From: a phage
Direction: 5' to 3' (one strand)
Sequence record: OZ335962.1
DNA length: 64,000 bases
Positions within the stretch are counted from its first letter, which is position 1. The number at the start of each line of letters is the position of its first letter. Shown one piece after another: positions 1 through 64,000 of the stretch. Under the pieces are notes generated by a model. That model did no database searches. It worked only from the letters and a program-made list of their open reading frames with translations, and was not told the DNA's origin. Made by a program: the position numbers and the translations under genes.

Positions 1-16
1 ACAATAAATTTAGGCA

Positions 17-865
17 TTAATCAACTGCTATTGGATGAATAGCATTAAACTTATGAAACGCTTCTGATTTTTCTTTGCGCGAAACACACATGCGAAGAAC
101 CTTTAATGGTTCGTCTTCTTCACCCAACGATTTTCTCTTTTCAATATTCAATGTTTTCCAACGAGCTTGCTCTGGAAACTCTCTATTGATTTGCTCAAGA
201 GCTCTATTATGTTTTGAATTACTACGAATTGAACTGCACCCGCCCGGAGCCTGTGCTTTTCCAGATACAACCAGATATTTGAACAAGGCCAAATGTGGAT
301 AACCTTGATTAATTAAATTGAGAAATGCATACATATCTTCGCATAAATCAATTTTTCCATACCCAATTTGTTCTGTCGTAAGTTTTCCGAGGTCATACCA
401 AGTATTCGTGAATCCATATGAATTTTCACGATAATTACCCCAAGATGAAGTAATTTTAAAAATAGGCAGACGAGCATGACCATGATAATACCCGCAATCC
501 ATGGCATCTTCAACGTATTGAATCAATTCATAGAACTGTTCACGAGTTAATTGATTAATTTTATCTACGCAGCGACGATCATCTTTCTTTCGCATTGAAC
601 TCATACGAATAGTAGTATCATCATCAATCATCCAAATTCGTTGACCTGCATACATATCAGTAATTGCTTTACGAGTACCAGCAATTCCGTTAACATCATC
701 AGGAATAGTTATAATTTTAGCTCTAGACCCGTAAGCGTCATAATAAGCCTTTTCTTCATGTTCACGTACTACAATATGTGGTTCATAATCAGTCGGAAAC
801 ATATCAAGGGCAGAAACTGCCCCTACGCGCTGATAGCTTGGAATTACGAATTGAATCATTTCCAC
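17..865 (-). CDS. GT-A fold glycosyltransferase, probable DNA hydroxymethylcytosine-glucose glycosyltransferase
   Basis: 282-aa ORF with N-terminal VIPSYQR and IDDD (DxD) motifs typical of family-2 glycosyltransferases; occupies the position of T4 beta-gt next to gene 42 but is not the GT-B beta-gt sequence, so possibly the beta-alpha-gt type of T2/T6-like phages (inference). Confidence 0.5.
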   Translation of the reverse strand: MEMIQFVIPSYQRVGAVSALDMFPTDYEPHIVVREHEEKAYYDAYGSRAKIITIPDDVNGIAGTRKAITDMYAGQRIWMIDDDTTIRMSSMRKKDDRRCVDKINQLTREQFYELIQYVEDAMDCGYYHGHARLPIFKITSSWGNYRENSYGFTNTWYDLGKLTTEQIGYGKIDLCEDMYAFLNLINQGYPHLALFKYLVVSGKAQAPGGCSSIRSNSKHNRALEQINREFPEQARWKTLNIEKRKSLGEEDEPLKVLRMCVSRKEKSEAFHKFNAIHPIAVD

Positions 866-1596
866 TCACCGTTATAATCTTTTTTCGCAATATGAGTTTC
901 GCCAGTTTTCCACCAATGGTCAACCAAATAAAAATGACGGGAATACACATGAAGGCTTCCGACATTCCATATAATGGAACCTGCTTTATACTGACGAGTT
1001 GAATCACCTGCATTCAAATCAGATACTAATTTATCTAGTACGTATTTTTGCCATGCATAATCATTACGGAATCCGAAGACCACGTCATTTGAACGCATGC
1101 TTACTACTGCATTGACTTTCTTATCACGAATCAGGTACTGTACTGTATTCGTACACATGAAATCTGACATACCATCTTTATTGTAGTCAAACTGCATGGA
1201 TGGACGAGTATAAATCATGATACCGCGTCGAGAATCAGGATTTTGACCAAGTTCAGCTAAACACATATCATACTGGGCATAGTTATCTTCTGACCAGATG
1301 GCCCAACCATAATTCGAGTTAATTTCGCCTTTAGAAGATGCTACCTGTTGCCAAATCTTTGGTGTTTCACCTGGAATATCTTTAACAAACAGACTTTGAG
1401 ACTTATACCATTCAAGTTCACGTTGAATGTATTCATCATTAAGAGCGCCAAAAATAAAAGGTTCATCTGCTACAAATGATGCACCAATAATTTCAATAGT
1501 TTTAACACCAGTTTTATCAATTACGAAATCTTTTTCCTTTAATGCAAGACCCAAATCAAGACGGATTTCTTCAACTGTCATATAATCGTTAATCAT
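856..1596 (-). CDS. 42: dCMP hydroxymethylase
   Basis: 246 aa, same length as T4 gp42; thymidylate-synthase-like fold implied by position between imm and the glycosyltransferase. Confidence 0.8.
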   Translation of the reverse strand: MINDYMTVEEIRLDLGLALKEKDFVIDKTGVKTIEIIGASFVADEPFIFGALNDEYIQRELEWYKSQSLFVKDIPGETPKIWQQVASSKGEINSNYGWAIWSEDNYAQYDMCLAELGQNPDSRRGIMIYTRPSMQFDYNKDGMSDFMCTNTVQYLIRDKKVNAVVSMRSNDVVFGFRNDYAWQKYVLDKLVSDLNAGDSTRQYKAGSIIWNVGSLHVYSRHFYLVDHWWKTGETHIAKKDYNGEWK

Positions 1597-1749
1597 TTAA
1601 ACCTCAATTGATGCATTCATATTTAACTTGTAACAGTAATAAACCCCAACCTATAATAAGTGTCGGAATCATACAAGGAACCGTTACGCTATAGTATATA
1701 CTTATTATAATCATCAAAATTAAAAGCAATACTGCTAAAATTTTGCTTT

Positions 1750-2001
1750 TCATTCCTTCTCTCTGATGATAATTACTTGGTTTTGCTGTGCAGATTTTTT
1801 AGTTTCACCCGCAATTGACCAAATAAATGTAATAAACCAACCAATAATTGACCAATTAAACAGTAAAGATGTGAAAAAGATTCCTACTGTCGATTTTGAC
1901 CCACGCATCAAGGCGATGAACCACGGAAGCATGTATATAATAATAGCCAACACGCCTGAAACTAAAACCATAAAAATTGAACCTGCTACTAAAGTTTCCA
2001 T
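1750..2001 (-). CDS. imm: Imm superinfection immunity membrane protein
   Basis: 83 aa (T4 Imm is 83 aa), two hydrophobic helices, located just downstream of gene 43. Confidence 0.75.
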   Translation of the reverse strand: METLVAGSIFMVLVSGVLAIIIYMLPWFIALMRGSKSTVGIFFTSLLFNWSIIGWFITFIWSIAGETKKSAQQNQVIIIREKE

Positions 2002-2008
2002 GTTTTCC

Positions 2009-2389
2009 TCACTTAGTCAAATTTTTTACACATGAATTATAAGAATTCACTACATACTCCATTGGAGCATTTTTACCAGTACGCCATTGGTAATTATTAG
2101 CCCAATTAGCCCAAAGTTCGGCGCAGTAGTTTTCAATTTTTTCTTCGCGTGTAATTACATCTGAATTACGATATGCTTGAGCAGATTCATCTGGACGAAT
2201 AGCTTCGTCAAAATTCGCCTGCATTTGTTCTACTGTCTGTTTTGGAGCTTCTTTATAACATTTAACATTAGGATTATAAAATTTGCTTGAACAGTTTACA
2301 ATTTTTCCTGCATCAGACTGATTTACTATCGGTCCTTGAGCTACACATCCAGTAAGACCTAATGCAATAACCAAAATAGCGATTTTCAT
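2009..2389 (-). CDS. putative lipoprotein
   Basis: Likely start at ATG 2389 (MKIAILVIALGLTGC: signal peptide plus lipobox) preceded by GGAGAA RBS; the track ORF extends further upstream through a promoter. Confidence 0.6.
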   Translation of the reverse strand: MKIAILVIALGLTGCVAQGPIVNQSDAGKIVNCSSKFYNPNVKCYKEAPKQTVEQMQANFDEAIRPDESAQAYRNSDVITREEKIENYCAELWANWANNYQWRTGKNAPMEYVVNSYNSCVKNLTK

Positions 2390-2423
2390 TTCATTCTCCA
2401 AATTTGTATTGGTTGATAGAGTA

Positions 2424-2453
2424 ATAGTACCACAGAGGAACAGTCTTGTAAAC
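2424..2453 (-). promoter_or_regulatory. early-type sigma70 promoter
   Basis: Minus strand reads GTTTAC -35, 18-bp spacer, TGGTACTAT extended -10, A/T-rich UP element; upstream of lipoprotein gene. Confidence 0.6.
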
Positions 2454-2532
2454 AGTTTTGTGAAAAAATTTTTAATGAATTTACAGGACCTAGAATCATC
2501 TATTTTTCCTAAGTATAGATTTATATTACTTG

Positions 2533-2558
2533 TATGAAAAAGGGACCCGGAGGTCCCT
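2533..2558 (-). terminator. intrinsic terminator hairpin downstream of gene 43
   Basis: AGGGACC-CGGA-GGTCCCT stem-loop followed on the minus strand by TTTTC. Confidence 0.6.
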
Positions 2559-2570
2559 AGATTTATTCTA

Positions 2571-5267
2571 TCAGCCAAACAGGAAGTCTAACGAAGCTTT
2601 TTCCTCATAGTCCATACCTGCCGATTCACACATGCCCGCAAGAGGTTTAACAAACGATTTTTGGAACAAAGTTGAGTAGTCAATCCAAGACAGTACGTCA
2701 GAACGAATTTCTTTTGGAAGTTCTGTGCCTGATGGCCAAGCAATGCACTTGTCACCAAATGGATTTCCTTCACGTAATGGAAGAACCATTACCTTATTTC
2801 CATCCAAAATTGGAGCTACACCTAAACCACTAACAGCTCGACGATAAGTTAGCACACCACGAATATGGAACGGACATTTAAATCCTGGCCAACCTTTATC
2901 ATCATATTTCGCTATATCGTTCGCAGTTTTTACTTCAGCAATAACTTTATAGTCAAGTTGACGATATTCTTTCTCAAAGTTCTTGTAGTATTCTTGGACA
3001 GACTCTTCACCTTCCTGAAGAATACGACGAATACTTTCTTCGAGGGCTTCTTGTACTGCTTTTGGTGTTGAACTCTGCTGAGTTTCCATACCCATGATTT
3101 TTAGATGCGGTTCAGCAAATCGCTTATCTTCCATATCATAAACGTTCAGAGCATAACGTTTTTTCGCTTTCCAAAATCCACCAACACCCTTTGAACCAAG
3201 TGGAGGGCAAGAAATAGCTTCACGGTCCATATGCATCAGATGCTCGCGGTTATTCATATAATCACATAACTCACGATATGCAACATCAATCATAGGTTCC
3301 ATCTTTTTCTTACCAAACTGATTCATGAATTCAACTAAATCATTTTGTTCTTTAAAGCGGTCAAGACCTACTTTTTCAATAACTTTATCTACACAAACAT
3401 ATACCGAATCAGTATCACCTGCTGCGATGAAATCTTCACCATTAGTTCCACACACTTTATTTAGATACTCATTAATTTTACGAGCAATCCATTGAATACC
3501 AACTTGACCGAAAATTGTGATAGCAGTAGCATTTCGCAAATCATAGTAACGGAAATGAATATTACCAAGAGCACCATAAAGACTGTTAATAAGAATTTTA
3601 CGGTTCAGCTGATTTGTGTTAGCAAGCGTAGCTGCTTTTTCACATTCTTCGATCAGACTATTAAGAACAGATTCGGTGTAATTCGATAATTTGTTTAAGA
3701 AATCATCATTGAACTTAACATATCGTTCAACTTCTGGTTTAGTTGAACAAGACCCTGCACCTTTCATAATAATCTTTTTAATAGCTTCGGCATTCATTTC
3801 TTCCGCGAACATTTTCTTTTTCCAATCTTTACGCTGGAAAAATACTTTAGCGATTTCCTTTGGAATGATACCTTCTTGGTGCTTATCATACATCCATCCA
3901 TTCGGAGAGCAAGAATATTCATCACTTGGCTTAGGAGCTGTTCCTGCGATATATTCATGAATTGGATGAACTTTAAACTGCCCACGAATAGTCTCAGGAC
4001 TAATGTTAACCTGACGAATAATGCTAGGATACAGAGACGTCAAGTCAAAACTCATAATGTATCTACGGGCAATCGGTTTAGGTTCAAACACAAATGCACC
4101 TGGAAAACTCTGTTTAACGTGCGAACCTTGTTGAGGAATAACCTTATGTTCACCTTTCAGTGAGTTAAAAATAATAGCATCCCAAGTTTTAATAGGACTC
4201 ATTACACCAGAAAAAGGCATTTTAGCGTAATAAGACATACTTAAAACTAGATCGATAAACCCACGAATTTTATCAATTGCTTGAACTGATTCTACGTCAA
4301 TGATGTTATAACTAATGTATCGTTGATGATTAGTCTCACGAAGTTTATTAATAGGACCATCATATGGTAATTTACCTTTTTTGGTTTCATGTTGAGCAAC
4401 TGATTCCAAAGAGAACGATGGCAAATTAGTAAATGCGAATTTCTTGTACAAATCTAAATAATCAAGAATAGATACGCCATCAATAGAATAAATTTCTTTG
4501 CTACCGTACATATTTTGAATTAGTTTAGATTTTACTCGACCGATTGGAGAGAAGCGTTTCATACTACGTTCGCCTAGAACCATTTTAACACGGTTCATGA
4601 TATACGGAACGTCAAATCCCTCAATATTCCAACCAGTAAAAATAGCGGGTCGTTTCTGTTCCCAGAGATTAATATATTCCATGAGCATATCACGCTCATT
4701 ATCAAATGGCATATAAATTACTCGGTCAAGAATTTCTTGAGGAACTTCATCACCACCTTCGCAGTCAAGCTTAGCAGCTAACTTTGCATCCCATTTTGAT
4801 ACTGAACCGTACATTGAATTCAATAAATCAAAGACGTAAAAACGATCGTCAATTGAATCATAATGAGTGATAGCATCAATTTCATATTCTGCTTTCATTG
4901 GGTCAGGAAATTTATCGCCAGTAACCTCAATGTCACAGTTAGCCACACGAACAAATTTTCGGTCATAAACAATTTCTGAACCATATGTATCACTGATATA
5001 AGCGAGTTTAAAATCGTTCATACCGAGAGCTTCGAGACCGATGTCTTCCATTCGCTTCATCCAGTCTCGCGCATCTTTCATTGATGGAAATTTTTGAGGA
5101 GCGCAATTTTTACCATAAATGTCTTTGTATTTTGACTCTTCCTTACAATGCCTAAACATAGTCGGAAGATATTCTACTTCACGGGTACGTTCCTTTCCAT
5201 TTTCATCAATATAACGCTCAACAATATTATTTCCGACTGTTTCGATAGAGATATAAAATTCTTTCAT
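2571..5267 (-). CDS. 43: DNA polymerase (family B)
   Basis: 898 aa, near-identical to recalled T4 gp43 (MKEFYISIETVGNNIVERY...; exonuclease and polymerase motifs including YGDTDS). Confidence 0.97.
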   Translation of the reverse strand: MKEFYISIETVGNNIVERYIDENGKERTREVEYLPTMFRHCKEESKYKDIYGKNCAPQKFPSMKDARDWMKRMEDIGLEALGMNDFKLAYISDTYGSEIVYDRKFVRVANCDIEVTGDKFPDPMKAEYEIDAITHYDSIDDRFYVFDLLNSMYGSVSKWDAKLAAKLDCEGGDEVPQEILDRVIYMPFDNERDMLMEYINLWEQKRPAIFTGWNIEGFDVPYIMNRVKMVLGERSMKRFSPIGRVKSKLIQNMYGSKEIYSIDGVSILDYLDLYKKFAFTNLPSFSLESVAQHETKKGKLPYDGPINKLRETNHQRYISYNIIDVESVQAIDKIRGFIDLVLSMSYYAKMPFSGVMSPIKTWDAIIFNSLKGEHKVIPQQGSHVKQSFPGAFVFEPKPIARRYIMSFDLTSLYPSIIRQVNISPETIRGQFKVHPIHEYIAGTAPKPSDEYSCSPNGWMYDKHQEGIIPKEIAKVFFQRKDWKKKMFAEEMNAEAIKKIIMKGAGSCSTKPEVERYVKFNDDFLNKLSNYTESVLNSLIEECEKAATLANTNQLNRKILINSLYGALGNIHFRYYDLRNATAITIFGQVGIQWIARKINEYLNKVCGTNGEDFIAAGDTDSVYVCVDKVIEKVGLDRFKEQNDLVEFMNQFGKKKMEPMIDVAYRELCDYMNNREHLMHMDREAISCPPLGSKGVGGFWKAKKRYALNVYDMEDKRFAEPHLKIMGMETQQSSTPKAVQEALEESIRRILQEGEESVQEYYKNFEKEYRQLDYKVIAEVKTANDIAKYDDKGWPGFKCPFHIRGVLTYRRAVSGLGVAPILDGNKVMVLPLREGNPFGDKCIAWPSGTELPKEIRSDVLSWIDYSTLFQKSFVKPLAGMCESAGMDYEEKASLDFLFG

Positions 5268-5317
5268 AGATATTCCTTAGTTTATAGCCCGAGTTATTAG
5301 GCTCTTGATATATTATA

Positions 5318-5341
5318 CTCCAAATAAGGGGCCGAAGCCCC
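5318..5341 (-). terminator. terminator-like hairpin between regA and 43
   Basis: GGGGC-UUCG-GCCCC tetraloop hairpin followed by TTATTT. Confidence 0.55.
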
Positions 5342-5345
5342 TTGC

Positions 5346-5714
5346 TTAATTACCAATCGTATATTTTGGAACGAGTTTCCATTCATGTTTTTGTTTAAAA
5401 GAAATAACTCGGAAGTTATTGGTTAAATCTTTCATAAAAGTTCTTTGACCAGGAACGATTTCAATCAGTCCCCAATCTTCTAACAGCCACGCAATCGAAT
5501 CACGGCGAACTTCATCTTCTTCTGTCATTTCAACCTGGCGACCATCCATACGAAGCATTTCTTTAAAATGAACGATATAGTATAGTCCTTTTTTCTGAAG
5601 AATATGGCAGGACTGATACAGAACTTTATCTTTATTATTAGCAATTCCCATACGAGTCAAGGTTTCTTTTACTTTCAGAAAATCTTCAGGTTTTTTAAGA
5701 GTAATTTCAATCAT
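5346..5714 (-). CDS. regA: RegA translational repressor of early genes
   Basis: 122 aa as in T4 RegA; position between 62 and 43. Confidence 0.9.
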   Translation of the reverse strand: MIEITLKKPEDFLKVKETLTRMGIANNKDKVLYQSCHILQKKGLYYIVHFKEMLRMDGRQVEMTEEDEVRRDSIAWLLEDWGLIEIVPGQRTFMKDLTNNFRVISFKQKHEWKLVPKYTIGN

Positions 5715-5715
5715 T

Positions 5716-6279
5716 TTACCATTCCAATGCTAGTTTTTTGAGTTGTTTCTGTTCTTTTACGTTCTTAGTCACTTCTTTCAAAAAATCATCCGTGACTAAA
5801 CCTTTTAGTTCTTTTAATACTAAAGGAAGTTTTCCATTTTTAGTAAGAATTGATTTATAGTTAATTGCATCATTTGTATTAACTTGATACCGCTTAGCAA
5901 GTAACTTAATAATCAATACTTCGGTAGAATCTTCGACCAGTTTTGCCCATTTACCGTATCTTTTACCCCGAGGAACGGCAGCCATCAGATAATTAAAATG
6001 GGCTTCATCGCTTAAACCTGATCCAATTAAATTCATCGCATATACAGCTGGCATGCATTCAGGAAATTGTGATAATGCATTCTCAACCATGTATTTTGAA
6101 TAATCTTTTTGAGCAATAGAGCATTTAGTTTTATTATTAATAGCTCCAATTATTTCAAAAAATTCATTTTCAGCTTTTTCCTTAAAAGAATCAGCAGCAG
6201 ATTGGACAGCTGTCCAATCTTTTGAATACCAAGCAACTTGATGCTCGTTTAATTGAATATCATCTTCAAATAAGCTCAT
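5716..6279 (-). CDS. 62: clamp loader small subunit
   Basis: 187 aa as in T4 gp62; adjacent to gene 44. Confidence 0.9.
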
Positions 6280-6280
6280 A

Positions 6281-7240
6281 TCACTTCCACTGCATTTCGC
6301 ATGCTAATTGAATGAAAAGATATGCTAAATGTAATTCAGTATTAGCCGCAATTCCATGATACTGGTTATTTTCACCAACAATTTCATACATACGAATAAT
6401 ACTTTGCGGAGTTACGCGTGTATAGATTTCTTCGGCAAGTTTACCTACGAACCACGAATAATCAGCTGCATATTTTGGTGCTAAAGCTCTGAGCTGTTTA
6501 ACATCTTTATTTTTGAGAGATTCAAGAACATCATCAATAGCACCACGATCGTTAGTAACCAGTGATAAAATACCAGCATCCAAAACACCTTTAGATGAAT
6601 AACTATCGAGCTCACCAATAGTTTTACGAAAATCAGGAAAATTCTTTTTAACTAAAGCTGCTACAACTTTCATATCAGCTATAGCAATTCCTTCATGCTT
6701 ACAGATTTCAGTCAATCGACGAATCATCTGCTTCATCATTTCAATTTTATCTTCATCGGTCGGTTGACCGAACGTAATAACTCGGCAGCGTGACTGAAGC
6801 GGTTTAATAATACCATCAATATTGTTAGCAGTAATAATAATACTACAGTTTGAACTATAAGCTTCCATAAAGGAACGAAGATGCCGCTGAGACTCTGCTA
6901 ACCCTGAACGGTCAAATTCATCAATAACGATTACTTTTTGACGACCATCAAATGAAGCTGCGCTAGCAAAATTAGTCAAAGGACCACGAACGAAATCAAT
7001 TTTACAATCTGACCCATTTACAAACATCATATCAGCATTTACATCATGACACAATGCTTTTGCTACAGTTGTTTTACCTGTTCCTGGAGAAGGAGAATGA
7101 AGAATAATATGTGGAATCTTACCTTTACTTGTAATAGATTTAAAGGTTTCTTTATCAAAGGCGGGAAGAATACATTCATCGATAGTAGATGGACGATATT
7201 TCTGTTCAAGAATGTGTTCTTTTTCATTTACAGTAATCAT
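6281..7240 (-). CDS. 44: clamp loader ATPase subunit
   Basis: Matches recalled T4 gp44 ([22 protein letters not shown]..., Walker A GTGKTT); likely start at ATG 7240 after GAGGAA RBS giving 319 aa, the track ORF starts 5 codons earlier. Confidence 0.93.
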
Positions 7241-7272
7241 AATTTCCTCATTCAAGTTTTAGTGTAAATTAT

Positions 7273-7290
7273 AAAGGGCCGAAGCCCTTT
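7273..7290 (-). terminator. hairpin between genes 45 and 44
   Basis: Palindromic AAAGGGC-CGAA-GCCCTTT; could function on either strand. Confidence 0.5.
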
Positions 7291-7291
7291 A

Positions 7292-7978
7292 TTAAAAATC
7301 GTGGGTAGAATCAGCTTCAAGAGCTACTACATAATTCGCATGTTCACCTTCAAATTTAGCAGCACCTTGTTTACCTTTTGCCCAGAGCAGAAGTTTATAA
7401 TTTCCTGGTTGCATTTTCATATTTGCCATATTGATAATGAAATTAAATGTATTTTCACCATCATAATCACCAAGAGTCAAAGAATATTTAACACGGGTCA
7501 AAGCAGAATCTTCTACTTTGTTAAAACCGTTAATTACGATTTTACCTTCTTTTACTGTGATAGCAATTGTATCAATCTGCAGACCACGAGATACACGCAA
7601 CAGCTGTTGAAGGTCTTCAGCTTTAATTTCGGTAACAACAGATGCTACCGGGAATGGAATTGGTTTATTAGGAGCAACTACTGTACTTGGATCGGCTGCT
7701 GGCCAAAAAATTGTTGAACGAGCATCAGCAATTTTAATATTTCCATCTTCTGACTGGGAAATTTCTGCATCGTCATTAACTAGGGACAGAATACCGAGAA
7801 AACCGTTCAAATCGTAAATTGCTACATCAAAATCAATAGTGTCAGAAATATTTGCTTCTGCATAAGTTGTACCATTAACTGCGCGAGTCATAATAAATTG
7901 ACCAGATTTAAGCATAATACCAGAGTTAATAGTAGCGAAATTTTTAAGCAGAGCAGTAGTATCTTTAGACAGTTTCAT
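7292..7978 (-). CDS. 45: sliding clamp processivity factor
   Basis: 228 aa, matches recalled T4 gp45 sequence. Confidence 0.95.
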   Translation of the reverse strand: MKLSKDTTALLKNFATINSGIMLKSGQFIMTRAVNGTTYAEANISDTIDFDVAIYDLNGFLGILSLVNDDAEISQSEDGNIKIADARSTIFWPAADPSTVVAPNKPIPFPVASVVTEIKAEDLQQLLRVSRGLQIDTIAITVKEGKIVINGFNKVEDSALTRVKYSLTLGDYDGENTFNFIINMANMKMQPGNYKLLLWAKGKQGAAKFEGEHANYVVALEADSTHDF

Positions 7979-8008
7979 GTAATTTCCTTCAATTCAAATG
8001 AGATTTAA

Positions 8009-8033
8009 TTTTATAACTAATTTAATAAAGCAA
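8009..8033 (-). promoter_or_regulatory. possible MotA-dependent middle promoter of gene 45
   Basis: Minus strand TTGCTTTA (MotA box) followed about 11 bp later by TATAAAAT; T4 gene 45 is known to have a middle promoter. Confidence 0.45.
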
Positions 8034-8423
8034 TTAACGATTAAAATCGGCAGCAATTGTTTCCGCAACAATTTGAGCAGCGACAATTAGGCGTTCATCT
8101 GCATTACCACAATAATCATCTTCAAGACGTTCACCGCATGAAGTCATAATAAATTTAGCACCAGCATTTAAAGATTCTGTCGTATGTTTGCGCATTAGTT
8201 CAATCCATTTATTGCTTACTTCACGATCGATAGCTTCATAATACGCATGACGAGCAGGTGCAGATTTAATTTTATTCTGAATAACTTCCATCGCGTTATC
8301 AGAAAGAGACAAAACCCATGCTCGACGAATTTTATTTTGATTTTGTGGATTTGATTCAGAACGCACGTGTTTTGGCTGAATATCTTTTACATCAACAGTA
8401 TAATTCACAGTAATTTTAGTCAT
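8034..8423 (-). CDS. rpbA: RNA polymerase binding protein RpbA
   Basis: 129 aa, position between 45 and 46 as in T4. Confidence 0.75.
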
Positions 8424-8432
8424 AATACACCT

Positions 8433-8621
8433 TTAGTCATAATAATCAGTAACAGTCCAAGCTTCATTTCTGTTGGACATTATTTTCGTATATTCTGCTT
8501 TAAATGCATTCTTAAGCATAGATTCAGTAACTATATGCTCTTCATTAGAAAAATTATTTCTCAGAATATATCGTTTTATTTCAGGAATAGTTAATAGATG
8601 CTGTCCAGTTGAATATTCCAT
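8433..8621 (-). CDS. hypothetical protein (45.2-like)
   Basis: 62-aa ORF in T4 45.2 position. Confidence 0.55.
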   Translation of the reverse strand: MEYSTGQHLLTIPEIKRYILRNNFSNEEHIVTESMLKNAFKAEYTKIMSNRNEAWTVTDYYD

Positions 8622-8676
8622 GTTTTTCCTCCATAGAGATTATACTCTAATAAATTAAAGCATAATCTCTTATAAA

Positions 8677-10359
8677 TTAAACCATTACAGTAAATCGACC
8701 AACTTTCTTCATTTGAAGATGCTGACCATATGCTTGTGGGTCGTGGTCTCTATGTGAAATAACAAAAACATTAGTATTTTTTAAACTATCTAAAATAGTT
8801 GAAATAGCTTTTACACCTTCAACGTCTGTTGCTGAATCAAAAACTTCATCAAGAATTAACGTGTTTATTTTAACACCTGAAACTTTTTCAGCAATATCAC
8901 GCCAAGTAAATAAAAGAGCAATATCAATTCGTGCTTTTTCGCCTTGACTGAATGAAGCATAACTAAAATCTTCACGACCACGGGATTTAATTGTCTCATT
9001 AAATTCTTCATCTAATGTAAACACATAATCCGCTTCCATTATTTTAAGATAATGATTAATCTGCTTATTAAATAACGGAATGTACTTTTTAATAATAGCA
9101 CCTTTAATACCAGAATCTTTGAGCATATCAGTCAAAATTCCTCTGTGGTATTTTTCCATTACTAAATTAGTTTTTGTCTTAACAATTTTATCAAGTTCTT
9201 CTTGAAGCAGTGCTATTTCATCAGCATGGTCAATAAACTCGGATGATGCTTTTTCTATAGCCGCTTTAACTTTTTTAGCTTTATCTACCGTCGTGATTAG
9301 AGATTGCTTTTTATTGCGAATATCATTCGCCAACGTCTGCTGGGTTTTAATATTATCTCGGTATTCATCAACAAGAACTTTTAAATTATCACGATGTGTT
9401 GAAAGCTGTTCGAACGAATGTGTGCATTCAGAAACTTTATCTTTAATTTTAGAAACAACTTTATCACCGGAACTTAATTGTGACAAACAGGTTGGACATA
9501 ATCCACCTTCGTGATACATATTAATGACTTTATTATACGAGTCAATTTTTGATTTAATTAAAAATGCTTCTTGACCGATTTTATTAAATGCATCAGTCGG
9601 GTCTTCATCCAAAACAATATTAACTAATCTTTCATTAGCTTCTTCTATTTCCGATTTTAACGTTCTAGCTTCTTTTGCCAAATCATCATACATATTCTGC
9701 AGACGAGTAAGGTTATCACCAGTTAATTTTTTCTGGCGTTCAACGTTATCATTATATATTTTAATTTGCTGGATAATACTATCTTTTTTAACATCAAGCA
9801 CTTGGTTTTGTGAATTTAATTCACGTATTAGTGCTTTATTAAGCTTATCCATTTCAGCTAATGTTCCTACCTCGAGTAGGTCTTCGACGAGTTTTCTTCT
9901 TGCAGGAGTGGATAAGCCCATAAAAGGGGTATATCCAGCCGTGCCGAGTACGACGATCTGTTTGAAACTGGCGTATGACATTCCGATAAGCTGTTCAAAT
10001 TCTGCTTGGAAATCTTTACTGCTGGCAGATTCATTAAGACGTGTACCGTTAACGGTGATTTCGAAAACATTCGGTTTTTGTCCTCTTTTGATATAGTACT
10101 TTTTCTCATCATATTCCATCCACAGTTCAACTAAAAGTTCTTTCTTATTTGTGCTGTTTATTAATTGACCTTTCTTTACATCACGAAATGGCTTGCCAAA
10201 AAGCCCAAATGTGATGGCTTCTAACATAGTAGACTTACCACCGCCATTTCGTCCAGTAATAAGAGTTTTTTGAACCTTATCTAGTTGAATGTCAATAGGA
10301 TTTCCACCTACTGACATTATATTTTGATACCTAACTCGGTTTAGTTTAAAATTCTTCAC
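8677..10359 (-). CDS. 46: recombination endonuclease subunit, SbcC/Rad50-like ATPase
   Basis: 560 aa as in T4 gp46; Walker A GRNGGGKST, long coiled-coil, C-terminal signature and D-loop. Confidence 0.92.
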   Translation of the reverse strand: MKNFKLNRVRYQNIMSVGGNPIDIQLDKVQKTLITGRNGGGKSTMLEAITFGLFGKPFRDVKKGQLINSTNKKELLVELWMEYDEKKYYIKRGQKPNVFEITVNGTRLNESASSKDFQAEFEQLIGMSYASFKQIVVLGTAGYTPFMGLSTPARRKLVEDLLEVGTLAEMDKLNKALIRELNSQNQVLDVKKDSIIQQIKIYNDNVERQKKLTGDNLTRLQNMYDDLAKEARTLKSEIEEANERLVNIVLDEDPTDAFNKIGQEAFLIKSKIDSYNKVINMYHEGGLCPTCLSQLSSGDKVVSKIKDKVSECTHSFEQLSTHRDNLKVLVDEYRDNIKTQQTLANDIRNKKQSLITTVDKAKKVKAAIEKASSEFIDHADEIALLQEELDKIVKTKTNLVMEKYHRGILTDMLKDSGIKGAIIKKYIPLFNKQINHYLKIMEADYVFTLDEEFNETIKSRGREDFSYASFSQGEKARIDIALLFTWRDIAEKVSGVKINTLILDEVFDSATDVEGVKAISTILDSLKNTNVFVISHRDHDPQAYGQHLQMKKVGRFTVMV

Positions 10360-10619
10360 AAAAGATTCCTTTTAATGTATCTTTTAGACCATTCTATCAT
10401 ATCATCATAATCTAAAAAGTATTCATCAAATTCAGCCATGCAAACAACACCTTGCGCTGCTTTTGATGTGATATAAATTATTCCAACATATCTAGAATCT
10501 TCTTCGGTGTAATCAATATTTGCTATGAATTCATCGTTAATGTCAAATGTCGAAAACTTCACAGTATGCATCCTTAATACAAGATACAGCCATATCTTGT
10601 AATGATTTAGGTGTGTCAT
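10356..10619 (-). CDS. hypothetical protein (46.1-like)
   Basis: 87-aa ORF between 46 and 47; start uncertain. Confidence 0.45.
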   Translation of the reverse strand: MTHLNHYKIWLYLVLRMHTVKFSTFDINDEFIANIDYTEEDSRYVGIIYITSKAAQGVVCMAEFDEYFLDYDDMIEWSKRYIKRNLL

Positions 10620-10806
10620 TATCTAAAATGTTGAAGTTAAAAGATACAGCCCAGTCAGTGCAGACCGTAACCTTTTTAATACAATTATCTTCAACCTCTA
10701 GCGGTTCAAACCAATATTCAATAATTTCTTTATGCCCAATATCATCTTTTACTTCGCATTCAAAATGCTGACTCATCATAACATTTTTAAATTCATCAAA
10801 AGTCAT
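10543..10806 (-). CDS. hypothetical protein (46.2-like)
   Basis: 87-aa ORF immediately downstream of gene 47. Confidence 0.45.
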   Translation of the reverse strand: MTFDEFKNVMMSQHFECEVKDDIGHKEIIEYWFEPLEVEDNCIKKVTVCTDWAVSFNFNILDNDTPKSLQDMAVSCIKDAYCEVFDI

Positions 10807-11822
10807 TGTGTTGCCTCTACATATAACTGATTTGCATATTGAATAAGTGCTTCGCGGTCAGAATCAGTGATGTCTGGAATTGCATTAATGTATTCTTCCA
10901 TCAACGTCTGAAGAGATTGAACTTCAACTTCTTCACTATCATCTGACTCGACAGAGTTATCAATCTTTGACACAACTCGTAATGAATGCACAACTTTTTC
11001 TAGTTCAGATTCGAACTTCGTTAGATTTTTGTCTACTTCAGTTACTATAACACGTACTGATAGATTTGTAAAATCTTTATAGTCAATTTTTCCCTTAAAT
11101 GGATATTGAATTCGACGATGCCAGGTGGTGTTGTTTGGAATAAATTCCATTCGTTCTGTTTCTGTATCAAACATCCAGAACCCGCGAGGGTCATTCTCGT
11201 CACCTGCAGTTAGTGTCCATGGTGTCCCAATATATCTGACGTTAGCAGCCTCAGAGATAGTATGGAAGTGACCAGACCACACCTCTTTATAAGTCTTAAG
11301 GAAATCAGGTTCAAGACCGTGAGATTTCATTCCTTTATAAAAATAAAATCCATTCAGTTCCCAGTGACCAACACAAAAAGAAGCAGATGAAGTTTTGATG
11401 TGTTCAAGAATTTCACCAGTATTTTCTTCGCACATCCAAGGAATTAAATCAATCAAACATCCGTCAAAATCTACTGTAGTAGGCTTATCATATACTTTAA
11501 CATTAGGATATTTAGCCAAAAGCTCAGTAGAAGCATTTGGAGTTAAAGTATTTTTAAAGTGCATATCATGGTTTCCTACAACAGTATGTAGGGTAATACC
11601 AGCATCATCAAGCATTTGAACTATTTCACGAGCGAACTCCATAGTTTTATGTGTGATTGCTTTTCGCACATCAAAAATATCGCCGTATTGAATCCATGTA
11701 GTAATTCCGTTTTTCTTAGAATATTCTATTGCTTGTTTAATTCCATCCAACTGAATGGATTGAACCCACTCATCATCAGCTTTAACACCTAAATGCCAAT
11801 CACCTAAATTTAAAATTTTCAT
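10803..11822 (-). CDS. 47: recombination endonuclease subunit, SbcD/Mre11-like phosphoesterase
   Basis: 339 aa as in T4 gp47; calcineurin-like phosphoesterase motifs (DWH, GDIFD, GNHD). Confidence 0.92.
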   Translation of the reverse strand: MKILNLGDWHLGVKADDEWVQSIQLDGIKQAIEYSKKNGITTWIQYGDIFDVRKAITHKTMEFAREIVQMLDDAGITLHTVVGNHDMHFKNTLTPNASTELLAKYPNVKVYDKPTTVDFDGCLIDLIPWMCEENTGEILEHIKTSSASFCVGHWELNGFYFYKGMKSHGLEPDFLKTYKEVWSGHFHTISEAANVRYIGTPWTLTAGDENDPRGFWMFDTETERMEFIPNNTTWHRRIQYPFKGKIDYKDFTNLSVRVIVTEVDKNLTKFESELEKVVHSLRVVSKIDNSVESDDSEEVEVQSLQTLMEEYINAIPDITDSDREALIQYANQLYVEATQ

Positions 11823-11959
11823 ATATCAAGAACCGTCATTGAAATGCAAAATAAAATTATTGAAATAAATCCATCTGGAGTGCTAAAGAACCCAATCCAA
11901 CATGCTCTAGTGAATAGATAAAATGCGAGAAAAAGTATCACATATCCAAGAAATATCAT
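11819..11959 (-). CDS. small hydrophobic protein (46 aa)
   Basis: Below the 60-aa track cutoff; ATG 11959 with GGAG RBS; stop overlaps gene 47 start in an ATGA coupling arrangement. Confidence 0.45.
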   Translation of the reverse strand: MIFLGYVILFLAFYLFTRACWIGFFSTPDGFISIILFCISMTVLDI

Positions 11960-11982
11960 TATATCAAACTCCGTATAAAGCT

Positions 11983-12000
11983 AAAGGGCCGAAGCCCTTT
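11983..12000 (-). terminator. hairpin at a-gt stop codon
   Basis: AAAGGGC-CGAA-GCCCTTT overlapping the a-gt stop. Confidence 0.5.
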
Positions 12001-13201
12001 ATTTTGTAATAATGTCAAACTGTTCTTTAAAGCAGAAGCTTGAATCTTGATGCTGATACAAAAATTCATAAGCTTTTTCGCGTTCACGGTCATAAAGAGC
12101 TCGGTCAGATGACAGTTCTTTAATACGTTCAAATGTTGATTCCATGTCATTTTCATCAAACCAAACGATACCGCTATCATGTGAAATTAACGGAGTATTA
12201 TCAACACGGAATTTTAAATTTTCACCAGTAGATTTCCAAAATACTGGAATTGTTCCACATGCACCAAGCTCGAGATGAGTATATTCTAAAGAACGCTGTA
12301 GATATTTTTTGTCCAACTTACTCAGCTGATAACCAAATCCGGATTTACTCATGCGTTCAAGCATTTCGCTATTTACATAACGGTCAAGAATTTGCGTTGG
12401 CAAATTAGGAGCAATTTTAATTTGGTCTACTTGATGAAGACGATAATACTCATATGGAATTCCTTTTTCTTTAATAGGAATGAACGCTGGAGAACGTTCC
12501 AGACCTTCCATAATAGTACTTAGCCCAGCAGGTTTAAGATGTTTTTCGTGAAAATCAAACATCTGATAAAAACCTTTCCATGTAGTCGTACGACCAATCC
12601 AACGGTTGACATTCATGTTAATTTCAGAAACATCTTTCCAGTAGGTTGATCGAACCTTAGCAATATCCATAGGAGGCTGAAAGTTGTATACAGTCGGTGC
12701 TTCTTCAATATCGTCAAACAGTGAAACAGTTTCTGGATACCATTCTTTCATCAGAACTTTATTAAAATCACCATTATCAGAATGACTAAAAATAACATCA
12801 GCTCGGCGAACAGTTTCTTCTAATCCCAAATTTCGGCGCAAAGAAAGAGAAGAATGGTCATGTTGATAAACTACAACACGAACCGAAGGTTTAATGTTAT
12901 CAATAATTTTTTTATAGTTATTAATAGTGTCTTCTTCGACTGAAGTAGCAGGAACTGAATTGATAATTAGAATATCACAATCATTTACCAGCTTAAGTGT
13001 TTTATCGTATTCTTTTGCCAATAAAACCGGAATTGAAAATGATTTATAATCATGCGCGCAATTACGGGTAAATGATTTATCTTTAGCATAAACCAAAGTT
13101 ACTTCATGACCATTTTTAATAAACCAATCACGTTGCTCAAGAGAAAATTTAGTTACGCCACAACCTTCAAGACCTCGAGCCATAAAAATGCATACTTTCA
13201 T
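11999..13201 (-). CDS. a-gt: DNA alpha-glucosyltransferase
   Basis: 400 aa, closely matches recalled T4 alpha-gt (..CIFMARGLEGCGVTKFSLEQRDWFIKNGHEVTLVYAKDKSF...). Confidence 0.93.
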   Translation of the reverse strand: MKVCIFMARGLEGCGVTKFSLEQRDWFIKNGHEVTLVYAKDKSFTRNCAHDYKSFSIPVLLAKEYDKTLKLVNDCDILIINSVPATSVEEDTINNYKKIIDNIKPSVRVVVYQHDHSSLSLRRNLGLEETVRRADVIFSHSDNGDFNKVLMKEWYPETVSLFDDIEEAPTVYNFQPPMDIAKVRSTYWKDVSEINMNVNRWIGRTTTWKGFYQMFDFHEKHLKPAGLSTIMEGLERSPAFIPIKEKGIPYEYYRLHQVDQIKIAPNLPTQILDRYVNSEMLERMSKSGFGYQLSKLDKKYLQRSLEYTHLELGACGTIPVFWKSTGENLKFRVDNTPLISHDSGIVWFDENDMESTFERIKELSSDRALYDREREKAYEFLYQHQDSSFCFKEQFDIITK

Positions 13202-13225
13202 TTAATATCCTCATTGTTTTGGTTT

Positions 13226-13250
13226 ATTTTACCAAAAATTTATAAAGCAA
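13226..13250 (-). promoter_or_regulatory. possible MotA-dependent middle promoter of a-gt
   Basis: Minus strand TTGCTTTA followed 11 bp later by TAAAAT, 25 bp upstream of a-gt start. Confidence 0.4.
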
Positions 13251-13251
13251 T

Positions 13252-13269
13252 ATAGGAGCCGAAGCTCCT
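13252..13269 (-). terminator. hairpin upstream of a-gt
   Basis: TAGGAGC-CGAA-GCTCCTA stem-loop. Confidence 0.4.
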
Positions 13270-13441
13270 ATCCGCATAATACACCATACAGAGGCTCATT
13301 AGAGCTTCTAAATTTTATGCGTTTATGTGTTATAGTTCCTGCTTTAGCTTTATCATGAGACTCTTTAAAGCGTCTCATCATTTCTACTTTAGAGGAACGA
13401 ATTTTATTATAATCTATTTCACAAGTCTGGGCGTTCATCTT

Positions 13442-13648
13442 TCACAGTTGCCACCATTTTTTGACTTGATAGGAATCAACCCACACTTTCATATTAGGGT
13501 CTGCTCTTACAATAGGAGGATTAACTTCTTTAATTGAACTATCGTGGTATTCTTTTTCAGAAATTTTCACACAAAGATGACCATTCAAAGATTCAGTAAA
13601 TCCTGCATTAATTTTAAGACGCTTGAATTTTACGTGTGTAAGCATCAA
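13442..13648 (-). CDS. hypothetical protein
   Basis: 68-aa ORF in a-gt/55 intergenic gene block. Confidence 0.4.
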   Translation of the reverse strand: MMLTHVKFKRLKINAGFTESLNGHLCVKISEKEYHDSSIKEVNPPIVRADPNMKVWVDSYQVKKWWQL

Positions 13649-13931
13649 TCATATCCTCAATCTGCGATCTAGTAGTCTTCCAAAGAATACTAATGAGTTC
13701 ATCGTTATATGGCTGTTTTAGAATATCCCGACTTTTCTTGATAGCATATTCGTATTGAGCAAAATTATTGTTTTCAGCTGCAATCTGAGCGTGCTTATAA
13801 AGACGGTTCAGTTCGCGTTTGTTTTTAGACAATAACTTATTTGCTTTTCTTTCTGCTTCAAGACGGTTCTTTTCTTCAAGAGAAGAAATAAGCTTTTCCA
13901 CTTCATCATTAATTTCGGGTTTATCAGTCAT
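13614..13931 (-). CDS. hypothetical protein
   Basis: 105-aa ORF, charged/coiled-coil rich. Confidence 0.5.
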   Translation of the reverse strand: MTDKPEINDEVEKLISSLEEKNRLEAERKANKLLSKNKRELNRLYKHAQIAAENNNFAQYEYAIKKSRDILKQPYNDELISILWKTTRSQIEDMIDAYTRKIQAS

Positions 13932-13932
13932 A

Positions 13933-14151
13933 TTATTTCTCTAATATAAAATAAAAATCATCATCTGTTAAATGATACCGATAATTTAATTCTACACCGT
14001 TAGATTTAAAAGCGGTATCATACGGATTTTCTGGATCAATATCAATGTCAAGAGCTAAAACTTCCCTGAGATACATTTTAAGTAAATAGGGAATAGCTTC
14101 AACTTCAGGTATTTCTTCCAAGAATCCGGAGAGGTTAATCGTTAGCCTCAT
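13933..14151 (-). CDS. hypothetical protein
   Basis: 72-aa ORF directly downstream of gene 55. Confidence 0.5.
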
Positions 14152-14692
14152 ATAAAAAATCCAAACTAGGAGAATCGTCTACAACACTTTTCTTTTCAGC
14201 CCCCGGTGTTCTATAGGTTGATTCTTCGTAATGCGTCATTTTATCGTAGATGTCTTGAATAAAAGTTTCATCTACTAACGCAACCATATCGTCGTCACGA
14301 CTGTCATAGACATTGTGAACGAAGTAACTATATTTCTTTGCAACTTCCTTACGTTCTTTTTTAATACGTTGGACGAATGCATTAAAACAAGCTTGAGTTA
14401 TATATGCATGTGGGTTTTTATATTTCGTTTCATCAAAATTATGAAGCCCCTTAATAGAAGCTTCTATACCATCTGCAATCATTTCTTGTTTCCAAGATTG
14501 GGTGTATCCTGAAAAGTTGAAACGTTTAGATAAGCCTTCTGCGATAAGCATAATGGCTAATCCGATAGTATCATTCTGACGAACTACTTTATTTGGGTCT
14601 TTATTATTTGCTAATTCTGTTTTCCAATCAATAATAGCTTGTAAAAGCTCTTTATTGTTTACGTAATTATATTTAGGCTTAGTTTCTGACAT
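14135..14692 (-). CDS. 55: late-transcription sigma factor
   Basis: Matches recalled T4 gp55 N-terminus ([23 protein letters not shown]); ATG 14692 after AAGAGGTG RBS gives 185 aa; the track ORF starts at an upstream GTG. Confidence 0.9.
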
Positions 14693-14713
14693 TTTCACCT
14701 CTTAGCTCAATTC

Positions 14714-14748
14714 ATAGATCTATTATATCATAATATTTGAAGATCTAT
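14714..14748 (-). promoter_or_regulatory. gene 55 upstream element: TATAAT flanked by perfect 8-bp inverted repeat
   Basis: ATAGATCT (14714-14721) and AGATCTAT (14741-14748) flank 19 bp containing minus-strand TATAAT, just upstream of the gene 55 RBS. Confidence 0.45.
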
Positions 14749-14770
14749 CTTAAAGCATAGAGGGTATCAG

Positions 14771-15040
14771 TTATCTAAGTAAGCAGTATGCTTGGAATAC
14801 TTTCTCCATCATCTTTTTAAATTCATGAATATCTATATAATGACTAGTTAAATCAGCATGATATAAAAAGTCTAAAAACTTTTCATGTGTGCTAACATAT
14901 TCACTTTCATTTAATTCAGAAACATGGCTTTCCCAATATCCAACACCAGTCTTATTTGGGAAAAATGAAATTTTCATATATTGGTCAACATAGAAAATTC
15001 CATAATTTTCAATAGTAATAGAAATATTAATAAATTTCAT
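14771..15040 (-). CDS. hypothetical protein
   Basis: 89-aa ORF, 55.x-like early ORF block. Confidence 0.45.
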   Translation of the reverse strand: MKFINISITIENYGIFYVDQYMKISFFPNKTGVGYWESHVSELNESEYVSTHEKFLDFLYHADLTSHYIDIHEFKKMMEKVFQAYCLLR

Positions 15041-15258
15041 ACATTCATCAACTTAGCCGCTTCAAGAGCTGCATCTAACGAATCAAACTGGTCAACGTAT
15101 TCAATCAATTCGCCATAATTAGCATATAACCACCATTGACTAAATTCATACTCAAGGATGAATCCATTTCCTTCAATTTGAGTTAAACCAATGCCGTTTG
15201 TATTTACTTCATATCCGGCAAGACGCAAATCGTTAATAAGAGCTTCGTTCATATTCAT
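15037..15258 (-). CDS. hypothetical protein
   Basis: 73-aa ORF, overlapping start/stop with neighbours. Confidence 0.45.
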   Translation of the reverse strand: MNMNEALINDLRLAGYEVNTNGIGLTQIEGNGFILEYEFSQWWLYANYGELIEYVDQFDSLDAALEAAKLMNV

Positions 15259-15581
15259 ACCTTAGCAATTTTCAGGTCAGCAAATTTTTTCTTGCGTTGA
15301 TTTTTCATACGACGAATAGTTTTATCAGAAATTTCATGCTTTTGATAAGCTTTAGATTCTACACCAAAAGCTTTAACATCAAATTCTGACAAGATATATT
15401 GAACCAACAATTCACGGACAGTATTGCGTCCAATTTTCTGATCATTCTGTTTCATCGTCTGATGAAGCTCTTTTTCCCATTTATCCAAAATTTGAGGAGT
15501 TACAATATCGCCTTTTTCTAGCAAAGAAACTACTTTATCATATGCGTAAGAATTGATGGCGTTTTTAATTTGAATAGTCAT
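15255..15581 (-). CDS. hypothetical protein
   Basis: 108-aa ORF. Confidence 0.5.
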   Translation of the reverse strand: MTIQIKNAINSYAYDKVVSLLEKGDIVTPQILDKWEKELHQTMKQNDQKIGRNTVRELLVQYILSEFDVKAFGVESKAYQKHEISDKTIRRMKNQRKKKFADLKIAKV

Positions 15582-15609
15582 ACATTATCCTCAATTACAT
15601 TAAAATTTT

Positions 15610-15635
15610 ATTATCCAAAAAGGGCCGAAGCCCTT
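15610..15635 (-). terminator. intrinsic terminator hairpin
   Basis: AAGGGC-UUCG-GCCCTT followed by TTTGG and A/T-rich run. Confidence 0.5.
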
Positions 15636-15834
15636 AGCTAAACTTTTTGGCACCCTTCCAGCCTTCGTACATCATTGCGACTGACAATGACAAAGCTCCT
15701 TCACATGCTGTATACTTATTATTCCAGAACCAATTTAGAAAAACTTCATCCTCAATACCATTATGTTTCATGTTCTGGAAAAATTTGGCACGTTCTTCAG
15801 CAATTCGTTGCGATAATTTAGATTCAGGATTCAT
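15634..15834 (-). CDS. hypothetical protein
   Basis: 66-aa ORF followed by a terminator hairpin. Confidence 0.45.
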   Translation of the reverse strand: MNPESKLSQRIAEERAKFFQNMKHNGIEDEVFLNWFWNNKYTACEGALSLSVAMMYEGWKGAKKFS

Positions 15835-16050
15835 TTAAATTTTCCAGTTACCATTTTCATCAATAAATTTAATCCAGTCATTTACTGACCACTTGATCGT
15901 ATCGCCCTTTGGAGCAACATTTAAAGTGTATAATCCTTGTTTAAAAAGCATGCGTTTGATATTCATATTTTCCTCAGCTGTAACGATAGCACTCGTTTGA
16001 TTTACGCTTAGCAACTCGTTGAGAAGTATTGTAATCAAAATCATCGTCAA
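15835..16050 (-). CDS. hypothetical protein
   Basis: 71-aa ORF with N-terminal hydrophobic segment. Confidence 0.45.
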   Translation of the reverse strand: MTMILITILLNELLSVNQTSAIVTAEENMNIKRMLFKQGLYTLNVAPKGDTIKWSVNDWIKFIDENGNWKI

Positions 16051-16267
16051 TGTAAACTGATTTTTTCAACTTTCTTACTTCACCGCGTAATTGGCGATTT
16101 AGCTCATCTTTAACTTCTGAATCAATGCCTTTCATTCTACGCCATTTATCAGAGCGAAAAATGTTTTCAACCATATCTTTATGACTTACACCATCAGGAG
16201 CTTTACGCTTTCCGAAATAGTCATAATCACGAACTTTCAAGTCTTTACGACGATACGTTTTACCCAT
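15974..16267 (-). CDS. hypothetical basic protein
   Basis: Likely start ATG 16267 (MGKTYRRKDLK...) with AAGGAAA RBS; lysine/arginine-rich. Confidence 0.45.
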   Translation of the reverse strand: MGKTYRRKDLKVRDYDYFGKRKAPDGVSHKDMVENIFRSDKWRRMKGIDSEVKDELNRQLRGEVRKLKKSVYIDDDFDYNTSQRVAKRKSNECYRYS

Positions 16268-16442
16268 GGAGTTTAATTTCCTTAGCAACTGAACTAAATA
16301 CAGCACGGTCACAAATCATCTGTTTATGTAACTTGAGTATAAGATAATAAACTTCAAAACCGTTTACATAAGTAACACGAACAACATTACCATTAATAAA
16401 ATAATATTGTCCCTTTTTAATTTCTTTATCAACCACAACCAT
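16260..16442 (-). CDS. hypothetical protein
   Basis: 60-aa ORF with GAGGA RBS directly downstream of an early-type promoter. Confidence 0.45.
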   Translation of the reverse strand: MVVVDKEIKKGQYYFINGNVVRVTYVNGFEVYYLILKLHKQMICDRAVFSSVAKEIKLHG

Positions 16443-16473
16443 ATCAAATCCTCAAAGGCAATTCATATGTTAA

Positions 16474-16502
16474 TAATACCACAGTTTGAACTTCTTGTAA
16501 AC
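16474..16502 (-). promoter_or_regulatory. early-type sigma70 promoter
   Basis: Minus strand GTTTAC -35, 18-bp spacer, TGGTATTAT. Confidence 0.55.
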
Positions 16503-16564
16503 AACTTTATGAAAATTATTTTAGGGAACGATAAGAAGGGAACGATAGCTTAGAATGGTAATAT

Positions 16565-16597
16565 ACAGAATGTGAGAAAGAAAGGCCCAGAGGGCCC
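16565..16597 (-). terminator. intrinsic terminator downstream of nrdH
   Basis: GGGCC-CUCU-GGGCC hairpin followed by TTTCTTTCT. Confidence 0.55.
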
Positions 16598-16600
16598 GTC

Positions 16601-16924
16601 TTAGTCTTCTATGATATCTCTATCATATCCAAGTGAAATGAGAGTTTCTTTGAAGTGTTTAATGTTCTTTTGTCTAGAATCATTAATGAAAATGACTGGA
16701 TAACGAATATTAAGAGATGTGAATCCAGCGCGTTTAGCAAGAGATACAATCAGTGGACGATCATACTCAATCTTACCATTATTTGTAAGAACTTTATAGA
16801 AAGTAAAAGGAGCATTGAGCTCCTTTAAAAGTTTTGTAACTGATTGACATCCAGGACAACGACCAACTTCATCTGGAATTCCATAGACTTCAATCTTATT
16901 CTTTAAGTTCGAGTTTTGTTCCAC
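16601..16924 (-). CDS. nrdH: NrdH-like glutaredoxin
   Basis: Redoxin core KIEVYGIPDEVGRCPGCQS (CxxC); no ATG in frame near the domain, so a GTG start at 16924 with AAGGAA RBS is proposed (inference). Confidence 0.55.
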   Translation of the reverse strand: MEQNSNLKNKIEVYGIPDEVGRCPGCQSVTKLLKELNAPFTFYKVLTNNGKIEYDRPLIVSLAKRAGFTSLNIRYPVIFINDSRQKNIKHFKETLISLGYDRDIIED

Positions 16925-17207
16925 GAGAAATAATTCCTTGATAAGCCCAATATGGCGGATTAACAGAATCCTCACCAGAATTTTCTTCAGGAAAATAAAC
17001 CTGGATAACAAATCCAGATGCATCAAAGGTAAAATAAACTGTAGGTAATTCACCTAACAATTCAGCACGATTATTAATTTCTTCGAGTTCTCGTTCACGT
17101 CCGGCCCAAAAACTAGGATTTAGACTACATTCATAGAAATAATAGTCATTACCGAACATATCAAAACCTTTCCAACTCTCTACCACATATCGCTCAAAAC
17201 TAATCAT
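16896..17207 (-). CDS. hypothetical protein
   Basis: 103-aa ORF between nrdG and nrdH. Confidence 0.45.
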   Translation of the reverse strand: MISFERYVVESWKGFDMFGNDYYFYECSLNPSFWAGRERELEEINNRAELLGELPTVYFTFDASGFVIQVYFPEENSGEDSVNPPYWAYQGIISRGTKLELKE

Positions 17208-17209
17208 AA

Positions 17210-17425
17210 TTAAGCCTTTTTATCAAGAACAGCATTCAGCTTGTTAGTAATTTTATCCAGGCGCTCATTGAACTCGCTAGAAGATAGACCTTTTTCTGGA
17301 GAAATCAAACTAATTACGAAAAATATAACAATAAAAGGAATAAGGAAAATAGCTCCAACTGCCATAAACAGAAAGAATGTTACAGTTGTAAGAAAATCAG
17401 CTAAACCTTTACGAAATTTATACAT
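17210..17425 (-). CDS. hypothetical membrane protein
   Basis: 71-aa ORF with one strong transmembrane helix. Confidence 0.45.
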   Translation of the reverse strand: MYKFRKGLADFLTTVTFFLFMAVGAIFLIPFIVIFFVISLISPEKGLSSSEFNERLDKITNKLNAVLDKKA

Positions 17426-17540
17426 ATTTTACCCTTAATTGATTAACCAAGCATTGATAAGCACTAAACTATATTGCGAATAAAATTCTGGACCAAAATG
17501 AAAAATCATATCATTTATAGTGTCCATAATATAATTCAAT

Positions 17541-18011
17541 TTAATCATGTTTCCACACCCCATCGGTATTTGACCAAAGTCGCTGATTATCTGATCCTCG
17601 CCACAGCTTTTTGGTCGGAAGATTTTTCTCATACTTCCCATCAATAATAACATCAACATATTTAAGCATTTCTAGTTGTTTAATATCTTCAAACTTATAT
17701 CCTGTCCACAACCAAATGCTTTTATTGGGATAAAGATTTTTTACTGTTTGAACAATGCAATGAATAACATCTCGGTTATCAGGATAAAGAGGGTCACCTC
17801 CAGTTATAGTTAATCCTTCTATATAATCATTATTCAAACATTCAATTAATTGTTCTAGTGTTTCACCAGTGAATGGAACGCCATTTCTAGCATTCCATGT
17901 TGATTTATTATAACACCCTTCGCATTTATGCAAACAACCTGTAACGAAAAGAACGACCCTGCATCCAGGGCCATTCACAAAATCGCAGGGATAAAATCTA
18001 TCGTAATTCAT
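17541..18011 (-). CDS. nrdG: anaerobic ribonucleotide reductase activating protein (radical SAM)
   Basis: 156 aa as in T4 NrdG; CxxxCxxC cluster (CLHKCEGC). Confidence 0.9.
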   Translation of the reverse strand: MNYDRFYPCDFVNGPGCRVVLFVTGCLHKCEGCYNKSTWNARNGVPFTGETLEQLIECLNNDYIEGLTITGGDPLYPDNRDVIHCIVQTVKNLYPNKSIWLWTGYKFEDIKQLEMLKYVDVIIDGKYEKNLPTKKLWRGSDNQRLWSNTDGVWKHD

Positions 18012-19825
18012 TGGTGTTTAACCCTATGCATGATTTCTTTATTTTTGCCGAGATTAAATCCGCGTTCGTTCGGATTTCCCAAATAACCACAAGTTCTTCT
18101 TATTGTGTTCATCTTTTTAGGATCAGTTTCTCCACAAATAGAACAAACAAATCCGTTTTCAGTAGGAGTCATTTCATGTGTACTTCCACACGTAAAACAT
18201 TTATCTACTGGCATATTAACACCAAAATAATCTAAATGTTGTGCAGCATAATCCCATACAGCCTCAAGACCTTTTAGGTTATTTTTCATATCAGGAAGTT
18301 CAACATAAGAAATGTGACCACCTGTCGCAATGAAATGATATGGTGCTTCTCGAGAAATCTTTTCAAACGGAGTAATATTTTCTTCTACTGAAACGTGGAA
18401 ACTATTAGTGTACCATCCTTTATCAGTAACATCTTTTACACTTCCATATTTCTCAGTATCAAGTTTACAGAAGCGATAGCACAGATTTTCAGCAGGTGTA
18501 GAATACAAACTAAAAGCAAAACCGGTTCTTTCAGTCCACTGTTTAAGACGAGCATTCATTTTAGTTAAAATTTCCTGTCCAATATCACGACCGACAAGAA
18601 TATTCAATTCGTGAATACCAATGTATCCTAAGGACACTGAACTTCTACCGTTTTTAAATAACTCAATTATGTCGTCATCAGGTTTAAGACGAACCCCGAA
18701 TGCACCTTCTTGGTAAAGAATAGGAGCAACAATCGCTTTAACTCCTTTTAAGGAACTAATTCTACACATCAAAGCTTCAAAACACAAATCCATTCGTTCA
18801 TTGAACAATTCGGCAAATTTCTGTTCATTGAATTGTGTTCCAATATAAGAATCTAACGCAATACGAGGAAGATTCAGTGTTACAACACCAAGATTATTAC
18901 GTCCATCAAGAATTTCATTACCAGTCGAATCTTTCCATACGCTTAAGAAACTACGGCAACCCATTGGAGAAACAGGAATAGATGAACCGGTGATAGCTTT
19001 ATTGTTCTTAGCTGAAATAATATCAGGATACATTCTTTTGCTTGCACACTCTAAAGCAAGCTGCTTAATATCATAGTTCGGATCATCTTTATAAAGATTA
19101 ACACCTTCTTCAACGAACATAACAAGTTTAGGGAAAATAGGAGTTATCCCATCGCGACCAAGGCCTTTAATACGATTTTTCAGAATTGCTTTCTGAATCA
19201 TTCGTTCAGTCCAGTCAGTTCCAGTACCAAATGTAATTGTTACAAAAGGCGTTTGTCCGTTTGAACTAAAGAGAGTATTTACTTCATATTCATAAGCTTG
19301 GAATGCATCGTATACGTCTTTTTCTGTTTTAGATTGGGCGTAATTCAACGCATCAGCGATTTGCCATTTTTCTGCATCCTCAATATGTTTTGCATAGGTG
19401 CGTTTAACATAAGGAGAAAGTACTTTATCTACATTCGCAAAAGTCGTTCCACCATATTGATGAGAAGCAACCTGCGCAGTAATTTGTGCCATAATTGCAG
19501 TAGCAACGCCGATTGATTTAGGAGTTTCAATCTGCGCATTACCGAGCTTAAATCCATTCTCAAGCATTCCTTTTAAATCTACTAAACAGCAATTAGTAAA
19601 TGGAAGAGCAGGTGAATAATCAATATCATGGAAATGAATAATTCCGCTTTCATGCGCTTTCATAATAAAAGACGGGACCATATTTTTGGCAATGTGTTTA
19701 GACACAATACCAGCCATAAGGTCCCGTTGAGTTGGAAAAACACGAGAATCTTTATTAGCATTCTCGTTTAAAAGGTCTTTATTAGTTTTATGAATCAATC
19801 CTTCAATTTCTTTTTCAATTGTCAT
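18008..19825 (-). CDS. nrdD: anaerobic ribonucleoside-triphosphate reductase
   Basis: 605 aa as in T4 NrdD; C-terminal glycyl-radical motif RTCGYLG and Zn ribbon CxxC..CxxC; the ORF is continuous, with no intron. Confidence 0.95.
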   Translation of the reverse strand: MTIEKEIEGLIHKTNKDLLNENANKDSRVFPTQRDLMAGIVSKHIAKNMVPSFIMKAHESGIIHFHDIDYSPALPFTNCCLVDLKGMLENGFKLGNAQIETPKSIGVATAIMAQITAQVASHQYGGTTFANVDKVLSPYVKRTYAKHIEDAEKWQIADALNYAQSKTEKDVYDAFQAYEYEVNTLFSSNGQTPFVTITFGTGTDWTERMIQKAILKNRIKGLGRDGITPIFPKLVMFVEEGVNLYKDDPNYDIKQLALECASKRMYPDIISAKNNKAITGSSIPVSPMGCRSFLSVWKDSTGNEILDGRNNLGVVTLNLPRIALDSYIGTQFNEQKFAELFNERMDLCFEALMCRISSLKGVKAIVAPILYQEGAFGVRLKPDDDIIELFKNGRSSVSLGYIGIHELNILVGRDIGQEILTKMNARLKQWTERTGFAFSLYSTPAENLCYRFCKLDTEKYGSVKDVTDKGWYTNSFHVSVEENITPFEKISREAPYHFIATGGHISYVELPDMKNNLKGLEAVWDYAAQHLDYFGVNMPVDKCFTCGSTHEMTPTENGFVCSICGETDPKKMNTIRRTCGYLGNPNERGFNLGKNKEIMHRVKHQ

Positions 19826-20295
19826 TTTAAACTCTTTCTAAGCTGCTTCTTAAATGAAGCTATTAATTGTGTTTTAGTGTCAGATTCATTATATTCAAAT
19901 CCTCTTTGAAGCATCTCAGCCATCATTTCCTCTTTTCCTAAACGAGAAAATTCCTTTGATTTATCTCCAACGAAGTTAGGGTGAATATTATTTTGGGTGT
20001 AATCGGATTTTAAATAAGTAAGTAAATTTTCTAACCATTCAAGATAATCAACGCCTTGTCCCTTTAAGCCAGAACGATTAAATTTGTGCTTCATTTGACC
20101 TTCCGCTGCATTGCAAAGATTACAGAGCAATCCACGTACCTTTCCTGCTTTTGGTCCATTTAATTCATGGTCATGGTCAAGGTGATTAGCTTGAACATCA
20201 GGATTTAGTTCTCGTTGGCAAATTAAGCATTTACCGTTTTGTGCGTTATAAAATTTTTGTTTTTCTTCTTTATATAATTTGCCAGTCAATAACAT
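19822..20295 (-). CDS. 49: endonuclease VII (Holliday junction resolvase)
   Basis: 157 aa, essentially identical to recalled T4 endonuclease VII (MLLTGKLYKEEKQKFY..CLICQRELNPDVQANHLDHDHELNG..). Confidence 0.96.
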   Translation of the reverse strand: MLLTGKLYKEEKQKFYNAQNGKCLICQRELNPDVQANHLDHDHELNGPKAGKVRGLLCNLCNAAEGQMKHKFNRSGLKGQGVDYLEWLENLLTYLKSDYTQNNIHPNFVGDKSKEFSRLGKEEMMAEMLQRGFEYNESDTKTQLIASFKKQLRKSLK

Positions 20296-20297
20296 AA

Positions 20298-20330
20298 TAA
20301 ACCCTTACCTTAAATAGATAAGGGTATTTA
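20298..20330 (-). promoter_or_regulatory. RBS-sequestering hairpin upstream of gene 49
   Basis: Minus strand ACCCTTA...TAAGGGT stem includes the gene 49 Shine-Dalgarno (AAGGTAAGGG); T4 gene 49 translation is known to be controlled by such a hairpin. Confidence 0.45.
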
Positions 20331-20512
20331 TTATTTTCAAGTATTGTAAAACATTCGATGCAATCGCTTATATTGTCGAATCATCTTTTTAGTAGGACGA
20401 GAATAAGTTCCTACACAAGTGGTCATATTAGGGTCTGTAGAATTTCCTTTAATAAAAAGTTTCCAGACTTTACCACCATTTAGCTTTTCAGTATAAATCA
20501 ATTCAGTTTTCA

Positions 20513-20977
20513 TTAGAATGGCCTATCAGAAAAAGAAATTTGAGTTTCAAGCCATTCAATATATTCTGCCGCAGCTTGCATCAAATTTCCTTCATAACCA
20601 TCGTTATTTTCTTGTGCAGCTAATTTAGCTAATGCGTATGAAATGCGTTCACCTTGAAAAGCGGCTTTAGGTTTATGAATAACTTGATCAACTCGTTCTA
20701 CAACTTCTTCAATTTCGCCATTTTCTGCTGATTCAGTATTCCACAAGCACCAATATGTAATTGGCTTATCATAGATGTTAATAATCTTTCCATCAGAAAG
20801 TTCAATTTCAATAATTCCAGTATCAGGTTCTATGTCATCTTCACATTCTTTTACAAGTTCACGAACTTTAAAGACAGTACCTGCACTAAGTTCCGGCCAG
20901 TAATTACACAGCCCTTTATCAGCACGATTAATTCTAAACCACTTATCTACTGCAATCATGTCCCATCTCCATATCAA
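20513..20977 (-). CDS. hypothetical protein at the T4 pin position
   Basis: 154-aa acidic ORF immediately downstream of gene 49 where T4 encodes Pin; identity not verifiable from sequence alone. Confidence 0.4.
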   Translation of the reverse strand: MIWRWDMIAVDKWFRINRADKGLCNYWPELSAGTVFKVRELVKECEDDIEPDTGIIEIELSDGKIINIYDKPITYWCLWNTESAENGEIEEVVERVDQVIHKPKAAFQGERISYALAKLAAQENNDGYEGNLMQAAAEYIEWLETQISFSDRPF

Positions 20978-21082
20978 TTAAGTCGTTTATCGTCGGTTCA
21001 TTATATACTGTTTCTTCATCAGTGTAAACCGGTTCTTCCGGCTCTGGCTCTACAGTTTCCCATCTAGCCGCCCACCAAGGTT

Positions 21083-21430
21083 TTATAGCGTAATCCATTC
21101 TCGTACTGTCTGAGTTACTACACGTTCACGGGGCTCGACTAGTTCAACAGTCGGAACTGCATAATACCAGTCAGAATGATAAGAACCTGAGCGAGATTCA
21201 TTTACAGACACATGAACGTTATGTTTTGGACTAAAATAAATGCACTGCCGGTATTGACATTTGCCGTCTTGTACCCAATCTTCTATTTCGATAGGTTTAA
21301 GATAATCTGAAAAATCGAAATCATAATTTTCTGAAAATGCATCATGGTCTTCAATGATTTCACCCAGAACTGCATCAACATCGTAAATCATATTTACCCC
21401 AGTTTGACCATACAATCGCCATATTTCCAT
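21083..21430 (-). CDS. hypothetical protein
   Basis: 115-aa ORF (49.x-like). Confidence 0.45.
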   Translation of the reverse strand: MEIWRLYGQTGVNMIYDVDAVLGEIIEDHDAFSENYDFDFSDYLKPIEIEDWVQDGKCQYRQCIYFSPKHNVHVSVNESRSGSYHSDWYYAVPTVELVEPRERVVTQTVREWITL

Positions 21431-21609
21431 TTAGAAATAGACTTTTCACCATTAAAATAATAAACTTCGAGTTTAGCACGATTATTTTTAATTTGAATAA
21501 CCTTGGCTGTCATCAAAGTTCCATACCCATAATAAACTGCAACCTCATCACCTACATATACCGCGCTTCCGCGGTAGTCATGGATATAATCAGTTCCTTC
21601 GAGCATCAT
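21394..21609 (-). CDS. hypothetical protein
   Basis: 71-aa ORF (49.x-like). Confidence 0.4.
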   Translation of the reverse strand: MMLEGTDYIHDYRGSAVYVGDEVAVYYGYGTLMTAKVIQIKNNRAKLEVYYFNGEKSISKWKYGDCMVKLG

Positions 21610-21869
21610 TTAAAATATTCCCGCAATTGGTCAAATCCACCAATATAACTTCCATCAGGAGCAAATACTTGTGGCATCGTCAAACCAATTTGAGTATCAC
21701 GACCTAGTTTCGTCAGAAGCTCAGCGATTTTCTCATCATCAAAAACACCTTTTTCTGGCATAATGTTGATAAATTCAAACGGCTGTTTCTTCACAGCCAA
21801 AAGACGTTTTGCATTATCGCAATACACACATTTATGGATACTGCTATCATAACCATATACTTTAAACAT
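21606..21869 (-). CDS. nrdC: thioredoxin/glutaredoxin NrdC
   Basis: 87 aa as in T4 NrdC; active site CVYC. Confidence 0.85.
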   Translation of the reverse strand: MFKVYGYDSSIHKCVYCDNAKRLLAVKKQPFEFINIMPEKGVFDDEKIAELLTKLGRDTQIGLTMPQVFAPDGSYIGGFDQLREYFK

Positions 21870-21870
21870 A

Positions 21871-22128
21871 TTATTCCTTAATTCCTAGTACTTGTTTAAA
21901 AGTCTCGTCGTAATCAAGACTTTGGCCCGTTTGTTCTTTATGTTTGTATATAATATCACTTATTTCTGATAGCATATTTTTATATGAACGAGTTAAAGCA
22001 GATTTAAGCACGCTGTATCTATCAGGAAATTTACCGTGTTCATTATAATACGCTATTGCTAATTCACGGACTGCCTTTTCAGCAATCTCCATATATTCTT
22101 TACGCTTGGTCATTTTCTTCTCGGTCAA
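21871..22128 (-). CDS. hypothetical protein
   Basis: 85-aa ORF. Confidence 0.45.
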
Positions 22129-22417
22129 ATCGGTGTTTGCAATGACGGCATTTATAACGAAGATTACTAGTCTGCCAATGAACTAATTGTACCTGTTCAG
22201 TACCGCATTCAGGACAATTAGGAACGTTTTTAGAAGCCCTTTCGCGACGTTCAACCATAGCCATAATGGCATCCCAAGCTGGAGGTTTAAAATCTAAATC
22301 GTCACAACCATGAATCTTTCCACGCATTTCCAGATCGTCTTCTTCACCAGCCATAATAATTTTAATTAGACTGGAATTACTTGAAGCTGCAATATCTTCT
22401 AATAGACGCTTTTTCAT
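22100..22417 (-). CDS. hypothetical zinc-ribbon protein
   Basis: 105-aa ORF with CPECG...CRHCKH cysteine pairs. Confidence 0.45.
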
Positions 22418-23343
22418 TTCAGCACCTCAATAGCATTACGTAAACCATTTGCTTTTGCATTAAGAGCTTTTAACAATTTGGTGTGTTCGGCAATCTGGGC
22501 TTCAACTTCAATCAAACGAGCATTGAGATATTCACGTTCTTCGCTCAAGTTATCAATCTTTTCTACTTTAGGCTCTTTTACAACTGTCTTATATGTATTA
22601 GGGTTCTTCAGTTTAATTAGAATGCGTGAACTGTATAACATTGAACCATTATCTTCGGTTTCGTCATACATTTCTACTACGTCCATGATTTTTAACATCA
22701 TGCGAAGTTTATAAGACAACGAACGAATAGTTTTGTTGTGCTTATTAATTTCTTTAGAGTTCATGGTGCCGAGATTACGTGAGTAATAATAAGGAACCTG
22801 GATATTAATTAATACTGATGAACCACCTGGCTTGTGTGTTACTTCATCAGCAATAACCCAGTCCTTAACATGAACTGTATTTGTACGGTCATCACCCGCG
22901 GTAAACAGTTTGCGAGCATGCTTAAAAAGCATATTCACTTGGGTATTGAATTGACAAGCAAATTTATCAGCAAATTTAGTTTCAGGAATGGTAGATAGCC
23001 AATCAGCTAAATGGGTCTTTTTAACATCGTTAACAATAGTAAATTCAACCAAATCGGTTATAGATGTCGCAGATTTAATGAAGCTCGGCTTCATAAAGTT
23101 TTTAATGTTATCACGAGCTACAGTAGAAGATAACATACGAGAACGTTTAAACCATTCAAGCAAATTGCCTAATGAATGAGAATAGGCGTTCTGAGTATCT
23201 TTACAGATATGATTTTCCTGGCCAACATATTGAAGGAAATCACGAAGAATATTATTGATTACTGCTCTGTGTCCGATCTGATAATTACGATGTTTAGTAA
23301 TAAGACTGTCAAAATAATCAATATAATGTTTACGAGTTTTCAT
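22414..23343 (-). CDS. paralog-family protein 1 with C-terminal coiled-coil
   Basis: 309 aa; N-terminus MKTRKHYIDYF resembles that of the ORF at 24455-25480; C-terminal heptad-rich segment. Confidence 0.55.
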   Translation of the reverse strand: MKTRKHYIDYFDSLITKHRNYQIGHRAVINNILRDFLQYVGQENHICKDTQNAYSHSLGNLLEWFKRSRMLSSTVARDNIKNFMKPSFIKSATSITDLVEFTIVNDVKKTHLADWLSTIPETKFADKFACQFNTQVNMLFKHARKLFTAGDDRTNTVHVKDWVIADEVTHKPGGSSVLINIQVPYYYSRNLGTMNSKEINKHNKTIRSLSYKLRMMLKIMDVVEMYDETEDNGSMLYSSRILIKLKNPNTYKTVVKEPKVEKIDNLSEEREYLNARLIEVEAQIAEHTKLLKALNAKANGLRNAIEVLK

Positions 23344-23395
23344 GTTCTTCTCACTTGGTTAATGATTTATGCTCCGAGCCATCCTTGGCTTTAAA

Positions 23396-24427
23396 TTACT
23401 TAATTAATTGTAAAGCTTGTTCAAGACGATCTAGGCGATTAACAGATTCTTCCCAAATCCTTTTAGCCTGCTCATAATCTTTCTGCGCTTTATTAGAAAT
23501 TTCTAGAACTTCTTTATAAGCTTTTTCTAGTGCAATAACTTCTGGACGAATTTCTACCGGTTCAGGTGAATCGTCAAGACATTCCATTAGTTCCTCAAGG
23601 GTAGTTTCTTCTTTAGGAGTATTCACAATTTCATCACATTTTTGTTGGTAAATTTCTTTATCAGTCGGTGAGTACGCACACTTTACTTCACGGAGACTAA
23701 CTACAATTTTATATCCTTCCCAACCGCATATATTCTTAAAAGGATAAGTATGAATATTTTCTACTGTTTCCATACAAAGTAATGCGGTCTCTAACTGACG
23801 AGTTATATCGCTAGCAATTGAGAAAAATTTATTAATGTTCTTTTGATTAGCTTCTGGTGTAAAAAATTCATAATTCACAAAAATAGCTGCTTTATTTTTA
23901 TCAAGCTCATATTCTTTTATGATAATCATATCAGAAGCCCAAGGATGGATTTGACGATAATCACCATAGCATAATTTAGAAGCTGATTTTAGAAGTTGCT
24001 TCTTGAAAAGTCTGAAATTACTAATCCAACGACGAGTAAAAATATTCTCAGGGTCTTCTTTATTATTAAGATGATAAGAATTAACATCACCGAACCAATT
24101 ATATCCTACTACATCTTTAGTTCGTTTAATTTCTTTCCCAAATTTACTAAGAATATCTCTGTTGACTAAGTATGAAAGAAGACGAGAACCTTTAAAGGTT
24201 TCCTTAATATCATCTTTATATTCGCAACTAGAAATTTTATGAACTTCATGAATAAATTTGTCGGAAGAAACAATACTTGCATCAGTATTGTTGAGCCACT
24301 GATTGATAATAGAAAGAACACTATTCTGACTAGACATAGATTTAACTTTATCATCAATAACGCTATTGAATGATTTGATATATTCGTTACGAGTCATATT
24401 AATCTCCTCAGTAGAAAGTAAGAACAT
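23396..24427 (-). CDS. paralog-family protein 2 with C-terminal coiled-coil
   Basis: 343 aa; shares the W..F..F(K/R)KQL...AS(K/R)L block and C-terminal coiled-coil with neighbours. Confidence 0.55.
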   Translation of the reverse strand: MFLLSTEEINMTRNEYIKSFNSVIDDKVKSMSSQNSVLSIINQWLNNTDASIVSSDKFIHEVHKISSCEYKDDIKETFKGSRLLSYLVNRDILSKFGKEIKRTKDVVGYNWFGDVNSYHLNNKEDPENIFTRRWISNFRLFKKQLLKSASKLCYGDYRQIHPWASDMIIIKEYELDKNKAAIFVNYEFFTPEANQKNINKFFSIASDITRQLETALLCMETVENIHTYPFKNICGWEGYKIVVSLREVKCAYSPTDKEIYQQKCDEIVNTPKEETTLEELMECLDDSPEPVEIRPEVIALEKAYKEVLEISNKAQKDYEQAKRIWEESVNRLDRLEQALQLIK

Positions 24428-24454
24428 TATACCACATCCTTGTGGCGAAGTAAA

Positions 24455-25480
24455 CTAGTTTAGTGCATTTAGTGCATTGTTCAGTTTAGAACGTTGCTTC
24501 GTGAGATTTTTGACTTTTTCTTGAGCTTTTTCTAGTATCTTTTCAGCTTCTAACACTTCATTAGTTGCTTTAATGAGTTCATCATCTACTGCCTTGATAG
24601 ACTTCTCAATCGCATCTGCATGCCATTTTTCAACAGGTTTAAGACTCGGATTTTCAACAGGAAGAAAATTCGCTTTATTGAATTTCCATGCATCCTTATT
24701 ACCTGAACTATACATCCAAAATTTAGGATCGTTTGATGAGTAATTGGATAAATTTAAGTTATAGTTATCTTGTACTTCCTGCTTTTTCTCTTGCGGGATT
24801 TCGTCCTTTCTCAAAAAATCATATTTAAATGAAACGATCATATCAAGTTCATACGTTGTTGTATGTTCCCAATTTCGCTCAAAATGAGGTAAAATCTTAG
24901 ACTGAACCGCGGCAACTACATCCATATACTTAAATGCTTCTGTCAACTGTGATTTAAGGCATTCACAAATTGAAAGAGAATTTTTTGTATTAGGTTTAAA
25001 GCTAATTCGTGCAGTTCTGTTATTTTCTTTTAATGGTCTTACTTCCATCTGAAGAGTATAACCATCAAATTTCAGATTCTTTAAGTTAATATCAGAACCT
25101 TTTAATCGACTCGCAATTGATAAAATTTGTTTTAATTGTTTACGGAATAGAGCAATAAATCTCCATTCAATACGATAATGATTTGGATTGAAAAATCCAG
25201 ATGATAAATCGACCTTACTTTGACCAACGCCTTGAACAAATAGAGGATTTTTATAATCAATAGTTTTACAGAAATCGGTGAGCTGCTCACGAGCAGTCAT
25301 TTGTGTAATATACCCCGCTTTACTAAAATGACGTAACCATTCACTGCTATTCATATATTTAAAGTGAATATCACTATTAACTTTATCAGGGTCTAAATTA
25401 TTTTGACACAAAAATGTCATAACATCACGAGTATAGCTGGCATTACGAACCATATCTTCAATTTGAGAACGAGTTTTCAT
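24455..25480 (-). CDS. paralog-family protein 3 with C-terminal coiled-coil
   Basis: 341 aa; conserved block RIEWRFIALFRKQLKQILSIASRL and C-terminal coiled-coil. Confidence 0.55.
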   Translation of the reverse strand: MKTRSQIEDMVRNASYTRDVMTFLCQNNLDPDKVNSDIHFKYMNSSEWLRHFSKAGYITQMTAREQLTDFCKTIDYKNPLFVQGVGQSKVDLSSGFFNPNHYRIEWRFIALFRKQLKQILSIASRLKGSDINLKNLKFDGYTLQMEVRPLKENNRTARISFKPNTKNSLSICECLKSQLTEAFKYMDVVAAVQSKILPHFERNWEHTTTYELDMIVSFKYDFLRKDEIPQEKKQEVQDNYNLNLSNYSSNDPKFWMYSSGNKDAWKFNKANFLPVENPSLKPVEKWHADAIEKSIKAVDDELIKATNEVLEAEKILEKAQEKVKNLTKQRSKLNNALNALN

Positions 25481-25488
25481 GGTGTTCC

Positions 25489-26400
25489 TTAAGATTTAAG
25501 TAAATCAACAATTTTAATTAACTTTTCACGCTCAGATTTAGCTTTACTACTCAGTCCAGATAGTCTGAAAATTTCATCATCATATTGTTGAATGGAAATA
25601 TTCAGCTCTTCAATCTGTTTATTAAAATAATCAATTTGTTCAGAATGTTTTTCGTTACTACGAACTGGTACAGGTTTCGTAGGCAATGTAGTTGAACTGG
25701 ATTCATCCGGGCGATAAATTAAAATACAACTTGAACCAATAGGGCATTTTGCACCAGATGAATATTCTAATGTTCCAGCTTCTTTTAAAACTTCAAAAGC
25801 TAAACAGAGATGATGCCCCATATTAACATAATCTGTGGAGCGAGCTCTGATGTAATAATCATCGCCACGAATACTAAATTTAAAGCATTTAAGGTCTTCC
25901 GTATTATTGGTCTTAAAAATCATTTGTTTATCTAGACCTTTAGCTAATCGAGCGCCTAATGCTAATAATCGTCGTTGATTTTCCCACAAATCCACAATCA
26001 TTTGATCGAATGATAATTTCGGCATTAGTCGACCATAAAGGTCATATCCTTTATTATAATTACGAAGGATTTCACTCGCGTTAATACGAGACAATGCTCC
26101 AATTTTATTAAGAGCTTTCATAATGCGATTAGATAAACTCATTCCAGACCCATTTGTTCGCTGTAAATGTTTTTCTAATCCAAATCCAATATCAACTTTA
26201 AACTTATCTAAAATTTCTGCATGAACATCTCTGTCGATAACATTCAAATCCAAAGTTGGGTTAAATCTATGAAAAAATTTATCTGGCTCTGCACTGCGAA
26301 ATACAGTCCATTCATTCATCATTTTTTTATTAACTAAAGATTTAATTACTGCATTGACATTATTAATTACTACTGACATATTTTCCTCACTCAATTTCAA
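25489..26400 (-). CDS. paralog-family protein 4 with C-terminal coiled-coil
   Basis: 303 aa; block LWENQRRLLALGARLAKGL and C-terminal coiled-coil. Confidence 0.5.
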   Translation of the reverse strand: MKLSEENMSVVINNVNAVIKSLVNKKMMNEWTVFRSAEPDKFFHRFNPTLDLNVIDRDVHAEILDKFKVDIGFGLEKHLQRTNGSGMSLSNRIMKALNKIGALSRINASEILRNYNKGYDLYGRLMPKLSFDQMIVDLWENQRRLLALGARLAKGLDKQMIFKTNNTEDLKCFKFSIRGDDYYIRARSTDYVNMGHHLCLAFEVLKEAGTLEYSSGAKCPIGSSCILIYRPDESSSTTLPTKPVPVRSNEKHSEQIDYFNKQIEELNISIQQYDDEIFRLSGLSSKAKSEREKLIKIVDLLKS

Positions 26401-26794
26401 TTTTACTAAATATACAGAATAAGATGGAACAGACTATATAAGCACCACACACAGATTGAACTAATACCATTCCAAAGAACCAAACAATATTATCAAACAA
26501 TGTCTGTTTTACGTCGAAAGGACGTAAACTTACAGTAATATTATCACCTTTTTCTATTGAAGAATACATCTCTGGGGAAATATATTCACTAAATCTATAA
26601 CCGTCTTTGAGTTCATATACGGCAATAAACGATAAACTAGACCCTTTTCCTTGCGTTCCTGTAATGGTATTAACTACAGTAACATCATAATCTTTATAAT
26701 GCATATAATCATTAATTGCGTAATAACCATATGCAATTACTACACATAAACAACATATCAATAAATTCAATCTTTTAATTATCAACTGTTTCAT
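26387..26794 (-). CDS. hypothetical membrane protein
   Basis: 135 aa, N- and C-terminal transmembrane helices. Confidence 0.5.
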   Translation of the reverse strand: MKQLIIKRLNLLICCLCVVIAYGYYAINDYMHYKDYDVTVVNTITGTQGKGSSLSFIAVYELKDGYRFSEYISPEMYSSIEKGDNITVSLRPFDVKQTLFDNIVWFFGMVLVQSVCGAYIVCSILFCIFSKIEIE

Positions 26795-26849
26795 AATAAT
26801 CTCAATTAAAAGGGCTTAGAACCATTATACCATCCTTGGTATAAAGCGG

Positions 26850-27377
26850 TTATGCGAGTACCGTCTTTAACCGTTCTTCAAACTTCCGAAGAGTATTTTG
26901 GCGTTCAGCTCTTTGCTTTTTGTAAGTTTCAATACGCTCTGAAATGAGAGTGTATCGTTCATTTACTGATTCTTTCATAAAATCAGGAATTTCACGAGAA
27001 GCTTTAATCTCGTCAAATTTATCAATAACAGCTTGCTCTTCAGCAATTAAGTTATCATACATTAAAATATCTTTCTTGATGAACTCAATATCTTCTTGAG
27101 TTACACGAGATAATTTAGATGCTTTATCCTTTTTGTACTGTTCGTTAGTATCACGAGACCAGTGTAATGTACGATTTTTATTCGTATTTTTGTAAATTTC
27201 TACAATACCGATCTCATCAATAATAACGATCCAATTCCAACGGGATTTGTAAATTTGTCCTCCATCAACAGTGATTTCACCTCCGATTGAGATGTCATTA
27301 AAGAACTTGCTTTGTGCCTCAGATTTAAATTTACCATCGTTGTAATTTACCAAGTTGAAAATATCTTTAGCGTTCAT
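26850..27377 (-). CDS. hypothetical protein
   Basis: 175-aa ORF directly downstream of an early-type promoter. Confidence 0.55.
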   Translation of the reverse strand: MNAKDIFNLVNYNDGKFKSEAQSKFFNDISIGGEITVDGGQIYKSRWNWIVIIDEIGIVEIYKNTNKNRTLHWSRDTNEQYKKDKASKLSRVTQEDIEFIKKDILMYDNLIAEEQAVIDKFDEIKASREIPDFMKESVNERYTLISERIETYKKQRAERQNTLRKFEERLKTVLA

Positions 27378-27405
27378 TTTCTGTTCCTCCGTAGTTGATA
27401 GGGTA

Positions 27406-27435
27406 ATAGTACCACAGAGGAACAGTCTTGTAAAC
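27406..27435 (-). promoter_or_regulatory. early-type sigma70 promoter
   Basis: GTTTAC -35, 18 bp, TGGTACTAT; upstream of ORF 26850-27377. Confidence 0.6.
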
Positions 27436-27437
27436 CA

Positions 27438-27752
27438 CTAAAAGAAACTTCTTTCACAATTTTTTCCACTGAACCATGCACTCACTGCTTTCTTAGTCTC
27501 AGGAGCAGTGTTATCCATAAACCATTCAAAGGCAGCCTTTTTATGATTCTGGAGGGCTTCTCGGGCTTTAATCTGCTCACGGTCTATTAACACTAACATA
27601 TGAGCCTTTCTTGTCACCATGGGCTTCTTATGATTTTTTGAATACTCCCAGTCATTTGTCCATCGCATTGTCGTTGCGAACTTAAATACTTCTTCTTTAA
27701 TTTTAGTTTCGTAAATTTCACGAGCCTTTGAGTATAACATCATTACCTCCAT
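27438..27752 (-). CDS. hypothetical protein
   Basis: 104-aa ORF. Confidence 0.45.
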   Translation of the reverse strand: MEVMMLYSKAREIYETKIKEEVFKFATTMRWTNDWEYSKNHKKPMVTRKAHMLVLIDREQIKAREALQNHKKAAFEWFMDNTAPETKKAVSAWFSGKNCERSFF

Positions 27753-27841
27753 TCACCAGTTTAATTCTAGTCATCTTTTTAATGGCAGTCCATATAATCT
27801 ATTTCTGAACTGCCTTTTTGTCATAGAAGTCCTCTTATGAA

Positions 27842-28828
27842 TTATTTCAGAAGAGTAACCTCAGCGATTTCTTCCCAACCGTTTTTGTCGGTCATAATAA
27901 AGTCAGCAAGATAAAGAGCAGTACGCAGTGAAACATTGCGTAAACGATTAACATTAACTTTCATCCATGATAATGCTTTATAAGTTTCTTCATCAGAAAG
28001 ACCGCGCTTTTGCATCATGTCAGTTGAAAGAATAACATCTTCAACCCTGACCATAATTTCTTCATTAGTATGAACACCCAAATCCAAATAAACTGAGCGG
28101 GACACTAATGCTTGTAAATGTGGAGCAAGTTTAGTACCGCGGTCTAATTCGCGGTCAATGTCAACGTTTGTGATAAAAACAATCGTTCCTTTAAATTCAA
28201 ACTCACGCTCAATGCCTTTTTCTTCTAAGTAAGAAGACGCAGTGCTCCAGCAGACTTTACGGGTCTCTCCAGTGTCCAGAGCGGCTTTTAGAAGATTAAG
28301 AATGTCCATATCAGAGAAAACATCCACATCATCAATCAAAAGGACAGAATTCTCTTCACGATTATTCCAAAGCTGCTCATAAAGACCAATACCAGAGATT
28401 TTACCATTAATGCTTTTATATTCAATGTATCCAATATCATTTGCTTTATTCAAAGCTTTATCTAAAGAATACGTTTTACCAATACCTGCTGCACCAGAGA
28501 TAATCAATGAACGAATATTTCCATTAATAATACCATTCGTCATCATTCCCATAACATTAAATCTTTTATTAATGCGGGTTTTCATATCTTCATACGATTC
28601 TTTAACTTCTTCAACTTTTACACCATCATATGAAATATCTGATTTGTAAACCCAAACACCGCGACGTTTACCGTCAATTTCAACAAAAACTTTACCATCT
28701 CCTTGTGCATCTACCGGAGCATTATCTGGGAACCATTCGCCTAAGAGCTCAAAAGTTCCAGAGATTTCTTTACCGAAGTAGATACCCTTATTGATAGTTA
28801 CAGTTTTCATTTTATTCTCCAATTTCAC
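27842..28828 (-). CDS. AAA+/P-loop ATPase
   Basis: 328 aa; Walker A GAAGIGKT and Walker B VLLIDDVD; own early-type promoter upstream. Confidence 0.65.
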   Translation of the reverse strand: MKLENKMKTVTINKGIYFGKEISGTFELLGEWFPDNAPVDAQGDGKVFVEIDGKRRGVWVYKSDISYDGVKVEEVKESYEDMKTRINKRFNVMGMMTNGIINGNIRSLIISGAAGIGKTYSLDKALNKANDIGYIEYKSINGKISGIGLYEQLWNNREENSVLLIDDVDVFSDMDILNLLKAALDTGETRKVCWSTASSYLEEKGIEREFEFKGTIVFITNVDIDRELDRGTKLAPHLQALVSRSVYLDLGVHTNEEIMVRVEDVILSTDMMQKRGLSDEETYKALSWMKVNVNRLRNVSLRTALYLADFIMTDKNGWEEIAEVTLLK

Positions 28829-28846
28829 ATTTGTTTTGATAGGGTA

Positions 28847-28876
28847 ATAGTATCACACTACTACCCTACTGTAAAC
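28847..28876 (-). promoter_or_regulatory. early-type sigma70 promoter
   Basis: GTTTAC -35, 18 bp, TGATACTAT; upstream of the AAA+ ATPase gene. Confidence 0.55.
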
Positions 28877-28879
28877 AAT

Positions 28880-29143
28880 TTATTTTAATGTTTGCCAAAT
28901 TTTTACTGCTTCGCGACGAGATACTTCTACAGCTCCAAGTTCTACGGCTTTTTGGCGTCGGCGAGCATGTAAGTCATAATGTTTAATGCGTTTATCTTGA
29001 AACCAAGAACGTTTCATTCCTATTGCTTCTGCCATTTTATGAAGCTCTTCAATATCTCCATCAGTGAACATATGACAATTTTTAGTTGGATGACCGCGAA
29101 GTTTCCATCCATGATTCATTAAAACATCTACGTAAACTGTCAT
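28880..29143 (-). CDS. hypothetical protein
   Basis: 87-aa ORF, conserved-looking small domain (VYVDVL..GW..RGHP..CHM). Confidence 0.45.
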   Translation of the reverse strand: MTVYVDVLMNHGWKLRGHPTKNCHMFTDGDIEELHKMAEAIGMKRSWFQDKRIKHYDLHARRRQKAVELGAVEVSRREAVKIWQTLK

Positions 29144-29290
29144 TGATTCTGCTCCAAATATGTTTCTATAATTTTCTGAGCGAGATAAACTGCGTTATCT
29201 TCAGTTGCATCTTCTAAGAAATTTTCAAAATAAGCTGAAATTTCTTCTGTATCAATCAACTTTTTTACTTCAATTAACGTAGTTTTCATT
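29141..29290 (-). CDS. small acidic protein (49 aa)
   Basis: Below track cutoff; ATG 29290 directly downstream of an early-type promoter; translated by eye as MKTTLIEVKKLIDTEEISAYFENFLEDATEDNAVYLAQKIIETYLEQNQ. Confidence 0.4.
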
Positions 29291-29323
29291 TTATTCCCCA
29301 AATCCGTATCAGTTGATAGTTGT

Positions 29324-29353
29324 ATAGTACCATAAAGCTTTATGCTTGTAAAC
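29324..29353 (-). promoter_or_regulatory. early-type sigma70 promoter
   Basis: GTTTAC -35, 18 bp, TGGTACTAT; directly downstream of a terminator hairpin. Confidence 0.6.
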
Positions 29354-29361
29354 CGTTTTGT

Positions 29362-29401
29362 GAAAAAATTTTGAAATAAAAAAGGGAGCCCGAAGGCTCC
29401 C
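29362..29401 (-). terminator. intrinsic terminator downstream of the nucleotidyltransferase gene
   Basis: GGGAGCC-UUCG-GGCUCCC hairpin followed by TTTTTTATTT. Confidence 0.7.
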
Positions 29402-29403
29402 TA

Positions 29404-30417
29404 TCATTTATAATAACTTCGATGGTTTTCAAGATAAATCCTCTCAAGGAAGTCATCCCAGAAACCCATGTCTACTTTTTGCTGCATACCGTTCTTAGAA
29501 GCTTCAATGGAAGCTGCTTCTACTTGATCGACTACATCTTCCAAAAACTCTTGAACAGTTTTAAATGGATGTTTACCCAACTTCACGTCGAGAATAAATG
29601 GAGCATCTTGAAGTGGATAGACTAAGTCACCAGTTTTGTAAATTTCCAATAGTTGGAGTCCACCACGGCAAGCATGACTCAGAGCTTTCCAGTCAATGCC
29701 CTCATTAGCTTCGGCCTTACGAGCGCGTTCGCCGTATTCAGCATCAAGTTTATTCAAAGATTGCTTAAGCTCGATAAGAGAAAGCGTTGTTTGATATTTA
29801 CGACCCAACACGGTGTAGAACGTTTGTGGTCCTGTTTTCTCATGATTATGGAATACCCATTCACAGAATTCGTTCTCTGGAAGACGATGCTTAATATCTT
29901 CAACTTTAGTTCGACGCTGCTTAATGGAACCGTCTTCTTGGTAATCAACCCATTGCTCAGGGATTTGATTAACTACTTTCAATACATCACGTAATGCGGC
30001 CAAACGAGAACCCTTGACACCATATTTAGAAGCTTGCTTGCGAACATATCCTAAATAGGATTTCATGTTAGTCGTATAAAAACGAGAACGATTGTCTTGA
30101 ATAAACTTCCATACATCAGGCAAATCAGATTTAACTACCAGTTCAGGTGGAGTATGGAGCATATCCAATGCTACAGTTTCACCATCTGCTGCTAATTTAA
30201 AGAAATACTTAAGACTGTATAGTTCATGGTCAATATCATCTTTAGTGTTTTTAGATGATGTGTTGTTAGTGTTTTTACTCATATGCTCTTTAACATTTCC
30301 GATAAGAATATCACGAGCAGGAGGAACAAAGATTTCTTTAAAATCTACATCAGATTCTGGAGTAGAAGTTCCATAAAGATGACTACCAAAATAGCTTTTC
30401 ATTACTGTTTTCATCAT
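29404..30417 (-). CDS. putative nucleotidyltransferase (Pol-beta superfamily-like)
   Basis: 337 aa; N-terminal GSHLYGTSTPESDVDF resembles the GS...DxD nucleotidyltransferase motif; terminator hairpin downstream. Confidence 0.45.
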   Translation of the reverse strand: MMKTVMKSYFGSHLYGTSTPESDVDFKEIFVPPARDILIGNVKEHMSKNTNNTSSKNTKDDIDHELYSLKYFFKLAADGETVALDMLHTPPELVVKSDLPDVWKFIQDNRSRFYTTNMKSYLGYVRKQASKYGVKGSRLAALRDVLKVVNQIPEQWVDYQEDGSIKQRRTKVEDIKHRLPENEFCEWVFHNHEKTGPQTFYTVLGRKYQTTLSLIELKQSLNKLDAEYGERARKAEANEGIDWKALSHACRGGLQLLEIYKTGDLVYPLQDAPFILDVKLGKHPFKTVQEFLEDVVDQVEAASIEASKNGMQQKVDMGFWDDFLERIYLENHRSYYK

Positions 30418-30875
30418 TCAGCCTTATATTCAATAACAGGACATACTTTAGCTTTACGCGCTTTTAAAAATTCGACGATAATAGATTTCTTGGGTTGAAT
30501 AGGAGGTAAACCTTTATACGCCCTATCAATATTTTCTACATGTAAAGCATAATCCTTTTTCCATTTATAATCTTTATATTTTTCATGCAGTTGTGCAGGA
30601 ATAACAAATGAACCAATAATAAGTAAAACAAGCAAAATGGCAAGTATAAATGCTGATGGAATAAGAGTCCATAAACTACCAAAAATAAGCCATTTCTGTA
30701 TGATTTCTGCACAGATAATAGTTAGACCTGCGAGTATAGTACATCCGAAAAAAGAAACGAAAAATGCAGGGATAACAATAGACCAAAAATATGCACAAAG
30801 TGTCTTAGGTCGTTTCCATTCGTCGTTAAACATTTTGAATAATTTATAATGCCAAGAGTTTTCATTAATAATCAT
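30414..30875 (-). CDS. hypothetical membrane protein
   Basis: 153 aa with 2-3 predicted transmembrane helices. Confidence 0.5.
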   Translation of the reverse strand: MIINENSWHYKLFKMFNDEWKRPKTLCAYFWSIVIPAFFVSFFGCTILAGLTIICAEIIQKWLIFGSLWTLIPSAFILAILLVLLIIGSFVIPAQLHEKYKDYKWKKDYALHVENIDRAYKGLPPIQPKKSIIVEFLKARKAKVCPVIEYKAE

Positions 30876-30877
30876 AA

Positions 30878-31399
30878 TTATCCTTTCATTGAAGGTGTAA
30901 CAGTTGTTAAATACTTAATCATAGCTTCAGCTTCTGATTTTGATAATGAAATTTCTCCATTATTTTGACGAATAGAAATAAAATCCGGATGACGGTCACC
31001 ACCAGCTTTTAAAACACACATATAAGTATCAGTTTCATCTTCAATATTTGAAATGATTGAAGCAGTTCCACATGAATGTGGTTTTTGATAAACTAATACA
31101 GCTTTTCTTCCACCGTTTGACTGTTCATAAACTTTTAATACATCAAACAAATCACTTCTTTTATCAATAGCTAAGATGTTGTTTTCATCTTCAATGTTAA
31201 ATCCTTCGGATACTTCATAAAGTGTCACCCATAAATCGCCAATATCAATAACAGCGTTCACTTTTCCATGACTTTCAAGAGCATGACAAATTTTCTTGAT
31301 TTCATCATAACTCATTTTAATAATATCATCTCCTTGAATAAGAAAGATGTCATTTTTAAATTCAACACGAATTAAACCGCTTTCACTTGAAATAAACAT
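30878..31399 (-). CDS. hypothetical protein, paralog of the next ORF
   Basis: 173 aa; C-terminal EAEAMIKYLTTVTPSM resembles EAIALKTYLDSVIPTM of the upstream ORF. Confidence 0.5.
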   Translation of the reverse strand: MFISSESGLIRVEFKNDIFLIQGDDIIKMSYDEIKKICHALESHGKVNAVIDIGDLWVTLYEVSEGFNIEDENNILAIDKRSDLFDVLKVYEQSNGGRKAVLVYQKPHSCGTASIISNIEDETDTYMCVLKAGGDRHPDFISIRQNNGEISLSKSEAEAMIKYLTTVTPSMKG

Positions 31400-31405
31400 A
31401 TTTCC

Positions 31406-31963
31406 TCACTTTGAAATCATAGTTGGAATGACAGAATCAAGATAAGTCTTTAGCGCAATAGCTTCGTCTTTGGTAAATGTGACAATATGTGATCGAAAAT
31501 CATCAATTTGACGAATAGTTAAGACATCTCCATCTTCATAACATTTTGATAAATTTAAAACAGTTTCATCATTTTGATTGCAAGCGTTAGTAATAATAGC
31601 ATTGCAATTTTTGAGCCATTTTAAACTATGTTTTCTTTCATTAGAATAATAAAAATATTTAATCTTATCTATAAAACTATCCCAATGGATAACTGATAAA
31701 CACATTGACTCACTTTTAATATTAAATCCTGGGCATGAAGAATAAAAATGAATTTTGTGCTCATCATTGATGCTTACTATTTTATCAGTATAAGGATATT
31801 CAATTTGGGTTAAATGAATGATTTCACTAGGCGTAAAATATAGCATATCGTCTTCTTGTGTCAAACGATACATATTATTTACTTTTTCTATAGCTAATTC
31901 ACCAAAAAGCGGACTAACTTCTAATACTAATCGTTTCATATTGATTCTCTTCGACTCACTCAC
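31406..31963 (-). CDS. hypothetical protein, paralog of the previous ORF
   Basis: 185 aa; shared C-terminal motif with ORF 30878-31399. Confidence 0.5.
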   Translation of the reverse strand: MSESKRINMKRLVLEVSPLFGELAIEKVNNMYRLTQEDDMLYFTPSEIIHLTQIEYPYTDKIVSINDEHKIHFYSSCPGFNIKSESMCLSVIHWDSFIDKIKYFYYSNERKHSLKWLKNCNAIITNACNQNDETVLNLSKCYEDGDVLTIRQIDDFRSHIVTFTKDEAIALKTYLDSVIPTMISK

Positions 31964-32100
31964 AATTACATACTCCTTTGAATAATATCAATAATGTTGT
32001 TCACCAGATTATAAGTAAACATTGGATAATTATATTGAATCATCACATACACAACAAACAAAACTTTCATTCTCTTCTCCTTGGCAGTTGACAAGATTAC

Positions 32101-32119
32101 TATATCATAACCTTGCCAA
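32101..32119 (-). promoter_or_regulatory. early-type sigma70 promoter
   Basis: GTTTAC -35 and TATAGT -10 in a 330-bp intergenic region. Confidence 0.4.
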
Positions 32120-32293
32120 CTTGTAAACCATTAAATGACGTTTTCAATAAAATTCTGAAGCTTTGTGTGAGCATCAACCATGATTTTCATTTCTTCCTTT
32201 GCGAAAGCTGTACCTCTTTCCCTAGCAGAATACTCATAGTCAGAAACTGCGTTAGCATATTCTTCAATTAGCTTCATTAAAAACATCTGCTTT

Positions 32294-32488
32294 TCAGTTT
32301 TCATTATTCCACCTAATCATTTCAAGATATTGAACTAACTTAGCTTTGGATTTATCCAAATCCTTTTTAGCTGCTTCTATACCATCGTATGAGTATCCTT
32401 CACAATGCTCAACTGCTAATTGATATGAATCTATTTCAACATCACGTGCTAATTTAATAATTTTTTCAAACTGTTCACGTGTTAGCAT
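32294..32488 (-). CDS. hypothetical protein
   Basis: 64-aa ORF. Confidence 0.4.
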   Translation of the reverse strand: MLTREQFEKIIKLARDVEIDSYQLAVEHCEGYSYDGIEAAKKDLDKSKAKLVQYLEMIRWNNEN

Positions 32489-32490
32489 AC

Positions 32491-32730
32491 TTAAACTCTC
32501 GTATTATGATCGATAATTTCATCAAGAAACATATCTAAAGCTTCTACAGCATTATCAACTTTAGCTTCAAATTTTTCAATACCTTTATTTGCAATGCCTG
32601 CCGAAAACCAAGCAAAGTCACTAAGTTCCTCATCTGCTTTGCGAATTAAAGCTACCAATTCTTTAATTTTATCTGCTTGTTCAATTCTAGTCATTATTCC
32701 ACCACATATGAAAGAGAGAATATTGCACAC
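32491..32730 (-). CDS. hypothetical protein
   Basis: 79-aa ORF. Confidence 0.4.
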
Positions 32731-32882
32731 GCCATATGAGTTGCAGCTTCATCACACATATCATAACGTTTCTTAAGAAGTTCTACAAGTTCTTCACTAG
32801 TAACTTCATCCATGTCGACGAAAAAATCACCATTAATGATGACATAGATATTTCCTTCTTGATTGAGTGCTTCAATTTTCAT
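32694..32882 (-). CDS. hypothetical protein
   Basis: Likely start ATG 32882 ([10 protein letters not shown]...) with GAGGAGA RBS just downstream of an early-type promoter. Confidence 0.45.
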
Positions 32883-32910
32883 GATGTTCTCCTCTTTATC
32901 CGATGGTTGT

Positions 32911-32940
32911 ATAGTATCACAGCTCAAATTGAAAGTAAAC
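32911..32940 (-). promoter_or_regulatory. early-type sigma70 promoter
   Basis: GTTTAC -35, 18 bp, TGATACTAT; between a terminator and ORF 32694-32882. Confidence 0.55.
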
Positions 32941-32944
32941 CGGT

Positions 32945-32972
32945 AAAATGAAAAAAGTCTCCCGAAGGAGAC
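32945..32972 (-). terminator. intrinsic terminator
   Basis: GUCUCC-UUCG-GGAGAC hairpin followed by TTTTTTC. Confidence 0.7.
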
Positions 32973-32977
32973 TAATG

Positions 32978-33364
32978 TTATTCGAGGGAAAGAAGATATT
33001 TACTCTGGTAAAACATCCCAGTGATATCATCTATCGTGCTTTGAATGGCTGGAGGCATTTCTTTATAAATGCTGTTAGATTGATCTAGTATGTGATCAAT
33101 CATTTTAATTGTATCGGTAGGAAGTTTACTGGCGTCTGGAATAGAAGGCGTGTATTTTCTACCAGAATACCCTAAATATTGCTCACCAAATTTATCAATC
33201 AAATCTGGCAATTCAGAGAAAATAAAATCGTATGCTTTGTGTCTAGCATAACTTTTAGTTTCAAAATGTGCAGAATGAAAATAAGCTTGTGCAGCCATTA
33301 ATAAACCTAAGTATTCATCTGCCTTTGAAGGTTTTCCACTTTGTGAAAAGTCGCTGAATTTCAT
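32978..33364 (-). CDS. hypothetical protein (rI.-1 position)
   Basis: 128-aa ORF downstream of rI, followed by a UUCG-loop terminator. Confidence 0.5.
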
Positions 33365-33654
33365 TCAGTCTCCAATTTAATGTTCATAATTCTAGCGTAT
33401 GATTGTGCCATCTCCGCGCCTCGCTCTATACATTCAAAATCGGAAGAGCACGGGTCATTTTTATAAGTCGTTCGCATAAAACTATAGAACTGTTCAGATG
33501 ATTCTACGCTTTTATTTTCAAAAAGCATATAAACGTGTCTAATACCAGATTCCATAAATTTATCAAAATGAGGATCGACATTCGCTTCAATTGGTGGAGA
33601 TAAAGCAAACGCTAATCCTAGCATGGCAAATAGTGCCGTTGCTTTTAAGGCCAT
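33361..33654 (-). CDS. rI: lysis inhibition regulator rI
   Basis: 97 aa as in T4 RI; N-terminal signal-anchor MALKATALFAMLGLAFA; located upstream of tk as in T4. Confidence 0.8.
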   Translation of the reverse strand: MALKATALFAMLGLAFALSPPIEANVDPHFDKFMESGIRHVYMLFENKSVESSEQFYSFMRTTYKNDPCSSDFECIERGAEMAQSYARIMNIKLETE

Positions 33655-33666
33655 AAAGGCCTCCTA

Positions 33667-33879
33667 TCATTTTTGTCCTGTATTTACTTTATGCCGATGC
33701 ACGGCCTTAACTTTATCAAGGTATTTTTCAAAATTTCGCAATCTAGTATAGTCTGCCGGAGATTGGTTGAGTGATACTTCTCGACGCAAAGCTGAAATGA
33801 TATTTCCAACTTCCCTACGAATTTCATCTAATTGAAGAACAGTAAGATTGCGAAGTTGCTTTTCAGTTAATTGTAGCAT
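33667..33879 (-). CDS. hypothetical protein (rI.1 position)
   Basis: 70-aa ORF between tk and rI. Confidence 0.45.
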
Positions 33880-33921
33880 ATATACCCCTTTAGTTAGATA
33901 AACCTATTTATAACTTTTGCA

Positions 33922-34503
33922 CTAACCGAGCTTTTTAGTTAATTCATTCCAATGTTTTCTACACAAAGAAACATAAATTTCATCACCAATACAGATTTGA
34001 TTACCTTCTTTAACCGGTGTTCCATCTTCCATTAATCGAGCTGTCATAATAGCCTTTTTACCACAATGACAAACTGCCTTTAGTTCAATAAGTTTATCTG
34101 CAATCGCCAAAAGTTCTTTAGAACCTTCAAATAATTTTCCAGCGAAATCAGTCCTTAGTCCATAAGCCATAACAGGAACACTATATGTATCAACAATTCG
34201 GCTTAATTGATGCACCTGTTTAGTTTTTAAAAACTGGGCTTCATCTACAAATACACAATGAATATCTTTTTGTGCTTCAGCCCATTTATAGAACTCAAAA
34301 ATATCCATATCATCCGTAATAATATTCGCTTCCTGCTTAATTCCAATGCGAGAAACGACTTCACAGACAGAATCACGAGTATCAATAGCAGGCTTAAGAA
34401 CTAATACACCCATTCCGCGTTCTTTATAATTATGTGCAGCAGTCAAAAGAGAAGCAGATTTTCCAGCATTCATTGCTGCGTAAGTAAAAATTAAACTCGC
34501 CAT
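33922..34503 (-). CDS. tk: thymidine kinase
   Basis: 193 aa as in T4 Tk; P-loop NAGKSASLL and C-terminal zinc-binding cysteines. Confidence 0.9.
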   Translation of the reverse strand: MASLIFTYAAMNAGKSASLLTAAHNYKERGMGVLVLKPAIDTRDSVCEVVSRIGIKQEANIITDDMDIFEFYKWAEAQKDIHCVFVDEAQFLKTKQVHQLSRIVDTYSVPVMAYGLRTDFAGKLFEGSKELLAIADKLIELKAVCHCGKKAIMTARLMEDGTPVKEGNQICIGDEIYVSLCRKHWNELTKKLG

Positions 34504-34512
34504 ATCACCTTC

Positions 34513-34698
34513 TTAAAGCGTATTCACATAAGCTATTAATTCGTTTTCTTTCTTATCAAACCGATCAGCAAATTCTTCTTGCTGATCGGGAGATAGCGGG
34601 CCGTATTCATCATAAAAGGTGTTTGCTTCTGTATGCTCATCTAGAAGTTCATGGATAAGCTCAAACAATTTATCTTTTTGTTCTTTACTCAGACTCAT
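34513..34698 (-). CDS. hypothetical protein
   Basis: 61-aa acidic ORF. Confidence 0.4.
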   Translation of the reverse strand: MSLSKEQKDKLFELIHELLDEHTEANTFYDEYGPLSPDQQEEFADRFDKKENELIAYVNTL

Positions 34699-34868
34699 AT
34701 ATTAATTTCCAGGAGTTTTAAAATAATTCGCTTTTGCTTAAATATTTCCATAGTTAAATGACCAGTATCTTTTTGACCGATTCCAATGGCAAAACCTTTA
34801 TTGACAGCGAGTTCAATTAAATTATCAAGCTCACGTAACACTTCATATTGTAACTCAAAACTATTCAT
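34696..34868 (-). CDS. small protein (57 aa)
   Basis: Below track cutoff; start and stop overlap neighbours in ATGA-type coupling. Confidence 0.35.
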
Positions 34869-35092
34869 TTCGGTTTACCTTCTTTAACGAAATCGGGATA
34901 AGGATAAAATCCTGAATAAAATCCTTCACCTTTATGATTGATGCATCCTTTATTAGAACAATAGCACCAATAATCGAAATCACAAGCCATTTCATCATTA
35001 CATAAAGCAAAAACAACTGGCCATTCACACTTTTCGCAGTGGGCATTTTTAAGAATACTTGTTTGGCTCATAACCATGTAACCTTTAAACAA
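34865..35092 (-). CDS. cysteine-rich putative zinc-binding protein
   Basis: 75 aa with CxxC and multiple further cysteines. Confidence 0.45.
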   Translation of the reverse strand: MFKGYMVMSQTSILKNAHCEKCEWPVVFALCNDEMACDFDYWCYCSNKGCINHKGEGFYSGFYPYPDFVKEGKPK

Positions 35093-35280
35093 TATTCTTC
35101 TACGTGTTGTTTACGACCTTTCTTATCAATAAAGGTATATTCAACGAATGTTCCAATATAGTCTTTATCTACACCATGTGGACTATTAATTGGGCATTTA
35201 GTACGGCAAATGCGTTCCCATTGACGAATAATTTCCACTTTGTTTTTAGGATCAAACGGATGCGGGTAATGTACTTTCAT
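35068..35280 (-). CDS. hypothetical protein
   Basis: 70-aa ORF. Confidence 0.4.
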   Translation of the reverse strand: MKVHYPHPFDPKNKVEIIRQWERICRTKCPINSPHGVDKDYIGTFVEYTFIDKKGRKQHVEEYCLKVTWL

Positions 35281-35731
35281 AATCCATCACTATTAAATCA
35301 ATATCAGGAGTAAACATGTCGATTAATTTAGAAACCTTATCCCAATCGCCGCCAGCAATACCGCAACCTATACGTGGAATGTAAATTACTGGTTTAAACA
35401 AAAGGGTTTCTGCCTGTAGATTTAATTCTATCATGCAGTTTACTAAAGCACCATAATCAAGATTAGGACCCGGTTCGTATTGTGTATACAGGTTATAGCA
35501 TATACCAAATCCCGTAGGGCTATGTTTAAAAACAATAGACATATCGCCTAATTTATCACGAGAACCGTACTCGGTAGTGGTTTTATCTATTTCTAAAATT
35601 TTGGGATAGGCTCTTGCTAATTGACCCGCTACGCCAGAGCCCATTGTGTGGAAGCAATTGCACCCGTGCGCAATAATATTACCTTGAAGAAATAGGGCGA
35701 CAATATCGCCCTTGATATATTTTACAATCAT
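35252..35731 (-). CDS. macro-domain-like protein (putative ADP-ribose binding/hydrolase)
   Basis: 159 aa; glycine-rich motifs HTMGSGVAGQLARAYP and IPRIGCGIAGGDWD resemble macro-domain signatures (by eye only). Confidence 0.5.
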   Translation of the reverse strand: MIVKYIKGDIVALFLQGNIIAHGCNCFHTMGSGVAGQLARAYPKILEIDKTTTEYGSRDKLGDMSIVFKHSPTGFGICYNLYTQYEPGPNLDYGALVNCMIELNLQAETLLFKPVIYIPRIGCGIAGGDWDKVSKLIDMFTPDIDLIVMDYESTLPASV

Positions 35732-36075
35732 CTAGTACTCAATCCTCGATTATAAGAATCTACTAAACGGTCAACCATTGAATGACAAGCGGCTTTATCT
35801 TTCTCCTCCGCAACTGAACATTCTAAAGTATTCCACTTTTTAGCATATCGTTTTAACAATGTATCATTTTTGTATCTGCTTGATTTATCTCTTTCTCCGT
35901 CTTTATATGCATATATTAATTTCTGCGCAAATTCAGCTTGGCATGCTTTATTTTTCCCACAATAATCCGCGGCAGTACGGTTTACATACTCTCTAATTTC
36001 AGTATATGATGTATCTGCTAACGCAGAAGCAGAAAATGAAATTAATCCTATACATAAAACCAAAATTTTAGTCAT
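35728..36075 (-). CDS. vs: valyl-tRNA synthetase modifier Vs
   Basis: 115 aa as in T4 Vs; N-terminal signal peptide; position upstream of tk block. Confidence 0.6.
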   Translation of the reverse strand: MTKILVLCIGLISFSASALADTSYTEIREYVNRTAADYCGKNKACQAEFAQKLIYAYKDGERDKSSRYKNDTLLKRYAKKWNTLECSVAEEKDKAACHSMVDRLVDSYNRGLSTR

Positions 36076-36613
36076 TTACTATTTCCAAAAGTTTATTATT
36101 TTTAAGGTAATTAGCCTTTTCTAGGACTTCAGAAGCATATTTAGAACCTGCTTTAACATTCCATCCCGAATTATAAGAGGATATCGCCTTTCTTATATCG
36201 CCCTTATGTATATTTAACCAATAAGAAAGTTCAATGTACGCCCAGGAAGCTGAATTGGACCGTTTATTCAACATTCTTTTTATTTCAGCATCGGTCATAT
36301 TATAACCAAGTTCCTTAACTCTTGCTCGCATAGTAGGCAAATAATTTTGGAACATTCCATAGGCATGATGCTTTGGTTTAGATTTTAAATTAACTCCGGC
36401 AGAGCTTTCTTGCCATAAAATAGCAGCCATTATATGACCTAATCCGCTCTTGTGGATATTTTTGTGTGTTTTATATTTTCCATCCTTAGAAAATTGTTCC
36501 CCGAATTGATACGCGTAACGCATGTTATCGAGTTGGACATTACTGAAAGTATGCTCGGAGCTATGCGCCATCATTGAAATGGCCAATAGACCAGCGAGTA
36601 GTGCTTTTCTCAT
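36068..36613 (-). CDS. lytic transglycosylase-like protein
   Basis: 181 aa with signal peptide and Slt-type motifs (ES...GMFQ...YN); T4 vs.1 position. Confidence 0.6.
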   Translation of the reverse strand: MRKALLAGLLAISMMAHSSEHTFSNVQLDNMRYAYQFGEQFSKDGKYKTHKNIHKSGLGHIMAAILWQESSAGVNLKSKPKHHAYGMFQNYLPTMRARVKELGYNMTDAEIKRMLNKRSNSASWAYIELSYWLNIHKGDIRKAISSYNSGWNVKAGSKYASEVLEKANYLKNNKLLEIVND

Positions 36614-36620
36614 GCTTACC

Positions 36621-37082
36621 TCATTGAGTTTTAATTACTGCTTTAGAAGCCTTTCCTGGTAAACGACGACTGTTGATAATTGCCATCCTGCATTGAAGCG
36701 ACGGGTCTTTGAACTTCGCATTAGGTTTACAAACTGTAAATCCAAGCCAAAGATTTCCATCTGTGATTTCTAAACGTCCAGGACGGTATTCAACCCCATC
36801 AATAAAATCCTCATCAATGTCAGGACGCGGAGGCATACTCAGGAATTCATTAACTTCTAAAACATGGTCTTTTATTTTGTGGAATAATTCAAAAACATAT
36901 GTCTCATCAATCTCCCGTTGAATTGCACGATCAAGAAGATGCTGAGAATATTTTAGATGAAACGATGAGACCCCTGCTGCTTTTGATGCCTCACGAATCT
37001 CATTGTTAATTTGACGAAACTCCGACTCAAAGTGACGACGAAGCTTATTTCGACGGATAAAAACTTCTGTGTTGATAGTCAT
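36621..37082 (-). CDS. regB: RegB site-specific endoribonuclease
   Basis: 153 aa as in T4 RegB; own early promoter with TGGTATAAT extended -10 directly upstream. Confidence 0.8.
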   Translation of the reverse strand: MTINTEVFIRRNKLRRHFESEFRQINNEIREASKAAGVSSFHLKYSQHLLDRAIQREIDETYVFELFHKIKDHVLEVNEFLSMPPRPDIDEDFIDGVEYRPGRLEITDGNLWLGFTVCKPNAKFKDPSLQCRMAIINSRRLPGKASKAVIKTQ

Positions 37083-37109
37083 GTTATTCTCCTCTTAACT
37101 GATAGAAAA

Positions 37110-37139
37110 ATTATACCACAGTCAAGAGGAAAAGTAAAC
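37110..37139 (-). promoter_or_regulatory. early promoter of regB
   Basis: GTTTAC -35, 18 bp, TGGTATAAT consensus extended -10, 28 bp upstream of regB ATG. Confidence 0.65.
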
Positions 37140-37141
37140 AG

Positions 37142-37420
37142 TTATTCTTTAAATCTAATCAATTTATTCATAGACTTTGAAACTTCTGCACGGACCTCAT
37201 GTAGGTTTTTAAGCTGTTCAAGACGCTGCTCATAGTAAGCAATTTCATCTTCTTCGAGACAGTCCTGTGAATCTTCTTTAAGATAACGTGCATAGTCCTG
37301 GAAAGCTTTACGGACTACTTCTTGGAAGTCATCAAGACTTTGAATTTTCTTAGGAGCAACAGATACACGACGAGGGGCAGTATAATACTCATAACCAAAC
37401 CCTGCGCTTAATTGAGCCAT
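37142..37420 (-). CDS. hypothetical protein
   Basis: Likely start ATG 37420 ([13 protein letters not shown]...) with GAGGAAA RBS. Confidence 0.45.
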
Positions 37421-37686
37421 TAATATTTTTCCTCTGGTTGGAACACAGCACGACAAGCCCACATACTAGCTTCTTTGAGTTTCGTTTTAGCAATAGTTAA
37501 CTGATCGAGGCTTTCAGCATAATTCTTTGCGAATTCGTAGTCTTCACAATTATCTAGTGCTTCCCAGAATTCATCATATAAAGCGTCAAAGATAAGTCCT
37601 AAACGAACTTCAGCGTCTTTGATAGCATTCACTTTATCGATTTTCTCTTCAGTGTGCGGCTTATAACCTTTAATATCTTCAATCAT
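37420..37686 (-). CDS. hypothetical protein
   Basis: Likely start ATG 37686 with GAGGAAG RBS. Confidence 0.45.
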
Positions 37687-37900
37687 ATTTGACTTCCTCG
37701 CCCGTTCCCAAATCATATTCAACTAAACGAATAGGTTCATGAATGCCATATCCCTGAACAGAAATTTCTGTCGTAGGATAAATTCCACTAATATCACCCA
37801 TATTCCACGCTTCATTAAATTGCTGTTCGCCTGAATTACTAAACCATTCTGCGAAAGCATTTAACACATCTTTAGAACCTTCAATAATTATCTTTGCCAT
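37679..37900 (-). CDS. hypothetical protein
   Basis: 73-aa ORF immediately downstream of the glycyl-radical cofactor gene. Confidence 0.45.
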   Translation of the reverse strand: MAKIIIEGSKDVLNAFAEWFSNSGEQQFNEAWNMGDISGIYPTTEISVQGYGIHEPIRLVEYDLGTGEEVKYD

Positions 37901-38262
37901 TACAAGCTCTCAGTAAAGGTACGAGCGATAACGTCGCGCTGCTGTTCCGGAGTCAGAGAGTTAAAGCGAACTGCATAACCGGATACACGGATGGTCAGCT
38001 GCGGATATTTTTCCGGATGCTTAACTGCATCTTCCAGAGTTTCACGACGCAGAACGTTAACGTTCAGGTGTTGACCACCCTCAATTTTAACTGTAGGTTG
38101 TGTTTCAATTTCAATTTCACGGGCATGCAAACCATAGAAAATTTCTGGGTCTACAAAAGAGTCCTCTTTAAAGGTTTTAGAGACAATAATTCGTGCTTGA
38201 ATACCATCTTCAAAATAAATAGTACCTCTATGTGTGCCTTCAAGAATTTGATATGCTTTCAT
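37900..38262 (-). CDS. autonomous glycyl radical cofactor (GrcA/YfiD-like)
   Basis: 120 aa; C-terminal glycyl radical motif [15 protein letters not shown]; T4 is known to encode a YfiD-like spare-part protein. Confidence 0.8.
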
Positions 38263-38268
38263 ATAACC

Positions 38269-38598
38269 TCAATTAGAAAATAAATTTATCCAAGATTGTT
38301 CTTTAATTAAAAATGGCTCAGAATCATATGCCATTAAACTTTGTGTGATTAGTCCTTTAAAAGGCCCATCAATAAATTCCATAGTAAAATATGGAATTTT
38401 ATTCATTAGTCGTGCATTAGGAGCAGTGCACAAAACTCTGCATCCTTTGAATACGCCTTTTTGTAATTTGTACTGCTTAGGATAAAATTCGCTCAAGACG
38501 TTATTATTTGCCAAAATTTCAAAATGATTCACCAACTTATTTTTAATAGTTTTTGGTGAAAAATAAAGATATTCGAAAAGCTGTGTGTCTGTCATCAT
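38269..38598 (-). CDS. hypothetical protein
   Basis: ORF with probable internal ATG start (MMTDTQLF...). Confidence 0.4.
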   Translation of the reverse strand: MMTDTQLFEYLYFSPKTIKNKLVNHFEILANNNVLSEFYPKQYKLQKGVFKGCRVLCTAPNARLMNKIPYFTMEFIDGPFKGLITQSLMAYDSEPFLIKEQSWINLFSN

Positions 38599-39182
38599 TG
38601 CATTCCAATCACAAAAAATTGAGGACGAGTAATACCGCCAATGCAGCATTTACTGTTGCAGCAGTGTTGCACAGTTTCAATATGAATATCATAAATTTTA
38701 TCCATATCAGGAGATTTAACAGGCTCATCGATTATATACAAGATTCGAGAAAGCGATAAACCTCTGAACTTGCTACCTCTATTACCAATAAAACTACGGA
38801 CAGAATCGGTAAATAAGCGGAATCGGATATCATCGCTAGAATAACGAGAAAATTCTTTTTTAATGTGGCCTGCAGAAATTTTAGCGTAAGCTGAAGTGTT
38901 AGAAAGAACAATAACTGTTCCACCATCATACAGCCAATTAGCAGCAAAATTAGTCACAGCAGTTGATTTACCGGATTGACGTCCACCATCTAGTCGAAGT
39001 GTACAATACTGTTTGAGCAAGTCTTCAAATGGTAGGATATAATCGTTTTTACAAATTTCTTCTACTCTAGCATCAGAATGGTGTGTAAAAGCATTCATCA
39101 GGGATAGATAAGGACCAGTTAAAAATGTTCTCATTTTATTCTCTCTAAATTTGGGCCATTCCATGGCGCGTGAATTGTCCAT
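38595..39182 (-). CDS. putative P-loop NTPase
   Basis: 195 aa; Walker-A-like GGRQSGKST and hhhhDE-like ILYIIDEP. Confidence 0.45.
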   Translation of the reverse strand: MDNSRAMEWPKFRENKMRTFLTGPYLSLMNAFTHHSDARVEEICKNDYILPFEDLLKQYCTLRLDGGRQSGKSTAVTNFAANWLYDGGTVIVLSNTSAYAKISAGHIKKEFSRYSSDDIRFRLFTDSVRSFIGNRGSKFRGLSLSRILYIIDEPVKSPDMDKIYDIHIETVQHCCNSKCCIGGITRPQFFVIGMQ

Positions 39183-39287
39183 TTCTGTATTTACCCATTA
39201 CCGCACTTGGGCTCGACCTTATTACAGGTTGGCGGGAATCCCTCATAGAATCATGAAGTCCAGCTTGTTCCCATATTTCTTATTTGC

Positions 39288-39761
39288 TTATTTGAATGAT
39301 TTGACGTACTGAATAGAGCCTTTGCTATTCACGAAAGCGATTTTACCATTTTTGTTATACATGGTAGCAGTACGCTGATAGCCATAAGTTTGCTTACCAG
39401 ATTGATAACCAACTAGTGCGAAATTATCTTCACCCATTTTATTCTGCTTAGCGCGGATACGTTCATGACCGTGCGCCATAAGAACCTTAGCATCACCAGT
39501 TGCAATGGATCTACGAGTTTTTTCATCTTCAACTGTATTAACAAAGTCGTCAAATGAATCAAATTTAGCATGAGATTTATTATACAGTTTTCCATCTACT
39601 GCATAATTATATCCCTGTACATCCATCTCAACTTCTGTACCATCATCTAATACAGCAGTGATTTTTTGACCTTTTTTAAATTTCAAAAGATCAGTAAAAG
39701 ATTCAGCAATAATTTGAGAATTAATAGCTGCTTCAGTGATAAATTCTTGATATGTTTTCAT
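39288..39761 (-). CDS. internal protein (capsid-targeted, CTS-bearing)
   Basis: 157 aa beginning MKTYQEFITEA, the capsid targeting sequence consensus of T4 internal proteins; adjacent to denV and e like the T4 ipII/ipIII locus. Confidence 0.7.
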   Translation of the reverse strand: MKTYQEFITEAAINSQIIAESFTDLLKFKKGQKITAVLDDGTEVEMDVQGYNYAVDGKLYNKSHAKFDSFDDFVNTVEDEKTRRSIATGDAKVLMAHGHERIRAKQNKMGEDNFALVGYQSGKQTYGYQRTATMYNKNGKIAFVNSKGSIQYVKSFK

Positions 39762-39770
39762 GTGTTTCCT

Positions 39771-40187
39771 TTAAATGTAAATATTTTTGCCGTAGTATTT
39801 ATACCAGTGTGGCTTCATTAAAATTTTTTCATCGAGTCGTTGTTGACTCAATTTAATAGCCGATTTGCATTGGTTATAATCATTTTTCCATTCTGCTGGA
39901 ATATCGCTGATGTCAGGAACTTCAGTATCTTTTATACTAAACCCACGTTTTAAGCATTCCGCTATAATGTCTGATTGACGCTTTCGCAAAAATTCTAACT
40001 TATCATAAAAGAACGTAACATGACCAGAACCTAAAATAAACTCGGAAGATATTTTAAAATCTTTAACCCGCTTACCATTTGCCACATGTTTACGAACTAT
40101 ACCAAAAACACGTGGCAATTCACGGTATTCTGCGATTAAATGTTGATCAGCAAGTTCAGATACTAAAGTCAAATTAATACGAGTCAT
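39771..40187 (-). CDS. denV: endonuclease V (pyrimidine dimer DNA glycosylase)
   Basis: 138 aa, matches recalled T4 endonuclease V ([33 protein letters not shown]..). Confidence 0.93.
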
Positions 40188-40200
40188 TTTATCCCTCCTA

Positions 40201-40241
40201 GAATTGTGAATATACTATCACAATTCTAGGAGAAAGTAAAC
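40201..40241 (-). promoter_or_regulatory. early promoter of denV with palindrome over the -10
   Basis: GTTTAC -35 (40236-40241), -10 TAGTAT; perfect 9-bp inverted repeat GAATTGTGA/TCACAATTC (40201-40209, 40218-40226) brackets the -10. Confidence 0.55.
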
Positions 40242-40245
40242 AACT

Positions 40246-40776
<531 letters not shown>

Positions 40777-41232
40777 TTAAAAGAGGCTGTTCATTATTCG
40801 GTAAAGTGAAGGACCCATCACATATTGCCACTGAGTACGAGGAATAAGAGCAAAAGCATCCATCTCTGGAATCATAACGCCATCTTTATTTTCAAAATAA
40901 GACTCGCAATGGCAATTTCTAAACATCTCATGCTCTACTGGAATCGTATAATAAAATAACTGTAAGTCTTTATTACTAGAATATTTAAATACACCTAAGT
41001 CTTCTAGAAGGTCTGGATTATAATCGATAAAACCAGTCTCTTCTGAGCATTCTCTTTTTGCAGCTTCCAGTGCATTCAAATCAGAACTTTCTACACGCCC
41101 CTTTGGAATATCCCAGCGATGTGCCATCATTCCAGGTTTACGAGAACCGGTAACTCGTCCCATAAATAAATCTTTATCTTCTGTCATAAAGATAATACCA
41201 GCTGATAATGTTTTCATTTTAATTTCCTGCAT
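40777..41232 (-). CDS. nudE: Nudix hydrolase
   Basis: 151 aa as in T4 NudE; Nudix box GRVESSDLNALEAAKRECSEETG. Confidence 0.85.
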   Translation of the reverse strand: MQEIKMKTLSAGIIFMTEDKDLFMGRVTGSRKPGMMAHRWDIPKGRVESSDLNALEAAKRECSEETGFIDYNPDLLEDLGVFKYSSNKDLQLFYYTIPVEHEMFRNCHCESYFENKDGVMIPEMDAFALIPRTQWQYVMGPSLYRIMNSLF

Positions 41233-41702
41233 TCAGTGATAAAATTATTTAAATTTTGAGCATATTTCTTTTCATCAAAAATCTTTTGTTGTCTGCGCAT
41301 CCGCCATGGCATTTCAATGAACATGTACCATATTCCTGATAATATTGATGCTGTAAAAATATTAACAAGTATAATTAAAAGAATCCAATCTCCCGTTCTG
41401 CCTACTGGACTTTCTCCAAAGAAGCAAAATACAAATGATGTCACAGGAAAACTAATAATATACCACAGAATCATAATCTTATCTGTGAACCAATCAGCGT
41501 TCGTTAATTTAGCGCGACCGTTTCGAATACACACGAATTTATCATCTGTCGCAGTAGATGGCTTAGCTGCTTGATATCCCATTCTAAACTCCCTAATTAA
41601 TCGTTTCTTTGTATCTTCAGAACAGCCGCTCCAGTCAACTCTATCAACTGAAATGCCATCGTCCCCATCATCTAAATCATACCAGCGAGTTTTTAAAATC
41701 AT
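41214..41702 (-). CDS. hypothetical membrane protein (complete copy)
   Basis: 162 aa with C-terminal transmembrane helices; its first 84 codons are exactly duplicated upstream. Confidence 0.6.
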   Translation of the reverse strand: MILKTRWYDLDDGDDGISVDRVDWSGCSEDTKKRLIREFRMGYQAAKPSTATDDKFVCIRNGRAKLTNADWFTDKIMILWYIISFPVTSFVFCFFGESPVGRTGDWILLIILVNIFTASILSGIWYMFIEMPWRMRRQQKIFDEKKYAQNLNNFITECRKLK

Positions 41703-41964
41703 TTAATTTATAATATACCACAGAATCATAATCTTATCTGTGAACCAATCAGCGTTCGTTAATTTAGCGCGACCGTTTCGAATACACACGAATTTATCAT
41801 CTGTCGCAGTAGATGGCTTAGCTGCTTGATATCCCATTCTAAACTCCCTAATTAATCGTTTCTTTGTATCTTCAGAACAGCCGCTCCAGTCAACTCTATC
41901 AACTGAAATGCCATCGTCCCCATCATCTAAATCATACCAGCGAGTTTTTAAAATCATTTAATTT
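41455..41964. repeat. exact 255-bp tandem duplication (2 copies)
   Basis: Copy 1 41455-41709 and copy 2 41710-41964 appear base-for-base identical by direct reading; in frame, creating a truncated gene copy. Confidence 0.85.
41703..41957 (-). CDS. truncated duplicate of the downstream gene (N-terminal 84 aa)
   Basis: Encodes the identical first 83 residues of ORF 41214-41702 then N-stop; product of a 255-bp tandem duplication. Confidence 0.5.
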   Translation of the reverse strand: MILKTRWYDLDDGDDGISVDRVDWSGCSEDTKKRLIREFRMGYQAAKPSTATDDKFVCIRNGRAKLTNADWFTDKIMILWYIIN

Positions 41965-42316
41965 TCCTACAATCACTCACAAACTCTTCCATTGATTCTT
42001 TTTCAATATAAGACATATAGCTATTATATTCCTTTAATTGTATTTTGTAATCCTTTTTTCTTTGCCAATTTATTTTAAAATTATCATAATGAAAATATAA
42101 CATGGTACCAAAGAATGAAAATAATGAAATCGCTATAGTAAAACGAAGTTCACTCCAAACCTCTATTATAATTACTGTGCCGTCGATGTTTAAAATAAAA
42201 CAGTCAATTAACAATCCAATAAGACTACCCGCAAGAGCTGCAAATACTGATACAGCAAGAATTAATAGTGCCTCAGGAAACGAATATTTGACTTTATTTA
42301 GTTTTGGCTTTTGCAT
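41954..42316 (-). CDS. hypothetical membrane protein
   Basis: 120 aa with two transmembrane helices. Confidence 0.5.
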   Translation of the reverse strand: MQKPKLNKVKYSFPEALLILAVSVFAALAGSLIGLLIDCFILNIDGTVIIIEVWSELRFTIAISLFSFFGTMLYFHYDNFKINWQRKKDYKIQLKEYNSYMSYIEKESMEEFVSDCRKIK

Positions 42317-42690
42317 CGTGATTCCTTAACAAATTTCATAATTTCATCAAATTCATACATATCTAGCTTAAGCTGGTGTTCCTTTTTAATCTTTTTACAC
42401 TGAGCTTTCCAATCACGTACACGTTTACGATAATGTCTTCCTTGATACCAGTATCCTACCCAATTTACAGGTACTAATAAAAGCGGAACTACCAATGGAA
42501 GAATTAGTGTTGCTCCAAATATTACACCAGATTCAATATCAGTCATAACGTCTATAACCATTCCAGCAATCACCAAAATCACAAATGATACAGCTACCAC
42601 AGGACCTATTAACACATCAGTAGAAATTAGCTGACGCTTTGGTTCATACTTCACAGGTTTACTTGGAAGGTATAGTGATGGCTTTGACAT
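42298..42690 (-). CDS. hypothetical membrane protein
   Basis: Likely start ATG 42690 with AAGGAA RBS; two transmembrane helices. Confidence 0.5.
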   Translation of the reverse strand: MSKPSLYLPSKPVKYEPKRQLISTDVLIGPVVAVSFVILVIAGMVIDVMTDIESGVIFGATLILPLVVPLLLVPVNWVGYWYQGRHYRKRVRDWKAQCKKIKKEHQLKLDMYEFDEIMKFVKESRCKSQN

Positions 42691-43273
42691 ATTCTCTACA
42701 TTCCTTAACAAATTTTTCTAATAATAAATCACTTTCAAAATTGGGATTTTCTACGAATTTATCAAAAAGATCATCAACAATAGTTAAGATATTCTTTTTA
42801 CTAAGAATACGCTTATTTTCATATTTTGTTTCAGAGTCAACTATAAGAGTAAAGAAATATTTCTTTCCCTGAAATTTTACCGTAGTATCAATATAAAATA
42901 AATTTGATTTTTGTAAATTACGTTTAAACCATGCATCACTTAAACTATAAACGCCAAGATAATCATAATCGTCGTTTAAATAACAAACCGTCCATTCAGG
43001 AGAAATGAAATCAGTAAATTCAACATCAAAATCACACGTCAATGAATGAATTGATTCAATACTGTTAATGAGTATTCCAGGACGTATTAAAGACTTTTTA
43101 CCTCTAGAAAATCTTCCGGAAAGGCTTTCATCAGTTTCATATGAAGACCCCCAATAGTAATTACGTCCTTCTGCCATGCGTTTAAGAGCATTTAGTAATT
43201 GGTCTGGAACATCAACCTGTCTTTGGAACTCTTCAAACATTGAATTGAAATCACTTTGCATTTTCATTTTCAT
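42659..43273 (-). CDS. hypothetical protein
   Basis: 204-aa ORF with GGAG RBS. Confidence 0.55.
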   Translation of the reverse strand: MKMKMQSDFNSMFEEFQRQVDVPDQLLNALKRMAEGRNYYWGSSYETDESLSGRFSRGKKSLIRPGILINSIESIHSLTCDFDVEFTDFISPEWTVCYLNDDYDYLGVYSLSDAWFKRNLQKSNLFYIDTTVKFQGKKYFFTLIVDSETKYENKRILSKKNILTIVDDLFDKFVENPNFESDLLLEKFVKECREYVKAITIPSK

Positions 43274-43292
43274 TCCTATTTACTCCAAGTAT

Positions 43293-43310
43293 AAGGGGCC
43301 GAAGCCCCTT
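43293..43310 (-). terminator. terminator-like hairpin
   Basis: AAGGGGC-CGAA-GCCCCTT between ORFs 43315-43908 and 42659-43273; weak U-tract. Confidence 0.45.
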
Positions 43311-43314
43311 ATCA

Positions 43315-43908
43315 TTATTTCAGAGAATTAATGTATTCCTGAACATCGGCAGAGGTAGTTTCAACCCCAGAAATATTACCATTAAAGGTTTCAACTCGAG
43401 CAAGGGTATCTTCAATATCAACCTTAGTCAGTGCTGCAATTTCAACTACATCATCGGCAGTACTAATTCCAAGGGCATTTGCCGCACGAGTTTCACGGAT
43501 ATATTCCAATTTAACTGCAAGCTCTTGACGAGCATCATCTAACTCAACTACTTTCTTGGCGATTTCAATTCGCATTTCAGCATAACCGTCAGCCTTAGTA
43601 GTCAACTGCTCAGCTGTTCGACGATATAGTAAACCGAGTTTAGCATGCATTGTTACATCTTGGCCTTCGGAAAGAAGTTTACGAATTTCACGCTCTTTTG
43701 ATTCGGCCTGTCGATTCTTTTCGATAACAAGTTCACGAATACGTTTTTCTTCGTTAATAGATTTAACAGAAGCAGTTTTTAGATCTTTAATTTTATCAAG
43801 TAGTTTTGCTGCTGCAGCAGTATACTGTTCTTCGACAGATAGATTTTTAGCCATAGCAGAACCAAGTTTAGTGCGAATAAACTCAACAATTTTCTTCAGT
43901 GTGTTCAT
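43315..43908 (-). CDS. hypothetical coiled-coil protein
   Basis: 197 aa, alanine/glutamate-rich helical sequence. Confidence 0.5.
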
Positions 43909-44012
43909 AGTATTTCCTTAGGTTGATTAAGATTTAAAATCCGTAAAAGTAGTATTATACTCTATCATCAAGTTACAGGCTCATAATATCTCAATCATGA
44001 GCCTATGTAAAC

Positions 44013-44276
44013 TTATTTCATATTATTGAAATATTCTTCTGCGATTTCGTCGTTATCGTGGTAAACTTTAGAAGACAGTTTAACATAACCTTCTGCTGTG
44101 AACATATTAATCACAACCTTTACAGTATACCACTGTCCGTCTTCATTACCCATTACTGCGTAAGTTTCAAACATCGGATGGTCAGGACCGATAACTTTAA
44201 TATCATTCACTGTACGACCGAAATCTTCTGAAACGCATTTCATAAAGAAGTTGAACAGTTCGCCGTAATTATCCAT
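44013..44276 (-). CDS. hypothetical protein
   Basis: Likely start ATG 44276 (MDNYGELFNFF...) with GGAGAA RBS downstream of an early-type promoter. Confidence 0.5.
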   Translation of the reverse strand: MDNYGELFNFFMKCVSEDFGRTVNDIKVIGPDHPMFETYAVMGNEDGQWYTVKVVINMFTAEGYVKLSSKVYHDNDEIAEEYFNNMK

Positions 44277-44320
44277 TTCATTCTCCAAGTTGTTTTTCTG
44301 TATCAGTAGTTGATAGTTGT

Positions 44321-44350
44321 ATAGTACCATGGAAGAACAGGGATGTAAAC
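44321..44350 (-). promoter_or_regulatory. early-type sigma70 promoter
   Basis: GTTTAC -35, 18 bp, TGGTACTAT; upstream of ORF 44013-44276. Confidence 0.6.
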
Positions 44351-44483
44351 CGTTTTGTGAAAAAATTTTTAAAAAGTTTTATGGAATTCTGGGGCAGGGA
44401 GGGGCAATTAAAAGGTAGGATAATATATTATAAAGGGTATAAACTAAATGATGCCTAGAGAGGCCCGGAAAGGCCTAGATACC

Positions 44484-44514
44484 AAAAAGCCCCAACCTTT
44501 TGGTCGGGGTTAAG
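44484..44514 (-). terminator. intrinsic terminator downstream of the ip-like gene
   Basis: CCCCGACC/GGTTGGGG stem followed by TTTTTGG on the minus strand. Confidence 0.6.
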
Positions 44515-44518
44515 AATG

Positions 44519-44992
44519 TTATTTGATTTGTTTAGCAGACCAAATGCGGTCTTTAATAATTTTTTGAATGTCTTCAACATACTCAAGAGAGTGAACGTGT
44601 GGATTATCTTTGAAACTATAAGCACGGGCTAACTTTTGGCCTTCGGTTTTGATTACTAAAAGCTCTTTAAGGATAGCTTCATATTTAGCGATAATTCCTT
44701 TAACGATATTTTTTTCTTGTGCCGCTTTAGGATCTGCTTTAGGAGCAGGTTTACCCGAAGGCTTTGCAAAAGCAGCTCCAGTAGCAACTAAACTTTTCCA
44801 GGCCATACTAACTGCATTTCCCGTAAATCCTTCTGCTTTCATGTCGCGAGCAAATTGGAATCGTGATTCGTCAGAAGCATCTTTATAGGAATATTTACCC
44901 GCTGCAATGGCTGCTTTTGCGACAGCTTGAATTTCGGTGCTAGATGCTTCATTTAACACCGCTTCATTTAAAAATTGAGCATATGATTTCAT
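44519..44992 (-). CDS. internal-protein-like (CTS-bearing) protein
   Basis: 157 aa beginning MKSYAQFLNEA (CTS-like); flanked by near-identical terminator hairpins and preceded by a TATAAATA late promoter. Confidence 0.6.
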   Translation of the reverse strand: MKSYAQFLNEAVLNEASSTEIQAVAKAAIAAGKYSYKDASDESRFQFARDMKAEGFTGNAVSMAWKSLVATGAAFAKPSGKPAPKADPKAAQEKNIVKGIIAKYEAILKELLVIKTEGQKLARAYSFKDNPHVHSLEYVEDIQKIIKDRIWSAKQIK

Positions 44993-45032
44993 CTTATTTC
45001 CTGTTTTAATTCGTGGATTTAATATACTACTA

Positions 45033-45040
45033 TATTTATA
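45033..45040 (-). promoter_or_regulatory. late promoter (TATAAATA)
   Basis: Minus-strand TATAAATA 41 bp upstream of the ip-like gene start at 44992. Confidence 0.5.
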
Positions 45041-45042
45041 CT

Positions 45043-45073
45043 AAAAAGCCCCAACCTTTCGGTCGGGGCTAAG
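45043..45073 (-). terminator. intrinsic terminator upstream of the ip-like cassette
   Basis: Near-identical copy of the 44484-44514 hairpin, followed by CTTTTTAG. Confidence 0.6.
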
Positions 45074-45075
45074 CC

Positions 45076-45376
45076 TTGCGGCAACCTTGTCGGGGTTCCA
45101 CCTGCTAAGGCAAGTGTTTGTACGAAACGCCGGGATTCGAACCCGGTTATTAAGTAGTTGACGCTACTCAATATTTTTAAAAGGCCATATCTCGACCATA
45201 TCCGAACGTTCCGTCAAAAACGCTACTCGGCTTACGGCAAAGATATTTCCTCGAATCGATAATTCGGTGCGCCGTTTCAGCTGTGATAGTAAAGAACCAG
45301 AACACAGTAAAACTGTGGGAGGAACTATACTCCAGGGAACATCAGTCCGACGACTTACCGGTAACGACCCGGTTTC
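45076..45376 (-). ncRNA. candidate stable RNA / tRNA-like element
   Basis: Non-coding 300 bp containing a perfect T-arm (CCGGG-TTCGAAT-CCCGG) and a possible acceptor pairing CGGAACG/CGTTTCG but no canonical cloverleaf; T4 encodes stable RNAs of unknown function near its tRNA cluster. Confidence 0.3.
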
Positions 45377-45727
45377 TTAATATTCTTTTAAAGTATCAAT
45401 CTGTTCACGACGTTTACGCCATAAATCAATTGCTTCATACGCAGATTCAGCATTTCTAATTAGTCGGCATTTGTGTAAAGACTTATGATTTTGATATTGT
45501 GTAGATAACGGAATTTTATCTAAAAGGTCTTTACGTTCAAAGTATTCATAACCATCTAAGCCAAATGAACGATTTTTAAGAAATTGCCAATGACCGTATT
45601 CGTTTTCGACATAAACATAATCTGCGTGCTGATAAAGCAAATTAATTACACGTTCAGAAATAACAGTGTCATTATGATTAAAATAGAATGTTAAATCATG
45701 AACTACTAAATAAACATTACCTTTCAT
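45377..45727 (-). CDS. hypothetical protein
   Basis: 116-aa ORF immediately downstream of tRNA-Arg. Confidence 0.45.
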   Translation of the reverse strand: MKGNVYLVVHDLTFYFNHNDTVISERVINLLYQHADYVYVENEYGHWQFLKNRSFGLDGYEYFERKDLLDKIPLSTQYQNHKSLHKCRLIRNAESAYEAIDLWRKRREQIDTLKEY

Positions 45728-45743
45728 ATTTTCCTCACTTAAT

Positions 45744-45819
45744 TGGTCGAGGCAGTAGGGATCGAACCTACGACCCAGGACTTAGAAGGTCCTTGCTCTT
45801 CCTTCTGAGCTATGCCTCG
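45744..45819 (-). tRNA. tRNA-Arg (anticodon UCU)
   Basis: 76-nt cloverleaf folded by eye: anticodon loop CTTCTAA, T-loop TTCGATC, CCA encoded. Confidence 0.9.
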
Positions 45820-45823
45820 GATT

Positions 45824-45898
45824 TGGCGGACGTGATAGGATTCGAACCTATAACCAATCGCTTAACAGGCGATCGCTCTGCCATTGAGCTACACATCC
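45824..45898 (-). tRNA. tRNA-Asn (anticodon GUU)
   Basis: 75-nt cloverleaf: acceptor GGATGTG/CACGTCC, anticodon stem ATCGC/GCGAT, loop CTGTTAA, T-loop TTCGAAT, CCA encoded. Confidence 0.8.
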
Positions 45899-45902
45899 AA
45901 AT

Positions 45903-45989
45903 TGGTGGGGAGTGATGGAGTCGAACCACCCGAGTCGCAATGACAATGGATTTACAGTCCACACCGCTACCTCTACGGGATAACTCCCC
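45903..45989 (-). tRNA. tRNA-Tyr (anticodon GUA), class II
   Basis: 87 nt: acceptor GGGGAGT/ACTCCCC, anticodon loop CTGTAAA, long variable arm, T-loop TTCGACT, CCA encoded. Confidence 0.75.
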
Positions 45990-45998
45990 AAATTAATT

Positions 45999-46073
45999 TG
46001 GTGGCCCTGGGTGGAATTGAACCACCATCTGGCGATTATGAGTCGCTTGCTTGAACCTTCCAGCTACAGGGCC
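45999..46073 (-). tRNA. tRNA-Ile (anticodon CAU, AUA-reading type)
   Basis: Matches recalled T4 tRNA-Ile (GGCCCTGTAGCTGGAAGG...CTCATAATCG...). Confidence 0.9.
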
Positions 46074-46074
46074 T

Positions 46075-46150
46075 TGGTGCTGATTGACGGAATCGAACCG
46101 CCGACCTTCTCATTACAAGTGAGTTGCTCTACCTACTGAGCTAAATCAGC
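46075..46150 (-). tRNA. tRNA-Thr (anticodon UGU)
   Basis: Matches recalled T4 tRNA-Thr (GCTGATTTAGCTCAGTAGG...). Confidence 0.92.
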
Positions 46151-46155
46151 AAAAC

Positions 46156-46245
46156 TGGCGGAGGCGATAGGATTTGAACCTATGAGTCGCCGGAGCGACT
46201 GCCGGTTTTCAAGACCGGTGCATTAAACCACTCTGCCACGCCTCC
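46156..46245 (-). tRNA. tRNA-Ser (anticodon UGA), class II
   Basis: 90 nt with long variable arm; anticodon loop CTTGAAA. Confidence 0.88.
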
Positions 46246-46247
46246 AG

Positions 46248-46321
46248 TCTCCATACAAGGATTTGAACCTTGGACCTCCTGATCCCAAATCAGGCGCTCT
46301 ACCAAACTGAGCTACACGGAG
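46248..46321 (-). tRNA. tRNA-Pro (anticodon UGG)
   Basis: Matches recalled T4 tRNA-Pro; anticodon loop TTTGGGA; 3' CCA not encoded. Confidence 0.88.
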
Positions 46322-46331
46322 TAAATTAAAT

Positions 46332-46405
<74 letters not shown>

Positions 46406-46410
46406 AAATT

Positions 46411-46497
46411 TGGTGCGAGAAGTGGGACTCGAACCCACAAGGAAATCATTCCGCAGCATTTTAAGTGCTGTGCCTTTACCAATTTGACCATTCTCGC
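46411..46497 (-). tRNA. tRNA-Leu (anticodon UAA), class II
   Basis: Matches recalled T4 tRNA-Leu (GCGAGAATGGTCAAATTGG...). Confidence 0.92.
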
Positions 46498-46498
46498 G

Positions 46499-46571
46499 CT
46501 GGGAATAAAGGACTCGAACCTTTGCATCCTGGAATCAAAATCCAGTGCCTTACCAACTTGGCTAATTCCCA
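46499..46571 (-). tRNA. tRNA-Gln (anticodon UUG)
   Basis: Cloverleaf with anticodon loop TTTTGAT; abuts tRNA-Leu as a dimeric precursor; CCA not fully encoded. Confidence 0.88.
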
Positions 46572-46657
46572 ATTATTAACAAAGGCTCTTAAGCAAGAAC
46601 CCTTGATGATAGAGGGTATTAATCAGTGCGATATGAGTTAATAATAACAAATAATTC

Positions 46658-47173
46658 TTAAAGCAAATTAAACATTTTAACGGTCGGCAAAACAATTTCT
46701 TCTTCTATATAAGAGTATTTAACACTCTCAACTACACGCAAAAAATCATAATCATAATACTCAGAAGCATTACCTAAAATATTAATAAGTCCTTCAAGCA
46801 CTTTATTACCATTCACAAAAAATAAGTCAAATACACGTTCTTCATCTTCTTCAGATTTATTACCAAGATCAACTTCTATGCGAAAGACCTTTTTAATGAA
46901 TTCTGGATAAAGCTGGTCTGAGAACAGTCCTTCAACCAAGTATTCATAAATAAAAAGAGATTGCTCGCTGAACAAACCATTACCGCAATAGCGCTCAATT
47001 TTAGTACTAGAATATCTGCTTTTAAATTTCTTTAAAAGATACTGAAATTGTAAGATTTCATGCTCTTCTACGCCAAACAGTGTTTTAGTTTTATAGTTGT
47101 CACCATCATTTTCCCAGGTAGTGACATCAATTACGTAGCCCTGCGGAATTGTAGTACCTAAACAAATATTCAT
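46658..47173 (-). CDS. hypothetical protein
   Basis: 171-aa acidic ORF between the ip locus and the tRNA cluster. Confidence 0.5.
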   Translation of the reverse strand: MNICLGTTIPQGYVIDVTTWENDGDNYKTKTLFGVEEHEILQFQYLLKKFKSRYSSTKIERYCGNGLFSEQSLFIYEYLVEGLFSDQLYPEFIKKVFRIEVDLGNKSEEDEERVFDLFFVNGNKVLEGLINILGNASEYYDYDFLRVVESVKYSYIEEEIVLPTVKMFNLL

Positions 47174-47176
47174 TTT

Positions 47177-47467
47177 TCACCACGCTGCGTTAATGTAAGT
47201 ATATTTAATACATTCAAGACCCAAAGGATTCTTGAAAATATCATATTCAAGAGGACCTTTTTCTGTTTCAATAAAGAAATCAAAATTTACTGTATTAAAT
47301 TTACGTTCTTCCTTCACTAATTTAACTTGAGAAGATGAACGGTCAATGTAAACCTTTTCAACTTCAAAACATGTTAAAATGCCATAATCATCAATCAAAG
47401 CTTTAGCCGCGTCTTGATCATATTTATATCCATTTTCAATGGATGATACTTTCGCATAAAGAATCAT
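47177..47467 (-). CDS. hypothetical protein
   Basis: 96-aa ORF. Confidence 0.45.
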   Translation of the reverse strand: MILYAKVSSIENGYKYDQDAAKALIDDYGILTCFEVEKVYIDRSSSQVKLVKEERKFNTVNFDFFIETEKGPLEYDIFKNPLGLECIKYTYINAAW

Positions 47468-47469
47468 TA

Positions 47470-47868
47470 TCAGCCTTCATCAACAATAGTGTGAGTATTG
47501 GCATTTACGATTTGCCACCAATCAAAGCGATTAGAATCCATCGGTTTGTTTTCATTTTCTTTGATAATGTCACGGAGTTCATCTTCAGAGAATGCTTTAG
47601 CAATTAAATCGGTATACCCACCACGGGGATAATAATTATCACCTGCAAACAAAAGGAAATTTACCTTCCCGGAAGGAACATATGCTTCCTTAGGATACTT
47701 GTTTCCTGCGTGGTCAACCACTTCAATATAACGGTAAGGAATATCGGTTCTTTCAACCCATTGCCATGCCGCTGCAGGGGAATCGAAAGCATCTACACCT
47801 AAACGATTATCTTCATCTTTAGACGGATTATTTTCGTAATCCGCATATACATAATATTCAACGTTCAT
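47470..47868 (-). CDS. hypothetical protein
   Basis: 132-aa ORF. Confidence 0.5.
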   Translation of the reverse strand: MNVEYYVYADYENNPSKDEDNRLGVDAFDSPAAAWQWVERTDIPYRYIEVVDHAGNKYPKEAYVPSGKVNFLLFAGDNYYPRGGYTDLIAKAFSEDELRDIIKENENKPMDSNRFDWWQIVNANTHTIVDEG

Positions 47869-48053
47869 TATTCACCTTTAGAAATTTTATCCATAACAAT
47901 AGCAATTAAACCAATTAAAAATGCTACTACAAGTGAAAAAACATTTTCTGCCGTAGTCAATAATCCGCATATAAATCCAACAAACATTGAAAAACTGAAA
48001 GCGGAAGCAGAAATTGCAATAGCAACATTTCGAATTAATTCACAACGTTTCAT
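47868..48053 (-). CDS. small membrane protein (61 aa)
   Basis: Likely start ATG 48053 (MKRCELIRNVAIAIS...) with GAGGAGA RBS downstream of an early-type promoter; one transmembrane helix. Confidence 0.5.
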   Translation of the reverse strand: MKRCELIRNVAIAISASAFSFSMFVGFICGLLTTAENVFSLVVAFLIGLIAIVMDKISKGE

Positions 48054-48081
48054 TTTATTCTCCTCAGTAGTTGATAGGGTA

Positions 48082-48111
48082 ATAGTATCACTACCCCATC
48101 TAAAAGTAAAT
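48082..48111 (-). promoter_or_regulatory. early-type promoter (weaker -35 ATTTAC)
   Basis: ATTTAC, 18 bp, TGATACTAT; upstream of the 61-aa membrane ORF. Confidence 0.45.
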
Positions 48112-48345
48112 TTATTTTTTACGAAAAATTGATTTATTTTCTGCTGCCCATTTTTCAATAACTGCAGCAGGACCAGTAACAACAATTTTATCACCGTAAT
48201 CTTCTGCGGCGAGTTGACCGAAATTATCTAATGCATCACGAAGAACTCCATGAGGCATTTCACCCATTTTATCTTTCTTGCCGGTGTAAATAAACTCAAC
48301 TTTTACATCAGAAGATTCAGCGATAAATTCTTGATAAGTTTTCAT
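48112..48345 (-). CDS. internal protein (CTS-bearing), ipI-locus gene A
   Basis: About 77 aa from MKTYQEFIAESS (CTS consensus); own early-type promoter upstream; position next to 57B as T4 ipI. Confidence 0.65.
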   Translation of the reverse strand: MKTYQEFIAESSDVKVEFIYTGKKDKMGEMPHGVLRDALDNFGQLAAEDYGDKIVVTGPAAVIEKWAAENKSIFRKK

Positions 48346-48382
48346 TTTAGTTTCCATTCGATTGTTTTGTTTTGATAGGGTA

Positions 48383-48412
48383 ATAGTATCACAACTAAAA
48401 CCGTATGTAAAC
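48383..48412 (-). promoter_or_regulatory. early-type sigma70 promoter of ip gene A
   Basis: GTTTAC -35, 18 bp, TGATACTAT. Confidence 0.6.
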
Positions 48413-48424
48413 AACTTTGTGAAA

Positions 48425-48682
48425 TTATTTTAAATCTTCTAATCGTTTCTTCATCTTAGAACCATTTTTAGCAATTTCTCCTGCATCGGAGCATAATGCT
48501 AAAAGTGCTTTAACTTTCGTTTGGTCTCCTTTAAAAGATGAAGGATCTACTGCAGCAGCAAGTTCTTTAATACGAGAGAAAAGACGCTCAGCTTCAGCTA
48601 AAGCCATTCCAAGCTTTACTTCCATACCGTGGGAAGATTCAGTGATAGTAGTTTTTGCAGCAAACTCTTTGAAAGTTTTCAT
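48425..48682 (-). CDS. internal-protein-like (CTS-like), ipI-locus gene B
   Basis: 85 aa beginning MKTFKEFAAKT; AGGAAA RBS; own early-type promoter upstream. Confidence 0.6.
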   Translation of the reverse strand: MKTFKEFAAKTTITESSHGMEVKLGMALAEAERLFSRIKELAAAVDPSSFKGDQTKVKALLALCSDAGEIAKNGSKMKKRLEDLK

Positions 48683-48712
48683 TTTATTTTCCTAATTAAT
48701 TTTGATGAGGTA

Positions 48713-48742
48713 ATAGTATCACTACCTCATCAGCATGTAAAC
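48713..48742 (-). promoter_or_regulatory. early-type sigma70 promoter of ip gene B
   Basis: GTTTAC -35, 18 bp, TGATACTAT; -10 embedded in inverted repeat GATGAGG...CCTCATC. Confidence 0.6.
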
Positions 48743-48754
48743 AACTTTGTGAAA

Positions 48755-49439
<685 letters not shown>

Positions 49440-49440
<1 letters not shown>

Positions 49441-50165
49441 TATAGTACCTTTAGTGTATTTTTAATTTTAGAAAAAAGTTCTTCAAGAGAACCATCGTTT
49501 GTAATTACTAAATCGCCATCACGAATTGGCAATCCAGCTTCTGTAATATGAGTATCATTGGATTTTTGACCAGGACGAACTACATGAATTACTGTAGCAC
49601 CCATCGCCCTAGCCGCATCCATTTCATGATCTTGACGAGTATCAGGAACGATATAATAATCATAACCTGAGTTAAATTTATCAAGATAATCTAAAGCAAA
49701 TAATTTTACCCAATACATGCGGTCGAAGTTATTAACAATCAAATCCGTACCTAGGGCTTGCATCAGACGACGGATTGACCATTGATCTTCAATATTATTT
49801 ATAACGTCAGCAATCTTGTTAAATGCTACGAAATTAACTGATTCTTTTCCTTCGTCATCAAAAACAAACACACCTTTAATTGGGCTTTTACTATTAAGAT
49901 AGCAAAATGCTTGTTCCATAATCGTAATTACTTCTAATTTAGTCAGATTTAAATTAGTCTCACGATCATAGTCAATTCCTTCAAACTCTCTACGAGTTAA
50001 GCAAGGATAGTCAGTGTTTGCTGCAAATACAGACCATGCATAAGCCAATGCATCCTTAATAGGACCAGCAAGTTGATATTTAACTGCAGAATAATTATTC
50101 ATGATAAAATCTGCAGTAGTATCTTTTCCACTACGCTTTACACCACTTAAAAAGATTAGTTTCAT
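49440..50165 (-). CDS. 1: deoxynucleoside monophosphate kinase
   Basis: 241 aa as in T4 gp1; P-loop GVKRSGKDT. Confidence 0.9.
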
Positions 50166-50214
50166 ATGTTTCTCCTCAAATTTAGTTAAGATTATAACAC
50201 ATGAAACTGAAGCA

Positions 50215-50745
50215 TTAAACTTCTGCTATAATTTTACCATCTTTTTCTACTTGAAAATACGTATAAGGAATCGTTGCTGTGCATACTAAAGCTGGGTCTG
50301 AATCTTCCGTGTAGCTGAATTCTACTTCAGATAGGTCAGAAACCCAGGGCTTATAAAAATTTATTGACATCACGATTTCAGTTTTACTATTATCTAAAAT
50401 GTAAAGCGTAATGTATTCAGGACCTGTTTTTTGGGCAGTATTTTCACCTGTAAGATAGTTACTAGTTCCTAGCATCCATTCATACATTCCTATCCACGAC
50501 TTAAGCTCTTCATCAACTATAAATCTCACGATGAGTGGATCGTACTCAAATGTAACTCCTGGACGTTGTGCTCTACCTAGTCCAAACGGCCCAGTCACGG
50601 TATCAGTAACAGGTATCCTAATTCCTGGAATAGGAACTGACTGAGCATTTAAAGTAAAAGCAGATGTAGTATTACTATGCGGTATTGATACTACAAAGTT
50701 AGTTGTATTTGCTTGGTTAAAAATTTGTTGTAGTGCTTGCGACAT
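50215..50745 (-). CDS. 3: tail completion and sheath stabilizer protein
   Basis: Start placed at ATG 50745 (MSQALQQIFNQ...) after GAGGAA RBS giving 176 aa as in T4 gp3. Confidence 0.8.
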   Translation of the reverse strand: MSQALQQIFNQANTTNFVVSIPHSNTTSAFTLNAQSVPIPGIRIPVTDTVTGPFGLGRAQRPGVTFEYDPLIVRFIVDEELKSWIGMYEWMLGTSNYLTGENTAQKTGPEYITLYILDNSKTEIVMSINFYKPWVSDLSEVEFSYTEDSDPALVCTATIPYTYFQVEKDGKIIAEV

Positions 50746-50851
50746 ATATTCCTCATAATGCTTCATAAATGTTGGTGGTATAATGGGTCTAAGTCCCTTC
50801 CATTCAATTCCAATTAGAACAAACAATAGAAAAGAATGGAAGATAATAGAA

Positions 50852-51676
50852 TTAGATATTTGACCAGACTTTGTTTGCAGAGAAACGTTTTCCTTTTGAA
50901 ACGAACTGCTGAAGTGGCATTAACACAACGTTCGCCCAGTCTTTCGGGGCGATTTCAACAAGGCTACCCATAATATTACCGGGTATATATGCCTTAATCA
51001 TTTGGTCTGCACCCCTAAATCCTTTCACTTGACTCCAATCAATTTTTAATTTCGTTTTATTAGTAATAGTAGGCGTATTTGAATATTGCTTTAAAAGCTC
51101 TTCTAGAAACTGTTGACGAGCTTTAGGTGGAATATAGTGCAAGTTCAATCCATACATTAAATTGTGTTTACCTAAACCGAGGTAAATTATCAAAGGAAAT
51201 TTATCCCAATAAGGAAGAGTTTCCTTGTGTTTAGCATCATAAGCAAAAGCATATATTCGTCCCGGCTGCGGGCGAACAACTTTGTGTCCTTTTACTTGCT
51301 TGATAGTTTCAGCAAACCACTTTCTGGTTTTATTATTAATTGCTGCGCCTTCATTACGAATTTTATCACGCAATGTTTGCCTGAATGAATTTATCATAAG
51401 CAGTTGTCTTTCTTGCTTATTGAGTTTATTCATTGGTTTTGATTCAAGCTTTTGAATCTTTTCAGCTGTTTTAATTCCTGAAGCATATTTTGACATTGCT
51501 GAAGTAAACGTAGAGTATTTGATTCCTCTTTCTTCGGCAAATTGCTTTCCTGTCATTCCTTTTGCTTTGGCCTTTTTGTATTCAAGACCTATCTGAATCC
51601 ATTTCTTTTCGTTTAATGATTGCTTAACCTTTGGAACTTGGGGAGTGCTTTCATTAATTATTTGAAAAATAGCCAT
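50852..51676 (-). CDS. 2: DNA end protector protein
   Basis: 274 aa as in T4 gp2; position between 3 and 4. Confidence 0.85.
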
Positions 51677-52128
51677 TATGCCCCCTTAAAGCCAAGAGCT
51701 CGTAATCCATCTTCTGTTAAAATTCTAAATTTTATTCCACGCTTTTCAGCTAAAGATTGCGCTGCTTTCCATTTGTCAGTATTAACGGAATATGTATAAA
51801 TTTCATTCATAAATCTTTTCTTCGCTGCAGTTGTTAGATGTGCCGGTTTAACTGGTGGTTGTGTTTCTTTTTTAGGTTTTATTTCAATAAAAAATTCTTG
51901 TCCAGAAGAATCTTTCATCCAAATATCCATGAAGTATCTACGTTTTTTCCCTTCTGCATTACAAAAATAAGGAATTACTGCTGTTTCACTACCCCATGCA
52001 ATAATTTCTGGATTTTTATCTAACCATTCAAAAAAGAATTTTTCCCAATTTGATCTATACGTAATTTTTTTAGGGTCACCTCTATATTTTGATATATTTT
52101 TAGGAACCCATTTTCCAGAATATGCCAT
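51676..52128 (-). CDS. 4: head completion protein
   Basis: 150 aa as in T4 gp4; divergent late promoters between 4 and 53. Confidence 0.85.
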
Positions 52129-52139
52129 TGGATTCTCCT

Positions 52140-52147
52140 TATAAATA
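52140..52147 (+). promoter_or_regulatory. late promoter (TATAAATA) of gene 53
   Basis: Exact TATAAATA 29 bp upstream of gene 53 ATG. Confidence 0.7.
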
Positions 52148-52154
52148 GATAATA

Positions 52155-52162
52155 TATTTATA
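52155..52162 (-). promoter_or_regulatory. late promoter (TATAAATA) of gene 4
   Basis: Minus-strand TATAAATA 27 bp upstream of gene 4 ATG; divergent with the gene 53 promoter. Confidence 0.65.
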
Positions 52163-52175
52163 AACAGGAGGGCCC

Positions 52176-52766
52176 ATGCTCTTTACATTTTTTGATCCGA
52201 TTGAATATGCGGCCAAAACGGTGAATAAAAACGCGCCGACTATTCCTATGACAGATATTTTTAGAAACTATAAAGACTATTTCAAACGTGCTCTTGCAGG
52301 ATACCGCTTACGCACTTATTATATTAAAGGTTCACCACGTCCGGAAGAATTAGCAAATGCTATATATGGAAATCCGCAGTTGTATTGGGTTTTATTGATG
52401 TGTAATGATAATTATGATCCGTATTATGGATGGATTACTTCGCAAGAAGCTGCTTATCAAGCATCTATACAAAAATACAAAAACGTAGGTGGAGACCAAA
52501 TAGTATATCATGTGAATGAGAACGGTGAAAAATTTTATAATTTAATATCATACGATGATAATCCATATGTTTGGTATGACAAAGGCGATAAAGCTAGAAA
52601 ATATCCTCAATATGAAGGAGCACTTGCTGCGGTCGATACGTATGAAGCTGCTGTTCTTGAAAATGAAAAACTTCGTCAAATAAAAATAATAGCAAAATCA
52701 GACATCAATTCATTTATGAACGACCTTATACGTATAATGGAGAAATCTTATGGAAATGATAAGTAA
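52176..52766 (+). CDS. 53: baseplate wedge subunit
   Basis: 196 aa as in T4 gp53; TATAAATA late promoter about 30 bp upstream. Confidence 0.88.
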   Translation: MLFTFFDPIEYAAKTVNKNAPTIPMTDIFRNYKDYFKRALAGYRLRTYYIKGSPRPEELANAIYGNPQLYWVLLMCNDNYDPYYGWITSQEAAYQASIQKYKNVGGDQIVYHVNENGEKFYNLISYDDNPYVWYDKGDKARKYPQYEGALAAVDTYEAAVLENEKLRQIKIIAKSDINSFMNDLIRIMEKSYGNDK

Positions 52767-54477
52767 TAACCTTAATTGGTTTGTTGGTGTTGTTGAAGAT
52801 AGAATGGACCCATTAAAATTAGGTCGTGTTCGTGTTCGTGTAGTTGGTCTGCATCCACCTCAAAGAGCACAAGGCGACGTAATGGGTATTCCAACTGATA
52901 AATTACCATGGATGTCAGTTATTCAACCTATAACTTCTGCAGCAATGTCTGGAATTGGAGGCTCCGTTACTGGTCCGGTAGAAGGAACTAGAGTCTATGG
53001 TCATTTTTTAGACAAATGGAAAACTAACGGAATTGTCCTTGGCACGTATGGTGGAATAGTTCGCGAAAAACCTAATAGACTTGAAGGATTTTCTGATCCG
53101 ACTGGACAGTATCCTAGACGTCTAGGAAATGATACTAACGTATTAAACCAAGGCGGAGAAGTAGGATATGATTCGTCTTCTAATATTATCCAAGATAGCA
53201 ATCTAGACACTGCGATAAATCCTGATGATAGACCGCTATCAGAAATTCCAACTGATGATAATCCAAATATGTCAATGGCTGAAATGCTTCGCCGCGATGA
53301 AGGATTAAGACTAAAAGTTTATTGGGATACTGAAGGATATCCGACAATTGGTATTGGTCATCTTATCATGAAGCAGCCAGTGCGTGATATGACCCAAATT
53401 AATAAAGTTTTATCAAAACAAGTTGGTCGTGAAATTACCGGAAATCCAGGTTCTATTACAATGGAAGAATCGGTAACTTTATTTGAACGCGATTTGGCTG
53501 ATATGCAACGTGACATTAAATCACATTCTAAAGTTGGCCCAGTTTGGCAAGCAGTTAATCGTTCTCGTCAAATGGCATTAGAAAATATGGCATTTCAGAT
53601 GGGCGTTGGCGGTGTAGCTAAATTTAACACAATGTTAACTGCTATGTTAGCCGGAGATTGGGAAAAGGCATATAAAGCTGGTCGTGATTCATTGTGGTAT
53701 CAACAAACAAAAGGCCGTGCATCTCGTGTTACCATGATTATTCTTACAGGTAATTTGGAATCATACGGTATTGAAGTGAAAACACCGTCTAGGTCTTTGT
53801 CAGCAATGGCTGCTACTGTAGCAAAGTCTTCTGATCCAGCTGACCCTCCTATTCCGAATGATTCGAGAATTTTATTTAAAGAACCTGTTTCTTCATATAA
53901 AGGTGAATATCCGTATGTTCATACAATGGAAACTGAAAGCGGTCATATTCAGGAATTTGATGATACCCCTGGGCAAGAACGATACAGATTAGTTCATCCG
54001 ACTGGAACATATGAGGAAGTATCACCCTCAGGAAGAAGAACAAGAAAAACTGTTGATAATTTGTATGATATAACAAATGCTGATGGTAATTTTTTGGTAG
54101 CCGGTGATAAAAAGACTAACGTCGGTGGGTCAGAAATTTATTACAACATGGATAATCGTCTCCACCAAATAGATGGAAGCAATACAATATTTGTACGTGG
54201 CGATGAAACTAAGACGGTTGAAGGTAATGGAACTATCCTAGTCAAAGGTAATGTTACTATTGTAGTTGAAGGTAATGCTGACATTACAGTTAAAGGAGAT
54301 GCTACCACTTTAGTTGAAGGAAATCAGACTAATACAGTAAATGGAAATCTTTCTTGGAAAGTTGCTGGTACAGTTGATTGGGACGTTGGTGGTGATTGGA
54401 CAGAAAAAATGGCATCTATGAGTTCTATTTCATCTGGTCAATACACAATTGATGGATCGAGGATTGACATTGGCTAA
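52750..54477 (+). CDS. 5: baseplate hub subunit and tail lysozyme
   Basis: 575 aa as in T4 gp5; N-terminal OB-fold, central lysozyme domain (MAEMLRRDEGLRLKVYWDTEGYPTIGIGH), C-terminal VxGxxxxx beta-helix repeats. Confidence 0.96.
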   Translation: MEMISNNLNWFVGVVEDRMDPLKLGRVRVRVVGLHPPQRAQGDVMGIPTDKLPWMSVIQPITSAAMSGIGGSVTGPVEGTRVYGHFLDKWKTNGIVLGTYGGIVREKPNRLEGFSDPTGQYPRRLGNDTNVLNQGGEVGYDSSSNIIQDSNLDTAINPDDRPLSEIPTDDNPNMSMAEMLRRDEGLRLKVYWDTEGYPTIGIGHLIMKQPVRDMTQINKVLSKQVGREITGNPGSITMEESVTLFERDLADMQRDIKSHSKVGPVWQAVNRSRQMALENMAFQMGVGGVAKFNTMLTAMLAGDWEKAYKAGRDSLWYQQTKGRASRVTMIILTGNLESYGIEVKTPSRSLSAMAATVAKSSDPADPPIPNDSRILFKEPVSSYKGEYPYVHTMETESGHIQEFDDTPGQERYRLVHPTGTYEEVSPSGRRTRKTVDNLYDITNADGNFLVAGDKKTNVGGSEIYYNMDNRLHQIDGSNTIFVRGDETKTVEGNGTILVKGNVTIVVEGNADITVKGDATTLVEGNQTNTVNGNLSWKVAGTVDWDVGGDWTEKMASMSSISSGQYTIDGSRIDIG

Positions 54478-55006
54478 TATACTTCCAATGAGCGCTGATT
54501 TAGGAGAATCCATGGAAGGTTCTTCTATCGACGTCACCTTTACTGCTCAATTAGAAACAGGTGAAACGTTAGTATCTATAAATATAACTAGTTACGAAGA
54601 AACTCCTGGGGTTTTAGTAGAAGAAAATCGTTTATATGGAACGTATGAATCCGTGTTTGGATTCGGAAATGATGCGTTGAAATATCGTTTAGATAATGAA
54701 TTTAAAACCGCTGCTTCATGGGAAGACCTTCCAACTGATTCTAATACTCAGTTATATTTATGGAAAGCTCCTCAGAACCTCCAGAAGACATTCACTTACG
54801 AAGTAACATTAATATATGACTACCAAGAACAAAGTGAATCTGGAGGTTCTGGCAGTAATTCTAGGTCATCTTCTGATACTACTGAACCAACGGATCCTCC
54901 TGCTCCAATAAGAAAAACTCTTGTTAAAAATTACACAAAAACTATAGTTGGAAATTGGAGTCGTTGGGCTAATAAATTGAGAAGCTACGTATATGAGAGG
55001 CAATAA
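54449..55006 (+). CDS. baseplate-associated protein (5.1-like)
   Basis: 185-aa ORF between 5 and 5.4, serine-rich. Confidence 0.6.
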   Translation: MMDRGLTLANILPMSADLGESMEGSSIDVTFTAQLETGETLVSINITSYEETPGVLVEENRLYGTYESVFGFGNDALKYRLDNEFKTAASWEDLPTDSNTQLYLWKAPQNLQKTFTYEVTLIYDYQEQSESGGSGSNSRSSSDTTEPTDPPAPIRKTLVKNYTKTIVGNWSRWANKLRSYVYERQ

Positions 55007-55300
55007 ATGTCAGGATTAAGTTATGATAAGTGTGTTACTGCTGGCCATGAAGCATGGCCTCCAACAGTTGTGAATGCTACACAAAGTAAAGTATTCACTG
55101 GAGGAATTGCTGTTCTCGTAGCAGGTGATCCAATTACGGAACATACAGAAATTAAAAAGCCATATGAAACACATGGCGGAGTGGCACAACCTAGAACTTC
55201 TAAGGTATATGTCACTGGAAAGAAAGCTGTTCAAATGGCTGATCCAATATCATGCGGTGATACTGTGGCTCAGGCATCATCTAAAGTATTCATTAAATAG
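55007..55300 (+). CDS. 5.4: PAAR-repeat spike tip protein
   Basis: 97 aa as in T4 gp5.4; PAAR-like repeats. Confidence 0.85.
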
Positions 55301-55308
55301 GATTTAAA

Positions 55309-57291
55309 ATGGCAAATACCCCTGTAAATTATCAATTAACAAGAACAGCAAATGCTATTCCCGAGATATTCGTCGGGGGTACATTTGCTGAAATAAAACA
55401 AAACCTCATTGAATGGCTTAATGGCCAAAATGAATTTTTGGATTATGATTTTGAAGGCTCAAGATTAAACGTTCTGTGTGACCTTTTGGCTTATAATACA
55501 TTGTACATTCAGCAGTTTGGTAATGCTGCCTTGTATGAAAGCTTTATGCGTACTGCTAATTTGCGTAGTTCAGTAGTTCAAGCTGCACAAGATAATGGAT
55601 ATTTACCTACTTCAAAATCAGCTGCTCAAACTGAAATTATGCTAACTTGCACAGACGCATTGAATAGAAATTACATTACTATTCCTCGCGGTACTCGCTT
55701 TTTAGCATATGCAAAAGATACTTCCGTTAATCCTTATAACTTTGTATCTACTGAAGATGTTATTGCTATTCGCGATAAAAATAACCAATATTTTCCGCGT
55801 TTAAAATTAGCCCAGGGGCGTATAGTAAGAACTGAAATCATTTATGATAAATTAACACCTATTATCATTTATGACAAAAATATAGATAGAAACCAAGTTA
55901 AGCTGTATGTTGATGGAGCAGAATGGATTAACTGGACAAGAAAGTCAATGGTTCATGCTGGTTCTACATCAACAATTTACTACATGCGTGAAACTATTGA
56001 TGGAAATACTGAGTTTTATTTTGGCGAAGGCGAGATTTCTGTTAATGCGGCAGAAGGAGCATTGACTGCTAATTATATTGGAGGTCTTAAACCTACCCAG
56101 AACTCTACGATTGTTATTGAGTACATCAGTACTAACGGTGCAGATGCGAATGGCGCAGTCGGATTTTCATATGCAGATACATTAACAAATATAACTGTCA
56201 TCAACATTAATGAAAATCCAAACGACGACCCAGATTTTGTTGGAGCAGACGGCGGCGGTGACCCAGAAGATATTGAGCGTATTCGCGAATTGGGTACTAT
56301 TAAACGCGAAACCCAACAACGCTGCGTAACTGCGACTGATTATGATACATTCGTTTCAGAGAGATTTGGTTCTATTATTCAAGCAGTTCAGACGTTCACT
56401 GATTCTACAAAACCCGGTTATGCATTTATTGCTGCTAAACCTAAATCAGGTCTGTATTTAACTACTGTACAGCGTGAAGATATTAAAAATTATCTCAAAG
56501 ACTATAATTTAGCTCCTATTACACCATCAATTATTTCTCCTAATTACCTTTTTATTAAGACTAATTTAAAAGTCACATATGCTTTAAATAAGCTGCAAGA
56601 ATCTGAACAGTGGCTTGAAGGTCAAATAATTGATAAAATTGATCGTTATTATACCGAAGACGTAGAAATTTTTAACTCATCTTTCGCTAAATCTAAGATG
56701 TTGACATATGTAGATGATGCAGATCATTCTATCATTGGCTCATCAGCGACAATTCAAATTGTTCGTGAAGTACAAAACTTCTATAAAACGCCTGAAGCAG
56801 GTATTAAATACAATAATCAAATAAAAGACCGTTCTATGGAATCTAATACGTTTTCATTTAATTCTGGACGAAAGGTTGTAAATCCTGATACTGGTTTAGA
56901 AGAAGATGTATTATATGACGTTCGCATAGTATCAACAGACCGAAATTCTAAAGGAATTGGTAAAGTTATTATTGGTCCATTTGCTTCTGGCGATGTTACA
57001 GAAAATAAAAACATTCGTCCATATACAGGCAACGATTTTAATAAATTAGCAAATTCTAGTGGACGCGACAAATACTATGTTATCGGTGAAATAAATTATC
57101 CAGCTGATGTGATTTATTGGAATATCGCTAAAATTAATTTAACATCTGAAAAATTTGAAGTTCAGACTATTGAATTATATTCTGACCCAACCGATGATGT
57201 TATCTTTACTCGCGATGGTTCACTGATTGTATTTGAAAATGACTTACGTCCACAATACTTAACTATCGATTTGGAGCCTATATCACAATGA
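55309..57291 (+). CDS. 6: baseplate wedge subunit
   Basis: 660 aa as in T4 gp6. Confidence 0.92.
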   Translation: MANTPVNYQLTRTANAIPEIFVGGTFAEIKQNLIEWLNGQNEFLDYDFEGSRLNVLCDLLAYNTLYIQQFGNAALYESFMRTANLRSSVVQAAQDNGYLPTSKSAAQTEIMLTCTDALNRNYITIPRGTRFLAYAKDTSVNPYNFVSTEDVIAIRDKNNQYFPRLKLAQGRIVRTEIIYDKLTPIIIYDKNIDRNQVKLYVDGAEWINWTRKSMVHAGSTSTIYYMRETIDGNTEFYFGEGEISVNAAEGALTANYIGGLKPTQNSTIVIEYISTNGADANGAVGFSYADTLTNITVININENPNDDPDFVGADGGGDPEDIERIRELGTIKRETQQRCVTATDYDTFVSERFGSIIQAVQTFTDSTKPGYAFIAAKPKSGLYLTTVQREDIKNYLKDYNLAPITPSIISPNYLFIKTNLKVTYALNKLQESEQWLEGQIIDKIDRYYTEDVEIFNSSFAKSKMLTYVDDADHSIIGSSATIQIVREVQNFYKTPEAGIKYNNQIKDRSMESNTFSFNSGRKVVNPDTGLEEDVLYDVRIVSTDRNSKGIGKVIIGPFASGDVTENKNIRPYTGNDFNKLANSSGRDKYYVIGEINYPADVIYWNIAKINLTSEKFEVQTIELYSDPTDDVIFTRDGSLIVFENDLRPQYLTIDLEPISQ

Positions 57292-60200
57292 CAGTAAAAG
57301 CACCTTCAGTCACTAGTCTCAGAATTTCCAAGTTATCCGCAAATCAGGTGCAAGTACGCTGGGATGACGTTGGTGCTAATTTCTACTATTTTGTAGAAAT
57401 CGCTGAGACAAAAACAAACTCGGGGGGAAATCTCCCGAGTAATCAATACCAATGGATTAACTTAGGATATACTGCAAATAACAGCTTCTTTTTTGATAAT
57501 GCTAATCCATTGACATCGTACATTATTAGAGTAGCTACAGCTGCGCAGGATTTTGAGCAATCTGATTGGATTTATACCGAAGAGTTTGAAACTTTTGCTA
57601 CAAACGCTTATACATTTCAAAACATGATTGAAATGCAATTAGCTAATAAATTCATTCAGGAAAAATTTACTCTTAATAATTCTGACTATGTTAATTTTAA
57701 TAATGACACTATAATGGCTGCATTGATGAATGAATCATTCCAATTCAGCCCATCATATGCTGATGTTTCATCAATAAGTAATTTTATTATTGGTGAAAAT
57801 GAGTATCATGAAATACAAGGTTCTATTCAGCAAGTATGTAAGGATATTAACCGAGTTTATTTGATGGAATCAGAAGGGATTCTATATCTTTTTGAGCGCT
57901 ATCAGCCTGTAGTTAAAGTATCCAATGATAAAGGACAAACCTGGAAAGCTGTAAAGCTCTTCAATGACCGTGTAGGATATCCTTTATCTAAGACTGTATA
58001 TTACCAATCTGCGAGCACAACATATGTTCTAGGATACGACAAGATTTTCTATGGCCGCAAATCTACTGATGTTAGATGGTCAGCTGATGATGTCAGATTT
58101 AGTTCGCAGGACATAACATTCGCTAAACTTGGTGATCAACTTCATTTGGGATTTGATGTTGAAATCTTTGGTACTTATGCTACATTACCTGCAAATGTGT
58201 ATCGTATAGCTGAAGCTATTACTTGCACCGATGATTACATTTACGTTGTCGCCAGAGACAAAGTTAGATATATAAAAACGAGCAATGCACCTATAGATTC
58301 TGATCCATTATCTCCAACATATTCAGAAAGGCTATTTGAACCTGATACAATGACTATAACTGGAAATCCTAAAGCAGTATGCTATAAAATGGATTCTATT
58401 GGTGATAAAGTTTTTGCTCTTATTATCGGTGAAGTTGAAACATTAAATGCTAATCCTAGAACGTCAAAAATAATTGATTCTGCTGATAAAGGAATATATG
58501 TTTTAAATCATGACACAAAAACGTGGAAAAGAGTTTTTGGCAACACTGAAGAAGAAAGAAGACGTATTCAACCTGGGTATGCGAATATGTCAACTGATGG
58601 TAAATTAGTTTCTCTATCTTCGAGTAATTTTAAATTTTTAAGTGATAATATTGTTAATGACCCTGAAACTATAGCAAAATATCAGTTAATCGGTGCCGTT
58701 AAATATGAATTTCCTCGTGAATGGTTAGCTGATAAGCATTATCATATGATGGCATTTATAGCAGATGAAAAGTCTGATTGGGAAACCTTTGCTCCACAAC
58801 CAATGAAATATTATGCTGAACCTTTCTTTAACTGGTCTAAAAAGTCTAATACACGGTGCTGGATAAACAACTCTAATAGGGCTGTGGTAGTTTATGCAGA
58901 TTTAAAATATACTAAAGTTATTGAAAATTTTCCAGAAACATCGCCAGATAGATTAGTTCATGAATACTGGGATGACGGCGATTGCACTATAGTAATGCCA
59001 AACGTTAAATTCACGGGATTTAAAAAATATGCGTCTGGGATGCTTTTTTATAAATCCTCTGGTGAAATAATTTCTTATTATGATTTTAACTATCGAGTGA
59101 GAGACACGGTTGAAATAATTTGGAAGCCAACTGGAATATTTTTAAAAGCATTTTTACAAAACCAAGAGCATGAAACTCCTTGGTCACCAGAAGAAGAGCA
59201 TGGATTAGCTGACCCTGATTTAAGACCATTGATTGGCACAATGATGCCTGATTCTTATTTACTGCAAGATTCGAATTTTGAGGCATTTTGCGAAGCATAT
59301 ATTCAGTATCTTTCTGATGGATATGGAACTCAGTATAACAATTTACGAAATTTAATTCGTAACAAATATCCACGAGAAGAGCATGCATGGGAATATTTGT
59401 GGTCAGAGATATATAAAAGAAACATTTATTTAAATGCTGACAAACGTGATGCTGTTACAAGATTTTTCGAATCACGTAGCTATGATTTTTATTCTACTAA
59501 AGGAATTGAAGCATCATACAAATTTCTTTTTAAAGTTCTTTATAATGAAGAGGTTGAAATTGAAATCGAATCTGGGGCTGGTACTGAATATGATATAATC
59601 GTTCAATCTGATTCTTTGACTGAAGACTTAGTAGGACAAACGATTTATACGGCTACGGGAAGATGTAATGTTACTTATATAGAAAGAAGCTATTCTAATG
59701 GTAAATTGCAATGGACCGTAACTATTCATAATCTTTTGGGAAGATTAATTGCTGGTCAAGAAGTTAAAGCAGAAAGACTTCCGAGTTTTGAAGGCGAAAT
59801 TATTCGTGGGGTTAAAGGAAAGGATTTGCTTCAAAATAATATAGACTATATTAATAGAAGCCGATCATATTATGTAATGAAAATTAAATCCAATTTACCT
59901 TCTTCCCGCTGGAAATCTGACGTTATTCGTTTTGTTCATCCAGTAGGATTTGGATTTATAGCAATTACCCTTTTAACGATGTTTATTAATGTTGGTTTAA
60001 CTCTTAAACATACAGAGACTATAATTAATAAATATAAAAACTACAAATGGGATTCTGGATTGCCTACTGAATATGCTGATAGAGTAGCTAAATTGACTCC
60101 AGCTGGTGAAATTGAACATGATTCAGTAACAGGCGAAGCAATTTATGAACCTGGCCCAATGGCTGGTGTAAAATATCCTCTTCCTGATGACTATAATGCT

Positions 60201-60386
60201 GAAAATAATAATTCAATATTTCAAGGTCAATTGCCTTCTGAACGACGCAAATTAATGAGTCCTCTATTTGACGCATCTGGAACAACATTTGCACAGTTTA
60301 GGGATTTAGTTAATAAACGTCTAAAAGATAATATAGGAAATCCAAGAGACCCTGAAAATCCAACACAGGTTAAAATAGATGAATGA
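57288..60386 (+). CDS. 7: baseplate wedge initiator
   Basis: 1032 aa as in T4 gp7. Confidence 0.92.
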   Translation: MTVKAPSVTSLRISKLSANQVQVRWDDVGANFYYFVEIAETKTNSGGNLPSNQYQWINLGYTANNSFFFDNANPLTSYIIRVATAAQDFEQSDWIYTEEFETFATNAYTFQNMIEMQLANKFIQEKFTLNNSDYVNFNNDTIMAALMNESFQFSPSYADVSSISNFIIGENEYHEIQGSIQQVCKDINRVYLMESEGILYLFERYQPVVKVSNDKGQTWKAVKLFNDRVGYPLSKTVYYQSASTTYVLGYDKIFYGRKSTDVRWSADDVRFSSQDITFAKLGDQLHLGFDVEIFGTYATLPANVYRIAEAITCTDDYIYVVARDKVRYIKTSNAPIDSDPLSPTYSERLFEPDTMTITGNPKAVCYKMDSIGDKVFALIIGEVETLNANPRTSKIIDSADKGIYVLNHDTKTWKRVFGNTEEERRRIQPGYANMSTDGKLVSLSSSNFKFLSDNIVNDPETIAKYQLIGAVKYEFPREWLADKHYHMMAFIADEKSDWETFAPQPMKYYAEPFFNWSKKSNTRCWINNSNRAVVVYADLKYTKVIENFPETSPDRLVHEYWDDGDCTIVMPNVKFTGFKKYASGMLFYKSSGEIISYYDFNYRVRDTVEIIWKPTGIFLKAFLQNQEHETPWSPEEEHGLADPDLRPLIGTMMPDSYLLQDSNFEAFCEAYIQYLSDGYGTQYNNLRNLIRNKYPREEHAWEYLWSEIYKRNIYLNADKRDAVTRFFESRSYDFYSTKGIEASYKFLFKVLYNEEVEIEIESGAGTEYDIIVQSDSLTEDLVGQTIYTATGRCNVTYIERSYSNGKLQWTVTIHNLLGRLIAGQEVKAERLPSFEGEIIRGVKGKDLLQNNIDYINRSRSYYVMKIKSNLPSSRWKSDVIRFVHPVGFGFIAITLLTMFINVGLTLKHTETIINKYKNYKWDSGLPTEYADRVAKLTPAGEIEHDSVTGEAIYEPGPMAGVKYPLPDDYNAENNNSIFQGQLPSERRKLMSPLFDASGTTFAQFRDLVNKRLKDNIGNPRDPENPTQVKIDE

Positions 60387-61383
60387 TTCAAGTGTTATCT
60401 ATCGTGCGATAGTTACTTCAAAATTTAGAACAGAAAAAATGTTGAATTTTTATAATTCAATTGGGAGTGGTCCGGATAAAAACACTATCTTTATCACATT
60501 TGGAAGATCAGAACCGTGGTCATCAAATGAAAATGAGGTGGGCTTTGCTCCACCTTATCCAACTGATTCTGTATTGGGTGTAACTGACATGTGGACTCAT
60601 ATGATGGGAACCGTAAAGGTTCTTCCATCTATGCTTGATGCGGTTATTCCTCGTAGAGATTGGGGAGATACTAGATATCCGGATCCATACACATTTAGAA
60701 TTAACGATATTGTAGTGTGTAACTCAGCTCCTTACAATGCTACTGAATCAGGCGCAGGCTGGCTAGTATATCGTTGTTTAGATGTTCCTGACACAGGAAC
60801 ATGCTCAATAGCATCTTTGACTGACAAGGATGAATGTATTAAGTTAGGTGGAAAATGGACTCCTTCTGTTAGGTCAATGACTCCTCCTGAAGGTCGAGGA
60901 GACGCGGAAGGAACAATCGAACCTGGAGACGGATATGTTTGGGAATATCTTTTTGAGATTCCGCCTGATGTATCTATAAATAGATGCACAAATGAATATA
61001 TCGTAGTTCCTTGGCCTGAGGAATTAAAAGAAGACCCAACTAGATGGGGGTATGAAGATAATCTCACTTGGAAACAAGATGATTTTGGATTAATTTATCG
61101 CGTTAAGGCAAACACTATACGTTTTAAAGCATATTTAGATTCAGTTTACTTTCCTGATGCTGCATTACCGGGAAATAAAGGATTTAGACAAATATCAATA
61201 ATCACCAATCCTCTTGAAGCTAAAGTTCATCCAAATGACCCAAACGTTAAAGCTGAAAAGGATTATTATGATCCGGAAGATTTAATGAGGCATTCGGGCG
61301 AAATGATTTATATGGAAAATAGGCCACCTATTATCATGGCAATGGATCAAACAGAAGAAATCAATATTCTGTTTACATTTTAA
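60379..61383 (+). CDS. 8: baseplate wedge subunit
   Basis: 334 aa as in T4 gp8; followed by terminator hairpin and late promoter. Confidence 0.92.
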   Translation: MNDSSVIYRAIVTSKFRTEKMLNFYNSIGSGPDKNTIFITFGRSEPWSSNENEVGFAPPYPTDSVLGVTDMWTHMMGTVKVLPSMLDAVIPRRDWGDTRYPDPYTFRINDIVVCNSAPYNATESGAGWLVYRCLDVPDTGTCSIASLTDKDECIKLGGKWTPSVRSMTPPEGRGDAEGTIEPGDGYVWEYLFEIPPDVSINRCTNEYIVVPWPEELKEDPTRWGYEDNLTWKQDDFGLIYRVKANTIRFKAYLDSVYFPDAALPGNKGFRQISIITNPLEAKVHPNDPNVKAEKDYYDPEDLMRHSGEMIYMENRPPIIMAMDQTEEINILFTF

Positions 61384-61388
61384 ATTAA

Positions 61389-61413
61389 GGGAGCCCATAG
61401 GCTCCCTTTTTTC
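61389..61413 (+). terminator. intrinsic terminator downstream of gene 8
   Basis: GGGAGCC-CATA-GGCTCCC followed by TTTTTTCTTT on the plus strand. Confidence 0.7.
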
Positions 61414-61415
61414 TT

Positions 61416-61423
61416 TATAAATA
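61416..61423 (+). promoter_or_regulatory. late promoter (TATAAATA) of gene 9
   Basis: Exact TATAAATA 25 bp upstream of gene 9 ATG. Confidence 0.7.
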
Positions 61424-61447
61424 CTATAAACTCATAAGGAAACCGCT

Positions 61448-62314
61448 ATGTTCATTCAAGAACCAAAGAAATTGATTGATACCGGCGAAATTGGTAACGC
61501 TTCTACTGGTGATATCTTATTCGACGGTGGTAATAAAATTAATAGTGATTTTAACGCAATTTATAATGCGTTTGGCGATCAGCGCAAAATGGCAGTAGCA
61601 AATGGCACTGGAGCAAATGGCCAAATTATCCATGCTACTGGATATTATCAAAAGCACTCTATAGCAGAGTATGCAACTCCAGTAAAAGTTGGCACTAGAC
61701 ATGATATTGATACCTCTACTGTAGGTGTTAAAGTTATCATTGAAAAAGGCGAACTTGGCGACTGTGTTGAATTTATTAACTCAAATGGGTCAATATCAGT
61801 TACTAATCCTTTAACAATTCAGGCTATTGATTCAATCAAAGGTGTTTCGGGTAATTTGGTAGTAACTAGCCCATATAGTAAAGTTACTTTACGATGTATT
61901 TCATCTGATAATTCTACGTCTGTTTGGAATTATTCTATTGAAAGTATGTTTGGCCAAAAGGAATCACCGGCCGAAGGTACATGGAATATTTCTACGTCTG
62001 GATCAGTTGACATTCCGCTATTTCATCGTACTGAATATAATATGGCTAAATTGTTAGTTACATGCCAATCAGTAGATGGAAGAAAAATTAAAACAGCAGA
62101 AATAAATATTCTTGTAGATACTGTTAATTCAGAGGTCATTTCTTCTGAATATGCTGTCATGCGAGTTGGGAATGAAACTGAAGAAGACGAAATCGCTAAT
62201 ATTGCATTTAGTATTAAAACAAATTATGTAACAGCGACTATAAGTTCTTCAACTGTCGGTATGAGAGCAGCAGTTAAAGTTATCGCTACGCAGAAAATCG
62301 GGGTGGCTCAATAA
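61448..62314 (+). CDS. 9: baseplate wedge tail fiber connector
   Basis: 288 aa as in T4 gp9. Confidence 0.92.
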   Translation: MFIQEPKKLIDTGEIGNASTGDILFDGGNKINSDFNAIYNAFGDQRKMAVANGTGANGQIIHATGYYQKHSIAEYATPVKVGTRHDIDTSTVGVKVIIEKGELGDCVEFINSNGSISVTNPLTIQAIDSIKGVSGNLVVTSPYSKVTLRCISSDNSTSVWNYSIESMFGQKESPAEGTWNISTSGSVDIPLFHRTEYNMAKLLVTCQSVDGRKIKTAEINILVDTVNSEVISSEYAVMRVGNETEEDEIANIAFSIKTNYVTATISSSTVGMRAAVKVIATQKIGVAQ

Positions 62315-64000
62315 TGAAACAAAATATTAATATCGGTAATGTTGTTGATGATGGTACCGGTGACTACCTGCGTAAAGGTGGTATAAAAATAAATGAAAAC
62401 TTTGATGAACTTTATTATGAACTCGGTGATGGAGATGTTCCATATTCAGCCGGTGCCTGGAAAACTTATAATGCTTCATCTGGTCAAACACTAAAAGCTA
62501 AGTGGGGAAAATCATACGCTATTAATACCTCTTCTGGAAGAGTAACTTTACAACTTCCTAAAGGAACTGTTAATGATTATAATAAAGTAATTAGAGCTAG
62601 GGATGTATTTGCAACATGGAACATTAATCCAGTTACTTTAGTAGCTGCTTCTGGAGATACAATTAAAGGGTCGTCATCGTCAGTTGAAATTAATATTCAA
62701 TTTAGTGATTTAGAGCTCGTTTATTGCGCACCAGGACGTTGGGAGTATGTCAAAAACAAACAAATTGATAAAATTATTAGTTCAGATATTAGTAATGTAG
62801 CTCGCAAAGAATTTTTAGTAGAAGTTCAAGGACAAACTGACTTTTTAGATATTTTCCGTGGAACTAGTTATAATGTTAATAACATAAGAGTAAAACATCG
62901 CGGTAACGAATTATATTACGGCGATGTATTTAGTGAAAACAGTGACTTTGGCTCTCCAGGGGAAAATGAAGGTGAATTAATTCCTCTTGATGGATTTAAT
63001 ATTAGGTTAAGACAGCCTTGTAATATTGGTGACACTGTTCAAATTGAAACATTTATGGATGGTGTATCACAATGGAGAAGTTCATATACAAGACGCCAAA
63101 TAAAAGTACTAGATTCAAAACTAACATCAAAGACTTCTTTAGAAGGAAGCATTTATGTTACTGATTTATCGGCGATGAAATCAATTCCATTTTCTGCATT
63201 TGGATTAATTCCTGGTGAACCCATTAATCCTAATTCTCTTGAGGTTCGTTTTAATGGAATTTTACAGCAGCAGGCTGGAACAGCTGGATATCCTCTGTTT
63301 TTGTGCGAAGGCGCTAATTCAGATACGCAAGAAGGATGTATATCTCTTGGTGGCGAATGGAAAGAATCAAACACCGATTATTCTATAGAATATGAAGACG
63401 GAAAACCTATCAGTCTTTTATTTGATAGAAAATTTGAATCCGGCGACATTATCGTTATAACATGGTTCAATAACGATTTAGGAACTCTTTTAGAAAAAGA
63501 TGACATCATTGAATTGACTGATGACCGTTATGTTAGCAAAGGATCATCTACCGAGGTTACTGGTGATGTAGCCTTAACGGATTTTGATAAAATTGGTTGG
63601 CCAAATGTTGAAAAAGTTGATTCTTATACTAGAACGTATAATTCAATATCATCTATTTTCGACAGCATTTATCCAGTTGGTTCAATTTATGAAAATGCTA
63701 TAAACCCAAATAATCCAGTGACTTATATGGGATTTGGTTCGTGGAAATTATTTGGTAAAGGACAAGTTTTAGTAGGATGGAACGATGATGTTACAGATCC
63801 AAACTTTGCATTAAACAATAATGATTTAGATTCTAGCGGAAATCCTTCACATACTGCAGGTGGAACAGTTGGAACAACATCAGTAACGCTTGAAAACGCA
63901 AATCTTCCTGCGACTAAAACTGATGAAAGAGTTTTAATTGAAGACGAAAATGGATCAGTTATTATTGGAGGTTGTCAATATGACCCAGATGAAACTGGTC
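62314..64000 (+). CDS. 10: baseplate wedge subunit and tail pin (5' partial, runs off window end)
   Basis: ATG at 62314 overlapping the gene 9 stop (TAATG); open frame continues to the window end; T4 gp10 is about 602 aa. Confidence 0.8.
   Translation, partial: MKQNINIGNVVDDGTGDYLRKGGIKINENFDELYYELGDGDVPYSAGAWKTYNASSGQTLKAKWGKSYAINTSSGRVTLQLPKGTVNDYNKVIRARDVFATWNINPVTLVAASGDTIKGSSSSVEINIQFSDLELVYCAPGRWEYVKNKQIDKIISSDISNVARKEFLVEVQGQTDFLDIFRGTSYNVNNIRVKHRGNELYYGDVFSENSDFGSPGENEGELIPLDGFNIRLRQPCNIGDTVQIETFMDGVSQWRSSYTRRQIKVLDSKLTSKTSLEGSIYVTDLSAMKSIPFSAFGLIPGEPINPNSLEVRFNGILQQQAGTAGYPLFLCEGANSDTQEGCISLGGEWKESNTDYSIEYEDGKPISLLFDRKFESGDIIVITWFNNDLGTLLEKDDIIELTDDRYVSKGSSTEVTGDVALTDFDKIGWPNVEKVDSYTRTYNSISSIFDSIYPVGSIYENAINPNNPVTYMGFGSWKLFGKGQVLVGWNDDVTDPNFALNNNDLDSSGNPSHTAGGTVGTTSVTLENANLPATKTDERVLIEDENGSVIIGGCQYDPDETG

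Follow-up and report, generated by a model that had tools for sequence, protein, structure and literature searches.

Promoter-spanning stem-loops upstream of denV and gene 55 in a T4-like phage as candidate hairpins hiding Shine-Dalgarno sequences in read-through transcripts

Promoter-early stem-loop (PeSL) cassettes have been described in T4-type phages (Arbiol 2010, PMC2839356; Comeau 2014, PMC4122927) and extended to the T-even pair PST/T4, with the T-even promoter consensus TTTACW-N17-TAYWAT (PMC4122927). PeSL-like elements, that is, T4 early promoters combined with AT-rich stems, were first noticed at IP loci (Repoila 1994, as cited in later work). Promoter-middle stem-loops (PmSLs) are known from hyperplastic regions of Vibrio phage nt-1, a distant schizo-T-even (PMC4122927). 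In T4, hairpins sequestering the Shine-Dalgarno (SD) sequence and relieved by an internal late promoter have been reported for e, soc, 49, and I-TevI, further cases being I-TevII, I-TevIII, mobE of Aeh1, and possibly segB (PMC3014915). The same review of T4 post-transcriptional control describes regB as having a typical early promoter and as being cleaved by RegB at its own SD, and makes no mention of denV and gene 55 (PMC3014915). Our literature search, with key older papers outside its reach, identified no paper assigning an SD-hiding role to denV, gene 55, or regB.

The analyzed window is a 64,000-nt (64-kb) stretch of phage DNA (sequence record OZ335962.1), a segment of a Tequatrovirus (T4-like) genome in which the genes around both dyads considered here are located on the minus strand. 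Its e–denV stretch matches 609 phage records in total, with Escherichia phage a48 at the top (99.1%). The endonuclease V gene denV (39771–40187, 138 aa, ATG at 40185–40187) directly follows the lysozyme gene e (40246–40740, stop codon at 40246–40248), so that the denV element falls in the 58-nt spacer between the e stop and the ATG at 40187; the gene order is e-denV-ip, compared to e-ipIII-ipII-denV in T4. Between e and denV the sequence contains a T4-type early promoter with the –35 element GTTTAC (40236–40241, minus strand). It reads TTTACT-N17-TAGTAT, with a single deviation from the PeSL consensus (G in position 3 of the –10 element), and features a TG-extended –10, an AT-rich upstream segment TATAAAAATCTATAAAG, and 18 nt between GTTTAC and the –10. 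The generic sigma-70 scan is blind to T4-type promoters with GTTTAC as the –35 and hence uninformative on them. The promoter assignments of the initial annotation are reasonable, as the equivalent e–denV site is annotated as “predicted early promoter” in the record of phage fPS-90, and the gene 55 promoter has been mapped in T4. The denV transcript is predicted to start at approximately 40205, the seventh nucleotide after the –10.

A perfect 9-bp inverted repeat flanking this –10 had been noted before, and both its arms, GAATTGTGA (40201–40209) and TCACAATTC (40218–40226), are indeed present and perfectly complementary, but its full extent had been missed: the repeat is perfect over 15 bp and reaches into the SD. 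Read along the minus strand, it is comprised of the 5' arm CTCCTAGAATTGTGA (40232–40218), the 8-nt loop TAGTATAT (40217–40210), and the 3' arm TCACAATTCTAGGAG (40209–40195). The 5' arm contains the anti-SD CTCC (40229–40232) and the TG of the extended –10 (40219–40220), the loop holds the –10 itself (TAGTAT, 40212–40217) preceded by this TG, and the 3' arm covers the predicted start and most of the SD GGAGG (40194–40198), whose GGAG(G) is 7 nt ahead of the ATG. All other perfect short-loop inverted repeats of the window are shorter; repeats of at least 15 bp occurred in none of 40 dinucleotide shuffles, and those of at least 12 bp, at a mean of 0.3. The sense RNA is predicted to fold into an 18-bp helix supplemented with an outer helix over the AUG (–33 kcal/mol, z = –7.2); the latter, between 40182–40190 and 40238–40245, is a weak, AU- and GU-rich part of the minimum free energy (MFE) prediction. 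As the 5' arm is located wholly upstream of the –10, it is missing from any transcript started at the denV promoter.

The late sigma factor gene 55 (14135–14692, gp55 of 185 aa, ATG at 14690–14692) is preceded by a 78-nt intergenic spacer after the upstream ORF ending at 14771. Its promoter is the MotA-dependent middle promoter P55 and does not fit the T-even early-promoter pattern. In T4, P55 is an experimentally identified middle promoter starting at T4 position 40180 (Table 1 in PMC2988021), the seventh nucleotide after TATAAT and the bracketed A in AGATCT[A]T, which is homologous to window position 14715 and lies within the 3' arm of the dyad. The extended –10 (14722–14730, with TG at 14729–14730, A, and TATAAT at 14722–14727) is invariant in a 12-sequence alignment, and a conserved MotA-box-like TGCTTTA (14751–14757) is found 23 nt upstream of TATAAT, at a non-canonical spacing. 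The previously noted 8-bp repeat, ATAGATCT (14714–14721) and AGATCTAT (14741–14748), is perfect, its arms being 19 nt apart. On the minus strand, the 5' arm ATAGATCT (14741–14748) occupies P55 positions –33 to –26 and covaries with the 3' arm AGATCTAT (14714–14721) in relatives; the 19-nt loop ends in TGATATAAT, and the TATAAT (14727–14722), with TG before it, adjoins the 3' arm. By itself this 8-bp dyad is within chance: there are 44 repeats of exactly 8 bp in the window, compared to approximately 27 of exactly 8 bp, and approximately 37 of at least 8 bp, in shuffles.

In the predicted RNA fold, the 8-bp stem is nested in two helices, GCUU/GAGC and CCUCU/AGAGG (–24.7 kcal/mol, z = –3.1), the AGAGG being the SD of gene 55 (14698–14702), predicted to pair with the anti-SD CCTCT (14759–14763) in read-through RNA. 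The latter belongs to the outer 5' arm CTGATACCCTCT (14759–14770), seen in both the MFE and centroid folds, and is also present in T4; a duplex z-score confined to –35..+1 missed the gene 55 anti-SD of the window and of T4, as it is sited at –47 to –43. The T4 site reads ATAGGTCT/AGATCTAT, where the G·T mismatch in DNA becomes a G·U pair in RNA. Since P55 starts within the 3' arm, P55 transcripts contain no 5' arm at all.

We propose, with a probability of roughly 0.6, that the dyads are the cores of RNA hairpins that would keep the SDs of both genes hidden in read-through transcripts, leaving RNA from the genes' own promoters to be translated. Such a hairpin would form only in RNA coming from upstream, via gene e for denV and by extension of early transcripts through 55.1 for gene 55. 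The upstream pyrimidine anti-SD (CUCC in denV, CCUCU in gene 55) would pair with the gene's own SD and block the 30S subunit; as the 5' arm is transcribed ahead of the SD, the hairpin could close as the SD emerges. The gene's own promoter, early for denV and P55 for gene 55, would sit inside the hairpin, and its transcripts, starting in or after the 3' arm, would lack the 5' arm and retain a free SD, so that the gene would be translated essentially only from them. The relation between the stability of a structure and the initiation of translation is well established, and opening costs of 8–15 kcal/mol would lower initiation by orders of magnitude. DenV would thus be made early, and not from the abundant late transcripts of gene e, while the synthesis of gp55 would have to await the firing of P55. 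A plausible side effect is that the GGAG-containing SDs would be open to RegB cleavage in the proximal transcripts only; the same stem may also attenuate upstream transcripts or protect their 3' ends and serve recombination, as proposed for PeSLs.

Read-through RNA across P55 is expected, since early transcripts that are extended also reach the middle genes (PMC2988021); for this phage, we infer both the existence of such RNA and its abundance, as well as the translational effect of the two predicted hairpins. In T4 omics data, genes 55 and e belong to the early-RNA/late-protein class, and denV and regB, to the early-RNA/early-protein class, which is consistent with the model, the former class being broad and not specific to the mechanism.

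All structural support given here is thermodynamic prediction. The probability of the SD being paired was dropped as a statistic, as composition-preserving shuffles already yield values of 0.5–0.8, and the free energy of SD opening was used instead. G-rich SDs in general pair readily in silico. For denV of the window, the opening cost decreases from 14.8 kcal/mol in read-through RNA (z = 5.5) to 3.6 kcal/mol in RNA from the proximal start, and for gene 55, from 8.2 (z = 2.9, 1 of 60 shuffles) to 1.2 kcal/mol with the P55 start; in T4 gene 55 the cost is 9.9 kcal/mol. Averaged over 22 denV upstream regions, it equals 11.6 kcal/mol for read-through RNA, 1.8 for the proximal start, and 3.6 with the pre-start segment shuffled, while the respective means over 34 gene 55 regions are 6.5, 1.3 (P55 start), and 3.0 kcal/mol. 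In denV, 19 of the 22 regions exceed all 60 shuffles. In gene 55, approximately 14 of 34 regions are at no more than 1/60 shuffles, roughly half of the relatives show a modest excess of opening energy, and the feature is absent in two regions (L104 and L106). Moreover, in 20 of the 22 denV regions the probability of an unpaired SD is about zero in read-through RNA and 0.2–0.8 from the predicted start, and the denV arms pair at –14.7 kcal/mol when cognate, –9.4 when non-cognate, and –6.5 when shuffled.

The denV comparison covers 22 distinct T4-like upstream regions, namely the window, T4, and IMG/VR loci, all of which have GTTTAC, a –10, and a hairpin including the SD. Their stems, on the contrary, fall into approximately ten sequence families, e.g., CTCCTAGAATTGTGA, CTCCTGTAG (T4), CCTCCAAG, CTCCGTTTG, GTCCTCC, and AGTGTTCTC. 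T4 denV retains the architecture with a different sequence (GTTTAC, TCTCCTGTAG, TGATACTAT, CTACAGGAGA). In some families, designated type B (L006, L013, L015, L017, L020, L023), the 5' arm is located between the –10 and approximately –1, leaving the –10 unbracketed, but still stops short of the predicted start. Thus the SD is in the stem in all denV lineages, regardless of the inner stem or of bracketing of the –10. The e–denV junction is found in 323 GenBank phage records at a coverage of at least 80%, and the perfect 15-bp form is probably a minority haplotype, as only 23 of these records are at least 99% identical.

Among close variants, one pair of the 9-bp dyad is U-A in the window (AATTG/CAATT), U·G in wV7 (AATTG/CAGTT), and C-G in ECO4 and KNP1 (AACTG/CAGTT); KNP1 also has the anti-SD CUUC, the C-to-U change yielding a G·U pair. 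The predicted SD opening cost is 7.8–13.6 kcal/mol in all sampled close e–denV variants. Preservation of pairing via G·U on the sense strand points to RNA rather than to a protein site in DNA or a cruciform.

For gene 55, we compared 34 distinct upstream regions; a search of IMG/VR for haplotypes with the P55 dyad returned nine loci, all already in this set. TGnTATAAT and the upstream TGCTTTAA are conserved, with the anti-SD between or before them. Different lineages have different inner stems: ATAGGTCT/AGACCTAT, AGGTCC/GGACCT, ACCTATCGCT/AGCGATGAGGT, CCTCTCGCTTC/GAAGCGAAGAGG, and CCCTTCC/GGAAGAGG, with ATCGCT/AGCGAT and CTCGCTTC/GAAGCGAA as further stems at the same place. Within the dyad, one pair varies among A-U, G-C, and G·U, and another one, between U-A and C-G. 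When 12 gene 55 leaders were aligned with MAFFT, RNAalifold produced a weak consensus (–1.8 kcal/mol), in which three of nine pairs have double compensatory changes; the consensus is weak because MAFFT aligns the leaders by promoter position, and the L097 group has its stem register displaced by 1 nt. The dyad of haplotype L083 contains an A·C mismatch, and this haplotype resembles a product of recombination inside the loop.

The proposed hairpins can also be placed among the other genes and promoters of the window. A scan of its 101 putative genes ranks as top hairpins those of the ORF starting at 27377, gene 55, e, 49, denV, and regB, with gene 49 (endonuclease VII, ORF 19822–20295) and regB (endoribonuclease, ORF 36621–37082) assigned by PHROGs; the scan thus recovers known cases, as e and 49 are published examples of the mechanism (PMC3014915). 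The strict promoter pattern GTTTAC-N17/18-TGnTAnnnT occurs 14 times in the window, always on the minus strand, and seven of these 14 early promoters have stems of –16 kcal/mol or stronger spanning the –10, compared to 0.9% of background 52-nt windows. Among these seven, the 3' arm holds the SD in three (denV, regB, and the ORF at 27377) and not in the others. The regB design is retained in Mosigvirus with a different stem. In such short intergenic regions any SD hairpin must overlap the promoter, that is, the promoter-in-hairpin geometry is partly forced.

These data bear on the best-surviving alternative, which we consider unlikely although worth weighing: the stems may be generic PeSL stems acting in attenuation, termination, or 3'-end protection of upstream transcripts and as recombination homology, the pairing of the SD being incidental to short leaders. 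It is favored by the seven of 14 early promoters with strong –10-spanning stems, several of which exclude the SD, and by the promoter after gene e in T4, which drives ipIII: the inner dyad of the window, AATTGTGA/TCACAATT, is present there in a stem without the SD, so that the same promoter and stem serve ipIII in T4 and denV in the window. Similarly to T4 ipIII, locus L137 keeps the inner stem and does not include the SD. As many early-promoter stems and that of T4 ipIII lack the SD, its occlusion cannot be the sole role of such stems. Moreover, PeSL stems have been reported to lower the expression of a lacZ gene placed after them, as a strong terminator would, and to be located at the junctions of indels (PMC2839356, PMC4122927). 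The difference in gene order between the window and T4 falls exactly at the denV element, the cassettes with promoters at 2429 and 27411 have 41 nt in common, the matching 3' arm being present in only one of them, and L083 is recombinant-like within its loop. On the other hand, no T-run follows either hairpin (the subsequent sequences are GGATAAAATG and GAAAATG), and the terminator scan found no hairpin with a T-run at either dyad, for which reason the reading as an intrinsic terminator was rejected. This alternative also leaves aside the inclusion of the SD in all denV lineages whatever the inner stem, and the fact that the promoter of gene 55 belongs to the middle class and to a conserved region, rather than being an early one within a hyperplastic region. 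The generic role is compatible with SD hiding, and the two are not exclusive. A search of the window against Rfam 15 at the gathering threshold yielded ten tRNAs only, neither dyad matching a family.

Less probable still is that the 8-bp dyad of gene 55 is fortuitous, the selected feature being the outer pairing of the anti-SD with the SD, the promoter elements, or nothing, and that only the denV dyad is meaningful. The abundance of exactly-8-bp repeats (44 vs. approximately 27 expected) in this AT-rich window sets such a dyad at chance level, AGATCT is itself palindromic, a mismatch occurs in T4 and an A·C in L083, the RNAalifold consensus reaches only –1.8 kcal/mol, and the 5' arm fills the slot expected for a MotA box. 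Against it, the inner stem recurs across lineages with differing sequences, double compensatory changes are seen at three of nine consensus pairs, and the fold of the whole region has z = –3.1.

Classical operators overlapping the –10 are bound by dimeric repressors (lac, lambda type), and the initial annotation had interpreted the symmetry centered on the –10 in this way, with a cruciform or an RNA hairpin affecting initiation as other options. Action at the DNA level seems to us very improbable, whether through a dimeric repressor of phage or host origin that uses the dyads as operators, through TGTGA-N8-TCACA as a CRP-like site at denV, or through a promoter-modulating cruciform. The symmetry is indeed centered on or beside the –10, as in lac- and lambda-type operators, which share dyad symmetry at the core promoter, and TGTGA-N8-TCACA is present in every close e-downstream variant examined. 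However, the dyads are unrelated and have no common half-site, and in the 64-kb window, searched for further copies, each full dyad occurs once and half-sites are at or below chance; contrary to those operators, there is no regulon in the window, the half-site is not conserved at denV, gene 55, and regB orthologues, whose promoters have unrelated stem sequences, and substitutions keep RNA pairing. The position of the dyad relative to the –10 also varies, being downstream in denV type B and shifted by 1 nt in the L097 gene 55 register, and the G·U-type intermediates (wV7, KNP1, T4 P55, L105) are mismatches in DNA, which fits RNA pairing and not a cruciform. We know of no cognate repressor for the dyads. 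The canonical spacing of a CRP site is 6 nt, compared to 8 nt at denV, and the CRP-like site was set aside, as TGTGA belongs to the extended –10 context of the promoter itself, GTG(A/G)TA being the reading of most early promoters in the window. Comparison with T4 upheld the architecture at both genes, whereas the denV stem differs in sequence and the gene 55 dyad has one G·T. What stands of the earlier reading is the RNA hairpin, its likely target being initiation of translation rather than of transcription, given the SD in the 3' arm.

The abrupt shut-off of T4 early promoters is incompletely understood (PMC3014915), and –10-spanning dyads at approximately half of T4-type early promoters could aid it by acting on DNA in a structure-dependent, sequence-independent way, which we regard as a very long shot. 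Such action might take the form of cruciform extrusion, of a hairpin in the non-template strand of the open complex, or of recognition by a structure-specific phage protein, and the 15-bp denV dyad would then be an extreme example.

Returning to SD hiding in read-through RNA as the preferred reading, the denV element resembles PeSLs in being intergenic and having a T-even early promoter with an AT-rich stem overlapping the –10, in its similarity to elements at many early promoters, and in its location at a gene-order junction; moreover, it lies in the e/ip/denV neighborhood, where the IP-locus motifs were first noted. In the PeSL papers, which do not deal with translation, the stem is taken for a recombination site that also terminates or attenuates transcription, whereas here the SD is in the 3' arm and a T-run is absent; the words “translation” and “ribosome” do not occur in PMC2839356. 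The PeSL stems of RB49 are of the polyG...polyC type with a G-rich 5' arm, whereas here the 5' arm is a pyrimidine anti-SD. If confirmed, SD hiding would provide PeSL-type stem-loops with a concrete post-transcriptional role, a cassette being translated only from RNA of its own promoter, which would help explain the shuffling of cassettes between genomic contexts.

The gene 55 element agrees with PmSLs in combining a middle-type promoter (TGCTT Mot box and –10) with a stem-loop, but its TGCTTTA is 23 nt from the –10, compared to the canonical 12±1, and no SD role has been reported for PmSLs. If confirmed, the hairpin would act as a timer, the late sigma factor not being produced from early read-through RNA and being made after the MotA-dependent P55 fires.

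With e, soc, 49, and I-TevI, both elements share the SD and/or AUG in a helix of the long RNA (predicted here) and an internal-promoter RNA without the 5' strand. In those genes a late internal promoter (TATAAATA) is combined with a hairpin that keeps a late protein from being translated early. The internal promoter of denV and regB is an early one, and what their hairpin would block is translation late in infection or from read-through RNA; in gene 55 the internal promoter is P55. As the late promoter TATAAATA is absent from both loops (GTTTAC...TGaTAGTAT in denV, P55 in gene 55), these are variants of the e/soc/49/I-TevI design and not its classical late-gene form. The scale of the advance is a refinement of known T4 biology, with neither a new principle nor a long-standing question opened. 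Most likely, the element unites a PeSL cassette with an SD-sequestering hairpin that has the promoter inside it, both kinds being known, and, if this is confirmed, denV and regB (early) and gene 55 (middle) would extend the promoter-in-SD-hairpin design beyond the late genes e, soc, 49, and I-TevI.

An early or middle promoter lying inside a predicted RNA hairpin, with the Shine-Dalgarno (SD) sequence in the 3' arm, is a design seen at denV and gene 55 that also appears elsewhere on the minus strand. The leader of the endoribonuclease gene regB (36621-37082, promoter -10 at 37115) is composed of GTTTAC, the 5' arm TTCCTCTTGACTG, a loop with TGGTATAAT and the 3' arm CAGTTAAGAGGAG, the latter holding the GGAG SD, and Mosigvirus retains this design with a different stem, CTCTAGTTG/CAACTAGAG. 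Similarly, the SD of an ORF of unknown function (phrog_2274; 26850-27377, promoter -10 at 27411) is predicted to be held by a 15-bp hairpin, CTGTTCCTCTGTGGT/ACTACGGAGGAACAG, spanning the promoter. A near-identical 41-nt copy of its promoter half (-10 at 2429) precedes another ORF, whose start is at 2389, but the complementary 3' arm is absent there, which suggests that recombination took place within the hairpin loop.

Upstream of gene 55, the IMG/VR haplotype L083 / L189 (3300030021_000012) carries a 5' half of the window type, ATAGATCT, and a 3' half of the type found in another relative, L082, AGACCTAT, and the joining of these halves yields an A·C mismatch in the hairpin. Judging by its sequence, this haplotype looks as if it were produced by recombination inside the loop.

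Nearly all gp55 relatives retain a MotA-box-like motif (A/G)TGCTTTAA (14751-14757, minus strand, in the window), situated 22-23 nt upstream of the TATAAT of P55, the middle promoter of gene 55, and at -42 to -36 counted from the start mapped in T4. Its distance to TATAAT exceeds the canonical MotA-box spacing (12±1) by one helical turn, and what fills the canonical slot is the 5' arm of the gene 55 dyad (14741-14748), a variable sequence. Either the distal motif or this arm may be the functional MotA box of P55.

Strong stems (-16 to -19 kcal/mol) are also predicted at T4-type early promoters with -10 at 48718, 48087, 32104, and 28852 (minus strand). These stems span or overlap the -10 without reaching the SD further downstream, and several have the conserved start region TATTACCCTATC as their 3' arm. 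Two divergent late-promoter motifs form the palindrome TTATAAATA-gataata-TATTTATAA (52139-52163), which separates a gp4-like head-closure gene from a gp53-like baseplate-wedge gene (51676-52128, minus, and 52176-52766, plus), and folding predictions place the SD of each gene in the paired part of a hairpin containing TATAAATA. The second-longest perfect inverted repeat within the window, CCGATCAGCAA-attcttc-TTGCTGATCGG (11 bp), is at 34561-34589.

The gene order at 39288-40740 is e, denV, and a gene for a 157-aa internal virion protein, compared to e, ipIII, ipII, denV in T4; the relatives JLBYU22, A2, PinkRuby, and Ge15 have approximately 335 bp extra in this stretch, including an additional hypothetical gene. 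Rfam identifies a cluster of 10 tRNA genes (45747-46571, minus strand), one of which (45908-45987) scores 30.2 bits, barely over the threshold; the published counts are eight tRNAs for T4 and nine for PST.

Follow-up and report, generated by a model that had tools for sequence, protein, structure and literature searches.

A perfect 255-bp tandem repeat at the e.2 locus of a T4-like phage sequence is probably an artefact of assembly

The e.2 locus of the Tequatrovirus sequence analysed here carries a perfect head-to-tail repeat of 255 bp, which is probably an artefact of assembly or circularisation, absent from the genome of the phage itself. The window, as the term is used here, is the whole stretch of phage DNA that was analysed (64,000 nucleotides). 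By direct string comparison, positions 41455-41709 and 41710-41964 are identical at 255 of 255 bases, with no spacer between them; the initial annotation had described the two adjacent units as base-for-base identical, and the recomputation upholds that description. The run over which each base equals the base 255 positions further on is exactly 255 nt long (41455..41709), and the bases flanking both of its ends mismatch. The corresponding TRF result was a period of 255 with 2.0 copies, 100% matches, 0 indels and a score of 1020. The window contains 0 ambiguous bases, and the repeat is the only long tandem repeat within its 64 kb, the one other tandem signal being a 24-nt periodicity at 54221-54324.

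The genes of the locus and the two repeat units are listed below, with gene names taken from annotated relatives and from T4 itself.

41954..42316, minus strand: e.3, 120 aa; the upstream neighbour; its TGA stop and the start codon of the first e.2 copy overlap as ATGA
41965..41968, minus strand: AGGA, the Shine-Dalgarno-like motif of e.2, just outside the repeat (read from the minus-strand sequence)
41703..41957, minus strand: truncated e.2, an 84-aa ORF (e.2 residues 1-83, Asn, stop)
41214..41702, minus strand: intact e.2, 162 aa, of the T4 Y06M family (PF26896/phrog_2203)
40777..41217, minus strand: nudE, 146 aa, Nudix hydrolase; the downstream neighbour, whose ATG overlaps the e.2 stop (ATGA)
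40246-40740, minus strand: lysozyme gene e
41455..41709: repeat unit 1, 255 nt, containing on the minus strand 7 nt upstream of the e.2 ATG and the first 248 nt of intact e.2; exactly identical to unit 2
41710..41964: repeat unit 2, 255 nt, identical to unit 1, with the junction between 41709 and 41710

All of these genes are read from the minus strand, in the order e.3, 84-aa ORF, intact e.2, nudE and e. In this direction of transcription e.2 is located upstream of nudE, and not downstream of it, as the initial annotation had it. The rest of the anatomy given there was borne out: the repeat length (255) is in frame, and a truncated ORF of 83 residues plus Asn and a stop is followed by the complete 162-aa gene. 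Each unit carries the sequence AAATTAA as the 7 nt upstream of the e.2 ATG, and the sequence across the junction is TTTAATTT / ATAATATACC, also written ...AAAATCATTTAATTT / ATAATATACCACAG... The upper breakpoint falls directly after AGGA (41968-41965), between this motif and the ATG, so that the truncated copy retains its native AGGA and still overlaps e.3 by ATGA. Since AGGA itself is situated outside the repeat, it serves the truncated copy only. Intact e.2 is preceded by ...TGGTATATTATAAATTAA, in which there is no Shine-Dalgarno-like motif, and its ATG abuts the TAA stop of the 84-aa ORF (41705-41703). The lower breakpoint is in codon 83, within the first hydrophobic (predicted transmembrane) helix, and the 84-aa product ends within that same predicted helix of e.2. 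The breakpoints respect neither domain nor signal boundaries, and their position is arbitrary. A scan for promoters and terminators around the locus yielded nothing above the shuffled expectation that bears on the repeat.

The e.2 protein is a member of a small family that is confined to T4-like phages. It matches phrog_2203 over residues 1-160 (E=2.3e-77), and the homologue search returned 51 clusters, each with at least 79% identity and each assigned to PF26896 "Phage_T4_Y06M"; the assignment of e.2 itself to PF26896 derives from precomputed annotation. The window e.2 and the T4 e.2 region share 92% nucleotide identity. The placement of the gene is conserved in relatives, where e.3 and nudE flank it and start and stop codons overlap. 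The protein begins with about 75 hydrophilic residues, continues with two predicted transmembrane helices (residues ~76-96 and ~104-128) and ends in a basic tail. In the T4 reference e.2 is annotated as 102 aa, versus the 162-aa form found in most relatives, and other phages have versions of 122 aa, 95+63 aa and 39+122 aa; such alleles suggest that e.2 tolerates disruption in nature. Like the arrangement in the window, these disrupted Tequatrovirus alleles yield N-terminal e.2 fragments; they differ in that they result from frameshifts in a single gene copy, whereas here an intact copy persists beside the fragment.

Compared with window positions 41214-41702, the fetched T4 locus (NC_000866, 1992-2461) shows a 1-nt deletion, followed about 90 nt later by a 1-nt insertion. 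The C-terminal 36 residues of T4 e.2 are back in frame but unannotated, an arrangement that corresponds to phrog_35263 plus phrog_35580. Either e.2 has truly become a pseudogene in T4, or the frameshifts are old sequencing errors of the reference. The genes e.2, e.3, e.4 and e.5 (41214-43273) encode four consecutive small proteins with a similar tail, F(I/V)x(E/D)(C/S)R(K/C/E), examples being FITECRKLK, FVSDCRKIK, FVKESRCKSQN and FVKECREYVK, and three of the four (e.2, e.3 and e.4) have hydrophobic helices. Pairwise BLAST among the e.x proteins gives weak support, with a best E=0.012 against a database of 5 sequences; e.2-e.5 may constitute an old paralogous array. In the short gap between e.6 and e.5 there is a GC-rich hairpin (43291-43312; ATAAGGGGCCGAAGCCCCTTAT), which is terminator-like on the plus strand, the surrounding genes being on the minus strand.

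The closest match to the window is Yersinia phage PYps32T (97.9% over 24 kb). When one unit is deleted, region 41000-42500 aligns without gaps (1246 nt) with PYps32T, vB_SsoM_113 and BW-1. Relative to these three nearest genomes, 11 window-specific substitutions occur inside the unit, each of them necessarily in both copies. The initial annotation had raised the single-copy state of related T-even genomes as a point of comparison, and a single copy is what they contain: the unit occurs once in 441 of 441 matching phage records, and local BLAST against 24 fetched loci detected 1 copy in every one of them. Included among the 24 are 20 independent contigs (from Logan, ENA and NCBI) that carry the exact e.3 or nudE of the window, each with one e.2 locus. 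A query spanning the junction matched 442 records, and all the best-ranked ones match as two pieces that represent the two ends of one 255-nt unit. Among the 24 loci the closest allele of the unit is 96.9% identical (8 mismatches in 255), versus 0 differences between the copies in the window. An old paralogous duplication was ruled out on this comparison (0 differences between copies versus at least 8 to the nearest allele), as was a chance origin, 255 identical nucleotides being impossible by chance.

The exact junction pattern had no match in IMG/VR, the JGI metagenomes or the GTDB genomes, and a unit-internal 41-mer with window-specific SNPs had none in the same viral, genome and metagenome contig collections. 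The exact 84-aa product is absent from an index of 153 billion gene positions, and the exact 162-aa e.2 product likewise has no exact match in the gene index; consequently, the phage's own reads appear to be unrepresented in the Logan, ENA and NCBI assemblies. A literature search found no described tandem duplication of e.2 or in a Tequatrovirus, and no 255-bp duplication. Because the copies are identical and the arrangement is absent from relatives, the duplication is confined to this sequence and much more recent than any divergence that has been sampled.

The differences between the window and its three nearest genomes are unevenly placed: 29 of the 38 fall within 194 nt (41373-41566), and the flanks are nearly identical. 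This patch of e.2, which straddles the lower repeat breakpoint, looks like a small mosaic recombination patch in the alignment. No database allele was found that matches it better than about 96-97%.

A repeat of this form could be produced without any event in the phage. T4-type genomes are circularly permuted, and a de Bruijn graph assembler would close such a genome into a cycle. Once the cycle is written out as a linear contig, its last k bases would repeat the first k. If the contig were then re-oriented (opened at a new origin and re-joined, or read as circular) without the trimming of one copy, the two k-long ends would come to lie adjacent to one another, and a stretch of exactly k bases would appear twice in perfect tandem at an arbitrary site, with k = 255 in the present case. 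The true genome would then carry one e.2, as in every relative. We infer the assembler and its k from the number 255 alone, and the re-orientation step would likewise be part of this reconstruction.

Two features of the repeat point away from biology, namely a junction without microhomology and a length of exactly 255. At the junction the microhomology amounts to 0 nt, and no meaningful similarity was found between the sequences around the two breakpoints. The length is an odd number and equals the largest k that MEGAHIT accepts. The default values of the commonest phage assemblers are 127 (SPAdes) and 141 (MEGAHIT), so that 255 is a non-default k. The repeat thus resembles the k-mer end overlap of circular de Bruijn contigs (127 bp for SPAdes, the final k for MEGAHIT) in being a perfect two-copy repeat, of an odd length that is the legal maximum k, at an arbitrary position, without microhomology and absent from all relatives; it differs in that 255 is an unusual choice of k.

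Published assemblies provide precedents for both the value and the process. One study of phage metagenomes ran MEGAHIT with '--k-max 255' (PMC7691681), and a 'maximum k-mer size = 255' was used in another (bioRxiv 10.1101/2025.05.16.654412). In circular contigs from MEGAHIT the end overlap equals the final k, e.g., 141 bp on k141 contigs (bioRxiv 10.1101/2023.06.07.544120), and phage contigs from SPAdes have shown artificial overlaps of 127 bp at their ends (PMC5923482). In one phage genome assembled from short reads, a 79-bp internal repeat proved to be an artefact when hybrid assembly and Sanger sequencing were applied (PMC10438801). By rough estimate, the chance that a real duplication would be exactly 255 nt is well under 1%, and the chance that an untrimmed overlap would have this value is perhaps 1-2%. 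Taken together, the length and the missing microhomology would favour the artefact by about an order of magnitude, again as a rough figure drawn from the sequence. On the other side, identical copies are also expected from a very recent real event, and an arrangement that keeps an intact e.2, with its ATG directly after a stop codon, would be viable. The absence of the junction from relatives is expected under the artefact and the real readings alike.

The initial annotation had offered a recent duplication, a selected amplification and an assembly error without ranking them; the evidence favours the last, and the selected amplification finds no support. That the isolate contains a genuine, very recent and essentially neutral tandem duplication appears unlikely. 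The origin of such a duplication would be illegitimate recombination or replication slippage, followed by fixation through plaque purification. It would have added an 84-aa N-terminal e.2 fragment made from the native start, with termination-reinitiation at TAA-ATG as the sole source of full-length e.2. In favour of a real event, T4 is well known to form tandem duplications, and the two copies, though 8 of their 255 positions differ from the nearest known allele, are identical to each other, which means that any such event would be very young. The arrangement would be viable because intact e.2 is retained, the stop of the fragment abutting its ATG, and natural disruption of the gene is tolerated (102 aa in T4; 122, 95+63 and 39+122 aa elsewhere). 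Nevertheless, spontaneous deletions and duplications in T4 typically form at short repeats, and here the junction has 0 nt of microhomology; the length coincides exactly with a maximal assembler k; and the junction is absent from the 441 related records, the public contigs and the gene calls. Moreover, a perfect direct repeat of 255 bp would be expected to be lost quickly through the very active homologous recombination of T4. The classical spontaneous duplications and amplifications of T4, such as the rII duplications and the Hp17 amplification of genes 17-18, are of kilobase scale, often formed at short partial homologies and recovered under selection. The present repeat is likewise a head-to-tail direct repeat in a non-essential T-even region and would be recombinationally unstable, but it measures 255 bp and has neither junction homology nor a known selection.

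A partial duplication maintained by selection seems highly improbable. Here the benefit would come from a soluble N-terminal part of e.2 separate from its membrane anchor, or from a lowered level of full-length e.2, under pressures such as host defence or host range. By copying the first 248 nt of e.2 together with 7 upstream bases, the phage would gain in a single step an N-terminal-only form of e.2, a state to which T4 has come through frameshifts. It is indeed the truncated ORF that has the native AGGA and is coupled to e.3 through ATGA, whereas the full copy loses AGGA, and N-terminal-only forms of e.2 exist in nature (e.g., the 102-aa form of T4, phrog_35263). Against this, there are exactly 2.0 copies and no amplified array, the 84-aa product ends inside a transmembrane helix, e.2 is uncharacterised with no benefit known, and a similar event occurs in none of the other 441 phage records; all the points that favour the artefact apply in this case as well. 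Were the duplication real, under selection or otherwise, we would predict normal expression of the 84-aa fragment and reduced, reinitiation-dependent production of full-length e.2.

Several other features of the window and of related sequences were recorded. A dispersed family of repeats of about 70-90 nt has the pattern GTTGATAG.GTAATAGTA.CAC...TGTAAAC... and occurs at the following positions.

2383-2481, 16460-16530, 27365-27463, 28834-28904, 29283-29375: dispersed repeats
44280-44378, 48069-48139, 48342-48440, 48700-48770: dispersed repeats, continued

On the minus strand these repeats resemble in sequence the extended T4 early-promoter consensus, as would be expected in a T-even genome. 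Positions 45744-46571 (minus strand) contain 10 tRNA genes (Arg, Asn, Tyr, Met, Thr, Ser, Pro, Gly, Leu and Gln). T4 has 8 tRNA genes, and the phage therefore has extra tRNAs of the Asn, Tyr and Met types. The 24-nt (8-codon) periodicity at 54221-54324 is degenerate and falls within a 575-aa ORF (52750-54477, plus strand). In relatives, the 24-kb stretch compared includes an annotated gene for a baseplate hub/tail lysozyme (gp5-like); the ORF is presumably this gp5-like gene, and the C-terminal beta-helix of gp5 has 8-residue repeats. Outside the window, a T4-like e/nudE/e.2 block adjoins bacterial LysE and LysR-type genes at 6949-8441 of scaffold_3 (346,710 bp) of ENA ERZ28660204; this 347-kb metagenome scaffold is probably chimeric.

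If the repeat is an artefact, as is most likely, the duplication is no real feature of the phage and matters for curation only: 255 bp and one spurious 84-aa ORF should be removed from the record. A useful check follows, in that an exact tandem repeat whose length equals the k of an assembler should be treated as suspect. Under the neutral reading, a dispensable accessory gene would have undergone a tandem duplication that is young and otherwise ordinary, an event of a known kind. A real duplication, while still no new kind of system, would show such an event in a T-even accessory gene at a very early stage, and would be of modest interest for the evolution of the hypervariable e.x block.

Follow-up and report, generated by a model that had tools for sequence, protein, structure and literature searches.

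A hairpin-bracketed, probably late-expressed gene cassette between e.8 and rnaC of a Tequatrovirus encodes a candidate internal protein

The stretch of phage DNA analysed here (record OZ335962.1, 64,000 nucleotides, hereafter the window) is a segment of a Tequatrovirus genome, and in the interval that separates e.8 from the small RNA gene rnaC it contains a gene for a 157-residue protein that is a real, previously unrecognised candidate internal protein, housed in a cassette of known style at a new locus. The best explanation, which we hold to be reasonably probable, is that this is a late-expressed cassette, recombining through its hairpins, whose product is targeted to the capsid, processed and injected, and may act against host defence. 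A predicted late gene that bears a T4 head-loading tag, is bracketed by hairpins and is absent from T4 is thus a testable candidate for an injected anti-defence protein.

The ORF (44519-44992, minus strand; supported by the ORF list, a profile match to phrog_2280 and dN/dS) was found where the first-pass annotation had placed it, with the N-terminus MKSYAQFLNEA. Inspection of the sequence located a Shine-Dalgarno AGGAA (44998-45002, minus strand) 5 nt ahead of the ATG and, further upstream, the proposed late promoter, a match to the T4 consensus TATAAATA (45033-45040, minus strand) that starts 2 nt past the U-run of the upstream hairpin and lies 41 nt from the ATG. On that side lies the homologue of rnaC (species 1 RNA; 45121-45259, minus strand; T4 annotation transferred via ungapped alignment), the final gene of the tRNA/small-RNA block, and the cassette sits past the rnaC terminator. 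The other flank is formed by the conserved gene e.8 (phrog_2678; 44013-44330, minus strand). An Rfam scan returned tRNAs only, with no match for rnaC or rnaD, and none of the ORFs within the cassette or the window's tRNA block is an endonuclease gene. The 559-bp unit is a self-contained cassette made up of putative late promoter, ribosome-binding site, ORF and terminator, and the place it occupies, directly past the terminator of the tRNA/rnaC block and ahead of e.8, is a variable site of Tequatrovirus genomes.

Two near-identical repeats, 559 bp apart and folding into terminator hairpins on either side of the ORF, had been described in the first-pass annotation, and both parts of that description hold. 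The repeats are 36 nt long, identical at 33 of 36 positions and spaced 559 nt from start to start, and both copies fold as strong terminator hairpins. The rnaC-side copy (45038-45073, minus strand) contains a stem-loop at 45070-45047 with a 10-bp stem and a GAAA loop, followed by U5; it folds at -20.3 kcal/mol (z -4.2) and corresponds to the hairpin after rnaC in T4 (homology to T4 L003 7333-7360). The e.8-side copy (44479-44514, minus strand), which is the terminator hairpin of the cassette, has an 8-bp stem and an AAAA loop (44509-44490), likewise followed by U5, and folds at -15.1 kcal/mol (z -3.1). Because the hairpin that ends the cassette duplicates the rnaC terminator, 36-nt direct repeats stand on either side of the unit. 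These copies are the top two terminator-like sites on the gene strand within 12.5 kb, and no third copy was detected in the 64-kb window at up to 8 mismatches. A chance match was rejected, as only ~2e-9 such pairs would be expected within the 4 kb around the site and ~4e-7 over the window as a whole.

When the suggestion that the repeats mark a polymorphic boundary was put to the test in related genomes, T4 and T2 were found to have a precise empty site with one hybrid hairpin, the 5' side of which matches the rnaC-side copy and the 3' side the e.8-side copy. In T4, this single hairpin has the stem and loop of the rnaC side and the 3' flank of the e.8 side, and the junction amounts to precisely one copy of the repeat, the crossover falling within the 17-nt AAAGGTTGGGGCTTTTT that both copies share. 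Among 60 records sampled evenly from 688, the site was empty in six, T4 and T2 among them, and in 20 the flanks were split into two pieces and spanned ~780-800 nt, the size of one cassette as checked in phage G28; the remainder contained larger or different inserts. Across other genomes, the same flanks enclose one cassette, two tandem cassettes or different cargo, and where two cassettes are present the final hairpin is built on a different stem. If the two hairpin copies underwent homologous recombination, the unit would be deleted precisely, and during mixed infection recombination could re-insert or swap the cassette, with T4 and T2 representing the deleted state. Members of the phrog_2280 family occupy this position in several Tevenvirinae genera, frequently as a tandem pair of paralogues, and we rejected a recent foreign insertion for that reason; judged from these sequence comparisons, T4 and T2 more likely lost the cassette, and deletion is a likelier origin of the T4 state than recent insertion of the cassette elsewhere.

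The late-promoter consensus is not enriched in the window, where TATAAATA occurs eight times on the minus strand versus ~8 expected from composition, so the copy upstream of the ORF carries weight through its position and its conservation in other genera rather than through its frequency. The junction CTTTTTAGTATAAATA is conserved in 9 of 11 related Tequatrovirus loci and identical in Klebsiella phage KP1 despite a different hairpin stem, KP1 keeping the T-run and AGTATAAATA junction; in Yersinia phage fHe-Yen9-01, TATAAATA is located 38 nt upstream of a two-gene unit. No sigma-70-type promoter was detected in the cassette leader, where the post-hairpin TTTTTAGTATAAATA has no -35/-10 pair, unlike the ORFs at the ipI locus of the window, which have GTTTACA...GATACTAT elements. 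Known T4 ip genes possess early-type promoters directly upstream, and the absence of such a promoter here counts against our best explanation.

The capsid-targeting sequence of IPIII has been defined experimentally, with residues 4 and 7 mapped as determinants of targeting and residues 8 and 10 of processing (PMC9026906). The 157-residue protein has these determinants as Y4, F7, L8 and E10, and homologues with as little as 27-44% identity, like those from other genera, retain them. The capsid-targeting-like propeptide comprises codons 1-15 (44948-44992, minus strand) and reads MKSYAQFLNE, AVLNE and then AS, with predicted cuts after E10 and/or E15; a search for gp21 cleavage motifs, as proposed earlier, revealed the sites L8-N9-E10/A11 and L13-N14-E15/A16-S17. 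Across the phrog_2280 family, E15 of these tandem L-x-E/A prohead-protease motifs is invariant and A16 and S17 are nearly so. The chance of such an N-terminus is ~5e-7 per ORF, and a six-frame motif search of the window gave no matches beyond this ORF and two further internal-protein candidates. Compared with ip genes, the first 30 nt of the ORF show many DNA differences while the four functional residues are the same. The survival of the motif at such low identity and in other genera argues that the peptide is selected, rather than recently exchanged. Altogether, the capsid-targeting reading of the first-pass annotation stands at the level of the sequence, and packaging and injection are predictions derived from it.

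Three other ORFs with capsid-targeting sequences (CTS) had been listed for the same phage; all exist, and all match PHROG families annotated as internal virion or head proteins. The one adjoining denV (39288-39761, minus strand; MKTYQEFITE/A, DUF7412/phrog_3155 internal virion protein) has TATAAATA 42 nt upstream. The other two are situated at the ipI locus: 48112-48345 (minus strand; MKTYQEFIAE/S, phrog_8111) is 97% identical to Bas37_0260, and 48425-48682 (minus strand; IPI-type MKTFKEFAAKTTITE/S, phrog_3499 internal head protein) is flanked by early-promoter stem-loop elements.

We then considered the protein itself. Values of dN/dS of 0.05-0.12 against six homologues indicate strong purifying selection, and a spurious ORF was rejected on this basis. 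The gene is found in 512 phage records (~500 genomes), nearly all of which annotate it as "hypothetical", and some genomes have frameshifted copies (e.g., 97 aa in phage G28). The predicted mature form is a ~15.5-16 kDa protein with a pI of 9.5 and 20 lysines, like IPI*, IPII* and IPIII*. In the AlphaFold2 model (pLDDT 74), which predicts a mostly helical protein, a disordered propeptide leads into a three-helix domain, from which a Lys/Pro linker runs to a helical hairpin. A Pfam search (including IPI_T4 PF11634 and DUF7412) gave nothing significant, the sole PHROG match was phrog_2280 ("unknown function"), and the PDB contained neither a sequence relative by profile search nor a fold relative; in these three resources, no similarity of sequence or fold to any characterised Ip was found beyond the propeptide. 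A profile search of 1.84 billion representative proteins yielded 13 clusters only, whose source-traceable members are T4-like phage proteins. Nothing was found in the literature under the names RB32ORF132c/133c, nor a Tequatrovirus virion proteome covering the gene (the fPS-2 paper has no proteome, and the mass spectrometry in the fD1 paper was on another phage). No phrog_2280 peptides are among the virion mass-spectrometry rows listed for the Klebsiella Jiaodaviruses VMC03/04, phages that may or may not carry the gene.

According to the mechanism that we propose, the protein would be made late in infection and its N-terminal MKSYAQFLNE would dock it to the prohead scaffolding core. The prohead protease gp21 would then remove the propeptide after E10 and/or E15, with predicted processed N-termini of AVLNEASSTEIQAVAK (from A11) or ASSTEIQAVAK (from A16), and the basic, ~15.5-kDa helical mature protein would stay in the head with the DNA and be injected with it. 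Ip1-3, which are targeted to the capsid, processed by gp21 and injected, inhibit type IV restriction enzymes of the GmrSD type (PMC12373910), and Bas37_0260, from the ipI locus of Bas37, is an McrBC inhibitor of the injected type (bioRxiv 10.1101/2025.11.20.689424). All four internal proteins with known targets inhibit type IV restriction enzymes, and all four were recognised by their packaging signal only. By analogy with them, the most likely job of the 157-residue protein would be to neutralise host defence at DNA entry, and our best guess for its target is a type IV restriction enzyme variant.

Transposon data for phage Bas37 bear on an unlikely alternative, in which the protein is capsid-targeted but serves head assembly or genome delivery as an accessory of the prohead core or of DNA packing/ejection, and is not an injected anti-defence factor. 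Its orthologue bas37_0244 (155/157 identical, 99%) tolerated insertions at 29 of 34 TA sites and was classed as non-essential and dispensable on K-12; T4 and T2 lack both paralogues yet build normal heads, and the frameshifted copies, such as that of G28, likewise speak against a role in head assembly. The same data set also speaks for the alternative: the 187-aa paralogue bas37_0243 (same PHROG, like propeptide) was disrupted at 1 of 48 TA sites, averaging 0.2 reads on K-12 and 0.0-0.7 on clinical isolates, and scores as essential, a poor fit with a purely accessory anti-defence family. Loss of bas37_0244 caused no significant fitness change in any of the four HIDEN-SEQ Bas37 host comparisons examined (two being CFE303 and CFE331), out of six in the table, and this want of a host-specific phenotype in the hosts compared also favours an accessory, as do the fixed position of the tandem paralogues across several Tevenvirinae genera, a conservation greater than that of typical Ip genes, and the lysine/proline-rich linker and long helical hairpin predicted by the model. 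It is equally improbable that the product is a late cytoplasmic accessory protein that remains unpackaged, its N-terminal likeness being a relic that recombination with ip-gene 5' ends left behind. Such 5' gene ends, together with ribosome-binding sites, do belong to recombining promoter-early stem-loop (PeSL) modules (PMC2839356). A relic is hard to reconcile, however, with a motif that persists across genera and at 27-44% identity, with four functional residues kept within 30 nt that are otherwise unlike ip genes at many positions, and with a second L-x-E/A-S site at residues 13-17 that is invariant or nearly so.

Very unlikely, in our judgement, is that the hairpins are mere terminators of adjacent units and that the indel arose by another route, for instance via homing co-conversion by SegB, an endonuclease of the nearby tRNA region, or via illegitimate recombination. 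The 33/36 identity extends over the unpaired flanks and most of the loop, an agreement that a terminator role alone would not demand, T4 retains precisely one repeat unit at its junction with the crossover inside the 17-nt AAAGGTTGGGGCTTTTT, and neither the cassette nor the tRNA block of the window holds an endonuclease gene. These features outweigh, in our view, the occurrence of terminator plus late-promoter junctions at ordinary late genes (e.g., 61407-61423, plus strand), the homing endonuclease genes in the tRNA block of many relatives, and the differing final stem in double-cassette phages. More tentatively, we put forward as a possible broader reading that phrog_2280 comprises two paralogous types of capsid-targeted protein, a family so far unrecognised, encoded at a third ip locus past the tRNA/small-RNA block and spanning Tequatrovirus to Jiaodavirus, Tegunavirus and Winklervirus-like phages. 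The 157-aa type would be a dispensable injected factor, whereas at least one phage cannot do without the 187-aa type. The role would then be other than inhibition of GmrSD or McrBC, e.g., countering the own defence of E. coli K-12 or DNA packing/ejection, and the terminator plus late-promoter junctions, as the late-gene counterpart of PeSLs, would shuffle the genes.

The ~500 sequenced T4-like phages that carry the family include many therapy candidates, and the gene lies outside the two loci searched for such genes. If the 157-residue protein is packaged, it becomes a further, widespread candidate for an anti-defence factor, ip genes extend beyond two loci, and the site illustrates cleanly how a cassette is lost in nature when duplicated terminators recombine. 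Should it prove unpackaged, the propeptide rules would need revision.

Among known systems, the candidate resembles IPI, IPII and IPIII of T4 in its propeptide of the MKTYQEFIAE type (an aromatic residue at 4, Phe-7, Leu/Ile-8 and Glu-10, then a small residue), in its small, basic predicted mature protein (pI ~9.5), in being dispensable on laboratory hosts and in its varying presence among close relatives. It differs from them in having no sequence or fold similarity past the propeptide and only a late promoter motif, with no early promoter, and its packaging, processing and injection are predicted. Whereas the literature describes two ip loci only, the 57B-side ipI and the denV/e-side ipII-ipIII (Arbiol et al.), the gene occupies a third locus (e.8/rnaC). 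With Bas37_0260, which comes from the same phage lineage, it shares the status of a small uncharacterised ORF singled out by an N-terminal packaging signal alone. The mature sequences are unrelated, however, the loci differ, and Bas37_0260 has a demonstrated phenotype whereas bas37_0244 has none in the hosts examined.

PeSL-like elements were reportedly noted at T-even ip loci by Repoila in 1994. PeSL cassettes are known from RB49/phi1, PST/T4 and nt-1/KVP40, with PeSL-like elements at the two T-even ip loci (Arbiol 2010, Comeau 2014). Mini-circles excised when the flanking elements recombine are a further mark of such cassettes (PMC2839356). The idea, raised in the first-pass annotation, of cassette exchange in the style of the ip loci is borne out as to a polymorphism bounded by the repeats; the flanks, however, are a GC-rich intrinsic terminator and a late promoter instead of early-promoter stem-loops, and the recombination itself is deduced from the junctions. 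The stem-loop is joined here to the late TATAAATA, not to a sigma-70-like, T4 early or MotA middle promoter, the cassette stem is GC-rich (CCCCGACC/GGTTGGGG) whereas the IP-associated elements of T-even phages are described as weaker and AT-rich, and it is the stem-loop that is duplicated, not the promoter. In common with PeSL cassettes, copies of a short regulatory element with a terminator stem-loop flank a small non-essential ORF, transcription of the cassette is insulated, and indels between close relatives end inside the element, as illustrated here by the hybrid hairpin of T4 and T2 and by the one- and two-cassette states of their relatives.

The window is 95-98% identical to hundreds of Tequatrovirus (T4-like) genomes and keeps the T4 gene order, with every gene of the region on the minus strand: vs.6, an internal protein (ip) gene, denV, e, nudE, e.2-e.8, small RNAs and tRNAs, trna.2-4 homologues, two ip genes, 57B, 57A and gene 1. 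The cassette occupies the gap between e.8 (44013-44330) and the rnaC homologue (about 45121-45259). As the first-pass annotation had described, it holds a 157-aa ORF (44519-44992, minus strand) with the N-terminus MKSYAQFLNEA, between direct repeats 559 bp apart. The repeats form a 36-nt pair (44479-44514 and 45038-45073) identical at 33/36 positions, for which the chance expectation in the surrounding 4 kb is ~2e-9, and no third copy was found in the window. Both copies, proposed to be near-identical hairpin terminators, are indeed the two best terminator-like sites on the gene strand of 12.5 kb. On the minus strand, the rnaC-side copy (45038-45073) forms a hairpin of 10 bp capped by a GAAA loop (-20.3 kcal/mol), and the e.8-side copy (44479-44514) forms one of 8 bp capped by AAAA (-15.1 kcal/mol); UUUUU follows each. 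The late-promoter motif TATAAATA begins two bases past the U-run of the upstream, rnaC-side copy and, as described, ends 41 nt 5' of the ATG, which is preceded by an AGGAA ribosome-binding site. Altogether, the cassette carries its own late-promoter motif, ribosome-binding site, ORF and terminator as one self-contained unit and is enclosed between the copies of a duplicated terminator.

The gene strand of the window contains 8 copies of TATAAATA, the number expected from base composition. Half of them (4/8) nevertheless lie 20-45 nt 5' of a start codon: one belongs to the ip gene at 39761, two to lysozyme e and one to the target ORF. No sigma-70-type promoter was detected in the cassette leader, whereas early-promoter elements (GTTTACA...GATACTAT) are present at the ipI-locus ORFs of the window and at the T4 ip genes. 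A second junction of terminator hairpin and late-promoter motif (GGGAGCCCATAGGCTCCC-TTTTTTCTT-TATAAATA; 61407-61423, plus strand) lies 24 nt 5' of a late-gene ORF starting MFIQEPK; the layout is therefore a general late-gene junction and not cassette-specific.

The first-pass annotation would have been refuted had the repeats not marked a polymorphic boundary in related genomes; they do mark one, as shown by empty sites in T4 and T2 and by one- and two-cassette states. In T4, the e.8-rnaC interval contains a single hairpin and no ORF (gene strand ...GCAACGGTTAG-CCCCGACCGAAAGGTTGGGG-CTTTTTGGTATCTAAGCC...). This hairpin consists of the 5' flank, stem and GAAA loop of the rnaC-side copy of the window fused to the e.8-side 3' flank, which is exactly the expected product of a crossover in the common AAAGGTTGGGGCTTTTT stretch. 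In an even sample of 60 of the 688 matching phage records, the empty site was uninterrupted in six, T4 and T2 included, and the flanks lay in two pieces spanning about 780-800 nt in 20, the size expected for one cassette and confirmed in phage G28; the intervals of the remainder were larger or diverged. Two tandem cassettes, carrying the 157-aa gene and a 187-aa paralogue, are found in Shigella phage Sfk20, Bas37 (KarlGJung) and several IMG/VR contigs, and such phages have three hairpins, of which the last differs in its stem but keeps the same CTTTTTGGTATCTAGGCC flank. In other IMG/VR contigs (L009, L010, L011 and L012) the interval holds a 184-aa predicted membrane protein (MKLLKYLSW...) beside an ORF of 154, 157 or 205 aa bearing a capsid-targeting sequence (CTS). 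Presence or absence of the cassette is therefore precise at the duplicated hairpin element, and the empty, single, double and alternative-cargo states define a small hyperplastic region with junctions at terminator hairpins. The 205-aa ORF of L009 and L011 has only its first ~16 residues (MKTYNEFLNESVLNEA) in common with the target family, suggesting that sequences beyond the propeptide were exchanged. In phage vB_EcoM-G28 (L001, 3400-3693) and some others, the target gene is frameshifted to 97 aa with hairpins and promoter intact, consistent with a dispensable gene.

Pairwise dN/dS values of 0.05-0.12 against six homologues place the target gene under strong purifying selection. tblastn located it in 512 phage records, full length in 470 of them, and the annotation was 'hypothetical protein' in every sampled record. 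The family corresponds to phrog_2280, labelled 'unknown function', and Pfam gave no significant match for the target protein; one UniRef entry, for a homologue from a Klebsiella phage, bears the name 'Internal head protein'. When 1.84 billion representative proteins were searched with a profile, only 13 clusters came back; their members traceable to a named source belong to T4-like phages with Escherichia, Shigella, Salmonella, Klebsiella or Yersinia hosts, and tblastn with the Klebsiella homologue extended the family to Serratia, Erwinia, Kosakonia and Enterobacter phages. The gene is real and widespread, yet unrecognised.

The N-termini of T4 IPII and IPIII read MKTYQEFIAE|A and that of IPI MKTFKEF...ITE|A. 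Amber-suppressor experiments on IPIII assigned targeting mainly to residues 4 and 7 and processing to residues 8 and 10, with cleavage by the gp21 prohead protease after L/I-x-E (PMC9026906). The target ORF, whose N-terminus had been called capsid-targeting-like, has Y4, F7, L8 and E10 followed by Ala, and its protease motif is doubled (LNEA-VLNEAS). Shorter homologues have the second site alone, with E15 invariant and A16/S17 nearly so, and distant members retain the pattern (MLKFNEFLAEG, MINFSDFLNEG, MLEYSEFLKEL, MLQYNEFLKES). These alignments show that the propeptide determinants are conserved in the family. Many positions of the first ten codons differ from the ip genes at the DNA level, so the motif is kept by peptide-level selection and not through recent exchange. 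An N-terminus of this kind would arise by chance with a probability of ~5e-7 per ORF, and a six-frame search of the window for the motif picked out, besides the target ORF, only two further candidate internal-protein ORFs. The predicted mature protein (15.5-16 kDa, pI 9.5, 20 lysines) resembles T4 IPI*, IPII* and IPIII* in pI and lysine content. In the AlphaFold2 model of the protein (pLDDT 74), a propeptide modelled at low confidence is followed by a domain of three helices (18-71), a linker rich in Lys and Pro (76-87) and a long helical hairpin (88-154); fold and sequence searches with the protein gave no functional lead. Within their reach, the sequence and comparative data support a CTS-like N-terminus and the proposed interpretation as a candidate internal protein.

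The homologue in Klebsiella phage KP1 (Jiaodavirus) likewise lies after the tRNA/small-RNA block and is preceded by GCCCCGTC-TTCG-GACGGGGC-TTTTTAGTATAAATA, a U-run-plus-late-promoter junction as in the window with a different stem. Yersinia phage fHe-Yen9-01 (Tegunavirus) has two adjacent paralogues, with TATAAATA 38 nt 5' of the first and a strong terminator after the second. Conservation of this layout argues that late transcription and insulation of the gene are functional. It also suggests that the gene is ancestral at the e.8-rnaC position, and the empty site of T4 and T2 would therefore be explained more simply by deletion than by the cassette being a new insertion.

HIDEN-SEQ transposon data list the Bas37 orthologue bas37_0244 (155/157 residues identical) as non-essential, with 29/34 TA sites hit (bioRxiv 10.1101/2025.11.20.689424, Extended Data Table 7). 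Its log2 fold changes in four of the host comparisons of that table, two labelled CFE303 and CFE331, were -0.11, -0.30, -0.14 and 0.00, none (0/4) significant, which fits a dispensable accessory gene and indicates no target. The 187-aa paralogue (bas37_0243, L014 3100-3663 in Bas37; L002 1718-2281 in Sfk20) belongs to the same PHROG, has the propeptide MKTYAEFLTE|A and forms the second cassette in many phages; it is absent from the window, T4 and T2. Unexpectedly, the same table lists it as essential, with 1/48 TA sites hit and reads averaging 0.2 on K-12 and 0.0-0.7 on clinical isolates. This score stands against the lack of the gene in T4, T2 and the window. The e.5/e.6 homologues bas37_0239 and bas37_0240 (window about 42659-43908), just downstream of the cassette, were strongly depleted in the first host comparison (log2FC -3.6 and -6.5; adjusted p = 0), which makes them possible genes for host-specific fitness or anti-defence.

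A 255-bp tandem direct duplication, 99% identical (41450-41704 and 41705-41959), copies the 5' half of an e.2-like membrane-protein gene (phrog_2203), such that ORFs 41214-41702 (162 aa) and 41703-41957 (84 aa) have their first ~83 residues in common; it could be recent or an assembly artefact. The tRNA block (45744-46571) has 10 genes, Asn and Tyr being extra relative to T4, and lacks the segB homing endonuclease gene. The rnaD homologue is diverged from T4 in its central part, and a 116-aa phrog_3355 ORF without assigned function (45377-45727) lies between the rnaD-like region and tRNA-Arg.

In the mechanism we propose, the cassette gene would be transcribed late, the propeptide would dock the protein to the scaffolding core, gp21 would remove 10 or 15 N-terminal residues, and the mature protein would reside with the DNA and then be injected. 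Cassettes may be gained and lost by homologous recombination between hairpin copies; short homology patches suffice for T4 recombination (PMC2839356). Ip1, Ip2 and Ip3 are inhibitors of GmrSD, each of a different variant (PMC12373910), and Bas37_0260, 97% identical to the 77-aa CTS-bearing ORF at 48112-48345 (minus strand), is reported to inhibit McrBC, the E. coli K-12 type IV restriction system (bioRxiv 10.1101/2025.11.20.689424, 2025 preprint). [quoted passage not shown] The ORF next to 48112-48345, at 48425-48682, shares 99% identity with bas37_0261 (annotated 'ipI') but gave no match to Pfam IPI_T4.

T-even internal proteins are known to combine a conserved CTS with otherwise diverse sequences (PMC3012670), and PeSLs, promoter/terminator elements flanking variable ORFs of T4-type genomes, recombine and even form mini-circles (PMC2839356, PMC4122927). 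Both concepts are thus established, and joining a terminator to a late promoter is in itself commonplace in T4-like genomes. The cassette should not astonish a specialist, though the essential paralogue adds a twist; the family is nevertheless common, unannotated, outside the expected ip loci and immediately testable. The cassette adds variant features: compared with known T-even ip genes it occupies a third site, e.8-rnaC, and its family has been conserved in several genera, frequently with two paralogues. In contrast to PeSLs, its element is a GC-rich intrinsic terminator plus late promoter instead of an early-promoter stem-loop, and the duplication is limited to the hairpin.

What the first reader, a model, noticed from the sequence alone, without database searches (positions are those of the whole stretch)
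45076..45376. Non-coding tRNA-like element with a perfect T-arm downstream of the tRNA cluster
The 300-bp gap between ORF 45377-45727 and the terminator at 45043-45073 has no convincing ORF but contains CCGGGTTCGAATCCCGG (canonical T-stem-loop) with a possible acceptor pairing CGGAACG/CGTTTCG about 90 nt apart and a 7-nt loop CGTCAAC closed by AGTAG/CTACT. It may correspond to the T4 stable RNAs of unknown function, a degenerate tRNA, or a tRNA-like regulatory RNA.
Basis: partly seen in the sequence, partly recalled or inferred. Interest (0 to 1): 0.5.

Follow-up and report, generated by a model that had tools for sequence, protein, structure and literature searches.

The report
T4-type stable RNAs rnaC and rnaD
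The flagged gap holds this T2/T4-like phage's copies of two small stable RNAs known since the 1970s, rnaD and the tRNA-like rnaC, which are made from the tail of the tRNA operon; they are ordinary for such phages, although their function is still unknown.

Summary
The window is a Tequatrovirus (T2/T4-like) genome, and its tRNA cluster lies on the minus strand. The 300-bp "gap" aligns to the two misc_RNA genes annotated in T4. The rnaC (species 1 RNA) homolog is at window 45259..45121 and matches T4 at 138 of 139 bases. The rnaD (species 2 RNA) homolog is at about 45380..45266; its ends are conserved and its middle has diverged. A conserved trailer and an intrinsic terminator follow.

The perfect T-arm (45146..45130) is real and belongs to rnaC. 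Twenty-one homologs from eight or more phage genera support a tRNA-like four-way junction.

The conserved loop is 6 nt (CGUCAA). It is exactly complementary to a second conserved loop (UUGACG). Marfaviruses changed both loops together (UUGGCG/CGCCAA), which argues for an intramolecular kissing loop.

Default ARAGORN finds no tRNA here and no Rfam family reaches its threshold, because Rfam has no family for this RNA. No conserved ORF was seen.

Papers from 2010 to 2025 still call the function unknown. My best guess is a tRNA mimic matured by tRNA-processing enzymes.

Verdict: a real feature that is already known.

The parts
45266..45380 (-). rnaD (species 2 RNA) homolog. It has a conserved 5' block, a diverged central hairpin and a conserved 3' block ending ...GGCGCACC. 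The 5' end is uncertain here, because the conserved sequence starts at the last base of the stop codon of the upstream 116-aa ORF.
   Evidence: Alignment to T4 rnaD maps T4 positions 4-119 to window 45377..45266. The thermodynamic signal is weak (z = -0.63).
45357..45373 (-). rnaD 5' hairpin ACCGG-GUCGUUA-CCGGU: a 5-bp stem with a 7-nt loop.
   Evidence: The stem is invariant in 5 homologs and is present in the MFE and centroid folds.
45303..45317 (-). rnaD central hairpin CACAGUUUUACUGUG. Position 45305 is the site of the convergent SNP reported in phage BW-1.
   Evidence: PMC12685909.
45260..45265 (-). 6-nt spacer GAAUUA between rnaD and rnaC.
   Evidence: In other genera the equivalent 4-6 nt separate rnaC from the CCA of a tRNA.
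45121..45259 (-). rnaC (species 1 RNA) homolog, 139 nt by the T4 annotation. The conserved module continues to 45118 (…GUACAA).
   Evidence: 138 of 139 bases match T4 rnaC. The own covariance model R1 scores 148.9 bits here and finds no other convincing copy in the window (this sequence is in the model). MFE is -50.2 kcal/mol, z = -4.93.
45252..45258 (-). rnaC acceptor-like stem, 5' strand CGAUUCG. It pairs with 45129..45123.
   Evidence: The third pair is A-U in the T4 group and G-C in 19 other homologs. Two U-U oppositions are invariant. Forcing this stem gives the MFE or within 4.4 kcal/mol of it in all 21 homologs.
45182..45251 (-). rnaC long composite arm (P2-P6), capped by the loop UUGACG at 45217..45212. 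The conserved unpaired GG is at 45186..45185.
   Evidence: The P6 stem has 5 pairs with changes on both sides, and its sequence is entirely different in the PEi20, KaAlpha and Marfa types. Loop conservation is tabulated.
45148..45173 (-). rnaC 10-bp hairpin (P7) with the 6-nt loop CGUCAA at 45163..45158.
   Evidence: 8 of 10 pairs show changes on both sides across 21 homologs. The loop is invariant apart from the Marfavirus U-to-C change, which is matched by an A-to-G change in the other loop.
45130..45146 (-). rnaC T-arm CCGGG-UUCGAAU-CCCGG.
   Evidence: It is unique in the window. The middle pair covaries as U-A, G-C and A-U.
45123..45129 (-). rnaC acceptor-like stem, 3' strand CGUUUCG, followed by the tail UACAA (45122..45118).
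   Evidence: Marfavirus homologs read UCCAA at the tail.
45071..45117 (-). Conserved 3' trailer with three small hairpins.
   Evidence: Fold with z = -4.08. The same sequence follows rnaC in T4 and follows rnaD directly in Dhakavirus.
45041..45070 (-). Intrinsic terminator of the tRNA/stable-RNA transcription unit.
   Evidence: 10-pair stem with 7 G-C pairs, GAAA loop and U-run.

Best explanation
The interval encodes, on the minus strand, this phage's orthologs of the T4 stable RNAs rnaD (species 2) and rnaC (species 1). They form the distal part of the tRNA transcription unit and end at the terminator at 45070..45047.

The T-arm belongs to rnaC. rnaC folds as a tRNA-like four-way junction with four elements:
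- a 7-bp acceptor-like stem made from its own 5' and 3' ends, with two invariant U-U oppositions;
- a canonical 5-bp T-arm stacked on that stem;
- a long composite arm in the place of the D-arm;
- a 10-bp arm in the place of the anticodon arm.

The 6-nt loops of the last two arms (UUGACG and CGUCAA) pair with each other as an intramolecular kissing loop.

Inferred, not shown here: the acceptor/T-arm minihelix lets the host tRNA-maturation enzymes excise and stabilise rnaC. These would be RNase P at the 5' end and 3' trimming, possibly with CCA repair and T-loop modification. This fits other genera, where rnaC sits between tRNA genes.

The function has not been established experimentally. My preferred reading, at roughly 0.25, is a tRNA mimic that binds or titrates a tRNA-recognising host or phage factor. 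rnaD is a separate, less structured RNA whose central hairpin appears to matter on some hosts.
For: Identity:
- 733 phage records match the region, almost all of them T4-like phages of Escherichia, Shigella, Yersinia and related hosts.
- T4 NC_000866 annotates rnaD and rnaC directly after tRNA-Arg.
- rnaC matches at 138 of 139 bases. rnaD matches at both ends.
- rnaC occurs in 711 phage records, 418 of them at >=99% identity.

Context:
- 10 tRNAs lie on the minus strand immediately upstream, and a terminator lies downstream.
- In Kagamiyamavirus, Moonvirus, Karamvirus, Winklervirus and Gelderlandvirus, rnaC homologs lie a few nt after one tRNA and 1-9 nt before the next.

Structure:
- The MFE fold equals the proposed fold, with z = -4.93.
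- On 13 sequences, 92% of cells pair and 20 pairs change on both sides; 0 of 500 shuffles reach this, and slid controls pair at about 40%.
- On 21 sequences the core has 16 pairs with changes on both sides.
- Forcing the 5'-end/3'-end stem costs 0-4.4 kcal/mol.

Kissing loop:
- All 6 pairs form in 21 of 21 sequences.
- The loops are invariant although both stems are rewritten.
- Four Marfavirus sequences carry A-to-G in loop 1 together with U-to-C in loop 2.

Independence of the two RNAs: Dhakaviruses keep rnaD and the trailer but lack rnaC precisely. The homologs from other genera carry rnaC in place of rnaD after a tRNA or an ORF.

Expression: T4 RNAC and RNAD were classified as late RNAs and validated by northern blot. 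The riboprobe sequence given for RNAC is identical to window 45259..45203 (PMC9697503).

rnaD: the convergent T-to-C SNP selected in phage BW-1 on host ECOR34 (PMC12685909) maps to window 45305. It restores a C-G pair in the rnaD central hairpin, and the window already carries that allele.
Against: - No function is shown. Reviews and recent papers state that the roles are unknown (PMC3014915; PMC9697503; PMC12685909).
- The mature ends in this phage are not measured. The T4 annotation leaves 1 nt 5' and 2 nt 3' of my 7-bp stem, so the exact RNase P site and any CCA addition are open. The tail reads UACAA rather than NCCA, except in Marfavirus (UCCAA).
- The kissing-loop covariation rests on a single clade, so probably one evolutionary event. 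The long arm (about 25 bp) and the 10-bp arm are unequal, so the contact needs bending. In some homologs the two loop regions can also form one extended duplex in pseudoknot-free folds.
- Two invariant U-U oppositions weaken the acceptor-like stem, which pairs in only 71% of cells.
- rnaD has no significant folding-energy signal.
- Processing by RNase P and related enzymes rests on my recollection of the 1970s-80s T4 literature, which I could not open here.
Confidence: 0.88

Rival explanations
1. The 3' 95 nt (45214..45120) are a degenerate class II tRNA, or pseudo-tRNA. Its acceptor stem would be ACGGAACG/CGUUUCGU, with a D-arm UCGG/UCGA, a poor anticodon stem, a long variable arm (the CGUCAA hairpin) and the T-arm.
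For: - Infernal aligns exactly this interval to tRNA-Sec, though at only 17 bits against a threshold of 47, E = 2.3.
- ARAGORN at relaxed thresholds calls a tRNA with an undetermined 4-base anticodon at 45120..45214.
- The annotators of phage KKP_3262 called the equivalent 96 nt tRNA-Phe(gaa).
- 86.5% of cells pair in this alternative stem.
Against: - Default ARAGORN and Rfam tRNA find nothing.
- The pair at columns 49-138 is A opposite C in 10 of 13 sequences, and the stem has no compensatory change.
- Its 5' strand is instead engaged in hairpin P6, which has 4-5 compensated pairs.
- KaAlpha-, PEi20- and Marfa-type homologs lack the D-arm sequence altogether.
- Forcing this stem costs 6-23 kcal/mol relative to the MFE in all 21 homologs.
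- It may still describe the evolutionary origin of the element.
Confidence: 0.07
2. rnaC, and/or rnaD, is a trans-acting base-pairing regulatory RNA. The invariant exposed loops (CGUCAA and UUGACG) would be seeds for phage or host mRNAs rather than partners of each other.
For: - Both loops are invariant across genera while their stems drift.
- RNAC and RNAD accumulate late in infection (PMC9697503).
- A SNP in rnaD changes virulence on one host (PMC12685909).
Against: - The two loops are exact complements of each other, and they changed together in Marfavirus. Two independent seeds would not be expected to do this.
- A 6-nt seed has very little specificity.
- A 2010 review states that no trans-acting regulatory small RNA had been functionally characterised from T4 (PMC3014915).
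- I did not run a target search.
Confidence: 0.08
3. The gap encodes one or more small proteins, and the RNA-like features are incidental.
For: - Mechanical ORFs exist: 42 aa (45305..45177, GTG), 50 aa (45171..45019, TTG) and 24-58 aa on the plus strand.
- Many GenBank records annotate 'hypothetical protein' over this region, and Marfavirus records call a 45-aa CDS inside the element.
Against: - There is no ATG start.
- The ORFs run across the boundaries of two independently present or absent modules, or into the terminator.
- Homologs differ by 1- and 2-nt indels and by paired compensatory substitutions, which is an RNA pattern and not a codon pattern.
- In other genera the element is flanked within 1-9 nt by tRNAs.
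- The curated T4 reference annotates RNAs and no CDS here.
Confidence: 0.02
4. The sequences are only passive processing spacers or operon trailers, kept because they help mature the neighbouring tRNAs. They would have no role as free RNAs.
For: - rnaC always sits in or at the end of a tRNA array.
- By my recollection of the older literature, the T4 tRNA region is dispensable on laboratory hosts.
Against: - rnaC is 138/139 identical between T4 and this phage, while the adjacent rnaD core and the gene content have diverged.
- It keeps two invariant loops and more than 15 compensated pairs across eight or more genera.
- Dhakaviruses lack it without losing tRNA-Arg or rnaD.
- It accumulates as a discrete stable RNA (PMC9697503).
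Confidence: 0.05

Closest known systems
Bacteriophage T4 rnaC (species 1 RNA; misc_RNA T4s001, NC_000866 70908-71046)
   Same: 138 of 139 bases are identical. It has the same strand and order (rnaD, 6-nt spacer, rnaC, trailer, terminator) at the distal end of the tRNA cluster.
   Different: There is one substitution (C in the window, U in T4, in the long arm). The upstream context differs: a 116-aa ORF separates tRNA-Arg from rnaD here, whereas T4 has tRNA-Arg abutting rnaD and carries segB. This is the T2L-type arrangement described in PMC2330249.
Bacteriophage T4 rnaD (species 2 RNA; misc_RNA T4s002, NC_000866 71053-71171)
   Same: The 5' block of about 40 nt (AGAAACCGGGUCG.UACCGGUAAGUCGUCGGACUGAUG) and the 3' block (AUCACAGC.GAAACGGCGCACC) are conserved, and the position is the same.
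   Different: The central ~50 nt are replaced by a different hairpin, the T2/BW-1/IME341 type. The 5' end cannot be set by tRNA-Arg 3' processing as it is in T4.
Canonical and class II tRNAs, including tRNA-Sec (Rfam RF00005, RF01852)
   Same: It shares the canonical T-arm with a UUCGAAU loop, a 7-bp terminal stem abutting the T-stem, a four-way junction and a position inside tRNA arrays in several genera.
   Different: There is no 7-nt anticodon loop. The D-arm is replaced by an arm of about 70 nt. There are two U-U oppositions in the acceptor-like stem, and no encoded CCA in most genera. Scores are far below family thresholds.
tRNA-like domain of tmRNA, bacterial YrlA/Y-RNA-like RNAs and viral 3' tRNA-like structures
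   Same: The general idea is shared: an acceptor/T-arm mimic embedded in a larger RNA, which lets tRNA enzymes recognise a non-tRNA. This comparison rests on general knowledge.
   Different: There is no tmRNA call and no tag ORF at default settings. YrlA (RF02553) and every other Rfam family fail to hit rnaC or five homologs. The third acceptor pair is A-U or G-C, not the G-U that I recall as the alanine identity element of tmRNA. These are analogies, not membership.

Membership tests
T4 rnaC (species 1 RNA) | Sequence homology to the annotated T4 rnaC over its full length | tested here: met
   138 of 139 bases identical, window 45259..45121.
T4 rnaC (species 1 RNA) | Location at the distal end of the tRNA cluster, same strand, before the operon terminator | tested here: met
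   tRNAs at 45744-46571 on the minus strand. Terminator at 45070..45047. T4 map.
T4 rnaC (species 1 RNA) | Accumulates as a discrete stable RNA of about 140 nt in infected cells | not testable with these tools
   Shown for T4 by northern blot (PMC9697503), with a probe sequence identical to window 45259..45203. Not measured for this phage.
T4 rnaD (species 2 RNA) | Sequence homology to the annotated T4 rnaD | tested here: met
   The 5' ~40 nt and 3' ~27 nt are conserved, and the centre is diverged with indels. The same variant occurs in T2, BW-1 and IME341.
Canonical tRNA (RF00005 / ARAGORN) | Detection at family threshold: cloverleaf with a 7-nt anticodon loop | tested here: not met
   No ARAGORN call at default. 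No RF00005 hit. The best clan hit is tRNA-Sec at 17 bits against 47, E = 2.3.
Canonical tRNA (RF00005 / ARAGORN) | T-arm: 5-bp stem plus UUCRANY loop | tested here: met
   CCGGG-UUCGAAU-CCCGG at 45146..45130, with a covarying middle pair.
Canonical tRNA (RF00005 / ARAGORN) | 7-bp acceptor stem formed by the 5' and 3' termini, followed by discriminator + CCA | tested here: inconclusive
   The stem has 5 Watson-Crick pairs plus 2 invariant U-U oppositions and one compensated pair. The tail is UACAA here and UCCAA only in Marfavirus.
tmRNA | tRNA-like domain plus tag-peptide reading frame; ARAGORN or Rfam detection | tested here: not met
   None at default. Only a spurious permuted call at -ps70.
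YrlA / Y RNA-like (RF02553) | Covariance-model match | tested here: not met
   No hit on rnaC in the window or in 5 homologs at E<=1. The one weak YrlA hit lies on neighbouring tRNAs.

The most novel reading that the evidence does not exclude
rnaC is a dedicated tRNA mimic. Its body is locked by a conserved intramolecular 6-bp kissing loop, and there may also be a D-loop/T-loop-like GG contact. It would act during late infection as a decoy or sponge for a tRNA-recognising host factor, for example a tRNA-targeting defence nuclease or a tRNA-processing or modifying enzyme. It would thereby contribute to host range, which would give a function to an RNA that has had none for 50 years. The BW-1 reversion in the neighbouring rnaD suggests that this RNA pair matters on natural hosts.
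Probability: 0.15. Interest if true: 0.7.

Novelty: already known. Interest (0 to 1): 0.3.

Why it matters
As a finding it is a rediscovery: the element is annotated in the T4 reference genome and its transcript has been seen on gels and blots. It matters in three smaller ways.

1. Most public T4-like genomes leave these RNAs unannotated, or cover them with 'hypothetical protein' or a false tRNA call. A covariance model would fix that.
2. The comparative fold derived here gives concrete mutations with which to attack a 50-year-old 'function unknown'. These features are the termini-to-termini acceptor stem, the kissing loops with one compensated change, and the modular presence or absence of rnaC and rnaD.
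3. The only adaptive mutation found when phage BW-1 was evolved on ECOR34 turns out to restore a base pair in the rnaD hairpin that this phage already has. That hints at a host-dependent role.

Tried and rejected
- Rfam at gathering and at permissive thresholds, on the window and on five homologs, matched no family on rnaC or rnaD.
- Default ARAGORN found nothing. Relaxed ARAGORN gave only a pseudo-tRNA with a 4-base anticodon, plus obviously spurious calls.
- There is no homolog in 5,426 complete E. coli genomes by blastn. A motif scan of 185,579 species genomes also found none. The element therefore looks phage-specific.
- A metagenome motif scan returned 11 chance matches and one true copy that duplicates a known phage. 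IMG/VR added only one new variant, L014.
- TATAAATA and sigma-70 scans found no convincing promoter directly upstream of rnaD or rnaC. The only late-promoter motif nearby lies downstream of the terminator.
- Literature searches for a function, for 'species 1 RNA' and for p2Sp1 found nothing beyond statements of 'unknown function'. The T4 genome review PMC150520 is not held. The original sequencing and processing papers did not come up in these searches.
- I did not search for base-pairing targets of the loops. I also did not test whether rnaC co-occurs with any phage protein.

Full report
**What the window is.** A 401-base query across the finding matches 733 phage records, nearly all of them T4-like phages of Escherichia, Shigella, Yersinia and related hosts. 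The best matches are KNP1 and KNP5 at 99.5%, and T2 at 98%. ARAGORN and Rfam both find ten tRNA genes at 45744-46571, all on the minus strand.

**Checking the observation.**
- The T-arm string CCGGGTTCGAATCCCGG lies at 45146..45130. It is the only match in the window even with two mismatches allowed, and none is expected by chance.
- CGGAACG (45213..45207) and CGTTTCG (45129..45123) exist and are complementary.
- AGTAG (45168..45164) and CTACT (45157..45153) flank CGTCAA (45163..45158).
- The terminator is real: a 10-pair stem at 45070..45047 followed by a T-run.
- Only ORFs of 24-58 codons with GTG or TTG starts overlap the gap.

**What it is.** The T4 reference genome annotates two misc_RNA genes right after tRNA-Arg. 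These are rnaD (species 2 RNA, 119 nt) and rnaC (species 1 RNA, 139 nt).
- Alignment places rnaC at window 45259..45121 with 138 of 139 bases identical.
- rnaD lies at about 45380..45266. Its first ~40 and last ~27 bases are conserved, and its centre is replaced.
- A 6-nt spacer separates the two RNAs.
- After rnaC comes a conserved trailer that folds into three small hairpins (z = -4.08), and then the terminator.

The arrangement is the T2L type described by Brok-Volchanskaya et al. (PMC2330249). It has no segB, it has extra tRNAs called Met, Tyr and Asn, and it has ORFs inside the tRNA region. One of these is the 116-aa ORF 45727..45377, whose stop codon touches the rnaD homolog.

**Distribution.**
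- rnaC occurs in 711 phage records, 418 of them at >=99% identity.
- More distant searches found it in Kagamiyamavirus (EcS1), Moonvirus (KM16, NM4.3) and Kanagawavirus (ZX14, PEi20, Kosakonia 305).
- They also found it in Karamvirus (KaAlpha, myPSH1140, KKP_3262), Winklervirus (Kc304), Gelderlandvirus (Melville) and Marfavirus (EI, F48, VAC36, Marfa). Citrobacter phage Ursula, which has no genus assigned, carries it too.
- In several of these genera it lies inside a tRNA array. It starts 4-6 nt after the CCA of one tRNA and ends 1-9 nt before the next.
- Dhakaviruses keep rnaD and the trailer but lack rnaC exactly...GCGCACCGAA|CACUUGCC.... The homologs from other genera have rnaC without rnaD. 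The two RNAs are therefore independent modules.
- Nothing similar exists in 5,426 E. coli genomes, nor, by motif, in 185,579 species genomes.

**Structure of rnaC.** The minimum-free-energy fold of the window sequence is -50.2 kcal/mol, z = -4.93. It agrees with the RNAalifold consensus. The fold is:
- 5'-terminal CGAUUCG pairs with 3' CGUUUCG;
- a 3-bp helix leads into a long composite arm capped by a hairpin;
- an A-rich linker follows;
- then a 10-bp hairpin;
- one base later comes the T-arm.

On 13 sequences, 92% of cells pair and 20 pairs change on both sides. None of 500 shuffles reaches this, and slid controls pair at about 40%. On 21 sequences the alignable core has 16 such pairs.

The terminal stem has one compensated pair, A-U in the T4 group and G-C elsewhere, plus two invariant U-U oppositions.

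Relaxed ARAGORN picks it too, and so did the annotators of KKP_3262. It fails the comparative tests:
- it becomes A opposite C in 10 of 13 sequences;
- it has no compensated pair;
- it is absent in the PEi20, KaAlpha and Marfa types;
- it costs 6-23 kcal/mol relative to the MFE in every homolog.

The terminal stem, by contrast, costs 0-4.4 kcal/mol.

**A kissing loop.** The 6-nt loop CGUCAA (45163..45158) is invariant, although 8 of the 10 pairs of its stem have changed. A second hairpin has a stem sequence that is entirely different in three lineages, and it always carries the loop UUGACG (45217..45212). The two loops are exact complements.

In the four Marfavirus sequences, loop 1 is UUGGCG and loop 2 is CGCCAA. 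This is one A-U to G-C exchange at the matching position. All six pairs form in 21 of 21 sequences, while slid registers give 15-46% over these pairs and the two GG/T-loop pairs counted in the same call.

I read this as an intramolecular loop-loop contact. Three caveats apply: there is one clade and so probably one event, the arms are of unequal length, and in some homologs the two regions can also form an extended duplex.

A weaker hint concerns a D-loop/T-loop-like contact. The conserved unpaired GG (45186..45185) becomes CG in exactly the three homologs whose T-loop is UGCAUKC instead of UUCGAAU.

**rnaD.** A 5-bp hairpin (45373..45357) is invariant. A long-range helix (GUCGUCG with CGGCG-CAC) and a variable central hairpin are weakly supported by five sequences. 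Folding energy is not significant, z = -0.63.

In an evolution experiment with phage BW-1, whose tRNA region has the same layout as the window, one T-to-C SNP at genome position 164264 arose in all three lines adapted to host ECOR34 (PMC12685909). That position corresponds to window 45305. On the RNA strand the change converts CACAGUUUUACUAUG to CACAGUUUUACUGUG, restoring a C-G pair. The window already carries the restored allele.

**How it probably works.**
- *Shown here:* identity, gene order, the terminator, the conserved fold, and the placement of rnaC between tRNAs in other genera.
- *From the literature:* the RNAs accumulate in T4 infection and were classified as late RNAs (PMC9697503). 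Their roles are unknown (PMC3014915).
- *From my own recollection of the older T4 literature, not verified here:* they are cut out of the tRNA precursor transcripts by the host tRNA-processing nucleases.
- *Inferred:* the terminal stem plus T-arm forms a 12-bp minihelix that makes rnaC a substrate for RNase P and 3' trimming, and so makes it stable. The rest of the RNA forms a rigid, conserved surface. My preferred functional reading is a tRNA mimic that engages a tRNA-recognising factor, at a probability of about one in four.

No promoter of its own was found. MotA-box-like sequences lie upstream of tRNA-Gln.

**Comparison with known families.** The element is a member of the T4 rnaC and rnaD families by sequence and synteny.
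- It is not a tRNA by any detector at normal thresholds, though it shares the T-arm and a terminal stem.
- It is not a tmRNA or a YrlA RNA.
- Rfam has no family for it, and none of five homologs scored at E<=1.
- A covariance model built here (R1) finds one copy in the window at 148.9 bits. That sequence is in the model, so the score is partly by construction. R1 finds no copy in the Dhakavirus loci.

**Verdict.** The feature is real, correctly flagged and already known. The comparative fold and the reading of the BW-1 mutation are modest additions that make the old question of function more testable.

Noticed in passing
window 45305 (rnaD central hairpin 45317..45303, minus strand); L038 position 1806: The only convergent mutation reported when phage BW-1 was evolved on E. 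coli ECOR34 is T-to-C at genome position 164264 (PMC12685909). It maps to this base and restores a C-G pair in the hairpin CACAGUUUUACU(A>G)UG. The window already has the restored allele. BW-1's stock therefore looks like a hairpin-defective rnaD variant that reverted.
   Followed up: partly
window about 44490-45046 (minus strand): Relative to T4 there is an insertion of about 560 bp immediately after the rnaC terminator. It contains a TATAAATA late-promoter motif (45040..45033), a 157-aa ORF (44992..44519, phrog_2280, unknown function) and a second near-identical copy of the terminator hairpin (44509..44490). Both flanks align to T4. It looks like a gene cassette inserted by recombination at repeated terminator hairpins.
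   Followed up: partly
window 45377-45727 (minus strand): A 116-aa ORF (phrog_3355, unknown function) lies between tRNA-Arg and rnaD, where T4 has tRNA-Arg abutting rnaD. Together with the tRNAs called Met(cat), Tyr and Asn, and the absence of segB, this is the T2L-type tRNA region (PMC2330249). That region is excluded by SegB homing in T4 x T2 crosses.
   Followed up: partly
window 45185-45186 and the T-loop 45135-45141; loci L004, L012, L013: The conserved unpaired GG next to the junction becomes CG in exactly the three rnaC homologs whose T-loop is UGCAUGC or UGCAUUC instead of UUCGAAU (ZX14, MY742, Kc304). This gives G-U to C-G with T-loop position 55. It may be a D-loop/T-loop-like tertiary contact, but it rests on one or two events.
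   Followed up: partly
loci L027, L028, L029 (Dhakavirus IME341, AnYang, MX01): These phages keep tRNA-Arg, rnaD, the trailer and the terminator, but lack rnaC with a clean junction (...GCGCACCGAA|CACUUGCC...). Their rnaD central regions are of several different types.
   Followed up: yes
window 45071-45117 (minus strand): The stretch between rnaC and the terminator is conserved in T4 and in Dhakavirus. It folds into three small hairpins, one with a GCAA loop; z = -4.08 for the stretch including the terminator. Its role is unknown.
   Followed up: no
window 45220-45228 and 45161-45169 (minus strand): GAGUAGCGU occurs twice inside rnaC, once just before each of the two kissing hairpin loops. 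In type-2 homologs the 5' strand of one hairpin is also complementary to the 3' strand of the other. This suggests either a duplication origin or an alternative extended duplex.
   Followed up: no
loci L034-L037 (Marfavirus): The Marfavirus rnaC homologs end ...CGUUCCG-U-CCA-A, which is a discriminator plus an encoded CCA. All other genera read U-ACA-A, with U-AUA-A in ZX14 and U-ACA-G in Ursula.
   Followed up: partly
public records: Many GenBank phage records annotate one to three 'hypothetical proteins' across rnaC and rnaD, or a 45-aa CDS inside the element, or a 96-nt 'tRNA-Phe(gaa)' (KKP_3262). Only a few records (T4, RB27, ATK47) carry rnaC or rnaD features.
   Followed up: no
window 46575-46680 (minus strand): Two MotA-box-like sequences (TTTGCTTTA and TTGCTTA), each about 12 nt upstream of a TA-rich -10-like hexamer, lie just upstream of tRNA-Gln. 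They may be middle promoters for the tRNA/stable-RNA unit.
   Followed up: no
window 40004-40100 (minus strand): There is a weak match to the rnaC covariance model R1: 15.6 bits, E = 0.07. It is probably chance and was not examined.
   Followed up: no
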